DNA of 64,000 nucleotides from Candidatus Poribacteria bacterium. GTDB lineage: Bacteria > Poribacteria > WGA-4E > PCPOR2b. Positions 1 through 64,000 of this stretch are shown in pieces (the stretch's first letter is position 1; the number at the start of each line of letters is the position of its first letter). A program made the translations under genes and the position numbers. The DNA is taken from assembly GCA_965208675.1 (NCBI GenBank), contig OZ242351.1, positions 3,456,001 to 3,520,000 on the forward strand. The letters run 5' to 3'. The notes under the pieces were generated by a model. The model saw only the letters and a list, made by a program, of their open reading frames with translations, searched no databases and was not told where the DNA came from.

Positions 1-487
1 TGTCGTCGAGGTCGTCCAGCTTTACTGTGTTCCTTTCACCGACAATTGGGATTAGCACATCGCACTTGTTTTCCCACGGCGCCAGCTCTTCGTTACTTAG
101 TCCATAACCGAGATCTCCCAGATGTGCGAACCATAATCCGCCGGCTTTGAAGGCGTACATGGCGTTATCCATCGGGTCATGCAGGTCATGGTCGGCGGCC
201 TCGGCTGTGGCGATTGCTACTAACGGTTCACCATTGATTGTTGCCGAAGCTGTCCCCAAAGCCACGTCGAGAGCGTTGATGACGCGGGGATTTCCCCGCA
301 CGAGCGAAACGTTGTTGTGGGATTCGTCCGTGAGTGAACTTACAATGACGGTGTCGGCGTCGAGGCGCGAGCCGTCATCTTCCAATTGCGTATCGTGATG
401 GGAGTATGGATCAGTTACGATAGTTGGCTTACCATTCTCCCACAGGCGGAAACACGCGTGACCAACAAATTCGAGTTGTACAGACAA
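1..487 (-). CDS. MBL-fold metallo-hydrolase (Lactamase_B_3-like), runs off the window edge
   Basis: Not in the ORF track; translated by hand. GGAGG RBS then TTG at 487: MSVQLEFVGHACFRLWENGKPTIVTDPY...FAHLGDLG...CDVLIPIVG. GHACF, TDPY and HLGDLG are typical of the family. Confidence 0.75.
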   Translation of the reverse strand, partial: MSVQLEFVGHACFRLWENGKPTIVTDPYSHHDTQLEDDGSRLDADTVIVSSLTDESHNNVSLVRGNPRVINALDVALGTASATINGEPLVAIATAEAADHDLHDPMDNAMYAFKAGGLWFAHLGDLGYGLSNEELAPWENKCDVLIPIVGERNTVKLDDLDD

Positions 488-710
488 GTTTATTCCTCCT
501 CAACTACGTTCTAGATTTCGCTAATTTCGGGTGTTCTCATGCACCTTTCAGGACACATTCGTGCAGAATAGGCGGAATCACGCCTCAACGCGCCGCAATG
601 CTTACTTTCTCCAAAGTCCAGTTAATATCCGGTTTGCCGTATACAGATTCGCGTTTTGGATTGTCTCAGGGGTCATTCTTGCGAACTATCCCGGCTGTAC
701 AACACTGCTA

Positions 711-1526
711 TCACGCCATATAAACGGGTAGGCTGCTATCGTTGCCGCGAAATGCGGCATGATTGCCGCACAACCATAAGAAAATCTCGGCGGCATCATT
801 GAACGCTCGGTGCCCTTCCCGCGCGTAGAAGTAGTGCCCCTGCCGCATGTTATATATCTGTTCAACGTTGAAATCCGGCTCGATGACCCAATCACGTTCC
901 GGCGGCGCGGTTCGGACATAGTGGTATTTCATCAGATTACGGGTGCCCGCCGCCGTAGCCACTCCCTTTCGGTGCCAAATATTGTAGAAGCATACGATGA
1001 TGGAACCCGCTGGTGCTGTTGTTGGCATAGCGCCCCGAATTCCGGTATAATGGCCCATATAATCCCCCGCATAGAGGAAGTGTGAACCGGGCAATAAATC
1101 GGTTGGCCCCATTTCCAAGGGGGTATCCTGCGGATAATAGAACACCTTGAGTGAATCTATCTTGGGGCCGTAAAGCGAGCCGGCATCTCGGTGCCATCCG
1201 CCAACCCCGCTTGGGCACACCGCACGATGGTTCGCCATGAAAGTCGGGAGTTGAAAATTTTTGCCCAATAACGATCGGACGACACCAATTGCTTCCGAAT
1301 TGAGAATTACATTGTCAGCGAACCAATCGAGTTCAAAGATTTCGTCAGGCAGCCGAACACGGTCCTGTTCGAAGGGGCCGCCTTCAGCATAGAGGTCGCA
1401 GTAATCGCAGGTTTTTTTGTTAACCTCATCCGGAACGACAGCTTCCAACATCAGAATCCCTTTTCTGCAGAACTCCAAGACTTGAGTGTCCGTCATTGTG
1501 GGTTCGCAGTCGTATGTACGTTTCAT
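711..1526 (-). CDS. Phytanoyl-CoA dioxygenase (PhyH) family Fe(II)/2-oxoglutarate dioxygenase
   Basis: WHRD (HxD), YYPQD...GPT...PGSH and distal WHRK motifs; 271 aa. Confidence 0.85.
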   Translation of the reverse strand: MKRTYDCEPTMTDTQVLEFCRKGILMLEAVVPDEVNKKTCDYCDLYAEGGPFEQDRVRLPDEIFELDWFADNVILNSEAIGVVRSLLGKNFQLPTFMANHRAVCPSGVGGWHRDAGSLYGPKIDSLKVFYYPQDTPLEMGPTDLLPGSHFLYAGDYMGHYTGIRGAMPTTAPAGSIIVCFYNIWHRKGVATAAGTRNLMKYHYVRTAPPERDWVIEPDFNVEQIYNMRQGHYFYAREGHRAFNDAAEIFLWLCGNHAAFRGNDSSLPVYMA

Positions 1527-1792
1527 GGTAAATGTCCCTCATTTATTCCTAAGATTATTCAATTCAATGGAATTATTTGCCTGAAAACGCTAATGATTGT
1601 TCAAACATTTCATTTAGATGTAAATCCTAAATAGAGGCGCCGGAATGTATTATGCACATTTTGTATTCTATCACAACGGGCATCAGCCCGCAAGAGCAAT
1701 AACCATACTCATCGAGCCAACCGAGTGCCTAGCCAAAAACAGCGATTCGGCACGCCGCCTGCGCAACAAGTTCCTATTGTTCAACTAAACCG

Positions 1793-4141
1793 CTATCCGC
1801 TGCGGGCGGCTTGGAGAATACGATCTGCCCATCCACCGGGTTTGATAGGGCCGCTCAGATCCTCGCCATCTAGGGCGGCGGGCAGCCCCCAGAGTATCAG
1901 GTTAAGGTGGGAGCCGTAATCGCCGAGTACCTCGCCGGTGTTTTCATCACCTCGTGTGCCGCCGGCAGAATTCCAGATGTAGCCCTGTTTAACGATAGCT
2001 TCATAGTCGCGGCGGACTATCTCCAATCCGAATTCGGGTTCTCCTTCATACATGTACATCATGGCAAGGAACGGAAGGTAGCAGGTGAGGATCGTATAAG
2101 TCCCGAACCCGATATTTTGGACCGGCGTTCCGTCCGGGTTGGCGTAGTTAAGTGCACCAAATTCGGTAAGGGCAACATTTGTCCGCTTTATGGTATCCAG
2201 CGTGGTCTTCACCCGATCACTTCGGAAGACACCATCTAACCCTTCAGACCTTGCCATCCACTCGCCATCCAACTGGTAGGCAAGGATTAGGTCGGATTTT
2301 TTGCCGGTTGTGGGTTCGAAATAGTTCAAGTAGTAATCTCCGGTCCACAGTTTGGTCTCCAATGAATTACTTCCCTGAGCAAACCAGTCTCTACATTGGT
2401 CGGCGAACGCCGTATCCCCCATTTCTTCAGCCATGCGTTCAGCCATCTTTAGATGCGCTAGGTGGATACCTGCCACATGAGCCGTCATTCCGTGGTACTC
2501 GCACATCTCAATCCAATCGGTACCGAACCCCGGTGCAAAACCTAGTATGGAGGCGTTCTGTTCATGCGCAACGCTGATTATGCCGTCGGGACCGAGATCG
2601 GGCCTCAAATTCATGGTGTAAATTGTAGTCTTCTTTACGGATTCGTAGAATTCTTTCAGCATCTCATCGTCGCCGGTACAATTCCAATACCGATTCACAA
2701 TATCCACATATTGGGGGGCGTTGGTTGCGGTCTGCCAGCCGGGGGTTGCACTCACCATACCGCATGGGGGGGTATGGTAACTAAACCCGCTAAACATGAA
2801 TGCGGTGGCACCTTCCGGACTCTGATACGCCTTGAATGCGCGAAGCGTGGACAACGCCAGTTCGGGGAAGAAGTAGACGAGTGGAATGTTTCCCTCGAAG
2901 GTTGGGGGCAGGCATTCAATCTGCGGGCAATATTTAGGGGATTCATTCATGCCGAAAATACCATCTTCCTCGCGGCACCACTCCCCAATCGGCGGTTCCG
3001 CCACTGCCCACATGCTGTTTTCAGCGATGTGGTTTAAGCCATTCAGCAGCGAATCCTGCAACCATCCGGGCAATTTCTCCTCTGAATAGAAGACTTGCTG
3101 CCAAGCTAGAATGCGTTTTAATAAGGATTCATGATTTTCAGCCAAAACCTGCGCCGCGTCAAGCGCACTGCGATATCTGGTGGTGTACATATGTGTGTAC
3201 GTATATCCACCCGCCGTAGGTGTTCCTCCACCTTTCCAACGCGGGCTATACCAACCGAGGACAAACCGTACAATTTTAGTTTCATGCGGGTCAAGAGAAA
3301 AGTCGACCGCCAGGGATGAGCCTGGCTTATATCCTAAGGCTTCAGGAAGCTGACTTTCAATTTTTGCCCAAGCTTCCCCATTGATACCGAGTTCCCCGCC
3401 ATACCGGATTTTTTCGTTTCCTACTACGCCCAAGGCATATCCGATGCCGCGGCTATTTGTCACCGAGATTCCCGAGAAAGTCCCTTCTGCGGCTTCACGG
3501 GCAAACGTCGTTGCGTCTTCCATCTCCTCATCAGAGGGGCCAGGGAAACTGAAGGCGACGGTACCGCTCTGCGGGGTATCTTTCACGTTGCGCAGGTGCA
3601 CCTCGAAGACTGCACCGGGAAGGAGGGACATATCGACATCTCCCGGAATGAACGGCGCCCAAGCCCTCATTCCTACGCTGACGGGCGTGTCTTGAAGGTC
3701 GTATTCCACATCAGCTACCGGATAGTGGCCCCAGTAATGGATTTCACGGAGTGGATCCCGCGGCAGGCTTCGGAGTTTCGGTTCGCCCGCTTCCCAGTAA
3801 CATACCCAGTCTTGGGCACATTGCGCCTTCGTCAGTAACCGCGGTTCACCGTCAACGCTGATACCTAAGAATGGGCGGTTGACTAGCCGCCGAGGGACAT
3901 GAGAGTTAAAGAGTGTGCAGAGCCCGAAGGTTCCATTGACCTCAAGGTCTATACATCCGGTGTCGATCGCCCCTAGCGGCATACCCTCGTTAGGCGGGCC
4001 CAATTCAATTCCGGTTTCGCTGCGAGTGCGCTTCGTAGTAAAAATCATCCCGCTTACGGGCGCGGTAAATCCTTCTGCTTCAAACCTTATCCACTCCCGT
4101 TCAGGGAGATCTGTCGGGAAGAGTTTCTGATAATCATTCAT
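1793..4141 (-). CDS. GH116-family glycoside hydrolase (glucosylceramidase-like)
   Basis: GMPLGAIDTG, YWGHYP, WAPFIPGD, QLDGEW and FFPELA motifs. Start moved to ATG 4141, which follows an AAGGAG RBS (ORF track starts at 4264). Confidence 0.85.
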   Translation of the reverse strand: MNDYQKLFPTDLPEREWIRFEAEGFTAPVSGMIFTTKRTRSETGIELGPPNEGMPLGAIDTGCIDLEVNGTFGLCTLFNSHVPRRLVNRPFLGISVDGEPRLLTKAQCAQDWVCYWEAGEPKLRSLPRDPLREIHYWGHYPVADVEYDLQDTPVSVGMRAWAPFIPGDVDMSLLPGAVFEVHLRNVKDTPQSGTVAFSFPGPSDEEMEDATTFAREAAEGTFSGISVTNSRGIGYALGVVGNEKIRYGGELGINGEAWAKIESQLPEALGYKPGSSLAVDFSLDPHETKIVRFVLGWYSPRWKGGGTPTAGGYTYTHMYTTRYRSALDAAQVLAENHESLLKRILAWQQVFYSEEKLPGWLQDSLLNGLNHIAENSMWAVAEPPIGEWCREEDGIFGMNESPKYCPQIECLPPTFEGNIPLVYFFPELALSTLRAFKAYQSPEGATAFMFSGFSYHTPPCGMVSATPGWQTATNAPQYVDIVNRYWNCTGDDEMLKEFYESVKKTTIYTMNLRPDLGPDGIISVAHEQNASILGFAPGFGTDWIEMCEYHGMTAHVAGIHLAHLKMAERMAEEMGDTAFADQCRDWFAQGSNSLETKLWTGDYYLNYFEPTTGKKSDLILAYQLDGEWMARSEGLDGVFRSDRVKTTLDTIKRTNVALTEFGALNYANPDGTPVQNIGFGTYTILTCYLPFLAMMYMYEGEPEFGLEIVRRDYEAIVKQGYIWNSAGGTRGDENTGEVLGDYGSHLNLILWGLPAALDGEDLSGPIKPGGWADRILQAARSG

Positions 4142-4445
4142 GAATTTTCTCCTTACAATTTCACCATCTGCACGCACAGCGATGTTTGCCGCGAGAGTTT
4201 CCCCCTCCCCAAATTCATGGTAACTACAAGGATTTTCAAAAGCAATGCCAGACGTTTTTGCCATGTAAAATCCTTGAGTTATTGGCGAATTGATAGGGCA
4301 GCCAATTTGAGGGATTTCTTCACCTAGTAAGTGACGCGAACAGTTCCTTCATATTCAACGTTTTGGCAGGTTTGAAATGAAACGAAGCACCGGCGAATGG
4401 GCATAGATATACTACTGCAATGCACAAGAGAGACAGGACAAAGCG

Positions 4446-5858
4446 TTATGCAAGAACTTCCGATATTATTTTGCCGTGCACATCGGTTAACCGAAAGTCG
4501 CGACCCCCATAGCGGTAGGTGAGTTTCGTGTGGTCAATCCCCATCAAGTGCAAGATGGTGGCGTGGTAGTCATGGACATGGCACGGCTGCGAGACAATGC
4601 CTAAACCATACTCATCCGATTCGCCATATGCTACGCCGCCCTTAATACCGGCGCCCGCGAGCAAACAGGTAAACGCTGTGCCATGGTGGTTGCGGCCTAC
4701 GCCGTCCGAAAACGGCGTGCGGCCGAACTCGGTACAGATTGCGATAAGCGTTTCATCAAACATACCACGTTGCTTCAAATCTTTGACTAGCGCTGAGAGC
4801 GGCAGATCGACGCGTCGGGCTTTTGGACGATGTTCTTCCATGTTGCCGTGGGCGTCCCAGTTATCATTTGAGCCAGTGTCGATGAGTTCCACCACGCGTA
4901 CGCCGTGTTCGACCATCCTTCGAGCCACCAAACACTGCCAAGCGAACGATTTGTTGTCGTCTCTTTTTAGTCCGTACAGGTTTAGCGTGGCATCGCTCTC
5001 CTTTGATACATCGAACATCTGCGGCGCGGCACGCGCCATACCCTTAGCGGTGTTGTCAGCATTCATTCGGGCACGCAGTTCCAAATCGCCGGGGCGCTGC
5101 TGTGCGTGAATTTCGTTGACATCGTGCAGCATGATTCGTTCAAGTTCCGCCAGCTTTAGCGACCTAGAGTTGGATTTTAGATTACTTATCGGTTCGTCTC
5201 CCGGAATGACGCGTACACCTTGATGCACCGGCGGCAAGAAATGACTGTCCCACACCTGCGACCCGGAGTAGGGAATACGCTCGCACAACACCATGTACGA
5301 TGGCAGGTCGAGGTTTTCCGTGCCGAGCCCATAACTCAACCATGCGCCGATGCTCGGCATCGGTACTGTTGCGGATCCGGTGTGCATGGCAAGCGTCGCT
5401 TGAAAATGCTCTACAAGATCGGTGTGCATGCTTCTTATCACGCATAGGTCGTCCACTATGCCCCCAAGGTGAGGGAACAACTCGCTAATCATAAGCCCGG
5501 ACTCGCCGTACGGCTGAAATTTGAAGGGTGAGCCCTTTGCCGGTTGCGTGGTGTTTCCCCACGCCGGAATTTCTTTGCCGTGATCCTGCTGCAGTTTCGG
5601 TTTATAGTCGAAAGTATCGACGTGCGAGAACCCGCCCGTAAGGAACACGAAAATCAGGTTTTTAGCCTTCGCCGGATGATGGGTCAGCTTGGGCGCCAAA
5701 GGATGTCCGTTGTGGAACTCTGCGGCGAGACACAGTTTGGTTATAGGACCAAGCATAGTGGTGGCGCACCCGGTGAGTGCATAGTTCAGAAAACGCCGTC
5801 GATTGATTCGATGTTCTTCTTTCATGGTTGCACCTGCCTGTCTATTGAAGTTAGTCAA
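4446..5858 (-). CDS. DUF1501 domain protein with twin-arginine-like N-terminus
   Basis: RRRFL, GGFSHVDTFDYKP, WDAH, EFGRTP, GRNHH and HDYHATILHLMGID motifs. Confidence 0.9.
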   Translation of the reverse strand: MTNFNRQAGATMKEEHRINRRRFLNYALTGCATTMLGPITKLCLAAEFHNGHPLAPKLTHHPAKAKNLIFVFLTGGFSHVDTFDYKPKLQQDHGKEIPAWGNTTQPAKGSPFKFQPYGESGLMISELFPHLGGIVDDLCVIRSMHTDLVEHFQATLAMHTGSATVPMPSIGAWLSYGLGTENLDLPSYMVLCERIPYSGSQVWDSHFLPPVHQGVRVIPGDEPISNLKSNSRSLKLAELERIMLHDVNEIHAQQRPGDLELRARMNADNTAKGMARAAPQMFDVSKESDATLNLYGLKRDDNKSFAWQCLVARRMVEHGVRVVELIDTGSNDNWDAHGNMEEHRPKARRVDLPLSALVKDLKQRGMFDETLIAICTEFGRTPFSDGVGRNHHGTAFTCLLAGAGIKGGVAYGESDEYGLGIVSQPCHVHDYHATILHLMGIDHTKLTYRYGGRDFRLTDVHGKIISEVLA

Positions 5859-8397
5859 TGTAAAGAAATTCGTTGGCTGTCAATACGACTCGCGCGTAGC
5901 TTGACCACGTCTCCAATTCACGTTGTTCAGGCGACATGTCGTACGCATTGAGTTCTTGAGACACTTGTGCGATATATTCTGTTGCCCGCTGCTGTTCGCC
6001 AATGTATGCTTCACGTCCATAAGCGACCTGGTGGGCGCGGTTGACACGCTGGGCAGAATCTTTGGACGATTCAATTAATCGGTTCGCAAAAGCCGCCGCC
6101 TGTTCTTGCACCCACGGGTGATTCCTCAAAAACAGAGATTGTTGCGGGACGGTTGATTGCTTTCGCTTGCCGGTAGTCGTGTTGGTGTCTGGCGAATCAA
6201 ATAGACCGAGGAACGGGTGGCGCTGAAGCCGCTGCGTCATCAGATAAACGCTGCGATGATTGGATGGATAGGTCTTCTTCTTGAACGGGTAATGCTGCGT
6301 CCATCTCCACGTACTTGCGGGTGGAAATGGATGTCCTCCTGGTGGGTTTAGCTTCAGAAGACCGCTGACTGCCATCATTGCATCCCGTATTGCTTCGGCT
6401 TGGAGCCGGCGACGGTCAAATCGCCAATGATAGGCATTGGCTGGGTCTATTGAGGCATTCTGAGCGTTATAATCACTCGCGAGTTGATAGGTTTTCGAGG
6501 AGAGAATTAGCCGGTGCATCTCCTTAATCGACCAGCCGCTCTCGACGAACCGCTCCGCTAGATAATCAAGCAATTTTGGATGCGTTGGCATGGCGCCGCT
6601 GCGTCCAAAATTGGATGGCGTTGGCACAATGCCCTTTCCAAAGTGGTATTGCCAGATACGATTGACCATGACCCGCGCAGTCAGAGGATTCGCCTGGTTG
6701 GTCAGCCACTCCGCCAATTGAAGGCGGCCGCTCTGCCCGCCGGGAATGTCAAGAGAACTGTTGCCGTTCAGGAATTTGGGCGTGTTTCTTATGGCTACGG
6801 GCCCCGTCTCCTTTGGATTTCCCCCAATTTGAATGGGGACATCCTCAGGGGTACCATCTTGGACAGCATAGGCTTGAGGTAAATCGCCGGGGAGGTCGGA
6901 CCGCGCGAGTTGCTGCTTGAGTTCCTTTTTCATTCTGTCAATTTGCCGTTTAACTCTGTCACGGCGTTCTGTGAGCATCTGCTTTTGTGATTCGATAGCT
7001 GTAATATCCTGCCCCGCCTCCTTCAGTGCAGCAATTTCCTTGTTGACGCTTTCAACAATGAGATTCAACTCATCACGTTTTTTTGCCGGCACACTTTTAC
7101 CTTCGAGTCGATTCATCTCGTCTTGAATCTGGGCAAGCTGTTTCCGATGCGAATCGACTCTTGGTTGAGCTTGCTCTGGCAGTAATAACGGGACGAAATT
7201 CATACGCCGTTCGCTGCCGAACCGGAAAAGTTCGGAGCCGGTATAAGGATACTGTGTGCTAGCGAAAATGCCATAGAGGGCATAGTAGTCTTCCATGGTA
7301 ACCGGGTCGAACTTGTGGTCGTGACAGCGTGCGCACCGGAGCGTCATTCCCATAAACGCGCGCCCTACCGTCTCAATGGTATCTTCAATTATGAGGTGGC
7401 GCAATTCGTACGGAGATGTACCGTAACGGCGTGACAAAGCGACGAACCCGGTTGCAATCACCTGCTCGGCAAAGCGTTCCGGACTTCCACCCTTAGCGAG
7501 GATGTCACCGGCTAGCTGCTCTTGAATAAACTGGTTGTACGGCTTGTCCGTATTAAACGCATCAATGATATAATCTCGGTATTGATGAATCTCGGGTATG
7601 GGATAATCTGCGTTGTCACCTGCCGTATCCGCGTAGCGTACTACATCCATCCAATGCCGTCCCCAGCGCTCGCCATATCGGGGTGAGGCTAACAGTTTCT
7701 CCACAAGATTCTCAAATGCATCGGGGGATGTGTCATTTACAAACGCGGAAACCGTGTCGGGCGACGGCGGCAAGCCGATGAGACCGAAGTAGACGCGCCG
7801 GATGAGCGTTCGCTTGTCCGCAAGAGGGTTGGGAGACAACTCATGTGCGTCCCACCCGGCAGTGATGAATTGGTCAATTGGGTGATTTGACCAAGCGTTT
7901 GACGGGACGAGCGGTTCAACCTTTTTCACCGGTTCAAACGACCAGTGGGGTTCGACCGGATCGGACTCTTCCGCACCCCAAGTTGACTCCGCTGGCCACA
8001 AGGCGCCACTGCTCACCCAGTTTTCAAAGTCGGCTACAACGTGATTTGGGAGTTTCTCGTCAGGCGGCATGTGAACATATGCCGTATCGTCATGCCGAAT
8101 CGCCTCAAGCAACAAACTTGCGTCCGGCTGGCCGGGAACAATGGCTGGACCGTGATATCCGCCTTCAATCAAAGCTTCCCGCGAATCTACCCGGAAACCG
8201 TTGTTGACCTCCTCGCCGCCGTGACAGTTGAAACAGGTGTTTAACAACACGGGACGAATTTTCGCCTCAAAAAAAGCGTGCTGTTCATCTTGAAATTCTT
8301 GCTCGGCGCCTGTCGCCGCCGCTAGATTGAGGCAAAATGGTATGGATAAAGTAACTACAATTCCCATTAAAAATACGATTCTATTCCGCCTTAGCAT
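5851..8397 (-). CDS. Planctomycete cytochrome c / DUF1549 / DUF1553 (PSD1) protein
   Basis: CFNCH and CARCH haem motifs, YGERWGRHWMDVVRYADT, NPLTARVMVNRIWQYHFG. Signal peptide from ATG 8397. Standard partner of DUF1501. Confidence 0.9.
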   Translation of the reverse strand: MLRRNRIVFLMGIVVTLSIPFCLNLAAATGAEQEFQDEQHAFFEAKIRPVLLNTCFNCHGGEEVNNGFRVDSREALIEGGYHGPAIVPGQPDASLLLEAIRHDDTAYVHMPPDEKLPNHVVADFENWVSSGALWPAESTWGAEESDPVEPHWSFEPVKKVEPLVPSNAWSNHPIDQFITAGWDAHELSPNPLADKRTLIRRVYFGLIGLPPSPDTVSAFVNDTSPDAFENLVEKLLASPRYGERWGRHWMDVVRYADTAGDNADYPIPEIHQYRDYIIDAFNTDKPYNQFIQEQLAGDILAKGGSPERFAEQVIATGFVALSRRYGTSPYELRHLIIEDTIETVGRAFMGMTLRCARCHDHKFDPVTMEDYYALYGIFASTQYPYTGSELFRFGSERRMNFVPLLLPEQAQPRVDSHRKQLAQIQDEMNRLEGKSVPAKKRDELNLIVESVNKEIAALKEAGQDITAIESQKQMLTERRDRVKRQIDRMKKELKQQLARSDLPGDLPQAYAVQDGTPEDVPIQIGGNPKETGPVAIRNTPKFLNGNSSLDIPGGQSGRLQLAEWLTNQANPLTARVMVNRIWQYHFGKGIVPTPSNFGRSGAMPTHPKLLDYLAERFVESGWSIKEMHRLILSSKTYQLASDYNAQNASIDPANAYHWRFDRRRLQAEAIRDAMMAVSGLLKLNPPGGHPFPPASTWRWTQHYPFKKKTYPSNHRSVYLMTQRLQRHPFLGLFDSPDTNTTTGKRKQSTVPQQSLFLRNHPWVQEQAAAFANRLIESSKDSAQRVNRAHQVAYGREAYIGEQQRATEYIAQVSQELNAYDMSPEQRELETWSSYARVVLTANEFLYID

Positions 8398-8659
8398 TTT
8401 AAACTCCCCATAGGTTGCTAAATTGTACCTGAAAAATACTAAAATCTCAAGGAAAATCAAGGTACGGCATTGCTTGGCGGTAATGAAAATTAAAGCGCAG
8501 GCGCCTAACAAAACTTATCTTGGAGATTGCGTGAGGCAAATCGAACAATAATCTCACACCGTACGGGAATTTTTGCCAACAAATCCTCGCTTGAAACTTG
8601 ACAAATCGGGTTGGTTTATTTCTCGCTAGTTTTTTGGATTGCGCATTTGCTATAATTTT

Positions 8660-8815
8660 AAAGTTTGTTTGAAGAGTCATTTGATTCGATTTTTCATCAA
8701 GTAAATGTAAGCGATGTACACCATAGTCTCAGCAGTGCTAGGATATCGTTCATAATCCAAAGTCAATCGACGAAACCAACCATGCCAAGAAAATGTGCCT
8801 TCAACAATTGAGAGC
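8660..8815 (-). mobile_element. IS5-family transposase 3' remnant with probable right end
   Basis: VEGTFSWHGWFRRLTLDYERYPSTAETMVYIA resembles the IS5 DDE C-terminus (VERTFAWL..RRL..DYE). TGTTTGAA end motif near 8666. Confidence 0.65.
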
Positions 8816-9180
8816 GATAGCGTGTCGCATTGCCATGACGGACCGTGGGAAACCGCGGCAGAATCCATACGTTGAGAGTACGATTGGCAGAATCAAAGAC
8901 GAGTATGTCGTTGACTCTGAGTATCAGAATTTCCACGATGCATACAACCAACTTAGTCTAGTATTAGATGTCGTGTATAATCAGAAAAGGCCTCATTCAG
9001 CGCTAGGCTATCGGACACCTGCTGAATTCGAGGCAGCGTATAATGCACACTAGAACACCAATTGAAATTTCATCTTGAATCAACTACGCAGCACTAACAC
9101 AGTTATAGGTAAGTCCTAAACTTCAAAATACCTTCTTAACATCAACAATTTCGTGTCCAAACAATTGGGGTCTCTGCCGA
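8793..9180 (+). mobile_element. IS3/IS481-like integrase-core 3' remnant
   Basis: GKPRQNPYVESTIGRIKDE...YNQKRPHSALGYRTPAEFE (rve C-terminus). ORF ends at 9053; probable terminal sequence at about 9150-9180. Confidence 0.75.
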
Positions 9181-9225
9181 TTACCTTATATAGTTCCTCA
9201 CGAACCGAAGAAAGGAATTACAGAA

Positions 9226-10137
9226 ATGAAGAGACAGGAAAGTTATCACAAATTGTTTGTGATTATCCTTCTGTTACTATGGCCCGCTTCCAAGGCTCTT
9301 GCACTTGAGCTTGAGCCGTCCCCGGCTGGGGGTGGCTGGCTCGAGGTCCAAAAGCGGGGTGGGTATGCAGTTGCTAACGACCATGATGATTTTGACGCCA
9401 ATCTAGTTGATGAAGCCACAATTGAAATGTGGATTTACCTCAAAAGGGCACCCACGTGGCGCGAGTCGTGGGTTTTATTACACAAAGAAGGCTGCTATCT
9501 AGTAATATTAGGCGGGCATAGTATTGGTGGCTTCTTTGGAGAAGTTAATCGCTTGGGGGAGAATCAGGTTTCTAATCTGACTTTCCACGTGACGCATCCA
9601 AAAGGTTCTAGCAGAAGTTCACGTTCCCAGTTTAAGGAAAACCTGCCGTTGAATAAGTGGCATCATCTGGCTTTTATTGTTGGTAACAGAGGAATCGTGC
9701 TCTATCTCAATGGAGTGCGGGAGCTCGGCGATCCACAAACTCCGCACGGTCCGTTGCCTGATTCAGAATTTCCACTATTTATCGGCGGGACGGGCATCGT
9801 GGAGACTGAATTCTTAGCGCATGTCGATGCTAAGTGGAATAAATTTGGCTGGCTTCGATTTACCGGTGGCCTCATTGATGAAGTGAGAGTCTCAAACATA
9901 GCCCGTTATCTACCGGAGGAGTTTTTTGTTGCGACACCACGCGGTCGATTGGAAGCTGATGAAAACACGCTTGCCCTCTGGCATTTTGATGGCGGGCGAT
10001 CTGAATGGCTCAAGGATGCTACCGGAAACGGACACACGTTGACTGATGTGGATTTGGCGTATTTACATGTGGAGGGTCATGGGAAACTACCCACGCTTTG
10101 GGGAAAAATCAAAAAACGTGAAGCGATTTCACGTTAG
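9226..10137 (+). CDS. Secreted LamG-like jellyroll protein with conserved C-terminal tail
   Basis: Signal peptide, TIEMWI, WHHLAF, LYLNG, GLIDEVRVSN, LALWHFD; ends VEGHGKLPTLWGKIK. Confidence 0.8.
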   Translation: MKRQESYHKLFVIILLLLWPASKALALELEPSPAGGGWLEVQKRGGYAVANDHDDFDANLVDEATIEMWIYLKRAPTWRESWVLLHKEGCYLVILGGHSIGGFFGEVNRLGENQVSNLTFHVTHPKGSSRSSRSQFKENLPLNKWHHLAFIVGNRGIVLYLNGVRELGDPQTPHGPLPDSEFPLFIGGTGIVETEFLAHVDAKWNKFGWLRFTGGLIDEVRVSNIARYLPEEFFVATPRGRLEADENTLALWHFDGGRSEWLKDATGNGHTLTDVDLAYLHVEGHGKLPTLWGKIKKREAISR

Positions 10138-10146
10138 GAGTACCGC

Positions 10147-10872
10147 TTGGTTTGGGTTTTCGGTATGTGGTTGATGAACATGATGAAGAACACTAAACTG
10201 GATGTAATCTTTCCGGAGGCGCTTTTTGATTACGAACGCTTTGAGCATAGGCATCTATTTGCAGATGTCCGCTATGTGTGGGAGGCGTTACTGTTATTGG
10301 ATGATTATATTGCGAAATATATTGCCCGACCGCGCCGCCATATGAATGCTGTCATTATGCAAGGCGCAATCGTAGGGCCCGATGTCGTATTAGGTGCCGG
10401 TGTGGTTATAGAGCCGAATGTATATATCAAGGGGCCGGCAATTGTTGGCGACAGGACAGTGATTCGACATTGCGCATACGTTCGCGAAAATGTCATCATC
10501 GGGGAAGATTGTGTTATAGGATATTCGACCGAAATTAAGCATTCGATTGTAATGAATGGAACACGGGCGGGCCATTGCAACTACATCGGCGATTCAATAA
10601 TTGGATTGAACGCGAATCTAGGGGCAGGGGTCAAGTTCGCTAACAGAAAAATCACAGATACCGATGTAATTGCGCGAAATCTTGATGGAGACAAATTTAC
10701 AACGGGGCTTCGGAAACTTGGAGCTATTACGGGTGACGATACGCAGATAGGTTGTAATTCGGTGCTGAACCCCGGCACGCTGCTTGGGAGGGGGTGTGTA
10801 GTATACCCGGTACTGTCCGTCCAAGGGACACATTCTCATCATGAAGTAATCAAGTCTATGTGCGATGTCTAA
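10147..10872 (+). CDS. Hexapeptide-repeat (LbH) sugar-phosphate acetyltransferase, GlmU C-terminal-like; start uncertain
   Basis: Hexapeptide repeats, EIKHS, HCNYIGDSIIG, RKLGAITGD, GCNSVLNPG; directly upstream of glmS. Confidence 0.8.
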   Translation: MVWVFGMWLMNMMKNTKLDVIFPEALFDYERFEHRHLFADVRYVWEALLLLDDYIAKYIARPRRHMNAVIMQGAIVGPDVVLGAGVVIEPNVYIKGPAIVGDRTVIRHCAYVRENVIIGEDCVIGYSTEIKHSIVMNGTRAGHCNYIGDSIIGLNANLGAGVKFANRKITDTDVIARNLDGDKFTTGLRKLGAITGDDTQIGCNSVLNPGTLLGRGCVVYPVLSVQGTHSHHEVIKSMCDV

Positions 10873-10917
10873 TGTGGATTGATTTAAGAATATTAGTCGG
10901 GATTAGGAGTACCTTTA

Positions 10918-12741
10918 ATGTGCGGAATTGTCGGATATATCGGCAACAATTACGCTGATTCTGTATTGTGGACAGGATTGGAAAGACTTCAATACAGAGG
11001 ATATGATTCAGCAGGTATCGCTGTTATCCACGACGGCGAGTTGAACCTCAGGAAAATCGCAGGTAAGCTACACGTTCTAGACGAGAGCCTTCGCCAGAAA
11101 CCTATGCACGGCCCCATCGGCATTGGGCACACACGATGGGCGACACACGGCGAGCCAAATGAACGAAATGCTCACCCGCAAGTGGACGAAAATCAAACGA
11201 TAGCTGTCGTTCATAACGGTATTATTGAGAACTATCTTCAACTCCGGCAGGAGTTGCAAGCACGCGGTCATGAATTCATATCCGATACGGACACGGAAGT
11301 GCTCGTACATTTATTTGAAGAAAATGTAAATGGAGATATTGTCGATGCCGTCTGCAGGACGCTTCAGCGATTGGATGGGACGTTTGCCGCCGCCTTTATT
11401 CACCGGCAGTTTCCAGATTGCATTGTTGCTGCTCGACGCAATAACCCGCTTATATTGGGACTAGGAACAGGTGAGAATTTCGTTACTTCGGATTTGCCTG
11501 CGCTGCCTACCCGCACGCAGCGAGTGATTTATCTTGAAGATAATCAGGTTGCTGTTGTAGGTCGAGAGCACATTGAGGTGCGGACGATATCCGGTGAGCG
11601 AATTGAACCGCAGATTCATTCCATTCATCTGAGCGCCGAAACGATCGATAAAGGGGACTACCCGAACTTCATGCTCAAAGAGATACACGAACAACCTGAT
11701 GTCTTACGGCGTTTATACAACGCGTATGTGACGGATACGATGAGGGTTGATTTCGGGGAGTTTGGATTGGATGACTCATTTCTGGGCAAAGTCAACCGTA
11801 TTGTAATACAGGCGTGCGGCACATCATGGCATGCGGGCTTAATTGGCAAGTATTTGCTGGAGCGGTATACACGGATTCACACAGAGGTGGACATCTCCTC
11901 CGAATTCCGCTATCGAAATCCAATTTTGGAGGGTGATACGCTCGTCATTTCAATTTCCCAATCCGGCGAAACCGCCGATACGCTGGAGGGGCTGCGCGAA
12001 GCACGTAGCAAGTCCATGCCGGTATTGGCTATCTGCAACATGATTAACAGTACCATTGCTCGGGAAGCAGATGCCGTGATAGACATTCACGCCGGATTGG
12101 AAATTGGTGTCGCGTCAACCAAAGCCTATACGGCTCAGATTGCCGTCCTTGGACTCTTCGCACTGCATATGGGACAGATTAAGGGGTTGCTAAAATTTGA
12201 AGAAGTTCAACGTTTCCTCGCGGCGCTTCGAAACGCCCCCATTCTTATAGAACGATTTATCCAACAGCAGCAAATACAGGCATGCGCGGAGAAATACAGC
12301 GATGCGGGCGTGTACATATTTCTTGGACGAAGCTACAACTATCCCAACGCTTTGGAAGGTGCACTCAAACTCAAGGAAATTTCATATATTCACGCCGAAG
12401 GGCATCCTGCGGGCGAGATAAAACATGGTCCCATAGCGTTAATCGACGGCAATGTGCCGGTCGTGTGTATTGCCAATAATAGCAGCATCTACTCGAAGGT
12501 CGTCAGCGCCATCCAGCAGGTGCGCGCTCGCGATGGAGTCATCATCGCAATCGCTACCGAAGGCAACACGGAAATCCATGCACACGCTCAGGAGGTTATC
12601 TTTGTTCCGGAAATTGCAGAGGAACTCTCACCCTTGCTGGTTGCGGTTCCGCTGCAATTGCTTGCTTACCACAGTGCCGTTCATCGGGGGTGCGATGTCG
12701 ATCAACCGAGAAACCTGGCTAAGAGTGTTACCGTTGAGTAG
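10918..12741 (+). CDS. glmS: Glutamine--fructose-6-phosphate aminotransferase
   Basis: MCGIVG N-terminus, GHTRWATHG, SQSGETADT, C-terminal PRNLAKSVTVE. Confidence 0.98.
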   Translation: MCGIVGYIGNNYADSVLWTGLERLQYRGYDSAGIAVIHDGELNLRKIAGKLHVLDESLRQKPMHGPIGIGHTRWATHGEPNERNAHPQVDENQTIAVVHNGIIENYLQLRQELQARGHEFISDTDTEVLVHLFEENVNGDIVDAVCRTLQRLDGTFAAAFIHRQFPDCIVAARRNNPLILGLGTGENFVTSDLPALPTRTQRVIYLEDNQVAVVGREHIEVRTISGERIEPQIHSIHLSAETIDKGDYPNFMLKEIHEQPDVLRRLYNAYVTDTMRVDFGEFGLDDSFLGKVNRIVIQACGTSWHAGLIGKYLLERYTRIHTEVDISSEFRYRNPILEGDTLVISISQSGETADTLEGLREARSKSMPVLAICNMINSTIAREADAVIDIHAGLEIGVASTKAYTAQIAVLGLFALHMGQIKGLLKFEEVQRFLAALRNAPILIERFIQQQQIQACAEKYSDAGVYIFLGRSYNYPNALEGALKLKEISYIHAEGHPAGEIKHGPIALIDGNVPVVCIANNSSIYSKVVSAIQQVRARDGVIIAIATEGNTEIHAHAQEVIFVPEIAEELSPLLVAVPLQLLAYHSAVHRGCDVDQPRNLAKSVTVE

Positions 12742-12775
12742 ACAGTCGACATTACTAAGACAAATCATTTAAGCG

Positions 12776-12812
12776 AAGGGAGCGGCACCGCGAGGCGTCT
12801 CTCCCTTTTTTT
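12776..12812 (+). terminator. Probable intrinsic terminator after glmS
   Basis: AAGGGAG...CTCCCTT stem followed by a T run. Confidence 0.6.
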
Positions 12813-13204
12813 GTGGTGAAAATTAGGATGGAAACGCTGCGGAAAATGCCGGATTTCTGGGTGAATCGATGTTGATGGTTACCTTTCACTGTAATGCGCC
12901 GGCCCGCTTGTGGTGCGGGTTCATTGAAATCGCGGGGTAACCAAAAGGTAACCAAGAAAAAAAGATCTGTAGGTCTTTTGGGTGGCTGTAATGCTAAATT
13001 ATTAGCATTCACTATTTAGAGGCGATTCATAAAAAAGATCAGGCGGCGGATCGCCGTGTCAAGGGGAAACAGGAAGCGCAATGCGCAAAATCAGGGAAAG
13101 ATATTGCCAATGGGGTCGTATAGCGTAGATGGCGTGTGGGATAGGGAGACTAGCGCAGAGGATTTGCGGAAGCGGGTAGCGGAAAGAGGGTGGTAGGTTT
13201 TTAA

Positions 13205-13584
13205 GGATGGGTTTCGCAGAAAACTATCACCTTCACTGTTGGCGGAGATTATCGTTCAACCCAACCTACAAAGACTTTACAGATCGGCGTTTGCCTACTA
13301 TATATCGCGGCTGTAAGCTGCTCCCACAGATAGTGTGCCGCGATTCGGAGATTGCTGCTACAGAGAGACGAATTCTTTAAATCATAGCCTATCATTTAAT
13401 CATACAGATCACAGTTCAGACAGTTTTTGGATATGGCGGCGCGTTTGCTTAATGGGTGTCGGTTTGGAAATACGAAAAGCGTTGGGTTACGCTCTGCGCA
13501 TCGTATTTTGTACATCAATAGGTTTCCAGAGCGGTTCGTTGAATTGTAAAATTTTTGGTGAAGACCGCTCAACCCAACCTACAA
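13205..13584. repeat. REP-like repeat cluster, left flank of the cas1 island
   Basis: 13256-13364 closely matches 17325-17434, and 13530-13584 matches 17286-17340. Shared core TCAACCCAACCTAC (GTAGGTTGGGTTGA on the minus strand). Confidence 0.8.
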
Positions 13585-13774
13585 GAACTGCCTACGTAAT
13601 TCAAAGATGAGGTGCTGTAATCCGACGCTTCTTCAAAAATGCGGGGAAAGACGCACCGCCTACCATGGGTGCAAGAGGTGAGATTTTATAAGAGGAGACT
13701 ATCGCCATCCCTATTCGGTCGGTTGATCGCTATTCGCTCAATTGATCGCTTTTCATCGCGGTAGAGGTTGTTAC

Positions 13775-14106
13775 CCCTGCAACGGTGGTTTCCGCCCGCG
13801 ATATCCCCCGACCGCACGTGTCAATCTTGCGAAAAACCGTACACCCCGAAGCGCCGAGGCCAACGTTATTGTTCAGGCCGTTGCGCAAAAATAGATTATT
13901 ACCGTGTATCCACCGTCACTAAAAACCCTGAAAAGTTTTTTACATTCAAGCGAATAGGTGATATATTAAATTGCGAAGAATGCGGCAAGCGAACAAAACG
14001 AACCAACGGCCGCCAGATATACTGTTCAAAACGTTGTTCAGGCCGCGCCGAAAAAGGCGCCATCTCACACATCGTCAGAAGAAGAAAGGTAAATAATGAA
14101 AATTAA
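13775..14106 (+). pseudogene. 5'-truncated phage-like Cys-rich (CxxC...YCSxxC x2) protein inside the giant spacer
   Basis: RTCQSCEKPY...RYCSGRC and LNCEECGK...IYCSKRC. The only start codon (TTG 13768) lies inside the CRISPR repeat. Confidence 0.55.
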
Positions 14107-14152
14107 GTATGAAATCAACACGTCGAGAATCAAAACGAAAGGAAGGTAGTCA

Positions 14153-14362
14153 GTGCGAAAACCAACAACAGAAGATTTATACGCGGAACTGGTGAACACA
14201 ACCACGGGCAAATTTGGCGAGGAGCTGCGCGAAACGTATGAGCCCGTCAAGCATTTAGAAGTACCCAACAAAATTAAAGAACCGCGGGCGTGGAAAGAGT
14301 GGCGTTCCCGTCCGGACGTAGCGAAATTTTTCCGACTAGTACGCCGTTTCGATCATAATTGA
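14153..14362 (+). CDS. Small hypothetical protein inside the giant spacer
   Basis: 69 aa, purine-rich RBS (AAAGGAAGGT) before GTG; convergent with the next gene, with 6 bp between the stop codons. Confidence 0.5.
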   Translation: MRKPTTEDLYAELVNTTTGKFGEELRETYEPVKHLEVPNKIKEPRAWKEWRSRPDVAKFFRLVRRFDHN

Positions 14363-14368
14363 AAAGCC

Positions 14369-15061
14369 TTAATCTTCCAAGGATTCAACCAGTTCGCCGA
14401 ATTCCTCGCTCCAGTCAAAAACCGCTATCGTTTCAACATTTTCGGGATCGAGTATAAAGCCGTCAGTGGGCCATGTCATGCCTATGTCTTTTGCGCGGAT
14501 GACTTGAATAACCGGCTCTTCTATTCCGACACGAGCCACCCAATTCCAGCCGCTTTCAGACGCAATATCGATAGCCTGATCTCTTCCTTCCATGAATTCG
14601 ACCGCGTTCAAGCCTGTGTAGTAAATGTTGTCGCCGTGCGTTGCAACATGGGCGTGAACCTGTTCTGTCAGTGGCGCCTCCGCGGCATCCGGATCATACA
14701 TTTTAAAATCATCAACTACGTCCACAATTGCGTTGGCGTAAGCCGCGGTGTAAATAACAGTTTCATCGCCCTGAGCTATGCTCACCTCTTCGAGTTCGCT
14801 AATGAGGTCTTCTTGATCTTCATAGGGTGATTCGCGAATCTTACGTTCAAGCCGCTTTCGTGTTTGGTCTAATTCTGCCCGCCTTGCCTGAGCTTCGGTT
14901 TTTAGTTCTCTAATTGGTTTGACTAGGTCATCCAACCCCCCTCGCCCTCTACGGCGCCTTCGACATGTTCGCGAATAGCGTCGCCCCAAATGTCCCTTAT
15001 CTCTTGCGCTTCCCCAATGGATTGCGAATATTGCTGATGCAACCTCCCCTTATCCGTCACG
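14369..15061 (-). pseudogene. 3' fragment of a larger foreign acidic/coiled-coil protein gene, frameshifted at a G6 run
   Basis: Frame is open from the repeat edge (VTDKGRLHQQYSQSIGEAQEIRDIWGDAIREHVEGAVEGEGG). One extra G at about 14936-14941 would join it to LDDLVKPIRELK...ESLED*. Confidence 0.55.
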
Positions 15062-15370
15062 CTTTCAGTCCGCTTTTCATCGCGGTAGAGGTTGTTACTG
15101 AAATGCAGTGGTCGGTGGCTAGTGGTTAGTGCCCAGCTTTCAGTTTGCTTTTGATTGCAGTATAGCTAGTGGCCGGCGGTGGAAAACTTTCTTGCCCACG
15201 AAGTTAAATTACTCTGAATCTGTAGTGATGTAGTAGAAACAAGACTATCGCCTTCGCTATCCGTTCAGTTGATCGCTTTTCATCGCGGTAGAGGTTGTTA
15301 CCGACCTCGTGAAGAAAGGTGAAGATTGGACAAACACAGCAGTAGTCCACGTTTGTAAGCTCCATCTCCT

Positions 15371-15399
15371 ATCATGGCAGATACACCCTGTTGTGTCAA
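15371..15399 (-). promoter_or_regulatory. Sigma70-type promoter pointing into the CRISPR repeats
   Basis: TTGACA (15399-15394), 17 bp, CATGAT (15376-15371). Confidence 0.65.
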
Positions 15400-15730
15400 T
15401 GGAAAATTGTTAATGTGCGGCGAGTTAAGTAATCGCCTGTATTGAGGGCGTTCTTGCTCAAATTTTCGCAAATCTACTGATTTCTACCGAATGCCGGCAG
15501 AACTCGTTTTTCGCCAAGCTAATCCGTCGAAAATCGGGCTAAAGTTGCCCTAAACCGCAATCCAATTCTCGTTTACGCACGAGAAAGTTCGCCGAAAATG
15601 CGTATTAATCCGTGTGGCGTCTGGATTTTTCGTTAGCATAGACCTTTCGCAAATCGCCCCGATTTTTCCGCAGAAAACCGATTTGCGAAACGCTCACAAC
15701 ACATCGGCGCAGAACCGGCGAAATTCACAC
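15400..15730 (-). promoter_or_regulatory. Putative CRISPR leader with a 12-bp inverted repeat
   Basis: TTTCGCAAATCG (15645-15656) and CGATTTGCGAAA (15679-15690); third half-site TTTCGCAAATC at 15464-15474. Lies between cas1 and the repeats. Confidence 0.5.
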
Positions 15731-16618
15731 TCAACGCATTTTCCGCGCTGCGGCGTCGGCGTCGGAATCAGGCTCTTCCCACTCGACGTTAAACCTTTTG
15801 TTTATCATGGCAAACACGACTCTATCCACGACGGACTGGCGGAACTCTTCGATAAAATCCAAGACTAAGGACGGTTTGCCGGGGCGGTCGACATGCAGGA
15901 ACCCGGCAAACGGCTCGAGTCCAGCGAGTGACAGCACGCTCCAAACGTGCGAGTAGAGCATCCCGTAACCGTAATTTAGCAGTGCGTTTACATCATCGAC
16001 GGCGCCGCGATGGTTTCGGGTGGTGAAGCGTCCGGTAGGCAACAGCCGTTGGACGCATTCCCAGTAGAGTGCGCCGGCGCGTCCTTCGAGATTGAGAAGC
16101 GTCGAATGCATTGCGTCAACCGGCGTGGTAGTATCCGCGGGCGTTTCCAGAGCGCTCAACTCCGACAGAATCGCCTCAATTTTTGCAATGCGTTCCATGA
16201 GTTCAGAATATTTTTTTGGTGATTGTTTCTTGCGGTATTTTCCGAAATAACGGACGAGATTTACTTGGTTCTTCAGCTTGCCCGCAGCGAACCGTTTGGC
16301 AATCTCCAATCCGCGCACGTCGTGGTAGGCGGCGAGTTGTTCGCGTCTTGAGATTACGGTGGCGGTAAGGGATGGGCTGTTGAGTTTCGCGTACGGTTTA
16401 CCGTTGAAACTGAGGAACGAGATTTCGATGCCGCGCTCGGTACAGGCTTCAATCAGGTCTGAAGAGACACTGACGCCGCGCGAGGCGATAACAATCTGGT
16501 CGAGATCCATCAGTGCGTGTTCCTCTTTTTTCCGCTCCTTGTCTCGGAAACGGACGCTGACGCGCTCGGAGTGTTTGCCAAGATAAGTACCGTAATCGGA
16601 GATAATCAGTTCATTCAT
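15731..16618 (-). CDS. cas1: CRISPR-associated endonuclease Cas1, apparently C-terminally truncated (295 aa)
   Basis: LLNLEGRAGALYW, VNALLNYGYGMLY, GLEPFAGFLH and SLVLDFIEEFRQSVVDRVV (catalytic E/H/acidic residues). Ends about 25 aa after VVDR. No cas2 follows. Confidence 0.93.
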   Translation of the reverse strand: MNELIISDYGTYLGKHSERVSVRFRDKERKKEEHALMDLDQIVIASRGVSVSSDLIEACTERGIEISFLSFNGKPYAKLNSPSLTATVISRREQLAAYHDVRGLEIAKRFAAGKLKNQVNLVRYFGKYRKKQSPKKYSELMERIAKIEAILSELSALETPADTTTPVDAMHSTLLNLEGRAGALYWECVQRLLPTGRFTTRNHRGAVDDVNALLNYGYGMLYSHVWSVLSLAGLEPFAGFLHVDRPGKPSLVLDFIEEFRQSVVDRVVFAMINKRFNVEWEEPDSDADAAARKMR

Positions 16619-16753
16619 TTTTCTTTTCCTAACGTATATTTGTGGGAGAGGCTTCCTAGCCTCGATTATCAGTCAGTCACTCCTTGTGTAAATTTCAACC
16701 TAATTGACTATAGATTACACAGAGATACCGCTTCACGGGCTAGCGTATTATAT

Positions 16754-16782
16754 TTGAAGTTTGTATATACACATGGTATACT
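16754..16782 (+). promoter_or_regulatory. brnTA promoter with palindromic operator
   Basis: TTGAAG, 17 bp, TATACT with a TG extension; perfect palindrome TGTATATACA (16762-16771) in the spacer. Confidence 0.6.
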
Positions 16783-16791
16783 AGTTGTTCA

Positions 16792-16956
16792 ATGGAGTTC
16801 GAATGGGATTCGATGAAGAATCAGCGTAATATTGAAAAGCACGGCATTATACTTTATGTCGTGTACACCACGCGAGGCGACATTCGGCGTATCATTTCAG
16901 CGAGGAGAGCGAATCGCCGTGAAAGAAGAACGTACCGTGAGAGTTTCTCTCAATAA
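16792..16956 (+). pseudogene. brnT: BrnT-family toxin with internal in-frame deletion (54 aa)
   Basis: Hand translation MEFEWDSMKNQRNIEKHGI-ILYVVYTTRGDIRRIISARRANRRERRTY: BrnT N- and C-terminal motifs fused, central part missing. Confidence 0.8.
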
Positions 16957-17221
16957 CCTCCCGAAAAAAACGCAAACCGATTGGGAGAAGGTCAAAAAAA
17001 TGACCGAGGCCGAAATTAACGCGGCGGCAGTATCGGACCCCGATGCCCAGCCGACAGATGCGGCATTCTGGAGAGATGCCGAGATTGTGATGCCCGAACC
17101 TAAACACGCTATATCTCTGCGCGTTGACAGCGATGTGCTCAAGTGGTTTAAATCTCAGGGCAAAGGTTACCAGACCCGCATGAACGCCGTGTTGCGGGCG
17201 TATATGAAAGCACATCAATAG
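16919..17221 (+). CDS. brnA: BrnA-family antitoxin
   Basis: TDWEKV, DPDAQP, ISLRVDSDVLKWFKSQGKGYQTRMNAVLRAY; GTG start overlaps the brnT 3' end. Confidence 0.9.
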   Translation: MKEERTVRVSLNNLPKKTQTDWEKVKKMTEAEINAAAVSDPDAQPTDAAFWRDAEIVMPEPKHAISLRVDSDVLKWFKSQGKGYQTRMNAVLRAYMKAHQ

Positions 17222-17285
17222 GGAGCCCTCAATCGAGTTTGAAACATGAACCGTGCCGCTATGACACAATTAATACGTCCACAAT

Positions 17286-17592
17286 AGCGATTCGTTAAAT
17301 TGTAAATTTTTTGGTGAAGACCGCTCAACCCAACCTACAAAGACATTACAGACCGGCGTGTGCTTACTACTATATCGCGGCTGGAAGCCGCTCCCACAGG
17401 TGGTTTGCCGCGATTCGGAGATTGCTGCTACAGAATTCGGTGAAGACCGCTCTACCCAACCTACAAAAGCTAATCGGCCGGATGGTTGTATAAAATATGT
17501 TGCGGTGTATTTCGGGCGAGACGGAATTGGATTTGGGTGAAGACTATCGCACTCCTTATTTAGCCCCTTGATCACTCAACCAAACCTACGAC
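17286..17592. repeat. REP-like repeat cluster, right flank of the cas1 island
   Basis: GGTGAAGACCGCTC(A/T)ACCCAACCTACAA twice, plus a 110-bp block matching 13256-13364. Confidence 0.8.
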
Positions 17593-17747
17593 CGAAAGGA
17601 AGAAGACAAATAGTGTGCGGACGATATACGCTTGCAGTAGACACTTAAAATTGATATAGTCATATTCAGTGTATTTAGTTTGATTCATTGACTGAATTCT
17701 AACCAATATTCTGCTAACTGCGTAACTTCTAACAACATTCAATTCTG

Positions 17748-18482
17748 ATGTATAGTTGCTATGCTTCTCCGGCGCGGATATCAAAGGACGCAATCCACAT
17801 TGATGACGCGGAACGCCACCACCTGCTCAATGTGCTGCGCCTCAAAGCAGGCGATTCGGTGCACGTCTTTGACGGCGAAGGCAACAGCTACACTGCAATC
17901 CTTCGTGATACCCACCTCCCCGCACTGTGCGCTACCATAATCAAACATCAATTTCATCCACACACCCCGCCGCATATCACACTTTTCCAAGGTTTGCCAA
18001 AGTCGGACAAGATGGATCTTGTTGTTCAAAAAACAACGGAAATCGGTGTTGACGGAATTGTGCCCACGATTTGCCATCGTTCGATTCCAAAGCGATCGGA
18101 AACTGCCCAAGAGAAGTTGCAAGCGAGGTGGCAGCGGATTGCGAATGAAACCGCTAAACAGTGCAGGCGTTCGCGATTGACCAAGGTACACGAAGCAAAA
18201 GAGATAGAAAGGTGCTTTGCGCAAGCAACACAATTCGACCTGTCAATTTTGTTGTGGGAAAACGAGGAAGAACAGGGAATCAAGGAGGTGTTGCGACGCC
18301 ATAAAAACGCATCATCAGTCGGGCTTTATGTTGGACCGGAAGGAGGGTTTTCGGCTGACGAAACTAAAACTGCTATTCAATGCGGAATACACCCCGCCAC
18401 ACTTGGCCCAAATATCTTGCGTACCGAAACCGCGGGAATCGTGGGTGCGGCGATTGTTATGTATGAATTACGCGAGGCTTAA
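17748..18482 (+). CDS. rsmE: 16S rRNA m3U1498 methyltransferase
   Basis: HHLLNVLRL, QKTTEIGV, VGPEGGFS, LGPNILRTETA. Confidence 0.95.
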   Translation: MYSCYASPARISKDAIHIDDAERHHLLNVLRLKAGDSVHVFDGEGNSYTAILRDTHLPALCATIIKHQFHPHTPPHITLFQGLPKSDKMDLVVQKTTEIGVDGIVPTICHRSIPKRSETAQEKLQARWQRIANETAKQCRRSRLTKVHEAKEIERCFAQATQFDLSILLWENEEEQGIKEVLRRHKNASSVGLYVGPEGGFSADETKTAIQCGIHPATLGPNILRTETAGIVGAAIVMYELREA

Positions 18483-18534
18483 ATAGGACTAGACGATTTC
18501 ATCCTTTGTAGTCATTTGGGTACATATTGTCACA

Positions 18535-18655
18535 CGGAAGCCTCTCCTACAGGCTAATCGAGGTTAGGAAGCCTCTCCTACAGGCTAATCGAGGCTGGGA
18601 AGCCTCTCTTACAGGCTAAATGAGGCTGGGGGCGTCTCCCACAATATAATCGAGT
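18535..18655. repeat. Tandem array of about 31-32-bp REP-like units (about 4 copies)
   Basis: GGAAGCCTCTC(C)TACAGGCTAATCGAGG repeated with variation; a related inverted copy sits at about 16642-16666. Confidence 0.75.
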
Positions 18656-18880
18656 TAGAACGGTACGGATGGGAGTTCCGTTTATGACATTCAATTGCGG
18701 ACCAATTTTTTGCTTGCAAAATCCTAACCGGGTATGATAATATTTAGCCAGACCGCGAGGAACCTTTCCCTACCGGGAAAAACATCGCGGTTGTTTTTTT
18801 GTGTATTGCGCTTTGACACCTTGGTTTGATAATTGAGACTTGTAATTGCTTCAGCGAGACAATCTTTTTAGTACGCCGTT

Positions 18881-19342
18881 ATGAGTTCCTCACTGAAAAC
18901 TTCAGTTTTCGACTTGTTATCACCCGTTCTGGACGGCGATGGGATTGAGTTGGTTGACGTTGAACATGCAAATCAAAAGAATCATGGAACGCTTAGACTT
19001 TTAATTCATAAGCCTGACGGAATAACGACTAAGGATTGTCAGCGTGTTAGTGAAATTGCCGGTCCAGTTTTAGCGGTGCATGGATTTAAACTCGATAGTT
19101 ATAGTCTGGAGGTTGCATCTCCGGGATTGGATCGTCCGCTTATTTCGGAATCAGACTTCCGCAGAAATTTGAGTCAGAACATTCAAATCGAAGTGTTTTC
19201 GCCATGCGGAAAGTTTTTGCAAATGAGCGGCGTCTTGAAAGATGTCAACCGGGAACAGATTTGTCTTACTCAACGTTCGGGGGAAACAGTTCAGGTTAAA
19301 CTTTCAGATATTACTAAAGCTCATGTCCAACTGATGTGGTAA
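18881..19342 (+). CDS. rimP: Ribosome maturation factor RimP
   Basis: YSLEVASPGLDRPL; first gene of the rimP-nusA-infB operon. Confidence 0.93.
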   Translation: MSSSLKTSVFDLLSPVLDGDGIELVDVEHANQKNHGTLRLLIHKPDGITTKDCQRVSEIAGPVLAVHGFKLDSYSLEVASPGLDRPLISESDFRRNLSQNIQIEVFSPCGKFLQMSGVLKDVNREQICLTQRSGETVQVKLSDITKAHVQLMW

Positions 19343-19361
19343 TATTTTTGGATGGAATACA

Positions 19362-20666
19362 ATGACCAACGACTTACTTATGACTATACGTCAAATCATG
19401 AATCAGACGGATCTGCCGCAGGAGATTTTTATCGAGGCGATCGAAGCCGCACTATATTCAGCGGCGAAGCGGCGTTACGGCTCAACGCAAGGTGTATCCA
19501 TTAAGATTGATTCTGAGACCGGCGAGATAAAATGTTATGTTCCCCAGAAAGTGGTTGAAATAATGCACCACTTCGCGAGAGAGATTCCGATTGAGGAAGC
19601 CTTGAAAATAAAACCCGATAGCCAGTTGGATGAGATTATCGAGGTTGAAGTGGATCCGAGAGAATTTGGTAGAATAGAAGCTCAAACGGCGCGTCAGATT
19701 CTTGTCCAAAAAATTAAGGAAGCCGAACGGGAACAGATTTATCAGGAATATAAAACCCGCGAAGGAGAGATAATCACAGGGTATGTGCAACGAGTTGAAC
19801 GCGGGAATGTCATCCTTGATTTGGAACGAACCGAAGGAATATTACCGTATAGCGAAAGTGCTCATCCGCACCATTATCAACGCGGCGACTCGTTAAAGTG
19901 TTTGATTTTGGAAGTGCAAGCTGATGCGAAGGGGCCGCAAATCGTCCTTTCCCGGACACATCCCGATTTAATAGACCGATTATTTGAAATGGAAGTGCCT
20001 GAGATTTATGACGGATTAGTACGCATCATGGCAATCGCACGGGATCCGGGAAATCGAGCAAAAGTGGCTGTTACTGCGCCATCTGAAAATATTGACGCCG
20101 TTGGCACTTGTGTTGGGGTAAAAGGTTCTCGGGTTGAGGCGGTTGTCAGGGAGCTGGATGGGGAGAAAATTGACCTCCTCGAATGGAACGCATCGCCAGC
20201 GACTTTCATTGCAAATGCTCTCCAACCTGCTACGGTGGCTTCTGTGAACATTTATGAGGGGGCCGAAAACGCAGAAGTTATTGTACCGGACGATCAGCTG
20301 TCGCTAGCGATTGGCAGGCGCGGTCAAAACGCACGGCTTGCTGCAAAATTGACGGGGTGGAAAATTGATATAAAAAGCGAGTCGGAAGCGGACACACAAC
20401 TTAAGGAGGAAATCGCGGCAGAACTATTTAGTGCTCAGCCGAGTGAATCAGAAGATTCTCCGCGGACAGCAGCGTCTGACGGCGAGGTGGATTTGACGGA
20501 TTTGGATGGCGTCGGTGCAAAAACTGCAACAGCACTCAGAGACTCTGGATTTTCAACTATACAATCCGTTGCGGGGGCAACGTTAGATGAACTTTTGGCG
20601 GTTCCGGGGGTTGGCGCAAAAACTGCCGAGAAAATTCAGCGTAGCGCGGCAGAAGCTGAAGGCTAA
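19362..20666 (+). CDS. nusA: Transcription termination/antitermination factor NusA with C-terminal HhH extension
   Basis: FGRIEAQTARQ, LFEMEVPEI, AIGRRGQNARLAAKLTGWKIDI. Confidence 0.97.
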   Translation: MTNDLLMTIRQIMNQTDLPQEIFIEAIEAALYSAAKRRYGSTQGVSIKIDSETGEIKCYVPQKVVEIMHHFAREIPIEEALKIKPDSQLDEIIEVEVDPREFGRIEAQTARQILVQKIKEAEREQIYQEYKTREGEIITGYVQRVERGNVILDLERTEGILPYSESAHPHHYQRGDSLKCLILEVQADAKGPQIVLSRTHPDLIDRLFEMEVPEIYDGLVRIMAIARDPGNRAKVAVTAPSENIDAVGTCVGVKGSRVEAVVRELDGEKIDLLEWNASPATFIANALQPATVASVNIYEGAENAEVIVPDDQLSLAIGRRGQNARLAAKLTGWKIDIKSESEADTQLKEEIAAELFSAQPSESEDSPRTAASDGEVDLTDLDGVGAKTATALRDSGFSTIQSVAGATLDELLAVPGVGAKTAEKIQRSAAEAEG

Positions 20667-21088
20667 CAATACTAATTTGGACTTACGCAGTTGGACTCGG
20701 TTACTATATTTCCGTTCCGGCGGCCGGAGATTGGGTAGGCACAAGACCTGCCCCTACCAACTTCGCTTCAGCTATAACCTAAGCGGCTTTGGGGGATTGT
20801 TACGGCGTCGACATCATTCTGAACTTTAATTGCGCGCCACGGAAATCCCCAATTAGAACTTACTTCGGTTTACTTGCGATTTTCTCCAAAGGCTCTGAAT
20901 CCGTTAAAAACGCAGGCAACCATGTTATGGCGTTTAGGTTTGCCAACCAAATTCTGCAACACCGCAGCTTTCAGGTCTCCCAAAATCATTTGCTTTTTTA
21001 TGGGCGTGAATCGCTCAAAGTAAACATTGCGTTTTATCAAACAGGAACTGCTTGACCTGACGAATTAGACAAGCGTGAAGAGGTGTGA

Positions 21089-23110
21089 ATGAAAACCGAT
21101 AAAACTAAGAACAGCAAGAATATAAGAGTTTACCAATTGGCAAAACGCTATGGGTTGAGCAGCAAAGCATTCATTGAAGAACTCCAGAAGTTCGGTGTGC
21201 CTGTCAAGAACCACATGAGCACGCTAGATCCGGAAACCGTGGAGTTAATTGAAGCTGAACGTAATTCGAAAAAAACCAAACTTGACACGCCTTTGAATCA
21301 AGGTGAAGCGGCAATTGAAGAAACCGCGACTGAAGCAGTTACTGTTAAAGAAGAAACCCCAAGTTTTCCGCAAGTTCAAGAAGGCGTCACAGTGGCTCAG
21401 ATTGCTTCAATTCTGGGATTTAAGGACACAGAAATGATTAGGCGGCTGATGAAACTTGGTATAATGGCGAGCATTAATCAACGCCTAGATTTCGACACGT
21501 TGGAGAGTATCAGCGAGAAGTTTGAATTTGAAGCTGTCCGCCAATTAACACTAGAGGAAAAAGTTCTGAAGGACGCACCTGAAGATCCAAAAGACCTCGT
21601 TCCCCGCGCCCCGGTTGTCACGATTATGGGACATGTCGACCACGGCAAGACGTCACTGCTTGATGCCGTTCGCGAGTCGAATGTAATGGAGACAGAAGCT
21701 GGAAATATAACGCAACATATTGGCGCGTATCATGTGGAATTGAAGAACGGCAACGTTGTTTTTCTAGACACCCCCGGGCATGCGGCATTCACGGCTATGC
21801 GCGCGCGCGGCACACAAGTGACAGATATCGTCGTCCTAGTTGTAGCGGCAGATGATGGTGTAATGCCGCAAACGATAGAAGCTATCAATCACGCAAAGGC
21901 TGCAGAAATTCCCATTGTTGTTGCAATCAACAAAATTGATGTGGATAGTGCCAGACCCGATTATGTCAAACAACAGTTGGCGGATCAGGGTCTTATTCCT
22001 GAGGATTGGGGCGGGCAAACGATATTTGTTGAGATTTCTGCGAAGGAAAGTATTGGCGTTGATGAACTGTTGGATATGCTGCTCCTTGAATCGGAACTGC
22101 TTGAACTGACAGCCAATCCAAATAAAGCGGGACGAGGCGCTATTATTGAAGCGAAGCTGGATAAAGGGCGAGGTCCTGTAGCAACAGTGCTAGTGCAAAA
22201 CGGGACGTTGGGAGTTGGGGATGTGTTCATCGCCGGCCGCAGCTATGGCAAGGTGCGGGCGCTAATTGATGATCGAGGGCATCGGCTAAAAATGGCATCC
22301 CCATCGACACCGGTTGAAGTACTTGGTTTCACCGGGGTACCAGAAGCAGGGGACAGCTTTCACGTTGTAGATTCCGAGAAAGATGCCAGAACCATCAGCG
22401 AAACTAGGCAATCAGAACATCGGTATGCTCAGCTCAGTCCGCAGAGCCGTGTGAATTTAGACGATCTCTTTCAGCAGATTCATGAGGGGGATATCAAAGA
22501 ATTAAACGTGATTATCAAAGGCGATGTTCAAGGCTCCGTTGAAGCTGTTTGTGATTCGCTGCGAAAGTTAAACGCCAACGAGGTCAAAGTCAACATCATC
22601 CATCAAGCTGTAGGGGGAATTACAGAAACAGATATCTTACTTGCATCTGCATCCAACGCAATTGTGCTCGGATTTAACGTGCGCCCGACAACAGAAGCCT
22701 TGATAGCAAAGGACCTCGAAAGTATTGATGTTCGGACGTACAATGTGATTTATAATCTGATTTCCGATGTCAGGTCTGCAATGGAAGGACTGTTAGATCC
22801 TGAGGTTCGAGAGGTTGCCGTGGGCAGAGCAATTGTTCGCGAGTTATTCAAGATTCCACGGAGGGGAATGATTGCTGGAACTTATGTCAATTGGGGACAA
22901 ATCATTTATAACTACCCCTTGCGTGTATTGCGTGACAATCGACTGATTTATGAAGGTAAGGTTGACTCGTTACGCCGTTTCAAAGACGACGTTACCGAGG
23001 TTGCGGCGAACTACGAATGTGGTATCGGCACGAGCGCTTTCGACGATTTCAAAGTGGATGATGTGTTAGAATGCTATACCCACGAACATATCCCGCGCGT
23101 ATTGAAGTAA
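21089..23110 (+). CDS. infB: Translation initiation factor IF-2
   Basis: [35 protein letters not shown]. Confidence 0.98.
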
Positions 23111-23230
23111 AAACAGGGAGTACGCGGGTTATGTATCCGTAGTCTCAGGACTTCCGTTCTGATTCAATTTATGTTGCAAATTCAGCACGTTATTGGTTGC
23201 GTTACAGGAAATCATTGATGTTCAACGGCT

Positions 23231-23515
23231 ATGCATGTTGGGATTTGTAAAGCCTTTTTGACGATTTCAGAGAGCTATTCGCTGAAAGAGAAACGGCGGG
23301 TTGTCAAAAGCATTATTGCGCGGTTGAAAAATCAGTTTAATGTTGCCGTTGGCGAAGTTGATGCGCTAGATGTGCACCAACGAGCCGTGCTTGGCATTGT
23401 TTCCGTGTCCAACGATTCAGCGCATCTCAACCGTGTGTTGTCGAAAGCAATAAATTTTATTGAGACAAACGGATTAGCAGAATTAACTGACTACGAGATT
23501 GAATTCATATACTGA
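23231..23515 (+). CDS. DUF503 (YlxP-like) protein
   Basis: SLKEKRRVVKSI...FNVAVGEV; usual position between infB and rbfA. Confidence 0.88.
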   Translation: MHVGICKAFLTISESYSLKEKRRVVKSIIARLKNQFNVAVGEVDALDVHQRAVLGIVSVSNDSAHLNRVLSKAINFIETNGLAELTDYEIEFIY

Positions 23516-23525
23516 CGAAGCGACA

Positions 23526-23918
23526 ATGTTTGAAAACAGACGCATAGATCGGGTGAGCGCACTCATACAGAAGGAACTAAGTTACATTATCCATCGATCG
23601 CTCAAGGATCCGCGAGTAAAATTTTGCACTATTACGCAGGTCGAAGTTTCTTACGATTTGAAGTATGCCGATGTTATGGTGAGCGTAATTGGCGACAAAC
23701 AACAAAAACAAGGGGTGATGGCGGGATTGAAAAGCGCCGCCGGTTATCTCAGACGCGAAGTGGGAGGGCGAGTTGATTTGCGATATGCGCCTGAATTGCG
23801 TTTCAAGTTGGACCAGTCGATTGACCATTTAATGAAATTAGACCGACTACTGAAGCAGGTGCGTTCTGAGGAAGAAAAACTCGGTATTTCGTCGGAATGC
23901 GGCGATGAAATATCCTAA
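23526..23918 (+). CDS. rbfA: Ribosome-binding factor A
   Basis: RIDRVSALIQKEL, KDPRV, LRYAPELRFKLD. Confidence 0.95.
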   Translation: MFENRRIDRVSALIQKELSYIIHRSLKDPRVKFCTITQVEVSYDLKYADVMVSVIGDKQQKQGVMAGLKSAAGYLRREVGGRVDLRYAPELRFKLDQSIDHLMKLDRLLKQVRSEEEKLGISSECGDEIS

Positions 23919-23933
23919 ACCGCTTCATTAGAT

Positions 23934-24956
23934 ATGGAAACCTACAATACAGTCCTTGATGTTTTTGCTGGCCACCAGAATTTTGCGCTTTCCACACACA
24001 TCAATCCCGACGGCGATGCGATTGGATCGGAATTAGCACTTTATTCATTTCTTAAAGACTTAGGGAAGCAGGTGCTGATATTCAATACAGATGCTGTTCC
24101 GAAAATCTACCAATTCCTTCCTTTCTCCGATGCTGTTTTACCCCCCGAAGCGATTCAAGGATATTCACCTGAGATTCTAGTCGTTCTTGACTCAGGAATG
24201 CTAAAACGAATTGGTGACGACCTCTGCCGGAGCCTAATCCCATCAAAAGCGATTGTAAACATCGATCATCACGCCACGGCAAATCATTTTGGGAGTTTCA
24301 ACCTTATTGAAGAAGAAGCGTCATCAACATCTGAGATTATTTATCAGTTGATCAAACACCACGGGACGCCAATTGGGAGAGATAGAGCGGTATGCCTTTA
24401 CACCGGAATCATGTTTGATACCGGCTGTTTTCGATATTCGAATTCCACACCCGCGGCGCATCGAATTGCTGCAGAACTCGTTAATGCGGGTGTATCCGTA
24501 GATGAGATTTACCGTTTGGTTTATGAAACCACGCCGGTTGCAAGAATTCGTTTGCTTGGCGATGTACTTCAAACTCTCGGTATGTCGCCCGATGGCAAGA
24601 TTGCATGGGGGTATGCGACTCAGGAAATGTTCCGAAAAACAGGAACGGGCCGGGAGGAGGTAGATGGATTCATCAATCACATACGATCGATTGATACTGT
24701 TGAGTTTGCGGTGTTGGTAAGTGAACAGGAAGATGGGCGGTCTAAAGCGAGTCTGCGCAGCAAATCATATATTGATGCCGGGGAAATTGCCGCGGAATTT
24801 GGCGGGGGCGGGCATCAACGCGCCGCAGGCTGCGAGATTGATGCGCACTATGACGTAGCAATTGCGCAACTCGTGGCAAGCGCTCAACAACGAATCAACA
24901 AGTTGAAGGAGGTATTGGGCGTTAAGTCTGAAGAGTTTAGTGGACGGCTAAACTAA
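23934..24956 (+). CDS. nrnA: DHH/DHHA1 oligoribonuclease/PAP phosphatase (NrnA-like)
   Basis: HINPDGDAIGS, NIDHH, DTGCF, GGGGHQRAAG. Confidence 0.9.
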   Translation: METYNTVLDVFAGHQNFALSTHINPDGDAIGSELALYSFLKDLGKQVLIFNTDAVPKIYQFLPFSDAVLPPEAIQGYSPEILVVLDSGMLKRIGDDLCRSLIPSKAIVNIDHHATANHFGSFNLIEEEASSTSEIIYQLIKHHGTPIGRDRAVCLYTGIMFDTGCFRYSNSTPAAHRIAAELVNAGVSVDEIYRLVYETTPVARIRLLGDVLQTLGMSPDGKIAWGYATQEMFRKTGTGREEVDGFINHIRSIDTVEFAVLVSEQEDGRSKASLRSKSYIDAGEIAAEFGGGGHQRAAGCEIDAHYDVAIAQLVASAQQRINKLKEVLGVKSEEFSGRLN

Positions 24957-25040
24957 TCCTTTTGCCTCTGATGCCAAGTTCTATCACTAAGTTCTGTTGA
25001 CAATTGGAAATTTGAACCCATCTCCATGCACTGAGTTTTT

Positions 25041-25101
25041 GGGCAGGCACAAGACCTGCCCCTACATAATCCTTGTAGGGGCAACGCATGTGGTTGCCCT
25101 A
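25041..25101. repeat. REP-like palindromic element (also at about 20733-20757)
   Basis: GGCACAAGACCTGCCCCTAC at both sites; here followed by GTAGGGGCAAC...GTTGCCCT. Confidence 0.7.
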
Positions 25102-25241
25102 ATACGTCAGACATCGCCCCCGACTTGGGTTTTTGGCGAATTAAACGGTTGTATGTTGCATTAGTAACACCAAAATGTCAACACGCCCCAATATTCACAT
25201 CGCACAACACGGTTTGTCCGATAATCTACAATGGTTGCCCA

Positions 25242-25982
25242 ATGCGGATTGACGGCGTTCTCAACCTGAATAAACCTGACAAAATGACCTCTAGGCAAGC
25301 AGTTGATCGGATTAAACACCTGTTAAATGTCCGGAAGGCTGGGCATGGAGGAACGCTCGATCCCGATGCAACTGGTGTACTGCCCATCTGTTTGGGGAAT
25401 GGGACAAAGTTGTTTGAACCGCTACAGCTTGGTACAAAGGAGTATGAAGGCACACTGACATTAGGCATCACCACGGATACGCTTGATGCAAGTGGACGTA
25501 TTCTCAGCACAGCGGAGGTAAGTGAGGTTACTTTAGATAAAATTTATACCGTTTCCCAACAATTTATTGGAGAGAGTGAGCAAGTTGTTCCAATATTTTC
25601 TGCTGCGAAACGCAAAGGTAAACGGCTGTACAAACTAGCACGCCAAGGAATTGAATTGGAGCATTTACCCAGAAAAAAGGTGTTTATTGAATCACTTGAG
25701 ATTCTGTCAACCAAAATACCAGAAGTACGGTTCAGAGTCGTTTGTTCCAAAGGGACGTATATCCGGACACTTGTATCAGATTTTGGTACTGCGCTGGCTT
25801 GCGGCGCTCATCTTTCACAGTTAACCCGCACGCAATCCGGAATATTCAAAATCTCGGACTCTCATTCTCTTGACAGCCTTGAAAGCAATCCGGAACTTGC
25901 TCATCAGACGGTTATGCCGATTGAAGATGTTCTTGAAGCGCTGCATCGCCGTTTCCCATTGCAGGCAAAAAGTGCGTTTTAA
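25242..25982 (+). CDS. truB: tRNA pseudouridine(55) synthase
   Basis: KAGHGGTLDPDATGVL, TTDTLDASG, CSKGTYIRTL. Confidence 0.96.
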   Translation: MRIDGVLNLNKPDKMTSRQAVDRIKHLLNVRKAGHGGTLDPDATGVLPICLGNGTKLFEPLQLGTKEYEGTLTLGITTDTLDASGRILSTAEVSEVTLDKIYTVSQQFIGESEQVVPIFSAAKRKGKRLYKLARQGIELEHLPRKKVFIESLEILSTKIPEVRFRVVCSKGTYIRTLVSDFGTALACGAHLSQLTRTQSGIFKISDSHSLDSLESNPELAHQTVMPIEDVLEALHRRFPLQAKSAF

Positions 25983-26081
25983 TTTATACGTTTATTCATA
26001 GCTGTCGTGAATGGTTAAAGTTGAAGATAGCAGGATGTTGTCTTATCACGTCGAAATTCGTCCAAACTTGGAGACTGATTT

Positions 26082-27014
26082 TTGGAAATTTTCTACAATC
26101 TAGAAGCAGCGTCTAAGTTTTGCCATGCATCTGTTGCTACCGTTGGTGTGTTCGACGGATTACACATTGGACATCAAGCTGTCATTCAGCAGGTATTAAC
26201 TCAAGCGGAAAAGTCTGAGTTGCCTAGTCTTGTTCTTGCTTTCCATCCGCCTCCGCTTGCTTTTCTAGCTCCCGAAAAGTGCCCGCCAACTTTGACGGTT
26301 ATCTCGAAGCGGATTGAGATACTAGAACGCCTCGGTGTTGATACCGTGATTTTTGCCCGTTTCGATCCCAACTTGCAAAAAATGTCTCCCGACCAATTTG
26401 TGCGGCTGGTCTTACTAGGGCAATTGCGCGCAAAACAGGTAGTCATTGGCTATGAATGGCAGTTCGGCAAAGGGCGGACCGGCAATGTGGAGGATTTGAA
26501 GCAACTTGGAACACAGTATGAATTTGGCGTGGTCGTTGTTGGCCCCACAGAATTTCACGGGCTTCCCGTTCATAGTACTCGCGTCCGCGAAGCGATTGCA
26601 ACAGGTAAGCTTGATTTAGCGGCGCAACTATTAGGCCGCCGGCACTCGATTCTCGGTAAGGTGATAAAGGGAGCGGGCCTTGGACGCACACTTGGGTTCC
26701 CGACCGCAAACATTGACGCCGGCGATCAGATGCTCCCGCCAAACGGCGTTTACGCAATCCAAGCGACATTAAGGAAACGCATGTACGATGGGGTACTGAA
26801 TATGGGAACGAGGCCGACGTTTGATGGATTGAAGTTCCAAATTGAAAGTCATCTATTCGGTGTTGAGGACATGTTTTACGATAAAGACATTGAAATTTTC
26901 TTTGTCGAAAAAATTCGCGATGAGCGTACGTTTCCAAATCAAGGCGCTTTAGTGCATCAAATTCAGCAAGACATCGTCACGACTCAGGCAATTCTTAAAC
27001 AGCGGGAGAATTGA
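26082..27014 (+). CDS. ribF: Bifunctional riboflavin kinase/FAD synthetase
   Basis: GVFDGLHIGHQ, GRTLGFPTANI, GTRPTF, IESHL. Confidence 0.96.
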   Translation: MEIFYNLEAASKFCHASVATVGVFDGLHIGHQAVIQQVLTQAEKSELPSLVLAFHPPPLAFLAPEKCPPTLTVISKRIEILERLGVDTVIFARFDPNLQKMSPDQFVRLVLLGQLRAKQVVIGYEWQFGKGRTGNVEDLKQLGTQYEFGVVVVGPTEFHGLPVHSTRVREAIATGKLDLAAQLLGRRHSILGKVIKGAGLGRTLGFPTANIDAGDQMLPPNGVYAIQATLRKRMYDGVLNMGTRPTFDGLKFQIESHLFGVEDMFYDKDIEIFFVEKIRDERTFPNQGALVHQIQQDIVTTQAILKQREN

Positions 27015-27129
27015 CCGTGGTGCATACCACTAGCTAGAATATTTAATTTACAAAACGATTTGATTATGGTATATTATCCTTCAGGGAAAGGCTTAATGAG
27101 GGGAATGTGCCAAAAGGAGGTGAATTGGA

Positions 27130-27420
27130 GTGGCACTTGAATTTGAAAGGAAAAAAGAACTCTTGGAAGCACACAGATTGCACGATAGTGATACGGGTTC
27201 ACCCGAAGTACAAGTTGCAATTATTAATACCCGTATCCGAGAGTTGACGGAGCATTTCCGCAATCACAACAAAGACCATCATTCCAGATGCGGCCTTTAT
27301 AAGCTTGTGGGAAAACAGCGCCGTTTATTGCGTTATCTTTACAAAAAGGATGTTCGGCGTTACCACAAGCTCATCGAGCAATTGGGAATTCGGGACACGA
27401 TCACTGTAAGGAAAAGCTAG
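27130..27420 (+). CDS. rpsO: 30S ribosomal protein S15
   Basis: [16 protein letters not shown]. Confidence 0.97.
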
Positions 27421-27457
27421 CAGTCCACCGTAGGACTTTTTGAGGAGGAAGAAGATT

Positions 27458-29683
27458 ATGAAGGTAGAAATGCAACTTGGAGAGGAAAAGCTGTCGATCG
27501 AGACAGGGAAGGTCGCGAAACAAGCGGATGGCGCTGCTTGGGTGCAATATGGCGGAACGGTGGTTTTAGTGACTGTCGTTGCGGATAAGAGGGAAAGTAA
27601 CTTAGATTTTTTTCCTTTAACCGTTGACTATCGTGAGAGAGCCTATGCTGCGGGGAAGATTCCAAATGTTTATGGAAGACGAGAACCGCGTCCCGGTATG
27701 CGGGAACGTTTGGTTGCACGTCTAGCTGATCACTGTATTCGCCCGCTTTTTCCGAAAGATTTTAAACCTGAAGTACAGATTTTGGCGACGGTACTTTCTT
27801 CAGATCAGGTTCACCCGGCGGATGTCCCTGCTTTAATTGGGACTTCGGCGGCGTTGAGTATCTCGGATATACCGTTTAATGGTCCGGTCGGAGCGGTTAC
27901 CGTAGGAAAACTGGATGGCAGATTAGTTATTAACCCAACCTATGAAGAATTGGAAGCATCTGAGCTAGAGCTCTTTGTGAGCGGCAACACATCCGCGGTT
28001 ATGTCCGTTGAGGGCGGGGCTGACGAACTCCCAGAAGATGAAATTATTGATGCGATCGTTTTTGCCCATGAACAGATTAAGGAAATTATCAAACTTCAGG
28101 AGGGTTTGGTTGCGTTATGTGGAAGACCTGTGCGAGAGTATCAGACCAAGGAAATTGATGCGGAACTGAATGCACAGGTTCGGAATCTTGCTACGGAAAA
28201 AATCCGTGCGTCCATTGGTATGACGAACAAACAGGATCGCGAGGATTACCTTGAGCAGGTGCAGGAAGATGTTCTGTCAGAAATTTTGGACGAAAACGAG
28301 GAACCGGACAGCGCCGTAACACAAAACGCCATCGCCGTATTGAGCGAAATTGAGAAAGAGGAGATGCGGCGTTCTATTTTGGATGAAGGCAAACGCGCCG
28401 ATGGACGCGGCACTCAGGAAATTCGTCAAATCACGGGAGAGATTTCTCTTCTTCCGCGAGTACACGGTTCGTCACTGTTCACACGCGGGCAAACCCAGGC
28501 GCTTTGTGTTGTAACGCTGGGTACTTCAGGAGATGCCGATGTGGAACGGGGGCTCCTAGGTGAAATCAGCCGTCCGTTCTTTTTGCACTATAATTTTCCG
28601 CCGTTCAGCACTGGTGAAGTGAAACGCATGATGGGGCCGGGGCGAAGGGAAATGGGTCATGGCGCACTGGCGCAAAGGGCGCTTGAACCCGTTATTCCCT
28701 CGAAGGAGGAATTTGCATATACCGTCCGCGTCGTCGCAGATATTCTTGAATCGAACGCCTCATCCTCCATGGCAACAGTATGCGGCGCAACATTGGCGTT
28801 GATGGACGCAGGTGTGCCTATAAAAAAACCGGTTGCCGGGGTTGGCGTGGGCTTGATCAAAGAAGGCGACCAGGAGATAATTTTGACGGACATGCTTGGC
28901 GCCGAAGACTTTCTTGGGGATATGGATTTTAAGATAGCGGGTACGATGAGTGGTGTGACTGCCATTCAGATGGACATTAAGATTGGCGGTGTGACGCCGG
29001 AGTTAATGCGAAAGGCTATCCATCAGGCTAAGGAAGCCCGCGTGATTGTGCTGGACAAGATGGGCGAGGTGATTGCGGAACCGCGTGAAGAACTTTCCCC
29101 GTACGCGCCACGAATTTATTACCTGCAAATTTCGCCAGCGAAGATTAAGGATTTGATTGGTCCCCGCGGCAAAGTTATCCAAGGCATTCAAGAAGAAACG
29201 GGCGTGACCATCAATGTAGAAGATGATGGAAAAGTTGAGGTGGCGTCAACAAGCGCGGAAGCCGCCAAAAAAGCGGAAGAGAGAATACTTGCGGTGACGG
29301 CCGTGCCGGAAATCGGGAAAGAATATGCTGGGAAAGTGATTCGGACAACGTCGTTTGGAGCTTTTGTTGAAATACTTCCGGGTCAAGACGGACTTATACA
29401 TATTTCGCAAATGGGCGATGGTTACGTCCGGCAGGTTGAAGATGTGATGAACGTCGGTGACGAAGTTGCCGTAAGCGTATTGACGATTGATGAACAGGGC
29501 CGCGTTGATTTAAAAATGGCAAATGATGGGCCGTCGGCTGAATCAAGCCCGGCGGAACGGAGTGCGCCGCGCGGCCGTCGAGGAGGACAACGCGATTCTC
29601 GTAACAATCGGAATGGCCGCAACGAAAATCCACGCGAGTCACAGCGGCGCGGGCCGCCGAGAATTCCTAAAGGACGCGTTTAG
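27458..29683 (+). CDS. pnp: Polyribonucleotide nucleotidyltransferase
   Basis: FFPLTVDYRE, RREMGHG, GDMDFKIAG, KH and S1 domains, Arg-rich tail. Confidence 0.98.
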   Translation: MKVEMQLGEEKLSIETGKVAKQADGAAWVQYGGTVVLVTVVADKRESNLDFFPLTVDYRERAYAAGKIPNVYGRREPRPGMRERLVARLADHCIRPLFPKDFKPEVQILATVLSSDQVHPADVPALIGTSAALSISDIPFNGPVGAVTVGKLDGRLVINPTYEELEASELELFVSGNTSAVMSVEGGADELPEDEIIDAIVFAHEQIKEIIKLQEGLVALCGRPVREYQTKEIDAELNAQVRNLATEKIRASIGMTNKQDREDYLEQVQEDVLSEILDENEEPDSAVTQNAIAVLSEIEKEEMRRSILDEGKRADGRGTQEIRQITGEISLLPRVHGSSLFTRGQTQALCVVTLGTSGDADVERGLLGEISRPFFLHYNFPPFSTGEVKRMMGPGRREMGHGALAQRALEPVIPSKEEFAYTVRVVADILESNASSSMATVCGATLALMDAGVPIKKPVAGVGVGLIKEGDQEIILTDMLGAEDFLGDMDFKIAGTMSGVTAIQMDIKIGGVTPELMRKAIHQAKEARVIVLDKMGEVIAEPREELSPYAPRIYYLQISPAKIKDLIGPRGKVIQGIQEETGVTINVEDDGKVEVASTSAEAAKKAEERILAVTAVPEIGKEYAGKVIRTTSFGAFVEILPGQDGLIHISQMGDGYVRQVEDVMNVGDEVAVSVLTIDEQGRVDLKMANDGPSAESSPAERSAPRGRRGGQRDSRNNRNGRNENPRESQRRGPPRIPKGRV

Positions 29684-30104
29684 CTAATAAGGCTAGGGTG
29701 TTGCGGGTATTGTCTGATTCTAACCTTTTAGTCTATGCTCATACTTGATGAAAGCCGTGTGAGATGCAATCAAAAAGACCGATTCGGGCAAAAAGAGATT
29801 TACTGGATCAGAAATGGTTGACCTATTTCTTAATCTTTGTATTGCTCCTTTTAATTGCAATCTTCGTACTGTCCTTGAGGTATCAAGATTCGATTGTCCG
29901 AAATGCAAAACGGCTACTGCATCATGCGAAGCAGTTACTAAATAGAAAAAAAAGCGAACCTCCCCGTCCACGTCCGATGGGAATGCGGCAAAGCGAGAAA
30001 GCGGCCCCTATGCCAACTTTCTCACTTTGCCTCGCATAGTGCATCTCTCACCCGCCCATCTTTTTACTCTCCGCCGCAAAATTTACAAGGCAGGAGCACA
30101 TCAG

Positions 30105-30644
30105 ATGTCTGAAAATAAACAATCATTTGTGCCTCAATGTGTTCTGATTACGGTGCTATTAATTTTGCCCACTTTCATCTTCGGTTGCGGCTATGTGTCA
30201 ACATCCTCTTATCTTGAACATATCAAGACTGTAAATATTCCGCTAATTACTATTGAAGATCCAGACTTTTCTTATGACGCGGATTCAGGTACAACGTACG
30301 ATGAAATTATTACGGAGCAATTGAGGGATCGGTTTAACCAGAAATGGCGCGACGGCAACGATGCACAACTTGATTTGGTTATACTCGACTACGACTTGGA
30401 ACCGATTCAGTATGATGTCAACAATAATCCGTCTCAGTTTCGCATGAGTTTGCAGATTGAATACGAGTTTCGTGATCGCGTACAAAACAGGATTATTGAT
30501 CGTCAGGAGAACTATATACAAATTCACGACTTCTATATAACTTCAGTTACAGGCGAGGAACCGGAGACTCGCCAGGAAGCAACGACACGGCTTATTCGAG
30601 AACTAACTGACGATCTTTACAACCAGCTCGCTGAACAGTGGTAA
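30105..30644 (+). CDS. LptE-like lipoprotein
   Basis: Lipobox-like IFGCGY followed by 'HIKTVNIP'; size fits LptE-like proteins. Confidence 0.6.
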   Translation: MSENKQSFVPQCVLITVLLILPTFIFGCGYVSTSSYLEHIKTVNIPLITIEDPDFSYDADSGTTYDEIITEQLRDRFNQKWRDGNDAQLDLVILDYDLEPIQYDVNNNPSQFRMSLQIEYEFRDRVQNRIIDRQENYIQIHDFYITSVTGEEPETRQEATTRLIRELTDDLYNQLAEQW

Positions 30645-30647
30645 ATT

Positions 30648-31688
30648 GTGGGCGGAAATTTCGGAAATCCAGGAATGGGAACGCGGCAGCAGTATCTCTG
30701 GTTTTTTCATACCATTTACGCATTAATCTTTCTCTCATGCCGCGCAGAACAGGGCAATTACACCGCCGTAAATCATAACGGCCGCTATCTTTATGGAGTT
30801 TGGCATGCCCATACAGCCAAAGCGGCAGAGAATCTCTCACGCCAAATAGCGACTGCCTGCGCAGCAAATCCTCCGCAAATTGAGCAACTTCCAATAATCA
30901 CAGTCGACAAATCAATAAATCTCTTGCCAAAAAATGGTGAAGCATCCGATTGGGTGCGCTCACGGACACCGAGTACGTATACAGGTCAACATCTGTATAA
31001 AGATGTGATCGGCGGCAACGCTGGATTGTATCATGCCTACGGATTTGTCGAAGCGGCGAATGTTGAGTACCAAACCCCCAAGCTTGGATCCAAACCCCTG
31101 ATTTTGGTGGAAATCTTCGACATGAGAAAACCTGAGAACGCCTTTGGACGCTTTAGCTTTGATCGCTACCCTCAAGATAACCACGAGTGGGTCGGCAGCA
31201 AAGCAATCATCTCCGGAGATACGCTTAGTTTTTGCAAGGGGAAATATTTCATACAGATTGAAGGTTATGAGTTTGCTAGTGCGATTAAAGACGGCATGAA
31301 GGCACTTGCCCGAGTCATTGCCAAGCGCATCAAAGATTCACCAGACCCAAAACCGCTGCTACTGAAGTTACTTCCCCGAAAAAATCAGGTGCGGTATAGC
31401 GGAAAATATTTCACATCTGACTCGCTGTTAAGAGAGACGTATCGCTTCCTACCTGAGAATGTGTTAAAACTCGGCTCAAACGCTTCTACCGTTTCAGCGC
31501 AGTATCACCATAAGTCCTCCAAAAAACCCACAAATTTAGCTTTGCCAGATGCCATGATTGGATTTATCAGCCGGTATGAAAATGCATCTGATGCAAAGGG
31601 AGCTTACAAAGTTTATCAAGGATACCTCGATGAAAACGCAACTGTTGTCAATACAACGCAATCTGGCGGAATTATTGCCAAGCATTAG
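30648..31688 (+). CDS. Hypothetical protein (DUF6599-like); start uncertain
   Basis: LYKDVIGGNAGLYHAYGF, VEIFDM...NAFG, KGKYFIQI. Confidence 0.55.
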   Translation: MGGNFGNPGMGTRQQYLWFFHTIYALIFLSCRAEQGNYTAVNHNGRYLYGVWHAHTAKAAENLSRQIATACAANPPQIEQLPIITVDKSINLLPKNGEASDWVRSRTPSTYTGQHLYKDVIGGNAGLYHAYGFVEAANVEYQTPKLGSKPLILVEIFDMRKPENAFGRFSFDRYPQDNHEWVGSKAIISGDTLSFCKGKYFIQIEGYEFASAIKDGMKALARVIAKRIKDSPDPKPLLLKLLPRKNQVRYSGKYFTSDSLLRETYRFLPENVLKLGSNASTVSAQYHHKSSKKPTNLALPDAMIGFISRYENASDAKGAYKVYQGYLDENATVVNTTQSGGIIAKH

Positions 31689-31878
31689 CGCAATTATTGC
31701 CGCGAACCTTGTCTTGGCTGTCACTACAAGGCGTGAGTTAAATGGGGACGCCGATTGTATCTATTGACCATAAATTTGTTGCACCTGCCCTTTAGCCAAC
31801 TCAGTTCGTAAAGGCAGGTTTGGAGTTAAAATAGAGGTTAGACAAGATTTGACGTATTTTTCTTAAATACACTACACC

Positions 31879-32976
31879 ATGCAAGAGAGCCTAAAACGCA
31901 CGCCGCTCTACCACATACATAAAACCCTCGGTGCGAAACTAATTGAATTTGGCGGTTGGGAAATGCCCGTCCAATATAGCGGAATAATAGATGAACATTT
32001 GGCGGTCAGGTCGAACTTGGGGATTTTTGACCTTTCACACATGGGAGAGATTGAAATACGTGGTGCGGGCGCTTTGCCGCTGATTCAGAAACTCATCACC
32101 AATGACGCCGAACACAAACTTGTTGATGGACGGATTCTCTATTCCCCGATGTGCAATGAAAATGGCGGCATTGTGGATGATGTGGTGGTCTATCGTTTCC
32201 AAGCTGACCGGTATATGGTTGTTGTCAACGCGACGAACATTGGGGCGGACTTTGAATGGATGTGTGCTCACAATGACACCGGTGCGGAAATCGAGAACCG
32301 AAGCGATGAAACTGTTCTTATTGCGCTGCAAGGACGGAACGCCCCGACAGTTTTGCAAAAACTTACCAATACTGAAATCACGGCGCTCAAATACTTCTGG
32401 TTTACGGAAGGAGAAGTAGCCGGCGTGCCGACGGTTATTTCACGGACAGGGTATACAGGTGAGGCCGGATTCGAGCTTTATGCAAATGCTGGTTGCGGTA
32501 CAGATTTGTGGAATGCCATCTATGAAGCAGCGGCTACAATTAGCGGCAAACCCGTTGGATTAGGCGCAAGGGACACATTGCGGCTTGAGATGAAGTATTG
32601 CTTGTACGGAAACGATATCAACGAGACAACAACGCCGTTGGAGGCGGGATTAAATTGGACAATCGCCTTCGACAAGAAGGATTTCATAGGCCGAGATACG
32701 CTAATCAAACAACATACTGAAGGGATAAAACGCCGCTTGGCAGGGTTTCAGATGTTGAATCGCAGTGTCGCACGCGCTCACTACGCGGTTTACAACAAAA
32801 ACCAACACGTCGGGGCGGTTACGAGCGGCCTGCCGTCACCGAGTTTGAAATGCAATATTGGGCTTGCATATCTTCCCGTCGAACACAGCAAGATTAACAC
32901 GAAAATCGAAATCGACATTCGAGGGAAACGCCATCCGGCGAAGGTTGTACGTACGCCGTTTTATCAGCCTGATTGA
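31879..32976 (+). CDS. gcvT: Glycine cleavage system aminomethyltransferase T
   Basis: LKRTPLY, FDLSHMGE, SRTGYTGE, GLGARDTLRLE. Confidence 0.97.
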   Translation: MQESLKRTPLYHIHKTLGAKLIEFGGWEMPVQYSGIIDEHLAVRSNLGIFDLSHMGEIEIRGAGALPLIQKLITNDAEHKLVDGRILYSPMCNENGGIVDDVVVYRFQADRYMVVVNATNIGADFEWMCAHNDTGAEIENRSDETVLIALQGRNAPTVLQKLTNTEITALKYFWFTEGEVAGVPTVISRTGYTGEAGFELYANAGCGTDLWNAIYEAAATISGKPVGLGARDTLRLEMKYCLYGNDINETTTPLEAGLNWTIAFDKKDFIGRDTLIKQHTEGIKRRLAGFQMLNRSVARAHYAVYNKNQHVGAVTSGLPSPSLKCNIGLAYLPVEHSKINTKIEIDIRGKRHPAKVVRTPFYQPD

Positions 32977-32985
32977 GGAGTAAAG

Positions 32986-33387
32986 ATGCCAGAAGAACAG
33001 AAATTTCCTGAAGACCTAAAATACCGCGAGACTCACGAATGGGCTAGGCGGGAAGGCGGCATTGTCACAGTCGGTATTAGCAACTATGCACAAGAAGAAC
33101 TTCAAGATGTGGTTTACGTTGAACTTCCAGAAGTCGGTGCATCCGTAGCGTTGGAACAAGAGTTTGGTGTCATCGAATCCGTTAAAGCAGCATTTAATCT
33201 CTGGCCACCGGTCAGCGGCGAAGTTATTGAGGTGAATGAGGACCTCGAAGATGCGCCGGAGTTAATAAACGAACACCCCTACAGCTTAGGTTGGTTGATT
33301 AAGATTCGGATAAACGATCCGGACGAGTTGGATAACCTCTTGTCCCCTGATGAATACCGGACACTCGTCGAAGGGGAGAGAGATTGA
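32986..33387 (+). CDS. gcvH: Glycine cleavage system H protein
   Basis: THEWA, IESVKAA lipoyl-lysine motif. Confidence 0.97.
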
Positions 33388-36320
33388 CAGATCAGATAAC
33401 CCCAACTTCCAACGCCGATGAGCGTCAGACTTCAAGGCACCTCCCCTTTACAGACAATTTTGTTGACCGACATATTGGCCCTCGTGAGGACGAAGTAAAT
33501 CTGATGCTAGAAAAAATTGGGTATGCTTCACTAGACAATCTGATTGAAGATATCGTACCCGCAGATATTCGTCTAGACCGCCCTCTTAATCTGGGAAAGG
33601 GCAAAACTGAATTTGAAGCTCTTGAGGCGTTGAAAGATATTGCTTCTCAAAACAAGGTGTTTCGAAGTTTTATTGGAATGGGTTATCACAATTGCATTAC
33701 CCCGCCTGTTATCCGGAGAAACATCCTTGAAAACCCCGGGTGGTACACACAGTACACACCGTATCAGGCAGAGATATCACAAGGCCGGCTCGAAGCTTTG
33801 CTAAACTTCCAAACAATGATAATTGACCTGACGGGCCTCCCCATTGCAAACGCCTCGCTTTTGGATGAGAGTACTGCGGCCGCTGAAGCGATGGGGATGT
33901 GCCTCGCCGTGAAAAAACCTAATGTGAGGCGGCAATTTTTTGTCTCCAAATTGTGCCATCCCCAAACAATCTCTGTCCTTCAGACTCGCGCAGAGCCTCT
34001 GGGGATAGCACTCCTTATCGGCGATCATCGGGAAGTTACGTTCGAATCCGCCCCTATTTTGGGCGCGCTTGTACAATATCCTGCAAGTGATGGCGAGGTT
34101 TATGACTATTCAGATTTTGCAAAGCGAATCCATGATGCGAATGGGCTGTTGGCCGTGGCTGCAGATGTGCTAAGCCTGACATTATTGGCGTCTCCAGGCG
34201 AATTCGGTGCGGATATTGCTGTCGGATCCACGCAACGGTTTGGCGTGCCGATGGGATACGGCGGCCCTCATGCAGCTTATTTCGCAACCAGAGAAGAATT
34301 CAAGCGCAAAACGCCGGGGAGAATGGTAGGCGTTTCAGAGGACGCAGAAGGGCGTCCTGCACTGCGTCTCGCGCTTCAGACCCGTGAGCAGCACATTCGG
34401 AGAGAAAAAGCAACAAGCAACATTTGTACGGCACAAGTGTTATTGGCGGTGATGGCGAGTATGTACGCTGTTTATCATGGGCCCAATGGACTTCGGAGAA
34501 TTGCTGAACGCATTCATTTGCTGACGTGTGCGCTCCGCGAAGGATTGGCTCGGTTAGGATACTCTTCCGGCGACAGCCCGTTCTTTGATACGCTCAAGGT
34601 CAATCTAAATTCAGTCAATCTCAAGGACATTCTGTCTGCGGCGCGTGAAAGGCAGATTAATATCCGAGTTCTTGATTGCGCGCACGCCGGAATTTCGCTT
34701 GATGAAACAAGCTCTCTTCGGGATGTACATGATCTTCTTGAAATATTCTCACTCGGAAAAAATCTCCCCTTTGAAGTTGAAGATTTAGTTGATGTACATT
34801 CCACGAAAACCCCAACCGCACTTCAGGATTCGGTACACATTCCTATACCATTACGTCGAAAGAGTTCCTATCTTACCCATCCGGTTTTCAATATCTATCA
34901 CTCCGAAACGGAGATGTTGCGGTACATCCAGAAACTTCAGGAAAAAGATTTGTCATTGGTAACATCGATGATTCCGCTCGGATCCTGTACGATGAAACTC
35001 AATGCCACCGCTGAAATGATTCCTGTCACATGGCCCGAATTCAGCAATCTTCACCCGTTTGCTCCGCTTGAACAGGCGGAGGGATACCAAATTCTCTTTA
35101 AGCAGCTTGAATCGCGGCTTGCAGAAATCACTGGATTCGCCGGCATCTCCCTCCAGCCTAACGCCGGATCCCAAGGCGAATACGCGGGACTCTTGGTCAT
35201 CCGCAAATATCATCAGCGCCAGGGCGAAGGACATCGCAACGTTTGCTTGATACCCCAATCTGCCCACGGCACAAACCCTGCGAGCGCAGTGATGGCTGGA
35301 ATGCGAGTGGTGGTTGTAACGTGCGACGCCGACGGCAATATCGATCTTACGAATCTTCGGGCGAAGTCTGAGGAGCACCATCAGAATCTGGCAGCAGCAA
35401 TGGTTACTTACCCATCAACTCATGGCGTTTTTGAAGAACAGATTAGGGAAATTTGCGACATCGTCCATCAGCACGGTGGACTGGTCTACATGGATGGGGC
35501 AAATATGAACGCAATGGTGGGTCTGTCTCGTCCGGGTGATTTCGGTCCGGATGTGTGCCATCTGAATCTACACAAGACGTTTTGTATTCCTCACGGCGGC
35601 GGCGGCCCTGGAATGGGGCCGATTGGCGTTAAGGAACATCTCGTTCGTTTTCTCCCAACCCATCCGGCGGCGGCGGTTGGCGGTGAGGATGGAATTGGTG
35701 CAATTTCAGCTGCGCCATGGGGCAGTGCCTGCATCCTTCCAATCTCCTGGGCATACATTGCGATGATGGGCGCCCAAGGGCTAAAGCGGGCAACCGAAGT
35801 GGCAATTTTGAATGCTAATTATGCCGCCAAAACTCTTGAACCACATTTCTCGATACTTTACAAAGGGACAAAAGGATTGGTAGCGCACGAATGTATAATT
35901 GACCTTCGCGATTTCAAAAAGAGTATCGGTGTTGGTGTAGGCGATGTAGCAAAGCGGCTGATGGACTACGGTTTTCACGCGCCGACGGTATCGTGGCCAG
36001 TTCCTGAAACCATGATGATTGAACCGACCGAAAGCGAATCCAAGGCGGAATTGGATCGGTTTAGCGAAGCGTTGATTTCCATCCGGCAAGAAATCTCAGA
36101 AATTGAGGCGGGAACGGTAGACCGGTCTGACAATGTACTTAAAAATGCACCCCACACTGTTAAACACGTAACGCGGTCCGCGTGGACTCATGGATATTCT
36201 CGAGAAAAGGCGGTGTTTCCAGCGCCGTGGACAAACGAACGTAAATTTTGGCCCCCCGTGGCGCGGATTGATGAGGTATTCGGAGACCGTAATCTTATCT
36301 GTTGGTGTCCCCCCGTGTAG
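33384..36320 (+). CDS. gcvP: Glycine dehydrogenase (decarboxylating), single-chain
   Basis: [45 protein letters not shown]. Confidence 0.98.
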
Positions 36321-36400
36321 ATTTTAGGGCGTTCAACAGGAAACATCTAGAGATTCCAAAACTTGTTGTGCCTTAAAGCTCAACGTAAACATGAACAGGT

Positions 36401-37780
36401 ATGAAAGCAATCGTCATAGGTGTGGGAGAGTTCGGATTTCATGCAGCGAAGCTGTTGACGGCCGAGAACAACGACGTTGTTCTGATTGACCAGTCGGAGA
36501 CAGCTTGCCGGCGTGCTCAGGAACAGCTAGATCTCTCGACACTCCAAGGTTCAGGGGCTTCACCCCCCTTATTAAAACAGGCTGGCATCCAAGACGCCGA
36601 GTTACTTATTGCTGCAACGAACTGCGATGAAATAAACTTACTCGCGTGTTTGATCGCTTCCAAACATGGAGTGGAGACGAAGGTTGCGCGCGTTTCGTCT
36701 CCGGACTACTTCGCGAACAATGAAGATTTATCGCCGCAGGACTTTGGAATTGACCTGCTCATCAATCCGGACCAACTCTGTGCACAAGAGTTTTTGCGGC
36801 TGCTCAATATGCCGGAAGCGCGTGAAATTGTCGAATTTGAAGACGGCAAGGTACAGTTGGTTGCATTTCAGGTGAATGCTTCCAATCCGCTCCAGGGCAA
36901 AACGCTAAGCCAGATTGGAAGGGAAGGCGTAGCTTGGGGAAACAAAGAACTCACGTCGAACATACTATTCACGGCGATAAAACGTAAGGATGGCACGACG
37001 ATTATTCCGAAAGGGGGAGACCGCATCTTAGTAGGCGATGAAGCCTTTGCAATCGGAAGCCGCGAATCGGTTATGCATCTCCTTGAACTTTCCGGTGTGT
37101 CCTTGAATCGAAAACTCAAGCGGGTAATAATCGTCGGTGCCGGGCGAATTGGTATTTATTTGGCGCAAGCCTTGGAAAAGGGCGGAGTGCAAGTCAAAAT
37201 GATTGAATCGGACCGTAGGTTGGCCGAAGCTGCATCAACCATTTTGAATAAAACCACGCTGCTCTACGGTAATTACTTGCAGCCCGGTTTCTTGGAGCAA
37301 GCCGGTGTCAACGAAGCGGATGGATTTGTATCCGTAACGGGCGACGATGAAAACGATATTATGGCGTGTGTGACAGCCAAGCAGAACGGCGCTGCCCGTG
37401 TGGTTGCACTGGTTCAAAAACCGCGTTACTTGCCAATCCTTGCATCTATTCCGCCACTTGATGCGGCGGTGAGTCTCCACATAAATGCGGTCAACAACAG
37501 CCTTCGGCTGATTCGCCGAGGGCCCGTGGTGTCTGCGGCATCGTTGCGAGAGGTTGACGCGGAAGTCATCGAACTTGTTGCGGGTATCAACTCAAGAGTT
37601 ACGCACAAAGAGATTAACCACTTGAAATTGCCCGATGACGCTTTGATTGGCGCAATTGTTCGGCGCGATCGAGTTTTTGTTCCGACAGGCGACCTCGTGA
37701 TTCAAGTGGGGGACCGTGTCATTATCTTCAGTTTACCAGATGCAATCCCTGCTGTCGAAGCACTGTTCTCAGAGAAGTAA
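36401..37780 (+). CDS. trkA: Trk K+ uptake regulatory subunit
   Basis: Two RCK_N/RCK_C pairs (GVGEFG, GAGRIG); 459 aa. Confidence 0.93.
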   Translation: MKAIVIGVGEFGFHAAKLLTAENNDVVLIDQSETACRRAQEQLDLSTLQGSGASPPLLKQAGIQDAELLIAATNCDEINLLACLIASKHGVETKVARVSSPDYFANNEDLSPQDFGIDLLINPDQLCAQEFLRLLNMPEAREIVEFEDGKVQLVAFQVNASNPLQGKTLSQIGREGVAWGNKELTSNILFTAIKRKDGTTIIPKGGDRILVGDEAFAIGSRESVMHLLELSGVSLNRKLKRVIIVGAGRIGIYLAQALEKGGVQVKMIESDRRLAEAASTILNKTTLLYGNYLQPGFLEQAGVNEADGFVSVTGDDENDIMACVTAKQNGAARVVALVQKPRYLPILASIPPLDAAVSLHINAVNNSLRLIRRGPVVSAASLREVDAEVIELVAGINSRVTHKEINHLKLPDDALIGAIVRRDRVFVPTGDLVIQVGDRVIIFSLPDAIPAVEALFSEK

Positions 37781-37960
37781 AGGCGAAAGTTAAAACACAA
37801 CGCCTTGATTGGCTGATACGACTGTAACGTCAATTTGATGAAATCTTGAAGCATTGATACTGCAAAAACGATTCGTTTTGAATCATGAAACCACGCTTGA
37901 CGGGTTTCTCTATATGCTTTGGCGCACATAGGCAAAATGGTATAGTCTATTCCTGATGCT

Positions 37961-39496
37961 GTGAATTTAAGATTAGTACGGTACACGCTTGGCAATTTAC
38001 TGGTATGTCTTGCGGCAACGATGCTATGCCCGCTGCTGATAGCTGTGTACTATCAATCGGCAAAGGGCGAAACGGATTTACGAGCGTTTATCTACTCCTT
38101 TCTCATCACGCTCCTCGTCGGACTAGCACTCCGTCTGAGGACGAAATCCGGTCAAGAACTTGGAAACAAAGAAGGGTTTGCCGTTGTCACATTAGGTTGG
38201 GCGGTTATCGCCCTGTTTGGGTCGTTCCCATATTATTTTTACCATGTGTTCGAGGGTGCGGGGAGAAATTGGCTGGCAGAATTTTCTTTTTGCTACTTTG
38301 AATCCATGTCGGGGTTCACAACAACTGGCGCAACCGTTCTCACCGAAATCGAGCATCTTCCCCATGCCATTCTTCTCTGGCGAAGCTTGATGCATTGGCT
38401 TGGCGGAATGGGCATTGTTGTGCTTGCGCTGGCGATATTGCCGATGTTGGGCGTCGGCGGGATGCAGCTTTACCGCGCTGAAGTTCCGGGGCCTAGTAAG
38501 GATCGATTAACACCGCGCATCGCACAAACCGCCAAGCTGCTTTGGGTGGTTTATGTTCTGATTACGTTTGTAGAGGTCATGCTTCTCTGGATTGGCGCTA
38601 CAAAGTTGGTTGCCCCTGAGCTTCGTGCACCTACGGGAGAAGCGTTATTTGATGCATTCTGCCACGCATTCGGTACGATGGCGACCGGCGGCTTCGCAAC
38701 CAAAAATTCGAGCATCGGCCATTATGACAGCGTTTTTATTGACGTGGTCGTCATCATCTTCATGTTCATTGCCGGGGCTAGTTTTTCCTTACACTATCGG
38801 GCTTTGCGCGGTAATTTCAAGAGTTACCTACAAGATGCCGAGTTTCGGTTTTACTGCCTCATGATCATCCTTTGTACGGGGTTAATCGTCTGGAACACGA
38901 CGCGGATCAAAGTTGGTGAGGAGGTTGTCTACGGTTCGATTGGCACAGCGCTGCGCTACGCATCTTTTCAAGTCGTATCGGTTATCACGACAACAGGATA
39001 CGGCACCGCAGATTTTGAACGGTGGCCTTACTTATCCCAAATTATCTTAATTGTATTGATGTTCTTCGGTGGGTGTGCCGGTTCAACGGGGGGCGGGATT
39101 AAGCATGTGCGTTTTTTGCTGCTCATCAAGCAGGGGTACACAGAGATTAAACGGTTAATACTCCCGCACGCCGTCCTGCCTATTAAACTCAATGATAGGG
39201 TGGTTCCGCCGGAGGTCATGACGCACATCCTTGGGTTTTTCTTCCTATTCGTGGGGATTTTCACGATTGCGACTTGCATGATGACAACGTTAGGCATGGA
39301 TTTAGCGAGTGCAGCAGCGTCCGTTATCGCAACGATGGGGAACATCGGCCCCGGTTTTGGATCTGTAGGGCCCGCGGACAATTACGCACATGTCCACCCG
39401 CTGGGGAAATTTATCCTCAGTTTTTGCATGTTATTAGGGCGTCTGGAACTTTACACCGTATTGGTTTTATTCTCACCGAAGTTATGGAGAAAGTGA
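37961..39496 (+). CDS. trkH: Trk K+ uptake membrane subunit
   Basis: ESMSGFTTTGAT, GGCAGSTGGGIK, GNIGPG, LGRLE. Confidence 0.95.
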   Translation: MNLRLVRYTLGNLLVCLAATMLCPLLIAVYYQSAKGETDLRAFIYSFLITLLVGLALRLRTKSGQELGNKEGFAVVTLGWAVIALFGSFPYYFYHVFEGAGRNWLAEFSFCYFESMSGFTTTGATVLTEIEHLPHAILLWRSLMHWLGGMGIVVLALAILPMLGVGGMQLYRAEVPGPSKDRLTPRIAQTAKLLWVVYVLITFVEVMLLWIGATKLVAPELRAPTGEALFDAFCHAFGTMATGGFATKNSSIGHYDSVFIDVVVIIFMFIAGASFSLHYRALRGNFKSYLQDAEFRFYCLMIILCTGLIVWNTTRIKVGEEVVYGSIGTALRYASFQVVSVITTTGYGTADFERWPYLSQIILIVLMFFGGCAGSTGGGIKHVRFLLLIKQGYTEIKRLILPHAVLPIKLNDRVVPPEVMTHILGFFFLFVGIFTIATCMMTTLGMDLASAAASVIATMGNIGPGFGSVGPADNYAHVHPLGKFILSFCMLLGRLELYTVLVLFSPKLWRK

Positions 39497-39614
39497 ATTA
39501 ACGTGGCGATACAGAATCATTAAAGCGCATGTAGGATAGGTTGAACGGTTACACAACCCCAATATTTGACTCTACAGGCATTCAGCAGTTATTAGCTTTA
39601 GCCCCTAATCAATT

Positions 39615-40598
39615 ATGCAGACAGAGGACCAAGTACAACATTTCCGAGAAAATTACAACCGAGTAAAGGCAGAGGTGCAAAAGCGCATCGTTGGACAGGA
39701 TGAAATCATCGAAGGCGTATTACTATGCCTACTCGCCGACGGACATGCGCTTCTCGAAGGCGTCCCCGGCTTGGGCAAAACGCAACTTGTGCATACGTTA
39801 AGCGAAGTTTTGAGCTTGTCCTTTTCGCGAATTCAGTTCACGCCCGATATGATGCCATCAGACATTACGGGTACTATGTTGCTTATCGAAAACGCACAGG
39901 GGCGCAAACAGTTCGAATTTCAGAAGGGGCCGATTTTTTCGCAGATTGTTTTGGCAGACGAGATTAACCGAGCCACGCCACGAACCCAATCCGCGTTGCT
40001 GGAAGCTATGCAGGAGCGGACAGTAAGTGTAGCGCGGACAAGCCACAAACTAGATGAACCGTTTTGTGTTCTCGCGACGCAAAATCCTTTGGAGTTAGAA
40101 GGGACGTATCCGTTGCCAGAAGCCCAGTTAGATCGATTTCTATTTAAGCTTCACGTGAATTATCCGGACGCAGATGAAATGCTTGAGATTATGCGCCGCA
40201 CCACAAGGGATGGAGATGTTCCAATAGAGCGGGTGATTGATTCAGAGACGATTCAGTGGATGCGGCAGTTGGTTCGGCGTGTGCCAATTGTGGAACATGT
40301 TGAGCGGTATATCATTGCGCTGATTCGAGCGACTCATCCGAATAATTCAGATGCACCGGAGATTACCAAGCAGTATGTCGAGTTGGGGGGGAGCATACGC
40401 GGCGTACAAGCGGTCACACTAACAGCAAAGATTAAAGCATTGCTAGACGAGCGCTACAACGTGGCTTTTGAGGACGTACAAGCAGTCGCACTCCCTGCGC
40501 TGCGTCACCGCATATTCTTGAACTATGAAGGTAAGGGCGAGGACATCAACACAGATGATGTTGTCACGCGTATTCTTGAGTCTTTAGATGCGGAGTGA
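39615..40598 (+). CDS. MoxR-family AAA+ ATPase
   Basis: GVPGLGKT, RIQFTPD, DEINRA, EGTYPLPEAQLDRF. Confidence 0.95.
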   Translation: MQTEDQVQHFRENYNRVKAEVQKRIVGQDEIIEGVLLCLLADGHALLEGVPGLGKTQLVHTLSEVLSLSFSRIQFTPDMMPSDITGTMLLIENAQGRKQFEFQKGPIFSQIVLADEINRATPRTQSALLEAMQERTVSVARTSHKLDEPFCVLATQNPLELEGTYPLPEAQLDRFLFKLHVNYPDADEMLEIMRRTTRDGDVPIERVIDSETIQWMRQLVRRVPIVEHVERYIIALIRATHPNNSDAPEITKQYVELGGSIRGVQAVTLTAKIKALLDERYNVAFEDVQAVALPALRHRIFLNYEGKGEDINTDDVVTRILESLDAE

Positions 40599-40624
40599 AG
40601 CTTGGGCGGGGGATTGGCGGTATG

Positions 40625-41734
40625 TCAAACACTCATTTCAAGCATTCGCTCAATTGGGCTTCTCGCACCCTCAATGACATCCGGGCTCAACGTAACTTCG
40701 TGTGGGCTTAAATCGCCGCCGCCATCTAGCGTTTCCAGTATACGCAGCACTTTGTCGAGCGAAACTTTTGCCATGTGCGAGCAACGCACGGAGCAAGCTG
40801 TCCAAAACTGAATTGTTGGAAACTCCTGCGCCAGATTCGAGGTTAATTCACATTCCGATGCGATAAAGGCGCGTTCCAGCGTGTTTTCTTCGACCCGCTT
40901 TGCGATGTCCCTGCGTATCTGGCTAGTGCTGCCGTAATAGTCCGCCTCATGAAGCACCTCCGGGCGGCATTCCCAGTGTGCATAGAGTATTCGCTCCGGA
41001 TGACCTTTAGGGATTTCGAACGAGTCTCGAATCGCGAGTAAATCTTGGAGTGAGAACCTTTCATGAACCTCGCACACGGCGCCCGGTTCTTGATTGCCTT
41101 TGCCCGGATACAGAACTGTTTTTTCTCCCATGAGTTCTTGTTCTAAATTTTGTGAAAAGAAAATGTCGGGAACAAAAAGAATCTCGCCGCCCGGCATGGC
41201 TTGCGCAATCTTGGCGGCATTCGCTGATGTACAGCAGATGTCTGATTCCGCTTTCGCATCGGCGTAGCTGTTGATGTAAATCATGACTGGAACGCCGGGG
41301 TAAAGCGCTTTCAACTTCTTCACATCCTCCGCGCCGAAATTATCCGCCAATGAACAACCCGCCGATTTATCAGCGACAAGCACTGTCTTCAACGGATTAA
41401 GTATCTTTGCCGTTTCCGCCATGAACGGCACGCCATTAAAGATAATGTATTGTGCTTCTGTTTTTGCAGCGTGCATGCTTAATCCAAGCGAGTCCCCTTG
41501 CTCTGCTGTTTCAGACAGACCAAACACAAGCGGTTCCATGTAATTGTGGCCGAGCATTAACACGTTGTGTTTTTTCTTGAGTTTTAAAATATTGTAGACA
41601 GTTTCTGCATGCGCTTCGATGTCGATATTCGTTAAACTCGGATGATGCCGCTGGTAGAGTTCATTTTTTACGCCTTCAAGACTGAACTCTTCCGTATGCA
41701 TGCCAATGTCTCTTGCTGTGGGTTGGGCGTCCAT
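40625..41734 (-). CDS. nadA: Quinolinate synthase
   Basis: HNYM, GDSL, FMAETAKILNP, AGCSLA, YINS, CCTSANA, CEVH. Confidence 0.92.
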   Translation of the reverse strand: MDAQPTARDIGMHTEEFSLEGVKNELYQRHHPSLTNIDIEAHAETVYNILKLKKKHNVLMLGHNYMEPLVFGLSETAEQGDSLGLSMHAAKTEAQYIIFNGVPFMAETAKILNPLKTVLVADKSAGCSLADNFGAEDVKKLKALYPGVPVMIYINSYADAKAESDICCTSANAAKIAQAMPGGEILFVPDIFFSQNLEQELMGEKTVLYPGKGNQEPGAVCEVHERFSLQDLLAIRDSFEIPKGHPERILYAHWECRPEVLHEADYYGSTSQIRRDIAKRVEENTLERAFIASECELTSNLAQEFPTIQFWTACSVRCSHMAKVSLDKVLRILETLDGGGDLSPHEVTLSPDVIEGARSPIERMLEMSV

Positions 41735-42003
41735 GATTTCATCTACCCCGATATTTTACGGGGGATTTTCACCTCATGTCTTTTTGAATGTCGTGATTGC
41801 AGTGAGAAAAATTTGTTGCATTTAATTTGTAGCTACAACAAAGTCACGATATTTGCTAAATTGCTAGAGTGTACATTAAGGCAAAAGGATTTGTCAAGTT
41901 TGAACGATTTACGCATTGGATTAAGAGGGGGCAACAGCGTGATTTACGATGGCAGTAATCTTCAAAACTACCGCAGCCGCTGCGCGCTCCTCCGATCCCG
42001 CGA

Positions 42004-43455
42004 CTATTCATCCAGCCCATACTCCTTCCACCGTTTGTCGACGAGATCGATTACCTCTTGAGACATCTTGATTTCGTCGGGCCATTCGCGTTGGTAACCC
42101 TCCTCGCTCCATTTGGACGTTGCATCAATGCCCATCTTTGACCCGGCGCCCATCAGGGGGGCGGCGTGGTCTAGCACATCAACGGGCCCCTCGACAATGG
42201 TTACGTCGCGTTTCGGATCAACGTTGCTGCCGACGCGGAAAAACACCTCCTCCACACGCTGCACATCTACATCTTTATCGACAACGATGATGATTTTGCT
42301 GAACATGAGTTGTCCGAGTCCCCACAAGCTGTGCATAATCTTCTTTGCGTGGAAGGGATAGCGTTTATCAATCGAGACCAAGGCAAAATTGTGGAACACA
42401 CCGAACAGCGGGAGATTCATATCGACCAGTTCCGGAAGTTGTGTTTTAATCAACGGCAAAAAGATTCGCTCGGTTGCTTTACCCATGTAGCAGTCTTCCA
42501 TTGGCGGTTTGCCAACGATGATAGTTTGGTAGATAGGGTTCTTACGGTGGGTGATAGCAGTGATATGAAAAACGGGATATTCGTCCTCAAGCGAATAATA
42601 GCCGGTGTGATCGCCGAAAGGGCCTTCTATGCAGGTTTCGTTGGGTTCGATATAGCCTTCAATCACAATGTCGGCGTCTGCTGGCGCAAGCATATCAATC
42701 GTCATACACTGTACCATTGGCACATTGGATTCGCGGAGAAAGCCCGCAAATAGGATTTCATCGATGCCTGTCGGGAGCGGGGCGGTACCGATATAAGACA
42801 TGACCGGATCGCCGCCGATTGCAACGGCGACAGGCATCCGCTCCCCCGCCTGACGGTATTCGCGGTGATGCGCTGCGCCGTCATGGTGAATCTGCCAATG
42901 CATCGCCATTGTACGTGAATCAATCTTCTGTATTCGATAGGTGCCAACATTGCGCTGACCTGTTTTCAGGCTGTGCGTAAAGACTTGGGGCAGTGTGATA
43001 TATTTATCCGCGTCAAGGGGCCAACATTTGATAAGCGGCAAGCTATCCAATGAGACGCTATCGCCGGTATGCACTACTTCTTGGCTGGCGCCGCGCCGCA
43101 CGGTCTTGGGAGGGAATTTAGTCAATTTCGCCAGTATGCCGAGTATCTTGACTTTATCGAGAAGCGATTCCGGAGGACCAAGCTTAATCATACCTTCAAT
43201 TTCATCGGCAATCTCGTTGAGGTCATCCACGCCGAGCGCCATTGCCATCCGCTTGTAAGATCCGAAGGCGTTGATGAGCAACGGCATCTCGCTCCCTTCT
43301 ACATTTTCAAACAGCAATGCCGGACCTTCTGCTTTACTCACCCGGTCAGTAATCTGCGAAACTTCGAGATTAGGTGAGACTTTGGCTGTAATGCGTTTCA
43401 GCTCGCCCTCTTGTTCCAGGGTTTTGACAAAATCTCTTAGGCTGGAATATGCCAT
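42004..43455 (-). CDS. UbiD-family (menaquinone futalosine-type) decarboxylase
   Basis: NVGTYR, MHWQIHHDG, EGPFGDHTGYY, GKPPMED, KMGIDAT. Confidence 0.92.
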   Translation of the reverse strand: MAYSSLRDFVKTLEQEGELKRITAKVSPNLEVSQITDRVSKAEGPALLFENVEGSEMPLLINAFGSYKRMAMALGVDDLNEIADEIEGMIKLGPPESLLDKVKILGILAKLTKFPPKTVRRGASQEVVHTGDSVSLDSLPLIKCWPLDADKYITLPQVFTHSLKTGQRNVGTYRIQKIDSRTMAMHWQIHHDGAAHHREYRQAGERMPVAVAIGGDPVMSYIGTAPLPTGIDEILFAGFLRESNVPMVQCMTIDMLAPADADIVIEGYIEPNETCIEGPFGDHTGYYSLEDEYPVFHITAITHRKNPIYQTIIVGKPPMEDCYMGKATERIFLPLIKTQLPELVDMNLPLFGVFHNFALVSIDKRYPFHAKKIMHSLWGLGQLMFSKIIIVVDKDVDVQRVEEVFFRVGSNVDPKRDVTIVEGPVDVLDHAAPLMGAGSKMGIDATSKWSEEGYQREWPDEIKMSQEVIDLVDKRWKEYGLDE

Positions 43456-43554
43456 GTTTTACCTCGTGCCGTATCGGAACACAAATTCCTATGACTATCG
43501 GGAATCGCGTTACCTGCATTTCCCCGATTCTTTACACGCCCGAATCTCCGGCCG

Positions 43555-45078
43555 TTATGGGAAAAAGTTGTTATCTTTGGTGGTTGTGGGACACCATCGG
43601 GCGGCAAAAAGAAAGTGTAACAGGGCTTCTTGCGCTTCAGGTGTGCCAATTCGATGCAGTGCATCAACCGCATTCGCACGGACATACCGATTCTCATCGT
43701 CCAACGCGGCCTTCAATGCCGGCACCGCTTCATGCGCCTGCGTTCCGATCCGAGTCAATGAGAGTGCAGCCGTGAACCTAACCTGAGCATCCGAATCGTG
43801 TAAGGCGTCCGTCAACGCCGGCACAACATCTTTGGGCGGGGATTCAATTATTCCTAATGCCTCAACCATGTTCTGGCGCACCTCCTCTGACGAATCTTTG
43901 AGAAGTTTGGCTAGTTTCGCCACGGTGTCTTGCGTCGCTGACCCAATCTCGCCCAGCGCAAAAGCCGCACCGCCGCGAACCGCGTCAGACTTGTGTTCCA
44001 ACGCGGCTTCCAGCGCAGGAACAGCCGGCGCGCCGGCCGCGCTGAGTGCGTACGCGGCATTCCGCCGCACCGACTCCGACTCGTGATTCAATGCATCTAT
44101 CAACAACGACACAGCGTGGGCGCTAATTTCACCCAACGCGTAGGCGGCGTTGAGACCGACAGCTTCTTGAGTGTCTCCCAGAGATTCTATCAGTGCCGGC
44201 ACAGCGTCTTGGCTGGCTTCATCACTTATCCTTCCCAACGCGTCCACCGCATTGAGGCGGTGGGTAGGGTTCTCATCGCGCAGCGCTTTAATCCATTGGG
44301 ACACATCGCCATTCCCTGACGAATTTGCGCCGTGCGGTGGAGCGCCTTTCTCGCGCAATCGTTCCCTGCCCGACAACCAGTTCCAACAATGCTGCCACAT
44401 TGTCTGAGGTTTTAAGGCTGGGCAGCCATTTTCGACAGGCGACCAGGCCGACATTTCATTGTTCCAAGTGGGTTCTTTCGGCGCATCCATTCGGATGAAT
44501 TGAAATTTCAACATGAACCGATGCTTGTCGGTACGGTTTGCCATCGCCCGGTGCAAAAGGTCATAATGGATAATCGTTACTGTACCGGCTCCACCGAAAA
44601 GCGGCACTCCGGCTTCATCATTTCCATGTTCACCTGTACAGTAATATTGTGTACCCGGTAACACCGCGGTCGGCCCAATGTCTTCGGCGACATCCTGCGG
44701 ATAGTAGAACGCCATTGCCCACCAGGGGCGGTGGTTGCGCATCTTTAAATAACCCCAATAGCTGTCTTTATGCCAACCCTGCGCCTCACTGCCGGGCGAA
44801 TTGTGGTGGGGATGTCGGTGCGGGTGCATGATATAATCCGGACCTAATATACTGGTAAAGGCGCCCCGGATAACCGGTTGATCGAAGACTTCCTGAATCT
44901 CAGGAATCCTCGGCAGCACGTTGTTCCCCGGGTTGCCTTCTTTCTCAACGACCGAGTTAAGCTGCTGGTAGATGTATTCGTGGAAACTAGTGGGAAGATT
45001 CGTCTTGACCGTCACATATCCGTTGACAATGAAATCCCGTATCTGATTGTCATTGAAGAGATATCTGTTATCAAGCAT
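43555..45078 (-). CDS. PhyH-family dioxygenase fused to HEAT repeats
   Basis: N-terminal WHKD, YYPQD and HYDLLHR; C-terminal 'VRxxAAxAL...AVPAL' repeats. Confidence 0.85.
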   Translation of the reverse strand: MLDNRYLFNDNQIRDFIVNGYVTVKTNLPTSFHEYIYQQLNSVVEKEGNPGNNVLPRIPEIQEVFDQPVIRGAFTSILGPDYIMHPHRHPHHNSPGSEAQGWHKDSYWGYLKMRNHRPWWAMAFYYPQDVAEDIGPTAVLPGTQYYCTGEHGNDEAGVPLFGGAGTVTIIHYDLLHRAMANRTDKHRFMLKFQFIRMDAPKEPTWNNEMSAWSPVENGCPALKPQTMWQHCWNWLSGRERLREKGAPPHGANSSGNGDVSQWIKALRDENPTHRLNAVDALGRISDEASQDAVPALIESLGDTQEAVGLNAAYALGEISAHAVSLLIDALNHESESVRRNAAYALSAAGAPAVPALEAALEHKSDAVRGGAAFALGEIGSATQDTVAKLAKLLKDSSEEVRQNMVEALGIIESPPKDVVPALTDALHDSDAQVRFTAALSLTRIGTQAHEAVPALKAALDDENRYVRANAVDALHRIGTPEAQEALLHFLFAARWCPTTTKDNNFFP

Positions 45079-45204
45079 TTTTAATTCCTTTTCTTCGTTT
45101 TACATCAGAGGCTATTTTTCGTTGATTGCACAATAATCCATCTTCAGCGTAGTTTAATGCAGTTGAAAATTTGATGCCCAACCGTGATAGTCTGTTTATT
45201 TCTC

Positions 45205-46362
45205 TTATGGTGCAACGACTACCTTCATACACTGCTCGGGTTGCATCGACTTCAGCATTCCCATCTCGGTCTGAGCGAGCGGGTATTCATGTGTCACGAA
45301 TTTCTCAAATGGAAAGCGGTTGGTGTTCCTTTGCATTAGCTCCATGCTAGGCGTGTAGCCGGTGAATGGGTGGTTCGTCATCCCGATAAGCCGGATATTT
45401 TTTGAACAGAAATGGCGGTGCGGACTTAACGATACCTCTCCCGTCTCGACAAAATTGCCAGCTTCAATGTAAACACCGCCTTTGCGCAGCATCTCCAGCC
45501 CTTCAGGCACGACTTCGGCAATACCGGCACATTCCACGACGATGTCCGCGCCGCGCCCATGGGTCAAAGAACGGACGAATTCAATGCGCTCGTCTTGGGT
45601 GGTCTTTGTCACATTGAGGGTGTGGTCAACACCAAATTCCCTAGCGAGGTCGAGGCGGAAATCCGCTCCATCGGTGGCGATAATCTGTCCAGCACCCATC
45701 ATTCGTGCCTTAATGACGTGGCAAATTCCCATTGGGCCGACGCCTTGAATAACAACGGTGCTGCCCGTGGCGAATCCCTCGCCGGTGAGCGTGAAGAACT
45801 CCTTCGTCTTATCCAGGTTGTAGCTAACAGCCATCAGCTCGACCATGACGGCAACTCGCAGCGGAAGTTCTTCGGGAACTTTGTAGAGAAATGCGTTAGG
45901 CAGGATGTACATATATTCCGCCCAACCTCCAAACAGGTGAGGAGGATCTGCGGCGGTAAACGCATTGCCATAACCTTGCAGATTTTCACACCAAGGGAAC
46001 GCAAACGTGTGCCGGCAGTCATAGCATTCGCCGCAAATGACGTCCGGGCACAAGGCGACGCGGTCACCGACCCGCAGCCGTTCCCCGTTGAAGTCGAGGC
46101 GCGGGTTTTTGCTATCGTTGATTTCAGCGACGATTCCAACCACTTCATGCCCCGGAATGATTGGGAACGGGGTATCCGATTCTGCGTCGGTGCCGGCATA
46201 TTGTTTCGTCTCCCCGCGCCAAGTGTGCTTGTCCGTGCCGCAGATGCCGCACATCTCCACCTTGAGGAGCACACCGCCATCTTCCAACTCTGGGAAAGGA
46301 AACTCTTGAATCTCGATTTTTCCCGGGTGCACCATTACCGCCGCTTGGACGACATCGCCCAT
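45205..46362 (-). CDS. Zinc-binding alcohol dehydrogenase (MDR) family
   Basis: CGICGTD, GHE, CGECYDC, GVGPMG. Confidence 0.92.
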   Translation of the reverse strand: MGDVVQAAVMVHPGKIEIQEFPFPELEDGGVLLKVEMCGICGTDKHTWRGETKQYAGTDAESDTPFPIIPGHEVVGIVAEINDSKNPRLDFNGERLRVGDRVALCPDVICGECYDCRHTFAFPWCENLQGYGNAFTAADPPHLFGGWAEYMYILPNAFLYKVPEELPLRVAVMVELMAVSYNLDKTKEFFTLTGEGFATGSTVVIQGVGPMGICHVIKARMMGAGQIIATDGADFRLDLAREFGVDHTLNVTKTTQDERIEFVRSLTHGRGADIVVECAGIAEVVPEGLEMLRKGGVYIEAGNFVETGEVSLSPHRHFCSKNIRLIGMTNHPFTGYTPSMELMQRNTNRFPFEKFVTHEYPLAQTEMGMLKSMQPEQCMKVVVAP

Positions 46363-46913
46363 AATCTCTGGTCCTTCCTAAAAAATCAGCATAGACAGTA
46401 TCGGCGGATACAGTCTTTTTGTTCCAGTGAGCCGATGCACTGCACGATTCCGACGGGCAGCAGTCCACGACCAAACACTGGACAACTACGGTCCGCGCGC
46501 AGCGGGTAAATTGTATCATACACGGCTAATTATATCAATCATCCTCTGATATATTGCGTGTATGTATGAAACAACTTCTCCCACGGAGGTTTTACCGATA
46601 CCACACTCAAAACGGGGTATAGGAAAGGCAAGACGCTCATAAATGCTTGTCACACGGAGAGAAAAGCGTTACAATTTAGATGCCGATGGCGTTACATTTT
46701 TGCAACGTTTGCGTCTCGATATTCAATCTCAAGATAGGACAACTATAGTCAATTCCATTCATATTGATATATTTTCGACAGATGCGGTTTCCAAGCACCC
46801 CTGCGGACAGGATAAATACTAGTTCGGTTAGGAAACCAAACCTACCGTGATGTATAGTCGATTATCGGATCTACTATTAGCGTCGAAACCTCGGAGGAAT
46901 ATTAACAGATTAG

Positions 46914-48785
46914 ATGAATAAGATGTTGTATTTTAGTTTTGCCCTGTTGTTCGTCACAAATTTTTTTCTGCCGGATGCGTTCGCCCAAGATTTCACGCGC
47001 TGGGGTTTGCCTGAAGGTGCGAGTGCGCGACTGGGTAGAGGCTCAATAACAGATGTTGCGTTTTCTCCGGACGGTACGCAACTTGCGGTGGCTAGCAGCG
47101 TCGGGATTTGGCTTTATGATGCACGTACATATCAAGAGACTACCCAATTGACCGGGCATACTTGGGTCAAAAGCGTTGCGTTCAGTCCAGATGGCGGGAC
47201 ACTCGCAAGCGGGAGCGCAAATGGAACCATCCGCCTGTGGGATGCCGCTAACGGAGAATCCCGCAGAACAATCAAGGGGCATACGTCCGATGTTAGGAGC
47301 GTTGTGTTCAGCGCGGATGGCGCGACCCTGGTTAGCGGCGGCGGTTGGGAGGACAATACAATTCGCTTGTGGAGCACGGCTACGGGAGCGTTGCGCACAA
47401 CACTCACGGGGCATGAGTCTGATATTTATTGCGTTGCAATCAGCAGCAGCGGCAAGACAATCGCGAGCGGGAGTAAGGACGGCACAATAATGCTGTGGAA
47501 TGCCGCCACCGGCAAGCTGCGAAGAAAGATTACGAGGCATAGCGGCGGTGTAAGGAGTGTTGTGTTCAGCGCCAATGGAAGGACACTCGCCAGCGCAGGG
47601 GGTTGGAGAGACAACACAATCCGACTGTGGAACGCCGCGAACGGAAAGCTGCGCAAAACGCTCAAGGGACACACTGACGCCGTAACTAGCCTTGCGTTCA
47701 GCCCAGACGGCGCGATGCTCGCTAGCGGCAGTTGGGACAATACTATCCGTGTGTGGGACGCCGCCACTCGGAAAATCCGCATAACACTTGAAGGGCATGC
47801 AGGCGATGTCAACAGTGTGGCGTTCAGCGCGGATGGTGCCACGCTCGCCAGCGGCGGCGGTCGAAAGGACAACACCGTCCGCCTGTGGGACGCTGCCACG
47901 GGTGAGCCGCGGGCAACGCTTTTAGGTTATACGTGCGATGTGTGGAGCGTTGTGTTCAACGCAGACGGCACGACGCTCGCCGCCGGCGGTTGGGACGGCG
48001 CTATCCGCTTGTGGGATGTTGCCAAAGGCGAACCCCGCAAAACCCTCACGGGACATACAGACGAGGTCGATAGCGTTGCGTTCAGCGCCGATGGCGCGAC
48101 ACTTGCCAGCGGGAGTAGAGACGGCACCATCCACTTGTGGGATATTGCCGAGGGTACGATCCGCAAAGAGATTACGGGCCATGCGGGCGATGTCAATAGT
48201 GTTGCGTTCAGCGCCGATGACGCTACACTCGCCAATGACGGGGGTTTGCACGGCACAATTTACCTGTGGAATGCCGCCACGGGCCAGTTTCGCAGCATGC
48301 TCACGGGGCATACGTCCCCGATTAACAGCTTAGTGTTCAGTGCGGATGGCGCCACGCTTGCCAGCGGGAGTTGGGACGCTACCATCCGATTATGGGATGC
48401 CGCCACGGGGGCGCATCGAAAAACGCTAGCAGGGCATACGGAAGCCGTCACGAGTATTGCGTTCAACGCCGACGGCACGGCACTCGCCAGTGAGGGTAGG
48501 GACGGCACCATCCGATTGTGGGATATTGACACCGGAGAGCTCCGCAAAACCCTCACCGGCAAAATGGCGCCCGTCAACAGCATAGCGTTCAGCGCGGATG
48601 GCGCCACGCTCGCCAGCGGGTGCTGGGACGCCGCCATCCGATTGTGGGACATTGACACGGGAGAACTCCGCAGAATACTCACTGGACATACCGGCGGTGT
48701 AACTAGCGTTACCTTTGGAGCCGATGGCGCCACGCTTGCCAGCGGGAGTATGGACGGTACAATTCTGCTCTGGGAACTCCCGTAG
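46914..48785 (+). CDS. Secreted WD40-repeat protein (about 14 repeats)
   Basis: Signal peptide, WGLPEGASARLGRG, repeated GH...V.SVAFS.DG.TLASGS.D.TIRLWD. Confidence 0.95.
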   Translation: MNKMLYFSFALLFVTNFFLPDAFAQDFTRWGLPEGASARLGRGSITDVAFSPDGTQLAVASSVGIWLYDARTYQETTQLTGHTWVKSVAFSPDGGTLASGSANGTIRLWDAANGESRRTIKGHTSDVRSVVFSADGATLVSGGGWEDNTIRLWSTATGALRTTLTGHESDIYCVAISSSGKTIASGSKDGTIMLWNAATGKLRRKITRHSGGVRSVVFSANGRTLASAGGWRDNTIRLWNAANGKLRKTLKGHTDAVTSLAFSPDGAMLASGSWDNTIRVWDAATRKIRITLEGHAGDVNSVAFSADGATLASGGGRKDNTVRLWDAATGEPRATLLGYTCDVWSVVFNADGTTLAAGGWDGAIRLWDVAKGEPRKTLTGHTDEVDSVAFSADGATLASGSRDGTIHLWDIAEGTIRKEITGHAGDVNSVAFSADDATLANDGGLHGTIYLWNAATGQFRSMLTGHTSPINSLVFSADGATLASGSWDATIRLWDAATGAHRKTLAGHTEAVTSIAFNADGTALASEGRDGTIRLWDIDTGELRKTLTGKMAPVNSIAFSADGATLASGCWDAAIRLWDIDTGELRRILTGHTGGVTSVTFGADGATLASGSMDGTILLWELP

Positions 48786-48829
48786 TTACCGTTGAACGGC
48801 TTCTTTCAGAACGACACGCTCACACAAAC

Positions 48830-49059
48830 CCCAAATTCCTACCGATTACGAATATCCACCGCCAAATTTTTTGCGCTTTTCGGTAACATTGTTTTATATG
48901 CACGACACGTCGTACAAGGAACTCTGCGAGTATTTGGAAATCGGAATCAGCGGTGTTGCGGGCCGGCTTTACGACGCTAGGAAACAACTCAACCGACGGT
49001 TATGGGCAATGGTTGAAAACGACGTTTCCACCAACGTACCAAAAACTGCGTCCGTTTAG
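48830..49059 (+). pseudogene. ECF sigma factor region-4 remnant
   Basis: VTLFYMHDTSYKELCEYLEIGISGVAGRLYDARKQL resembles a sigma-4 HTH; region 2 is absent. Confidence 0.55.
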
Positions 49060-49141
49060 ATACAAAAATCGGTCGAAACACCCCGATTTCGAGGAGTCAT
49101 AGGAGTCGAGATTTATAATCGAAACATCTGGAAAACTCGTC

Positions 49142-50719
49142 ATGTCCAATCTTTTTATGAAAACACCCCCGGTTCGCACGGTTAGAGGTAAGGTCACCGA
49201 TGAGCGCGGCAACCCAATCGAAGGGGCACTACTCTGTTCAATATATCACTATCACGAATGCAGAGACGAAAAGCGAAACGAAAACACCGCCGCAACTGAC
49301 GCTGCCGGGGAGTATTCGATCGACAGATGGGTCAACGACCGTCCACTGCTCTACGCAATGGCTGACGGCTATACGACTGGCGTCGTGCATCTCGATTTGG
49401 TCAATCATACTTCGTTCTTAATCAATTTTGTACTCAAGCCCGCCGTCGAAACATCAGGGCGAGTTGTCGATGAAAACGGCGAGCCGGTGGAACGGGCTTA
49501 CGTCGGATTTCACTATCCTCTGCAACAACACGGAGTTTTAGACCCGTGGTCAACATACACCGATGCGGACGGGAGTTTTCATATCTCCGGATTGCCTGAA
49601 GGCACAATGCGAGTCTACACTTCTCACGACGACTATCACAGGACCGACCACAGAACCGACGACTGGCAGGAAATAACGTCAGGCGATACAGATGCCGCAT
49701 TGGTCTTGACACCGAAAACCCTAGCGAAAATCCACGGGCAGGTTGTCGATGCCGAAACGGGAGAATCAATCCCCGATTTCACCTATTTCACAGACAGACC
49801 GTACAAACCCTCAGAAGAGCGGGAAACGGCTTGGAAGGGATTAGAAGCGGATGGGTGTCACGACACATCGGAATCTGGAGAATTTTCCACCAAGGCACTC
49901 GATATTAATTGCGAACTCGATGTCATCGTGACAGCGGACGGATATGCACCGTTTCGCATTTGCAATGTTGTCGTGGGCTGCGAACGGCTTCGATTCCCGC
50001 TGGAGCCGGGCAAAACCGTTCAGGGCCGCGTTGTTGATGCCAAAACAATGCAGCCGATTGCCAACGCGGCGGTCCGCCATTTCTGTGCCGAACGCCCATT
50101 AGTCGATATGCCTGGTGTTCAACGATTAGTTTGGAATGGCCGGTCGGGTGCTAGAAATCAGTATCTAGGCGGACAATCAAGCGTGACCGATGCAGCCGGG
50201 CGTTTCGTTTTCAACACTCTTGGGGCGATGGGCGGCTATCTTTACGTCGAACCGCCTGATGACAGCCAACTTGCACCTTCGGCTGTCGGACCAATCCAAT
50301 TTGATGACGGGGTATCGGAACTCGAGATGGTCATCATGTGTAACTCGGGCGGCACGGTTCAAGGCAAGGTACCGGAACTGCCGGCGGACGAAATCGCTCA
50401 CTACAAGGATTTTCATGCCTGTTCAGCGGCACCAATAGAATCTGTCTGGCTCGCGTCAGACGAGATTCCACACCTTAAGATTGTATGCGGCCAGTTGATA
50501 GCAAGCGACGGGGCACTCAGCCTAGACGAAATGGACTGCGACGAATCATACGAGATACCGGATAACCGTGAAGTTGCTTTTTCGCATGTTATGCCGGGGC
50601 GATGGCGGTTGCAACACTGCACCCACCACCCAGATTTTTTCTATGAAACTGAAGAGATTGAGGTGCTTCCGCTCCAGATTGGGAAAGGTGAGACGATTAC
50701 CGAACCGTTCAAATATTGA
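49142..50719 (+). CDS. Carboxypeptidase regulatory-like repeat protein
   Basis: Repeated 'G.V.D..G.PI.GA...TDA.G.F' units. Confidence 0.75.
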   Translation: MSNLFMKTPPVRTVRGKVTDERGNPIEGALLCSIYHYHECRDEKRNENTAATDAAGEYSIDRWVNDRPLLYAMADGYTTGVVHLDLVNHTSFLINFVLKPAVETSGRVVDENGEPVERAYVGFHYPLQQHGVLDPWSTYTDADGSFHISGLPEGTMRVYTSHDDYHRTDHRTDDWQEITSGDTDAALVLTPKTLAKIHGQVVDAETGESIPDFTYFTDRPYKPSEERETAWKGLEADGCHDTSESGEFSTKALDINCELDVIVTADGYAPFRICNVVVGCERLRFPLEPGKTVQGRVVDAKTMQPIANAAVRHFCAERPLVDMPGVQRLVWNGRSGARNQYLGGQSSVTDAAGRFVFNTLGAMGGYLYVEPPDDSQLAPSAVGPIQFDDGVSELEMVIMCNSGGTVQGKVPELPADEIAHYKDFHACSAAPIESVWLASDEIPHLKIVCGQLIASDGALSLDEMDCDESYEIPDNREVAFSHVMPGRWRLQHCTHHPDFFYETEEIEVLPLQIGKGETITEPFKY

Positions 50720-50891
50720 TACATGGTGCGAATCAGGCACACTGAACCCAACCGGAAACGTTAGGTTTTGGAACAATCTATTCTAGCGCAGTGGCTGCAG
50801 AAATTCTTCAGCGAGGCGGCGGGAAATCAGCGATTGTTGGCAAATCTTCTGACAACTCCGCCGACTCGGTAGTTCGGGATGCAAGCGTCCT

Positions 50892-53800
50892 TTAGACTAG
50901 CGCGGCGCTGCAGATAATCTGCGGCAGGTCTGCGTTCTGGGACTGGATGTCCTGCTGCCTCGTTTTCCATTCCCTCATGTTATGTTGGCGGTAGAGTTGG
51001 CTTAGGTTTCTGAGCAGCGCGTCTCCAGCCACACCGTTTCGGCGCAGCAGATTAAGCTCGCGGTTAAGCGCATCGGTAATGGCGTCTCGGAACGCACGCT
51101 CCAACAAGTTGATTTGCGCTTTAAGGTCTTCGCCGCTCGCCTCCATGTAGATAAGTTGCAACTCACGGATTACATACCGTTGCGCATGCGACAACGAAAG
51201 TTTGTGCTCACGTTCCGCACGACGTGCTCTAATCTCTCGGGCGAATTCTCGCTTGACCCGCATGACGGTTTGATTGTAATCGGCGGGCAATGCGCCGCCA
51301 AGCAGATCAGGTTCGCACTTGATGGTCGTGAGGATGCGAGGGATGTCTCTAGAGATAATCTCGCCTGCTTCGTTCAAGAGAAAGAGTTGCTGATACCGCC
51401 CTGCCTGACAAAAGAGATAGGCGCCCTTTGATTCTCTCGGGAACGCGGCGCGGATGCCGTCTCGAAGATTCGCGATACGTTCAAATTCAGCCGGGTCATC
51501 GCGCTGCAACTGCCGCAGCAACTCTTCCGCCTCATTAAGATCCATCAACTCTTTATCGTCATCGAAGAGGCTCAATTGGTCGCCCTGCCCCTCATAGATG
51601 GCGTACATTGCGGTTTCGTTGAGCTGCTCAGATTCATCAAGGATAGCCGCGTCCTCGCCAATGGTGTCGTGAATCTCTTGAATACGGGAACGGAGAATCT
51701 CACGCAACCCCAAATTCCGTTCGATTCCGGTTTCAGGCAGAAAATTAAAGCCGTAAATCACATCGTGTTCGCTCCCGATACGGTCGATACGGCCGAACCG
51801 CTGGATGAGCCGCACCGGATTCCAGTGGAGGTCGTAGTTGATGATTGTATTCCCGTCTTGGAGGTTCAATCCTTCCGCCAAGACATCGGTGGCGATGAGT
51901 GTGGACAGTTCCGATTCGCCGCGCTGAAATTCGTATTCTGGATTCGCTTTCGGGGCGAACCGCCCCACGGCGCGTTCCTTGCTTTTGTCCCCGCTATAAA
52001 TCACATCAATATCGCCGCGCTCGTTGCCCGGGTTGAGGTTTTTGTATAGATAGTCTGCGGTGTCCGCGTATTCCGTGAAGATTAGGCATTTGCCGCCTCG
52101 CAGCGGGGGTTGTTCCAGGCGGCTTAGCAGCGATTGCAGTTTCGCGTCTTGTTCGGAGGTAATCGGATCGACTAGATTCAAAATTCTCTGCAACAGTGAT
52201 ATATCGTTGGAGAGGTGTTCTTGAAGCAATTCGACATTGAAATCGTCAGCCTTGTACCGATCGGACGCCGCTGCCAAGGCGTCCATTAGGTCTTGCTCTT
52301 CCACGGCGGAGGGTTCGTAAAGAATCGCCTGCGCATCATCGCCAGCGGGTACAATTCCGTTTTCGAGCGCCTCCGCGAAAAGTCTGTGCAGCTTAAGCAG
52401 CCGCCGTATCGTCTGCCTAAAGGCGTGGACGCTGGATTCAAAGCGTTTGAACAGGAGAATTCGCATCAACCCGCGAAGGTTTGCCCCGGATCGCTGCAGG
52501 TCAGCATACGGATCCTGCTTCTGCTTCGACGGGTGGACATAGTTCCAGAGTCCGTAACGTGCATAGGTAAGCTGTCCAGCCGCGAACGAAGCCGAATCTT
52601 TCCCGCGCGGTTTCCCCAAGCGGCCGCGCAACTCATGATAGAGCCCTTGATACGTGTCCTCAATACTGTAGGATACGGTTTCTAAGGAACGGTTAGGAAA
52701 GAACTGCTTATTGCCGCCGACGAGGACGTAAGCCTTTCGACCCCCGTTGAGGTACTGGTGAAATTCAGCCGGGTCGACCGGTTTTTCGGTCTGGGCATCG
52801 AAACCGTACCAGCGCAGGATGTGACTGCGGGTGCGTCGAATCAGAATGTTTCCCAACAGATCGGGGAGCCGCCGCTCGCCCTTCTCAATTTTACGAAAGT
52901 ATTCCCGCAGGTCGGGCGGGTCTATCGGCAAATCGGTGATGTCGTTGGGGTGGAAGAGTTTAATCTGATGGTACACGTCCCAGGCGCTTTTGTTGCGCGG
53001 TGTTGCGGTGAGAAAACAGCATCGCCGTCCAGATGCCAAGAACGTCTGCAGCAACTTATAGCGCTGCGTGTCGGAGTGGCGGAAGTTGTGGCTTTCGTCA
53101 ATCAGCACGAAATTGCGGTCTCGGTATATGACATCGTTAAACACCGAGGACGACACGCCATCCGCGCTCTCAGGGTTTTCTCCGGCACGCTCACGCAACT
53201 TGCCCATGGAAAGGACGCGGGCGTTGAGGTGGTAGACCTCATTGTAGCGTTCCCACATATTGACCAGCGGCGCCGGACAGATAATGAGCGGACGCGCATG
53301 TTCGGTCCATTCAAAGTGCTTGATGATTGACGCGCCGACGTAGCTTTTTCCGAGCCCCACGACATCCGAAACAAAGACACCGCCGTTATCGCGAATAATC
53401 TGCACAGCTTGCCGGACAGCGACCTTTTGAAAATCCGCCAGATCTTTGGTAATGTCATCTTCCCAGAGAACCTCGCGGTCATCACCGCCCTCCAGCCGGT
53501 CTTTTACCAACTCGTACAGCGTCTTCATGTAGATGTCGTAGGGCTTAACGAGCGCGAACCCCCATGAAGCTTTCATCGCCTCCATCAGGGATGCATCGAA
53601 GTCTTCCGATTCGTCCCATAGCTCGTCGAACCAGCGGCAGAGTTCGGCGTGGTTCGCAGCGCCGTGCACAACGACATTGAGTTCGGTGTTATGGTTTAGA
53701 CCGGATAATGTGAGGTTGGACGATCCTATGACAGCGGCTCCCTTTTCGTACCGTCCGTCTTGGCGATAGTCGAAGATGTAGGCTTTTGCGTGCAGCCGTC

Positions 53801-54221
53801 CTTTGGTATAAACCCGCACGAGAAGGCGCTTCTCGGCGATCATCCGTACGATGGATTTGATTAGGGCTTCGGCTTCGTCGGTCTGGTCCATGAACTCCAC
53901 GGACTCGCTGATGTTATCTGCGGTTGCAACGCCCATCTGTCTTGCGTCGGCGCGTTTAACGTAGCGGTGCGCGTCCGCGAACTCGGCGACCTGTTCAAGC
54001 CTTCGATGCCCCTCGGCGAGCTGCTCTAGCGTGTCCCGATCCGTGGTGTTGCCGATAAGCAGACGCAGTTCGTTGACGCCCTGGAGTTCGTCAACAATAC
54101 TCTGGAAGCCCGATAAGAAGAAGTATCCGACGGCAAACCTCGCCTTCTCCGTCGAATCGAGGAGGAGGTTGATGTGTTCAACCAGTTTTTCGTTGCGGTT
54201 GTCGATGATGTCGTGCGGCAT
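50892..54221 (-). CDS. PLD(HKD)-nuclease domain plus SNF2-type helicase (restriction-associated)
   Basis: LHAKAYIFD, GSSNLT, SDVVGLGKS, DESH, TDVLAEGLNLQ, QRFGRIDRIG. Confidence 0.9.
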   Translation of the reverse strand: MPHDIIDNRNEKLVEHINLLLDSTEKARFAVGYFFLSGFQSIVDELQGVNELRLLIGNTTDRDTLEQLAEGHRRLEQVAEFADAHRYVKRADARQMGVATADNISESVEFMDQTDEAEALIKSIVRMIAEKRLLVRVYTKGRLHAKAYIFDYRQDGRYEKGAAVIGSSNLTLSGLNHNTELNVVVHGAANHAELCRWFDELWDESEDFDASLMEAMKASWGFALVKPYDIYMKTLYELVKDRLEGGDDREVLWEDDITKDLADFQKVAVRQAVQIIRDNGGVFVSDVVGLGKSYVGASIIKHFEWTEHARPLIICPAPLVNMWERYNEVYHLNARVLSMGKLRERAGENPESADGVSSSVFNDVIYRDRNFVLIDESHNFRHSDTQRYKLLQTFLASGRRCCFLTATPRNKSAWDVYHQIKLFHPNDITDLPIDPPDLREYFRKIEKGERRLPDLLGNILIRRTRSHILRWYGFDAQTEKPVDPAEFHQYLNGGRKAYVLVGGNKQFFPNRSLETVSYSIEDTYQGLYHELRGRLGKPRGKDSASFAAGQLTYARYGLWNYVHPSKQKQDPYADLQRSGANLRGLMRILLFKRFESSVHAFRQTIRRLLKLHRLFAEALENGIVPAGDDAQAILYEPSAVEEQDLMDALAAASDRYKADDFNVELLQEHLSNDISLLQRILNLVDPITSEQDAKLQSLLSRLEQPPLRGGKCLIFTEYADTADYLYKNLNPGNERGDIDVIYSGDKSKERAVGRFAPKANPEYEFQRGESELSTLIATDVLAEGLNLQDGNTIINYDLHWNPVRLIQRFGRIDRIGSEHDVIYGFNFLPETGIERNLGLREILRSRIQEIHDTIGEDAAILDESEQLNETAMYAIYEGQGDQLSLFDDDKELMDLNEAEELLRQLQRDDPAEFERIANLRDGIRAAFPRESKGAYLFCQAGRYQQLFLLNEAGEIISRDIPRILTTIKCEPDLLGGALPADYNQTVMRVKREFAREIRARRAEREHKLSLSHAQRYVIRELQLIYMEASGEDLKAQINLLERAFRDAITDALNRELNLLRRNGVAGDALLRNLSQLYRQHNMREWKTRQQDIQSQNADLPQIICSAALV

Positions 54222-54416
54222 GGAGCCATCCTATATCTTCTTATAGGAAAACCAGTAATTTTTATACATTGCGGAAAGATCGGTTGCCTAACCGAGCCGC
54301 TGTTTATGCAGACCGTCGTAGATACGGTGAGAAACCGCACCTACCGAAACTTGTGTAGTATGAATGGTATTGACAATAGTAACGAGATTGTTGCGCGGTT
54401 TGAAGGAATTGGAATT

Positions 54417-55022
54417 TCATTTTGCACGGCGGATGCGGTCCACTGTTCTCCTCAAACTTGGGGATGCCGCGGCAGCTCGTTCTAGATTCCAAGCATCGCG
54501 TACAAATTGGCTCAGGCAACTGTTATATTCGGGCCCCACAGTAGTAGTAACCGCTCTTCGCGGTGGAACGAGCTGGTCTCGCAAACTCTTCTTGTTGCTT
54601 CTTCGGGCAAGCGATACTAGGAATTCTTTGGGTTGAGGAATATCATCTGGTGTGCTAGGAATTCGAGTTGCTGGTATAGACAAGAACGCGGCTAGAGCAT
54701 CCCGATCCGCCATAATCCAAGATTCGATTTCCATCACCGCCACGCGAAGGAAAAATCCGGGATTTAGCGGGGCTCTCACCCAAGATTGGATTAGTTCCGG
54801 GGCACAAGTTTGTGGAGAGTCTAGGTCTGTGAACATTAAAACATAAGGCGGCGCCGCCGCTGATCGATTGAGCTCGTTGGCGCGCCTTTGAAGGTAAGAC
54901 TTTCCTTGATAAGTGTTTGGGATTCTGAGATCAATTTCAATGCCTAAATGCTTGAGAATTTTAGTCGAGACCACATCGCTTAGGCTATCCTCAACCGCAA
55001 GGATTACGCTGTTTAGGCTCAT
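54417..55022 (-). CDS. DUF4276-like (TOPRIM-like) protein
   Basis: AVED, TDLD, AVMEIESWIMAD, SPSL; TAATG overlap with the upstream ATPase. Confidence 0.7.
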   Translation of the reverse strand: MSLNSVILAVEDSLSDVVSTKILKHLGIEIDLRIPNTYQGKSYLQRRANELNRSAAAPPYVLMFTDLDSPQTCAPELIQSWVRAPLNPGFFLRVAVMEIESWIMADRDALAAFLSIPATRIPSTPDDIPQPKEFLVSLARRSNKKSLRDQLVPPRRAVTTTVGPEYNSCLSQFVRDAWNLERAAAASPSLRRTVDRIRRAK

Positions 55023-56173
55023 TACAGTAAATTCAACTGTTCAAGATTTTCAGGTTTGGTTCTCGAAAGCACAACTTCAGCGACAGTCAGCCCGTTCCTC
55101 AGTAGTGATTCTACGGCAGAAATGTCGGAGGCTCTTTTTACCTCTGTGCCTTCTTTGGCGGGCGTGAGCAGCAGTACTTCCGTACCGTCAATTCCCTGTT
55201 CCGTGAGAAGAGCGTCGCTGTGTGTACTCACGAAGACCTGCCGCCGCCGCGTTCGTTGCATTTTAGATATTAAAGCGGCGATGCGTGACACAATGCCGGC
55301 GTTTAATGACAGTTCAGGTTCCTCCAATAGAAGAATTGACTCACTTTCTAGAAGTGTCCAGAGTAATCCGAGAAGGCGCAGCGTCCCGTCCGAAAATTGA
55401 TCTTCGCGTTGCCAACCTGCCTTTGGACGCCAGTGAGAATAGAGTGCTTGAAAATGCGGGCGGCCGGTAGTTTCATCTCGAACAAATTCCAATTGCTCAA
55501 GTTGGGGCACGGCAAAATTTAAGGCCTGTTCAATTTTTTTCAGTCTCGACCGGCGAGTTTTTTCCGGGACACTTGCAACCCTTTCAAGAAACCCCTGCCC
55601 AAATGGATCGTCTTCAACAATCTTCCCTTGAATGGAATCGGAAAACCGCAAGAGTTGAGGAACTAAATGCTGGTATCTGATAGCTTGCAGGAAACGCGCT
55701 ATTTCCCGAAATTTGGCATTGACATTAATCTGTTCAAGAAAGGTCTGTGTCAGTCGATCTGGATCTGCCTCGTCTGGTTTATCCGGTCTATTGAGGATTC
55801 GTTCATTATTTCTCCACACGCGCTCGTAGCTGAGGAGGGGACGGCGATATCCCCGAGTTTCTTGGCGAAATCCGAGCCCATATTTCCAAGTAGCGGAGGA
55901 GTCCGAATCCTCCGCAAGGTGTATTTCAATTGCCACCTCCGGATCGCGCCGTGCCGCCAAGCTACGGATTTTGGAGAGACCGCCCCGGTCTTTGACGGCT
56001 TTCTGAAAACCGCCGCCCTCCGCTTTTACGATATCTCGAAGAAAGCGAAAAATGTCGAGAAGGTTGGATTTCCCGGACGCATTCGCGCCTACAATAAACT
56101 GACGTTCGCTAAGATGTACATCAATCTGTTTAAAATTACGCCAGTTTTTCGCGATGAGGCGGCTGATTATCAT
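55022..56173 (-). CDS. ABC/AAA_21-type ATPase
   Basis: GANASGKSN, FSDGTLR, LLLEEPE, STHS. Confidence 0.9.
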   Translation of the reverse strand: MIISRLIAKNWRNFKQIDVHLSERQFIVGANASGKSNLLDIFRFLRDIVKAEGGGFQKAVKDRGGLSKIRSLAARRDPEVAIEIHLAEDSDSSATWKYGLGFRQETRGYRRPLLSYERVWRNNERILNRPDKPDEADPDRLTQTFLEQINVNAKFREIARFLQAIRYQHLVPQLLRFSDSIQGKIVEDDPFGQGFLERVASVPEKTRRSRLKKIEQALNFAVPQLEQLEFVRDETTGRPHFQALYSHWRPKAGWQREDQFSDGTLRLLGLLWTLLESESILLLEEPELSLNAGIVSRIAALISKMQRTRRRQVFVSTHSDALLTEQGIDGTEVLLLTPAKEGTEVKRASDISAVESLLRNGLTVAEVVLSRTKPENLEQLNLL

Positions 56174-56367
56174 AGCGGTAACTCCCGATACGTCTGAGAA
56201 TCAGATTTTTTCTTTGAGTTGTCCTGCTTCGGTTGGATTTTGTGTTGCTAACGGCGCCAATTAATATCGTAAAGTATGTCACATAAACATTGCGTTGTCA
56301 ATTGAGTCTTCGGCAACCACTTGCCATTTTAAACGTCCGCGTTCCGAGGGCGTCTGTCACAAAACCC

Positions 56368-57162
56368 CTAACTCCATTTCGGATAGTCGCGTATTCGTAG
56401 ATCTTCGCGCCAATCGGACATATTATCGCCTTTTCGGCCGCGGCTACGGACTTTGACAGCGTTCAGCGACTGATTACGCGCCCAAACGGTGCCCATTTGT
56501 TTGACAAACAAGGGTACCGAATCCTCACGGCACTGATCTCGAATCTCGGCGACCCACGCCTCATTCATGGGTCTCGCACCGGGTCCTGATTCGCCTCCGA
56601 CAATCACCCAATGTATACCGTCTAATCTGAGTTGACCGAGCCGCCCGAGCAAGGGTTCCAGTGACAGGAATTTGAGTTGCGCTTCGGTGCCTCGCAGACA
56701 ATCTATCCGGAAGGTGTATTCTGCGCTTTCCACACTTACCCCCATCCAGACATTCGGCAGCCAGCGCAGTTTAGGGCTCAATTCGGCAAGGCGTTCCGCT
56801 CGTTTGGTGAGAACTTGAAATTGGTGCCGGTCAGCCCGCCTCATAACGTCAAAGACTTCTTGGATGTATTCTAACGGCACGTCCTCATGGAACAGATCGC
56901 TCATGGAGTTTACAAAAATCAAGCGAGGTTTTTTCCATTTTAAAGGCTGATTCAAAACGCCGGGCACACGTTGGACGCGATTCGTCCACCGAGGTCCCGT
57001 TTTCGTCATTTTCGCAATCCCCTCGTATGCCAAACCCTTCTGAGCGAATCGCGCGGCGATACGTTCGGCATAGCAGAAACGACAGCCTTCAGACACGCGG
57101 CTGCAGCCGCGCACCGGGTTCCAGGTTGATTCCGTCCACTCTATATTGGATTGCGTAACCAT
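56368..57162 (-). CDS. DUF5131 (phage Gp37/Gp68) family protein
   Basis: IEWTESTWNPVRGCSRVSEGCRFCYA, FVNSMSDLFH, LTKR, WVIVGGESG. Confidence 0.93.
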   Translation of the reverse strand: MVTQSNIEWTESTWNPVRGCSRVSEGCRFCYAERIAARFAQKGLAYEGIAKMTKTGPRWTNRVQRVPGVLNQPLKWKKPRLIFVNSMSDLFHEDVPLEYIQEVFDVMRRADRHQFQVLTKRAERLAELSPKLRWLPNVWMGVSVESAEYTFRIDCLRGTEAQLKFLSLEPLLGRLGQLRLDGIHWVIVGGESGPGARPMNEAWVAEIRDQCREDSVPLFVKQMGTVWARNQSLNAVKVRSRGRKGDNMSDWREDLRIRDYPKWS

Positions 57163-57338
57163 TACTGTTCACTTTCTCAAGATGTCTTGCGCAATTTTTA
57201 CAGCAGTTGAGACACGCCTTGAGCTAAAGGCTAATATTGTCGATTTCGTATTGTCATGCGCGGTGTTCAACCCACTCCTAGGCTTGCATGCTGGTTGCCG
57301 ATGGCGTTTCTACTGTTGCGTGATGCGATTAGCCTGCG

Positions 57339-57485
57339 TTAGCCTATTTTGCTTAGCTCGCTTTTCGGCGCTGGGGCGATGAGCATAGCGCTCAGGGTAT
57401 TGACCCAGAAACTGTTACGATTCAGGCGGTTAATTCCGGCTTGGATTATTTTCAGGTGTTCGACGACTTTTTCGGTGCCGTGCAT
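57339..57485 (-). pseudogene. Truncated N-terminus of a small membrane-protein family
   Basis: Hand translation MHGTEKVVEHLKIIQAGINRLNRNSFWVNTLSAMLI resembles 'HLEMIQ.VINRM..NSF..K.W' proteins; stops after 48 aa. Confidence 0.4.
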
Positions 57486-57618
57486 GGGAGTGCTGTACTT
57501 TGTCTGAATCGCGGATTGCCGCGGATTAAGGGATTACACGGAGGGGATTCGATTGAAATGCCAATGTGTACATGGCACGTTGACGTCTTTGATGAGGCTC
57601 GGTATTATTATTTCGCCT

Positions 57619-58842
57619 CTAGGCTTCATCGCTATCTTGCAAGGATTTTGCGGCGAAAATGGTTAAGCGCAATTCCTCTCCGAAGAGTTCGTATACGGGG
57701 GTTGTGCCGCTAAGTTCCTGGCTTTCATTGAGTATGATGCCGACGCCTTCGCCCCGGCGCTCAAGAAAGTGCCGCCTCTTTACTTGCCTGCCTATATTGT
57801 CGTCAAGCGTAGTTTCAGAAAGTAGGCGTGTGAGGAGTTCGTTTCGGGTTGCTTGGTTGTAAGGTAAATCGTCCACCGTTAAGGTATTTGCCAATGTCCC
57901 CGGCGAATAGAGTTCCAGCCGGTCTGTGAACATGAACAACCGAATCTTCGAGCCGGCTTTTGAATAATCCCTGTGGACAACCGCATTTACGATTGCTTCA
58001 AAAACAGCTCTCATGCTGTATTGTGAACGTTCTATTCTGCCAACGTCCTTGCGGGCTGAGACTTGGTTGTATCTTTCAACAAATTTGAATGCGTCCACAA
58101 CCTGTTGGCCGAGCGGTCCCCGAAAATCCTTTGCGTCAATCTGGTAGTTCGCATCCTTGACCACACCGTTATAAAAAACGGCTTGGATGAAGCTGTTATA
58201 GAGGAAATCGTCGGGGCTGTCATGACACATCAACAGGCCGGCTACCGAGGCGCGGCAATTTTGACCGTCTTTGACCAGCAAGCGCCGTTTCAGTAGCAGG
58301 TCTTCTACATTCTCCCGATCAGTTGCTCCCGCCGTGATAAATCGCCGATACAGCTTTTCCCTTAACGTGTCTCTGTGAGTGTTCGGTACGAACTGCTTAT
58401 CAAAAGAGATTCTATGTGCCTGCGAACGGCTTTGCGACAACCGCCCCAACTGCTCGGTGGTCATTTCTCTTGTGCTGCCGTCCGCGCGAATTAAATAACG
58501 TCCGGAAGATTTATGTACAAACAAGCTTGGCGGCACATCTATTTTCAACAGATTCTTATCGTCGATCCGCAGTTTTTCTGTAACAACGTACACCATAGGG
58601 TCAACGTTGTCGCTGCATATTTCAACCACTGTTTTCTCTGTCCTGTCGAGATCGTGGCGGTCAATACCGACAATTTCGCTGTCATCGCCAACGCCGATCA
58701 GTATCACCCCACCATTCGCGTTGGCAAACGCAACGATTTCATCGGCGAGCCCCTCTCTGTGAGGCAACTCTCTTTTGAATTCAACCGTTGCGTCTTCTCC
58801 CAGATATATTTTTTCAGTGAGTTCGGTTAAGCTGTCAAACAT
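57619..58842 (-). CDS. Schlafen/AlbA_2 domain plus RecG-C (HATPase_c_4) protein
   Basis: GEDATVEFK, VAFANANGGVILIGVGD, EAIVNAVVHRDY, SPG, RN, ERRGEG. Confidence 0.88.
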   Translation of the reverse strand: MFDSLTELTEKIYLGEDATVEFKRELPHREGLADEIVAFANANGGVILIGVGDDSEIVGIDRHDLDRTEKTVVEICSDNVDPMVYVVTEKLRIDDKNLLKIDVPPSLFVHKSSGRYLIRADGSTREMTTEQLGRLSQSRSQAHRISFDKQFVPNTHRDTLREKLYRRFITAGATDRENVEDLLLKRRLLVKDGQNCRASVAGLLMCHDSPDDFLYNSFIQAVFYNGVVKDANYQIDAKDFRGPLGQQVVDAFKFVERYNQVSARKDVGRIERSQYSMRAVFEAIVNAVVHRDYSKAGSKIRLFMFTDRLELYSPGTLANTLTVDDLPYNQATRNELLTRLLSETTLDDNIGRQVKRRHFLERRGEGVGIILNESQELSGTTPVYELFGEELRLTIFAAKSLQDSDEA

Positions 58843-58961
58843 TGGTCATTCTCAAATCAATATACAAATGTCTGAATCGCGGATTGCCGCGGAATTACCG
58901 GAAAAACACGGATAAAATCCCCGGTTTTCCTATCGCTGCGAATTTTTACTTCCCTTGCGGT

Positions 58962-59522
58962 CTAGTGTGTTTTTCCCCCGGATATAAGCGAAAGTGCTTT
59001 AAGAAATGAGTGCACGCCTGCAATTTCTAGCTTACTGATTTCCCAGTCATATTCTTTGGCGAATTTCTTAATGTGTTTGCGTTTGGTGCGCTTCCGTTGT
59101 TGGAAAATGTAATGCACTTTCGCGGCGATCGAGAGCGTATTAAAATCGCCCGCCAATGGGAGGCTGTTTAACGTGTCAAGCGCTCGCTTCCAATCGGTGT
59201 ATCCATCCTCTTTTTTAATCTCACCCATTACCGCTTCGCTGTCGGATGTCCAACAATAGGTATGGCGCCGGGTCTCGCCAAAGACATTTCGGTCGGTTGA
59301 AAAAGACTCCGTGACTTCTTTCAGAAAGCGGGCGTGGACGAGAATATCCAGGTTTTCCGCAACCGGACTGCTATAAGGTCCATAGTAGTGCGGCCGGAAA
59401 CCGAGGTCGGTTTTGTTCAATACCGACAGGAAATAGAGTTTCTTTTGGATAGTAGTTCGTCCCCGGAGACTTTTCTCCGCCTCACCCCCGATGACAAGCA
59501 AAATCAGGTCTTGAATGTGCAT
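58962..59522 (-). CDS. YwgA-like winged-helix hypothetical protein
   Basis: GRTTIQKKLYFL...F.PHYYGPYS motif. Confidence 0.6.
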   Translation of the reverse strand: MHIQDLILLVIGGEAEKSLRGRTTIQKKLYFLSVLNKTDLGFRPHYYGPYSSPVAENLDILVHARFLKEVTESFSTDRNVFGETRRHTYCWTSDSEAVMGEIKKEDGYTDWKRALDTLNSLPLAGDFNTLSIAAKVHYIFQQRKRTKRKHIKKFAKEYDWEISKLEIAGVHSFLKALSLISGGKTH

Positions 59523-60005
59523 ACGACTGTTTTCCTTTGAGGGACAACACATTTTGATGGCCCCTGTCCGACAAATAGCAAAAGGCTTGAAATTGCTATG
59601 TTTTTTATGTCAGGTATTCACTTTTTTGAAATTGTCTGAATCGCGGATTGCCGCGGATTAACTGATGACACGGATTGAGAATCTGCGTTATCCGCTTCAT
59701 CAGTTTAATCCGTGATTCAGATGGTTTTTTCCAAGGCGGTCCTCCACAATCGCAAAACATTCAGGTTTTAGGGCGGATGGAATACGCCCAGATTCACTAC
59801 CTTGTACGGTCAAGAATGCCATAAAAACGTTAAGTTTTCAATAAAATCATTAAGCAACTACCCAATCCTCCTTCAATCTGCTTGCCTTCTGCAGTCGCTT
59901 CGCATTATACACGGCGTCGCGATTCCCTCCTGTAAGGTTTAGAACATTAAAGCTACCTGTGCCAAGGCACAGACATCAGGCTCTCTCTCGGTTATGCCGA
60001 CTAGA

Positions 60006-60449
60006 CTAGGTTGTTTGGCATTTCATTTGCTGAAGAAACGGGAACTCATCGTGCCGAACGTACCGCCATGACTGTGGGACGACAAACTTCGAGAATTGGC
60101 GTCGCAATGTGCTTAGGCTAATGGGAGTTTGGCATTTCCAGATATCTGTAATTTCAAGTGCATAAGCTATAGTCTGTCCCTCAAAATAGGTGTCGAAATC
60201 CCGCTTATTCACGCCTGCTCGATTGCGCACCATGTTCCAAACATCCTCAGGAGCATCACACCACACCTGTCCAACACGAAAGCCTCCGCGCAACTCCATA
60301 ACAGGACTGGACACATAAATGAATACATCACGGTGCCGCATACCCGATGCAATTCGCCGTCGCAGTTCAGCCGTTTTACGGCGCTCAAAAATCAAATTTG
60401 CATAAAGAGGTTTTAGAGAAAGTAGGACGGGTTGCTTTGTGAGATTCAT
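60006..60449 (-). CDS. ASCH/PUA-domain protein
   Basis: LLSLKPLYANLIF..RKTAELRR, IYVSSP, PQSWRY; ATGA overlap with the upstream gene. Confidence 0.85.
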   Translation of the reverse strand: MNLTKQPVLLSLKPLYANLIFERRKTAELRRRIASGMRHRDVFIYVSSPVMELRGGFRVGQVWCDAPEDVWNMVRNRAGVNKRDFDTYFEGQTIAYALEITDIWKCQTPISLSTLRRQFSKFVVPQSWRYVRHDEFPFLQQMKCQTT

Positions 60450-62467
60450 GGCCAATCAGGAAAACCTTTTTGATATAGTTCACGAAAAATCTGTGCAGTT
60501 AGTGTGCATGGGCCTTGTAGTGACGGCTGAGGCTTATTGTTTTTTTTGAATACATCTTTCACCTCATCCAATGAGACGGGTTGTCGAAAGAGAAACGTAT
60601 GCGAAAATTTCAATGCCATGAGTTTCTTCGACGGATCATGGTGGCAAATCTCATAAAGGTCGTCCCATTTCAGAATCCCGAATTTTTTGAATTTTCTGAA
60701 AAGTTCTTTGGGGGTGTCTACTACAACGTCGTCTAGGCGAGATACGGCTATAATTTGGTGTTTATCTCTGCTAACATACCACAAAATCCGAGCTGGGGCT
60801 TTTAACATTTTGTGACGCGTTGCTGAACGATAGTAAACATTATTCCAGAGCAATAGGACTTCAGGATTCCCCCCGAAGAGGTCGTCTGCCGACGCTAGTC
60901 TGTCAATCAGACTAATCGCATAGCCAGCCTGAATTGGTATCAGAAAAAGCCTTTGGGGTGCAGGCTTGAGACTTAGCGGAGAACAACATTGTTCTAGGCC
61001 AAGATCTAACATACACTGATAACTAGATAGACATTCAGGGCGTAGTGCAGCAATCGCAGACAATACTTCCTTCCGACTCTTGCACCGAGAAAAACAGAAT
61101 CTCACGAAACTGCTGTCAAATTTTATAAATCCCAACTCTAACAAGTCTGGTGTCATGCTGAGGGCGACGGAAGAAATTTCGAACTTGACCATATCCAGAT
61201 TTTCCTCAACTGCTTTGGCAATCGTGTCGGCAATGAGAAAGCGGCCGAACAGCAATCTGTCAGCAGAATATATCACTCTTGCCAAAGGTGAACTGAGTAC
61301 TCTATTGAAACTCTTTGTCAGAACTCGGATTCCAATTAATTCATCACGTGACCGTAGCAGTTCACATTCGTAACGATTCGGTTCGGCTAGCAAGGATTCC
61401 AGTTTTACCCTAAATTTCCCCGTCGTTTCATGTTTTTCTACAAATGAAGCAAAGGGAAAGGATGCTAAGTCTTTGGACTCCATGCGTTGCCAACGAAGGC
61501 GAAAGCCTGCAATTCGGTCGGGGACATAGGATTGCTGTTCTGCCAACTCATGCATCCGAATAATCAGGTCGACGGGACTAATCACATCAAGCCCTGTTAG
61601 CTCGGCTATTGCTTTTGACTTTTTCAGTAACGCCCGGTCGCGAGTGACAAATGTGTTTACGCTGGACGCGGCAGCTTTAGCTAAATGTTGAATATCGGAA
61701 TCCTGATTTCGCCTTCCGCGAGGAAGTATTCCACTTAGTAGTTCGGCAATACCTTCTGTTAAATGGACGGGGGATTTAATTTGAGGAAAGTTGTGAGCTC
61801 TGTTATTGGATAGTTTACGTAGTTGTGGATCGTCCTGTCGGTCAATTTCATTGAGCAGCTCGTCCGTAATCCAAAGGCTTAAGGAATCTACTAGGAAATC
61901 GGAGAGGAGCATTTTAGATGGTGTGGTCTTATCACTATCTGGTTCATCAAAATCGAAGAAGATCTGGGCATCAATGATGATGTCCACAGTATCGTCTGAT
62001 GTTCTTGCTTGAAATATCTCTAACTGCTCCTCTTGAGTGAGTGTGAGTTCCCAGGTCGTCAAGCGGTGATTATCCTTTGAACGGCTCGGTTTTTCTCCTA
62101 TGGCCACGAACCCCAATTTGGGCCACATGCGATTTTCCGGGAAATCACGACGACAATTTAGTGTTATAAACTTTTGCGTAACCACCTTACCTCGCAAGTA
62201 ATTAACAAGCTGGGTAGCAACGCCTTTGCCACGATGCTGTTTCGCTACGCAAAGGTGTGTAATTCTGAAATAAATCGGATGGGCTGAGTAGAGAAGATAA
62301 CCCACAAGATTATCGTCATTGCCTATAACTCCAAGTGCGCCTCCTTTATTTAGAAAATCTTGCAGGGCTTCCTTCGGGAGAAAACCGAGCGTTTTACTGT
62401 TCATTTTCATTAGCTCGTCTACGGCATCAAGCCAAGCCGATGTTAGTTTCGAGACTGTTATGTTCAT
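60446..62467 (-). CDS. GNAT acetyltransferase-PIN-ASCH/PUA multidomain protein
   Basis: N-terminal GNAT (LCVAKQHRGKGVA), PIN-like IIIDAQIF...DIQHL...FVTRD, C-terminal NVYYRS...ILWYVS PUA-like domain. Confidence 0.8.
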   Translation of the reverse strand: MNITVSKLTSAWLDAVDELMKMNSKTLGFLPKEALQDFLNKGGALGVIGNDDNLVGYLLYSAHPIYFRITHLCVAKQHRGKGVATQLVNYLRGKVVTQKFITLNCRRDFPENRMWPKLGFVAIGEKPSRSKDNHRLTTWELTLTQEEQLEIFQARTSDDTVDIIIDAQIFFDFDEPDSDKTTPSKMLLSDFLVDSLSLWITDELLNEIDRQDDPQLRKLSNNRAHNFPQIKSPVHLTEGIAELLSGILPRGRRNQDSDIQHLAKAAASSVNTFVTRDRALLKKSKAIAELTGLDVISPVDLIIRMHELAEQQSYVPDRIAGFRLRWQRMESKDLASFPFASFVEKHETTGKFRVKLESLLAEPNRYECELLRSRDELIGIRVLTKSFNRVLSSPLARVIYSADRLLFGRFLIADTIAKAVEENLDMVKFEISSVALSMTPDLLELGFIKFDSSFVRFCFSRCKSRKEVLSAIAALRPECLSSYQCMLDLGLEQCCSPLSLKPAPQRLFLIPIQAGYAISLIDRLASADDLFGGNPEVLLLWNNVYYRSATRHKMLKAPARILWYVSRDKHQIIAVSRLDDVVVDTPKELFRKFKKFGILKWDDLYEICHHDPSKKLMALKFSHTFLFRQPVSLDEVKDVFKKNNKPQPSLQGPCTLTAQIFRELYQKGFPDWP

Positions 62468-62567
62468 AATTTGCCTTACTTAAGGGTAAACCCAAAAAGT
62501 CTTCACTATAAATTTACCTGTGAGATTGATAGCACAAATTTGATTATACCACACACCTGTTAAGTTG

Positions 62568-64000
62568 TCAATCATTGTTTAAGTCGGCGGGCTGATCCAC
62601 TTTCAGACTACCCGCCTTCCGCAGGCGCGCCTGCACAAGATCGATAACGGCTTCATACACGGCATCGCGTTCACCTTGTGTGAGGTTGAGGGCGTCGAAG
62701 ATGGCAGCGTCAAGGGTGCGACGCTCGCCTGATGGTTCAAGCATGTCCCATGAGGTTAAGGTGAAAATCGATACATCGTCAAAAGCAATCGTGTTTGGAT
62801 CTAAGCAGAATAACTCCGCGACCTCATAGGTCTGAATTTTCAACAGACCACCGCCGAAATTTGAACGTCCTGCCATATTTACCATGAGCTGGAATAAGGT
62901 CGAATTCAAAGATACACACAAACTCGGCGTCAAATCTGAATCCATGTGTATTTCTTGAAAATTATCGCTTGTGAAACAACCGTCCAGAGCATACAGAGTC
63001 TTTGCTGTTGAAGAAATCAAGTAGTTGAAAGCAAGCTGTGGAAGCCGCCGATTGCCCAAATCCCACCACCGCGCTCTACCGCTGCAACTCGGTCTCTGGT
63101 CAAACCTTCTTGATTTGCCGTATTCAATGTATTCTAAAGCGGCGGTGTCTACTAGGTCCTCTTTGTCTTTATTGCACATGAAGAGTTTGAACTTTAACTG
63201 GCTTGGATCGATTAGGATGCTTTTGCACTCTCGCGGACTTTTGATGACGGGCTTCAGGAACTCCTCCTCGATTCCCTATCGTCGAATTGCTTCGTCGTCA
63301 AGGTAGAAAAACTCGTTTGCCCCCGTTGTAAAACCTCGTCGCACCTCGGCGATGTCACCCAGCCGCACCAGTTTGTCCTTGCCTTTCTCCAGAATGGTCC
63401 AGTAGATGTCCGGTGCGCGGAGATACTTTCCGCCCCACTTGTCGCCTGCAAATTTCGGTTTGGGCGAGGCGTCAACAATTCCGTTTTCCAAAAGTGATTT
63501 TTGCGGCATTGGATCGACCCGGTGTTCCTGCCTCCTAAGGCGTTTCGAGGCGGTTTCAATCTCGTAGAAAATCACGGGATCTAGGATGGCTTCAAATGGT
63601 GTATTGAAGGAGACGAATCGTGCCGTACAGTCCAACCCTGACTGTCGTGTGTCGTCGGGTGCGGAGAAGAGACAAATGACGGTGTTCACATCGGCGGATG
63701 CGAAGGAACGCCGCGCACGATTGTCGATAATCTGTTTGATGCGGCAGTGCTTGAGGGTGAACTCCTGCAGGTCTTTTCCGTAGGCGACATCGAGCCACGA
63801 ATTTGAGGTGATGAAACAGAACGACCCCATGGGATTGAGAAGTGAAAGCGCGTGGAAATAGAAGTAGATGTAGAGGTCGCTCTTGGCGTCAATTTTGTGT
63901 GAGACCGCGGCGGCTGGGTTATCCGGTTTGACGTCCTTTTCGCGTTTGTAACCGAAGAAGCGCGGGAAGGCTTGGTACACGGAGCGGGCGAGTTTTGCCT
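62568..64000 (-). pseudogene. Type IIG/Eco57I-like DNA methylase/restriction enzyme, 3' part, interrupted by one in-frame TAG
   Basis: SDLYIYF, FITSNSWLDVAYG, GFTTGANEFFYL, NFGGGLLKIQTYE. ORFs 63276-63980 and 62568-63179 are the same frame, joined by TAG 63278-63276 then GIEEEFLKPVIKSPRECK. 5' end lies outside the window. Confidence 0.85.

What the first reader, a model, noticed from the sequence alone, without database searches (positions are those of the whole stretch)
13735..15098. 1,287-bp 'giant spacer': kilobase-scale foreign coding DNA between two CRISPR repeats
Seen: a perfect 37-bp repeat (15062-15098) and a variant repeat with an exact 28-bp core (13747-13774) lie in the same orientation, separated by 1,287 bp (13775-15061). 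The next spacer is a normal 38 bp. I found no repeat inside the insert, no transposase, and no obvious terminal inverted repeats. Known: Cas1-Cas2 acts as a ruler giving spacers of roughly 30-50 bp. Inference: this could be Cas1-mediated capture of long DNA by a cas2-less locus, or recombination of two spacers with their protospacers that swapped a phage segment into the array. Either would make the array a gene-capture site, not just an immune memory.
Basis: partly seen in the sequence, partly recalled or inferred. Interest (0 to 1): 0.88.

Follow-up and report, generated by a model that had tools for sequence, protein, structure and literature searches.

The report
Dead foreign DNA between CRISPR repeats
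A 1.3-kb piece of broken, mobile-element-like DNA really does sit exactly between two CRISPR repeats, but in a decayed CRISPR locus, and relatives have similar oversized inserts at the old end of their arrays.

Summary
A perfect 37-nt repeat (15062-15098) and an exact 28-nt repeat core (13747-13774) bracket 1,287 bp. One independent contig spans the whole stretch at the same depth as the flanks.

The locus is a wreck of a type I-B system. The syntenic relative G002 has cas6-cas8b-cas7-cas5-cas3, cas1-cas2-cas4, a leader and 43 repeats. G000 keeps only a cas1 that lacks its last 73 codons and two repeats. So "cas2-less" is a secondary deletion.

The "variant" and "degenerate" repeats are halves of repeats split by a genome-wide MITE.

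The insert has no function I can detect. It holds a gene cut 16 codons from its start exactly at the repeat edge and also frameshifted, plus two small ORFs. It has no transposase, inverted repeats or relatives at this site.

Similar MITE-free oversized segments (213-1,909 bp) lie flush between repeats at the trailer ends of 4 of the 15 arrays examined. One is a gene fragment whose paralog shows homology stopping at the repeat's first base. Two are complete genes.

Solo repeats also flank ordinary genes elsewhere in G000.

The route of entry is unresolved. I favour recombination at the repeats. Integrase capture of long DNA and spacer-protospacer exchange remain open.

The parts
13189..13695 (.). 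Cluster of dispersed REP/MITE-type repeats between the glmS flank and the array remnant
   Evidence: Dozens to hundreds of genome-wide BLAST matches on both strands. A second, similar cluster lies at 17286-17580.
13696..13746 (+). Terminal inverted repeat of the MITE ('long form' with a 19-nt internal duplication), abutting the repeat half
   Evidence: The same junction ...TTGAT|CGCTTTTCATCG is seen in MITE-split repeats of G001 and G053.
13747..13774 (-). R0R: right-hand 28 nt of a CRISPR repeat (written on +; the crRNA strand is -). No left half was found in 12000-18000.
   Evidence: Exact core. Left-half scan.
13775..15061 (.). Oversized inter-repeat segment of 1,287 bp, unique in the genome
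   Evidence: No other copy in G000. No DNA match in 100 relatives, plasmids or phages. GC is 48.6% against 49.2% for the genome.
13768..14106 (+). ORF A, 112 aa, with two CxxC...CxxxC zinc-ribbon units. Its only in-frame start is a TTG inside the repeat.
   Evidence: PHROG hits phrog_1271 (annotated HNH endonuclease, E 1e-9, profile positions 178-245 of 361), phrog_1333 and phrog_31911. No tblastn hit in phages. No homolog in the word-index search.
14153..14362 (+). ORF B, 69 aa, no family match
14369..15060 (-). Gene C pseudogene on the crRNA-sense strand. It lacks the first 16 codons and is frameshifted between about 14896 and 14947.
   Evidence: Residues 17-54 of the G003 full-length homolog (222 aa) align to 15060-14947 in frame -1. 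Residues 33-213 align to 14896-14363 in frame -3. The conserved N-terminal W..P.IF[FY]RVT motif is missing at the repeat edge. Only 4 other relatives were found among 1.84 billion representatives.
15062..15098 (-). R1: the only complete 37-nt repeat
   Evidence: 0 mismatches. Identical to the repeat of G002's array.
15099..15136 (-). S1: 38-nt 'spacer' with a 7-nt periodicity. It is not homologous to the unit at the same position in G002.
   Evidence: A similar heptad stretch is seen in G039.
15137..15157 (-). R2L: left half of a repeat, 4 mismatches in 21
15158..15273 (.). Degraded MITE inserted in repeat R2, shared with G002
   Evidence: Alignment with the two G001 MITE-split repeats and with G002. 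88% identity to G002 L035 2753-2993 over the whole R1-to-R2 block.
15274..15301 (-). R2R: right half of repeat R2, now next to the leader
15302..15730 (-). Leader. Its cas1-proximal end carries a remnant of the 3' end of cas4.
   Evidence: 86% identity to G002 L035 5980-6468. A promoter-like site lies on the - strand at 15399-15371, not above chance.
15731..16618 (-). cas1, C-terminally truncated (295 aa against 366 aa in G002)
   Evidence: PF01867 E 6e-72. TIGR00287 matched only to position 257 of 327. 94% identical to G002 Cas1 over residues 1-293, and the last 73 residues are missing.
16832..17221 (+). BrnA-type antitoxin gene, retained from the island
   Evidence: PF14384 E 6e-19. Homologous to G002 L035 9537-9820.

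Best explanation
WHAT IT IS (about 0.85).
- The 1,287 bp are a non-functional piece of foreign, mobile-element-like DNA.
- They lie flush between two genuine repeats at the old (trailer) end of a type I-B CRISPR array.
- The whole locus has since decayed. cas1 is truncated. cas2, cas4 and the effector genes are deleted. The array has collapsed to two repeats, and MITEs have inserted into repeats.
- The crRNA strand is the minus strand, and the leader is at 15302-15730.

HOW IT GOT THERE (inferred, about 0.3-0.35; the most likely of several routes).
- Entry was by recombination at the repeats themselves, while the system was still whole.
- Two array repeats exchanged with DNA elsewhere that was already flanked by copies of the same repeat. 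That DNA could have been on a mobile element, on incoming DNA or in the chromosome.
- Such an exchange leaves the cargo exactly flush with repeat edges, whatever the cargo holds.
- The same genome holds such repeat-gene-repeat units outside any array.
- Selection tolerates inserts of this kind only at the trailer end. There they block no younger spacers, so they accumulate there.

SHOWN: the anatomy, the decay, the broken gene, the recurrence in relatives, and the solo repeats.
INFERRED: the route of entry, its timing and the selective filter.
For: Decay of the locus.
- G002 is syntenic. It has a complete type I-B operon, cas1-cas2-cas4, a leader and 44 repeat hits, that is 43 repeats.
- G000 lacks 1,271 bp (cas4, cas2 and the cas1 3' end), about 9.4 kb (cas3 to cas6, a RAYT gene and a WYL gene) and the 41 further repeats.
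- The only Cas2 in G000 belongs to a second I-B locus with a different 30-nt repeat.

The cargo is dead.
- Gene C starts at codon 17 of its homologs, exactly at 15060/15061. It also changes frame.

The segment is real.
- One contig spans it at even depth.

Flush inserts recur.
- MITE-free oversized gaps are G001 631 and 1,538 bp, G003 532 bp, and G006 213, 1,909 and 233 bp.
- That makes 4 of the 15 arrays examined, counting G000. G045 has a 1,601-bp gap that I did not examine.
- All lie in the last units counted from the leader: gaps 17 and 18 of 19 in G001, 28 of 28 in G003, and 115 to 117 of 120 in G006.
- In G001 an 88%-identical paralog elsewhere in that genome continues through the point where the insert meets the repeat. 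Homology stops at the repeat's first base.

Cargo varies.
- It includes an internal fragment of a giant methylase-type phage or MGE protein.
- It also includes a complete signal-peptide LRR/GHL15/dockerin gene of a host multigene family, and a complete 60-aa gene with a ribosome-binding site.
- This fits exchange of pre-flanked DNA better than adaptation against invaders.

Solo repeats outside arrays.
- G000 has 7 further copies. By my own arithmetic chance would give about 0.03. The backwards-pattern control found 0.
- Two of them flank one complete Exo_endo_phos gene. Three lie between ordinary genes.
Against: - Gene C is cut inside its coding sequence by R1, and G001's fragment is cut at both ends. 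If the donor DNA was already repeat-flanked, the repeats must have sat inside genes there too. That only moves the question back.
- No donor locus or pre-insertion allele was found for the G000 insert.
- The origin of the solo repeats is itself unexplained.
- The left repeat is only a half, so its history is partly lost. A MITE end replaces the other half, and the two [MITE end + core] junctions share 34 identical bases.
- A Campbell-type integration or a duplication across that 34-nt repeat would give the same picture.
- The trailer-end bias could reflect a mechanism specific to that end and not selection.
- The 15 arrays were chosen from those whose coordinates the searches listed. 35 of 176 genomes carry the repeat.
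Confidence: 0.4

Rival explanations
1. Integrase capture of long DNA. When the system was intact, Cas1-Cas2(-Cas4) occasionally joined both ends of a long fragment to the two borders of a repeat. This duplicated the repeat as in normal adaptation, so the segment would be a true oversized spacer. Consecutive oversized units would mark a period when length control failed.
For: - The boundaries coincide with the repeat borders, to the nucleotide in G001.
- Genes are cut without regard to their limits.
- Oversized units are consecutive in G001 (2) and G006 (3).
- Cargo includes self-type genes, as expected from unselective uptake.
- The 28-nt cores on either side of the G000 insert are identical.
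Against: - From recall, the known ruler gives 30-45 nt, and no kilobase product has been described in vivo.
- New units enter at the leader, yet all 7 MITE-free oversized units lie in the last few positions.
- Two G006 units are complete genes with a ribosome-binding site and a stop codon. This is unlikely for random fragments.
- It does not explain solo repeats flanking genes far from arrays.
- The present G000 Cas1 is truncated and has no Cas2 partner at the locus.
Confidence: 0.22
2. Spacer-protospacer exchange. Two neighbouring ordinary spacers that matched the same mobile element recombined with their protospacers. The repeat(s) between them were replaced by the stretch of the element lying between the two targets.
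For: - This gives exact repeat-flush boundaries and cuts genes at arbitrary points, as seen in G000 and G001.
- Primed adaptation in type I systems yields neighbouring spacers from one element (recalled).
- Recombination between phages and spacers has been reported in staphylococci. I recall this, and saw it only cited as a phrase in the listing.
- ORF A has phage-family hits.
- A degenerate second copy of gene C lies beside a terminase gene in G000.
Against: - It cannot explain complete host-family genes between repeats in G006.
- It cannot explain the solo repeats.
- None of 179 spacers from five genomes matches the insert.
- No protospacer was found, so the PAM is unknown and the predicted internal PAM could not be tested.
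- It gives no reason for a trailer-end bias.
Confidence: 0.18
3. Campbell-type integration or duplication across the [MITE end + repeat core] junction. A circular DNA carrying the insert, R1, S1 and the MITE-split repeat recombined with the chromosomal copy of the same 34-60 nt junction. Alternatively, an unequal exchange duplicated that junction.
For: - 13742-13775 and 15269-15302 are identical over 34 nt, and 13727-13775 is 94% identical to 15254-15302.
- The contig graph is a loop on that node.
- Duplicated spacers within several of these arrays show that unit duplications happen.
Against: - The MITE parts differ at 3 of 20 positions while the cores are identical.
- The left copy is a different 'long form' of the MITE end, also found elsewhere in the genome. 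This points to two separate MITE insertions at the same target, as in G001.
- It does not explain why the cargo is flush with R1.
Confidence: 0.12
4. Assembly artefact. The assembler jumped from a spacer into a phage or plasmid contig and back.
For: Only that a 34-nt exact repeat brackets a 1,527-bp unit, which short k-mers cannot resolve.
Against: - The genome is one 4.89-Mb contig.
- A separately built contig covers 13746-15298 without a difference.
- Depth is 24.2 against 23.5 and 22.2 in the flanks.
- The junction at 15061/15062 lies 237 nt from the nearer contig end.
- Four other complete genomes show the same kind of structure.
Confidence: 0.03

Closest known systems
'Long spacers' (100 nt or more) in E. 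coli, P. aeruginosa and S. thermophilus arrays (Kupczok et al. 2015, PMC4524480; passages read; its supplementary table S4 not seen)
   Same: Non-spacer-sized DNA lies between two repeats of an otherwise normal array. It is rare, with 14 such units in their table.
   Different: Most of those show similarity to transposons. Here there is no transposase, no inverted ends and no MITE end inside. The cargo is flush with the repeat edges and cuts a gene.
Prophage integration into CRISPR repeats in Streptococcus pyogenes (phiAP1.1; preprint 10.1101/2020.10.09.333658; passages read)
   Same: Mobile DNA is inserted in an array, typically found at the terminal repeat. It interrupts array transcription and can shuttle repeat-spacer units.
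   Different: That phage recombines inside the repeat at an 8-bp core and carries an integrase. Here R1 is whole, no integrase is present, and only 1.3 kb of broken genes remain.
MITE or IS insertion into CRISPR repeats
   Same: This explains the 91-nt gap and both 'variant' repeats in G000. It also explains most oversized gaps in the family: G001 x2, G002, G053, G039, G033 x4, G048 x2, G042 and G051.
   Different: The 1,287-bp segment itself holds no MITE end. It lies between repeat edges, not inside a repeat.
Solitary repeat units and mini-arrays on viruses and plasmids (Medvedeva et al. 2019; Faure et al. 2019; recalled, not read here)
   Same: Single CRISPR repeats occur outside arrays and could recombine with host arrays.
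   Different: The solo repeats found here lie between ordinary chromosomal genes, not on recognisable viruses. No exchange has been observed.
Integron gene cassettes (what it might work like; not a member)
   Same: Promoterless genes sit one after another. Each is bounded by a structured repeat and co-oriented with an upstream promoter. G006 has two complete genes on the crRNA-sense strand.
   Different: There is no integron integrase and no attC. The G000 cargo is broken. No expression data exist.

Membership tests
CRISPR array of a type I-B system | Direct repeats identical to those of an array that lies beside a complete cas operon | tested here: met
   The 37-nt repeat is identical to the array of G002. 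That array lies beside cas6-cas8b1-cas7-cas5t-cas3 and cas1-cas2-cas4 at the syntenic site.
CRISPR array of a type I-B system | Intact adaptation and interference genes at the locus | tested here: not met
   G000 keeps only a cas1 that lacks 73 C-terminal residues. cas2, cas4 and cas3 to cas6 are deleted.
Canonical spacer | Length set by the Cas1-Cas2 ruler, 33-45 nt in this repeat family | tested here: not met
   The segment is 1,287 nt. Ordinary gaps in G002, G036, G001 and G003 are 33-45 nt.
Canonical spacer | Boundaries exactly at the repeat edges | tested here: met
   The segment runs from 13775 to 15061 between ...GTTGTTAC and CTTTCAG.... Homology of gene C begins at 15060. The equivalent G001 junction was checked against a paralog.
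Canonical spacer | Derived from an invader, with a protospacer and PAM identifiable | tested here: inconclusive
   There are weak phage-family hits for ORF A only. No source was found in phages, plasmids, viral contigs, metagenome contigs or 100 relatives.
Insertion sequence / transposon | Transposase gene, terminal inverted repeats, target-site duplication | tested here: not met
   No transposase family. 0 inverted pairs of 14 nt or more. No MITE end.
Prophage or integrative element using the repeat as attB | Integrase gene and a repeat split into attL and attR | tested here: not met
   No integrase. R1 is complete. The left repeat is split, but by a MITE end on its outer side.
Casposon / Cas1-solo element | Cas1 with a family B polymerase, bounded by inverted repeats | tested here: not met
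   This Cas1 is 94% identical to the I-B Cas1 of G002. There is no polymerase and no inverted repeats.
MITE (for the split repeat R2 and the end at 13696-13746) | Short non-coding element with terminal inverted repeats, many copies and a target duplication | tested here: met
   The G001 copies are about 170 nt with inverted ends and a 12-nt duplication, CGCTTTTCATCG. G000 has 202 copies of the end with at most 6 substitutions. The G000 and G002 copy is shorter and degraded.

The most novel reading that the evidence does not exclude
In this planctomycete repeat family the CRISPR repeat may double as a cassette boundary. Kilobase DNA, including whole genes, would be moved in and out flush between repeats. 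This would happen at array trailer ends and at solo repeats elsewhere in the chromosome. The cargo would mostly be co-oriented with array transcription. It would then be transcribed from the leader and cut into separate messages by Cas6. That would be an integron-like gene-capture and expression platform built on CRISPR parts.
Probability: 0.08. Interest if true: 0.85.

Novelty: new variant of a known kind. Interest (0 to 1): 0.5.

Why it matters
Oversized inter-repeat DNA is usually dismissed as a transposon hit. Here it is not a transposon. It is flush with the repeat edges and it recurs in several species.

If this reflects a regular process, whether repeat-mediated exchange or integrase capture of long DNA, then arrays can take up and carry genes. 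Array-based strain typing, spacer catalogues and CRISPR finders that cap spacer length would all miss such units.

For this window the practical message is more modest. The locus is a dead remnant and the insert is a pseudogene fragment. The 'variant' repeats are products of MITE insertion into repeats at one fixed site. That site preference is a tidy and apparently undescribed habit of this element.

Tried and rejected
SEARCHES FOR THE SOURCE OF THE INSERT (all empty).
- DNA against 100 relatives, plasmids and phages.
- Gene C and ORF A proteins against phages.
- Gene C in the 5.8-billion-protein word search found only itself. ORF A found nothing.
- The gene C family against viral contigs and metagenome contigs gave pattern hits but no relative.
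- The exhaustive HMMER search gave 4 relatives besides the protein itself. They have no Pfam or PHROG family.

SPACER AND PAM TESTS.
- 179 spacers were compared with the insert and the G000 genome, and with 14 non-array loci. No protospacer was found. The PAM stays unknown and the internal-PAM test of the spacer-exchange model could not be run.

OTHER NEGATIVE RESULTS.
- No Rfam family in the window.
- The weak similarity between the first 13 nt of the insert and G002's spacer next to the split repeat needs 3 gaps, so I judge it chance.
- Repeat remnants were sought at the outer edges of the variable region in G000 and G002. None scored above shuffles (p 0.30-0.42).
- Direct repeats at the two ends of the insert, expected from a single crossover with a circular element, were not found.

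CONTEXT OF THE G003 HOMOLOG OF GENE C.
- It lies beside a DnaE-like polymerase gene and is not clearly in a prophage.

ORIENTATION OF THE CARGO.
- The bias towards the crRNA-sense strand is only suggestive.
- 4 of the 7 MITE-free segments are clear: G001 1,538 bp and G006 213, 1,909 and 233 bp.
- G000 is mixed.
- G001 631 bp and G003 532 bp are ambiguous.

RUNS.
- X1, X2 and X3 held the dispersed repeats, 15071-15268 and the leader, but showed no cover of the insert. With contigs this is not evidence of absence.
- No RNA run was offered.

LITERATURE.
- Phrase searches for 'giant spacer', 'oversized spacer' and the like found no CRISPR paper.
- Searches on interrupted arrays and long spacers found nothing closer than the two papers cited.
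- Supplements were not requested.

- The look-up of encoding contigs was stated closed and was not called.
Full report
1. THE OBSERVATION

The 28-nt core occurs three times in the window, at 13747, 15071 and 15274, all on the + strand. None of 100 shuffles gave a match. The genome is a single contig of 4,892,038 bases, and these are the only three copies in it.

Arrays of relatives show that the unit is 37 nt, CTTTCAGTCCGCTTTTCATCGCGGTAGAGGTTGTTAC. The base before it is variable. Only 15062-15098 is complete. The gaps between successive repeat-like hits are 1,287, 38 and 91 nt.

The insert has no second copy in the genome. It has no inverted repeats and no transposase.

2. IS IT AN ARTEFACT?

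Only assembled contigs of public runs were available. In run X8, which holds 0.99 of the sampled words and is probably the isolate's own data, one contig of 1,553 nt covers 13746-15298 with no difference. Its depth is 24.2, and the neighbouring unique contigs have 23.5 and 22.2.

The contig ends only where a 34-nt exact direct repeat (13742-13775 = 15269-15302) exceeds the assembler's word length. Contigs cannot formally separate the integrated form from a chromosome plus a 1,527-bp circle. Equal depth and the closed assembly make the integrated form far more likely.

3. WHAT THE LOCUS IS

The neighbours are glmS (10918-12741) and an rsmE-type methyltransferase gene (17748-18482). In the same-genus genomes G001 and G003 these two genes lie 147 nt apart. 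In G000 and G002 an island sits between them.

Read on the crRNA strand, G002's island carries:
- a WYL regulator and a REP-associated tyrosine transposase;
- cas6, cas8b1, cas7 (Cst2), cas5t and cas3;
- a brnA-like gene;
- cas1 (366 aa), cas2 and cas4;
- a leader, then 44 repeat hits, that is 43 repeats.

This is a complete type I-B system. The same order, cas1-cas2-cas4, then leader, then array, holds in 10 of the 13 relatives' loci checked. G022, G057 and G045 showed no cas1 in the stretch fetched. The minus strand of the window is therefore the crRNA strand, 15302-15730 is the leader, and low coordinates are the trailer.

Against G002, G000 lacks:
- 1,271 bp holding cas4, cas2 and the last 240 nt of cas1;
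- about 9.4 kb holding cas3 to cas6;
- all 41 repeats that G002 has between the split repeat and the leader.

G000's Cas1 is 94% identical to G002's over 293 residues and then stops. The genome's only Cas2 belongs to a second, intact I-B locus with a different 30-nt repeat and 47 repeats. 'Cas2-less' is thus late decay.

4. THE ODD REPEATS ARE MITE PRODUCTS

In G001 two repeats are interrupted at the same point by an element of about 170 nt. The element has inverted ends and a 12-nt duplication of CGCTTTTCATCG. Its end is the dispersed sequence AGACTATCGCC...GTTGAT of G000. That sequence has 202 copies with at most 6 substitutions, and only the copy at 15245 is followed by the repeat core.

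Alignment shows three things:
- 15137-15157 is a repeat's left half.
- 15158-15273 is a degraded element, which G002 shares at 88% identity.
- 15274-15301 is the repeat's right half.

The copy at 13747-13774 is likewise a right half preceded by a 'long form' of the same end. Its left half was not found in 12000-18000.

The G000 array, read from the leader, is therefore: R2 (split), S1, R1, the 1,287-bp segment, R0 (right half only). The same insertion site is used in G053, a different family. MITE ends account for most oversized gaps in the family.

5. THE INSERT

Gene C lies on the crRNA-sense strand. It has 4 relatives among 1.84 billion representatives and a full-length 222-aa homolog in G003. 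Homolog residues 17-54 align to 15060-14947 in one frame. Residues 33-213 align to 14896-14363 in another frame. The conserved N-terminal motif is missing because the repeat begins there. The gene is cut at the repeat edge and is also frameshifted.

A degenerate second copy lies at C1:1040683-1040999, beside a terminase large-subunit gene.

ORF A (112 aa, two zinc ribbons) has weak phage-family hits. It has no start codon inside the insert other than a TTG within the repeat. ORF B has no match.

GC content is like the genome's. No source was found in any collection. No spacer of five genomes matches the insert.

6. RECURRENCE

The repeat family occurs in 35 of 176 genomes of the phylum sample. 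I examined 15 arrays, namely those whose coordinates were listed.

Oversized gaps without a MITE end are:
- G000: 1,287 bp;
- G001: 631 and 1,538 bp;
- G003: 532 bp;
- G006: 213, 1,909 and 233 bp;
- G045: 1,601 bp, not examined.

All lie in the last units from the leader.

G001's 1,538 bp is one open frame. It starts at a methylase NPPF motif and runs into the next repeat. It matches internal parts of giant phage proteins. An 88% paralog elsewhere in G001 continues beyond the junction, and homology stops at the repeat's first base.

G006's 1,909 bp holds a complete gene with a signal peptide, LRR, GHL15 and dockerin. The gene belongs to a family with dozens of host paralogs. G006's 233 bp holds a complete 60-aa gene with a ribosome-binding site.

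In G002 the DNA next to R1 is a different 2.2 kb. It holds a 5'-truncated rve gene at the repeat edge and a SocA/Panacea-type gene.

7. SOLO REPEATS

G000 has seven further repeat-like copies outside arrays. By my arithmetic chance would give about 0.03.
- Two, at C1:1532251 and 1533615, flank one complete Exo_endo_phos gene. They sit between two 87%-identical copies of a 1.9-kb segment that is single-copy in G001 and G003.
- Three lie between ordinary genes near 3.03 Mb.

8. MECHANISM

Three routes give repeat-flush cargo:
- exchange at the repeats with DNA that is already repeat-flanked;
- integrase joining of a long fragment;
- double recombination of two spacers with their targets.

The intact host genes and the solo repeats favour the first route. 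The genes cut at repeat edges favour the other two. The trailer bias fits none directly, and may reflect that inserts there silence no younger spacers. I rank them 0.3-0.35, 0.22 and 0.18. Capture by the present truncated, cas2-less Cas1 is not supported.

9. KNOWN PARALLELS

- Long spacers of 100 nt or more are recorded in other species, mostly as transposon hits (PMC4524480, passages).
- A phage is known that integrates into repeats, usually the terminal one (10.1101/2020.10.09.333658, passages).
- Neither parallel has flush, transposase-free, gene-cutting cargo.
- My phrase searches found no description of such units.

10. VERDICT

The structure is real and its cargo is dead. The recurrence in relatives and the solo repeats make this a moderately interesting variant of array interruption.

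Noticed in passing
G000 C1:1532251-1533651 (L074 6252-7652): Two solo CRISPR-type repeats (G006-like variant) flank one complete 367-aa Exo_endo_phos gene on the crRNA-sense strand. The unit sits between two 87%-identical copies of a 1.9-kb segment (L074 4150-6042 and 7862-9752) that is single-copy in G001 and G003 and not found in G002.
   Followed up: partly
G000 C1:3033563, 3036858, 3042431 (L075); also C1:845709 and C1:3759957: Further solo repeat-like copies lie between ordinary host genes (TRL-like, DUF4159, TonB_C). At the 3.03-Mb trio they have the same orientation as the surrounding genes. One copy is a left half followed by a MITE-like end.
   Followed up: partly
window 13189-13750 and 17286-17580; genome-wide: A MITE family with ends GATCA(A/G)GCGAC(C/T)GGATA(G/A)GGAGCGCGATAG inserts into this CRISPR repeat at one fixed site, duplicating CGCTTTTCATCG. 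This is seen in G001, G002/G000 and G053, and MITE-containing gaps occur in G039, G033, G048, G042 and G051. G000 holds 202 copies of the end. REP-like clusters flank the cas1 remnant.
   Followed up: partly
window 12742-17732: The whole CRISPR-cas island of G000 and G002 lies directly downstream of glmS, between glmS and rsmE. G001 and G003 have these two genes 147 nt apart and carry their I-B locus elsewhere. G002's island holds a REP-associated tyrosine transposase gene and an rve fragment.
   Followed up: no
window 15099-15136; L035 2790-2828 and 7320-7441: The 38-nt 'spacer' S1 has a 7-nt periodicity. G002 has a different heptad repeat at the same position, and that repeat matches a tandem repeat between its cas1 and cas2 and many dispersed sites. 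G039's MITE-containing gap starts with a similar (CAGTGGT)n stretch.
   Followed up: no
L036 14465-15502 (G001): The trailer flank of G001's array holds a 325-nt unit repeated three times (80-88% identity). Each unit carries a stretch that ends like a CRISPR repeat (GGATTGAAAG). G003 has one copy.
   Followed up: no
window 18536-18658: A tandem 31-nt repeat (GGAAGCCTCTCCTACAGGCTAATCGAGG...), 3-4 copies, lies between rsmE and rimP. Related single copies lie at 13315 and 17383.
   Followed up: no
G000 C1:102875-105954 (L004): A second, intact type I-B locus (cas6, cas8b, cas7, cas5, cas3, cas4, cas1, cas2) has 47 repeats of a different 30-nt unit. Several spacers are duplicated within the array.
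   Followed up: partly
G000 C1:1037000-1044000 (L039): A prophage-like stretch holds a DNA methyltransferase, a terminase large subunit (phrog_38, E 3e-58) and a degenerate copy of gene C.
   Followed up: partly
window 48324-48756: A 126-nt tandem repeat (about 3 copies, 71% matches) inside coding sequence, probably a WD40/beta-propeller-type protein repeat.
   Followed up: no
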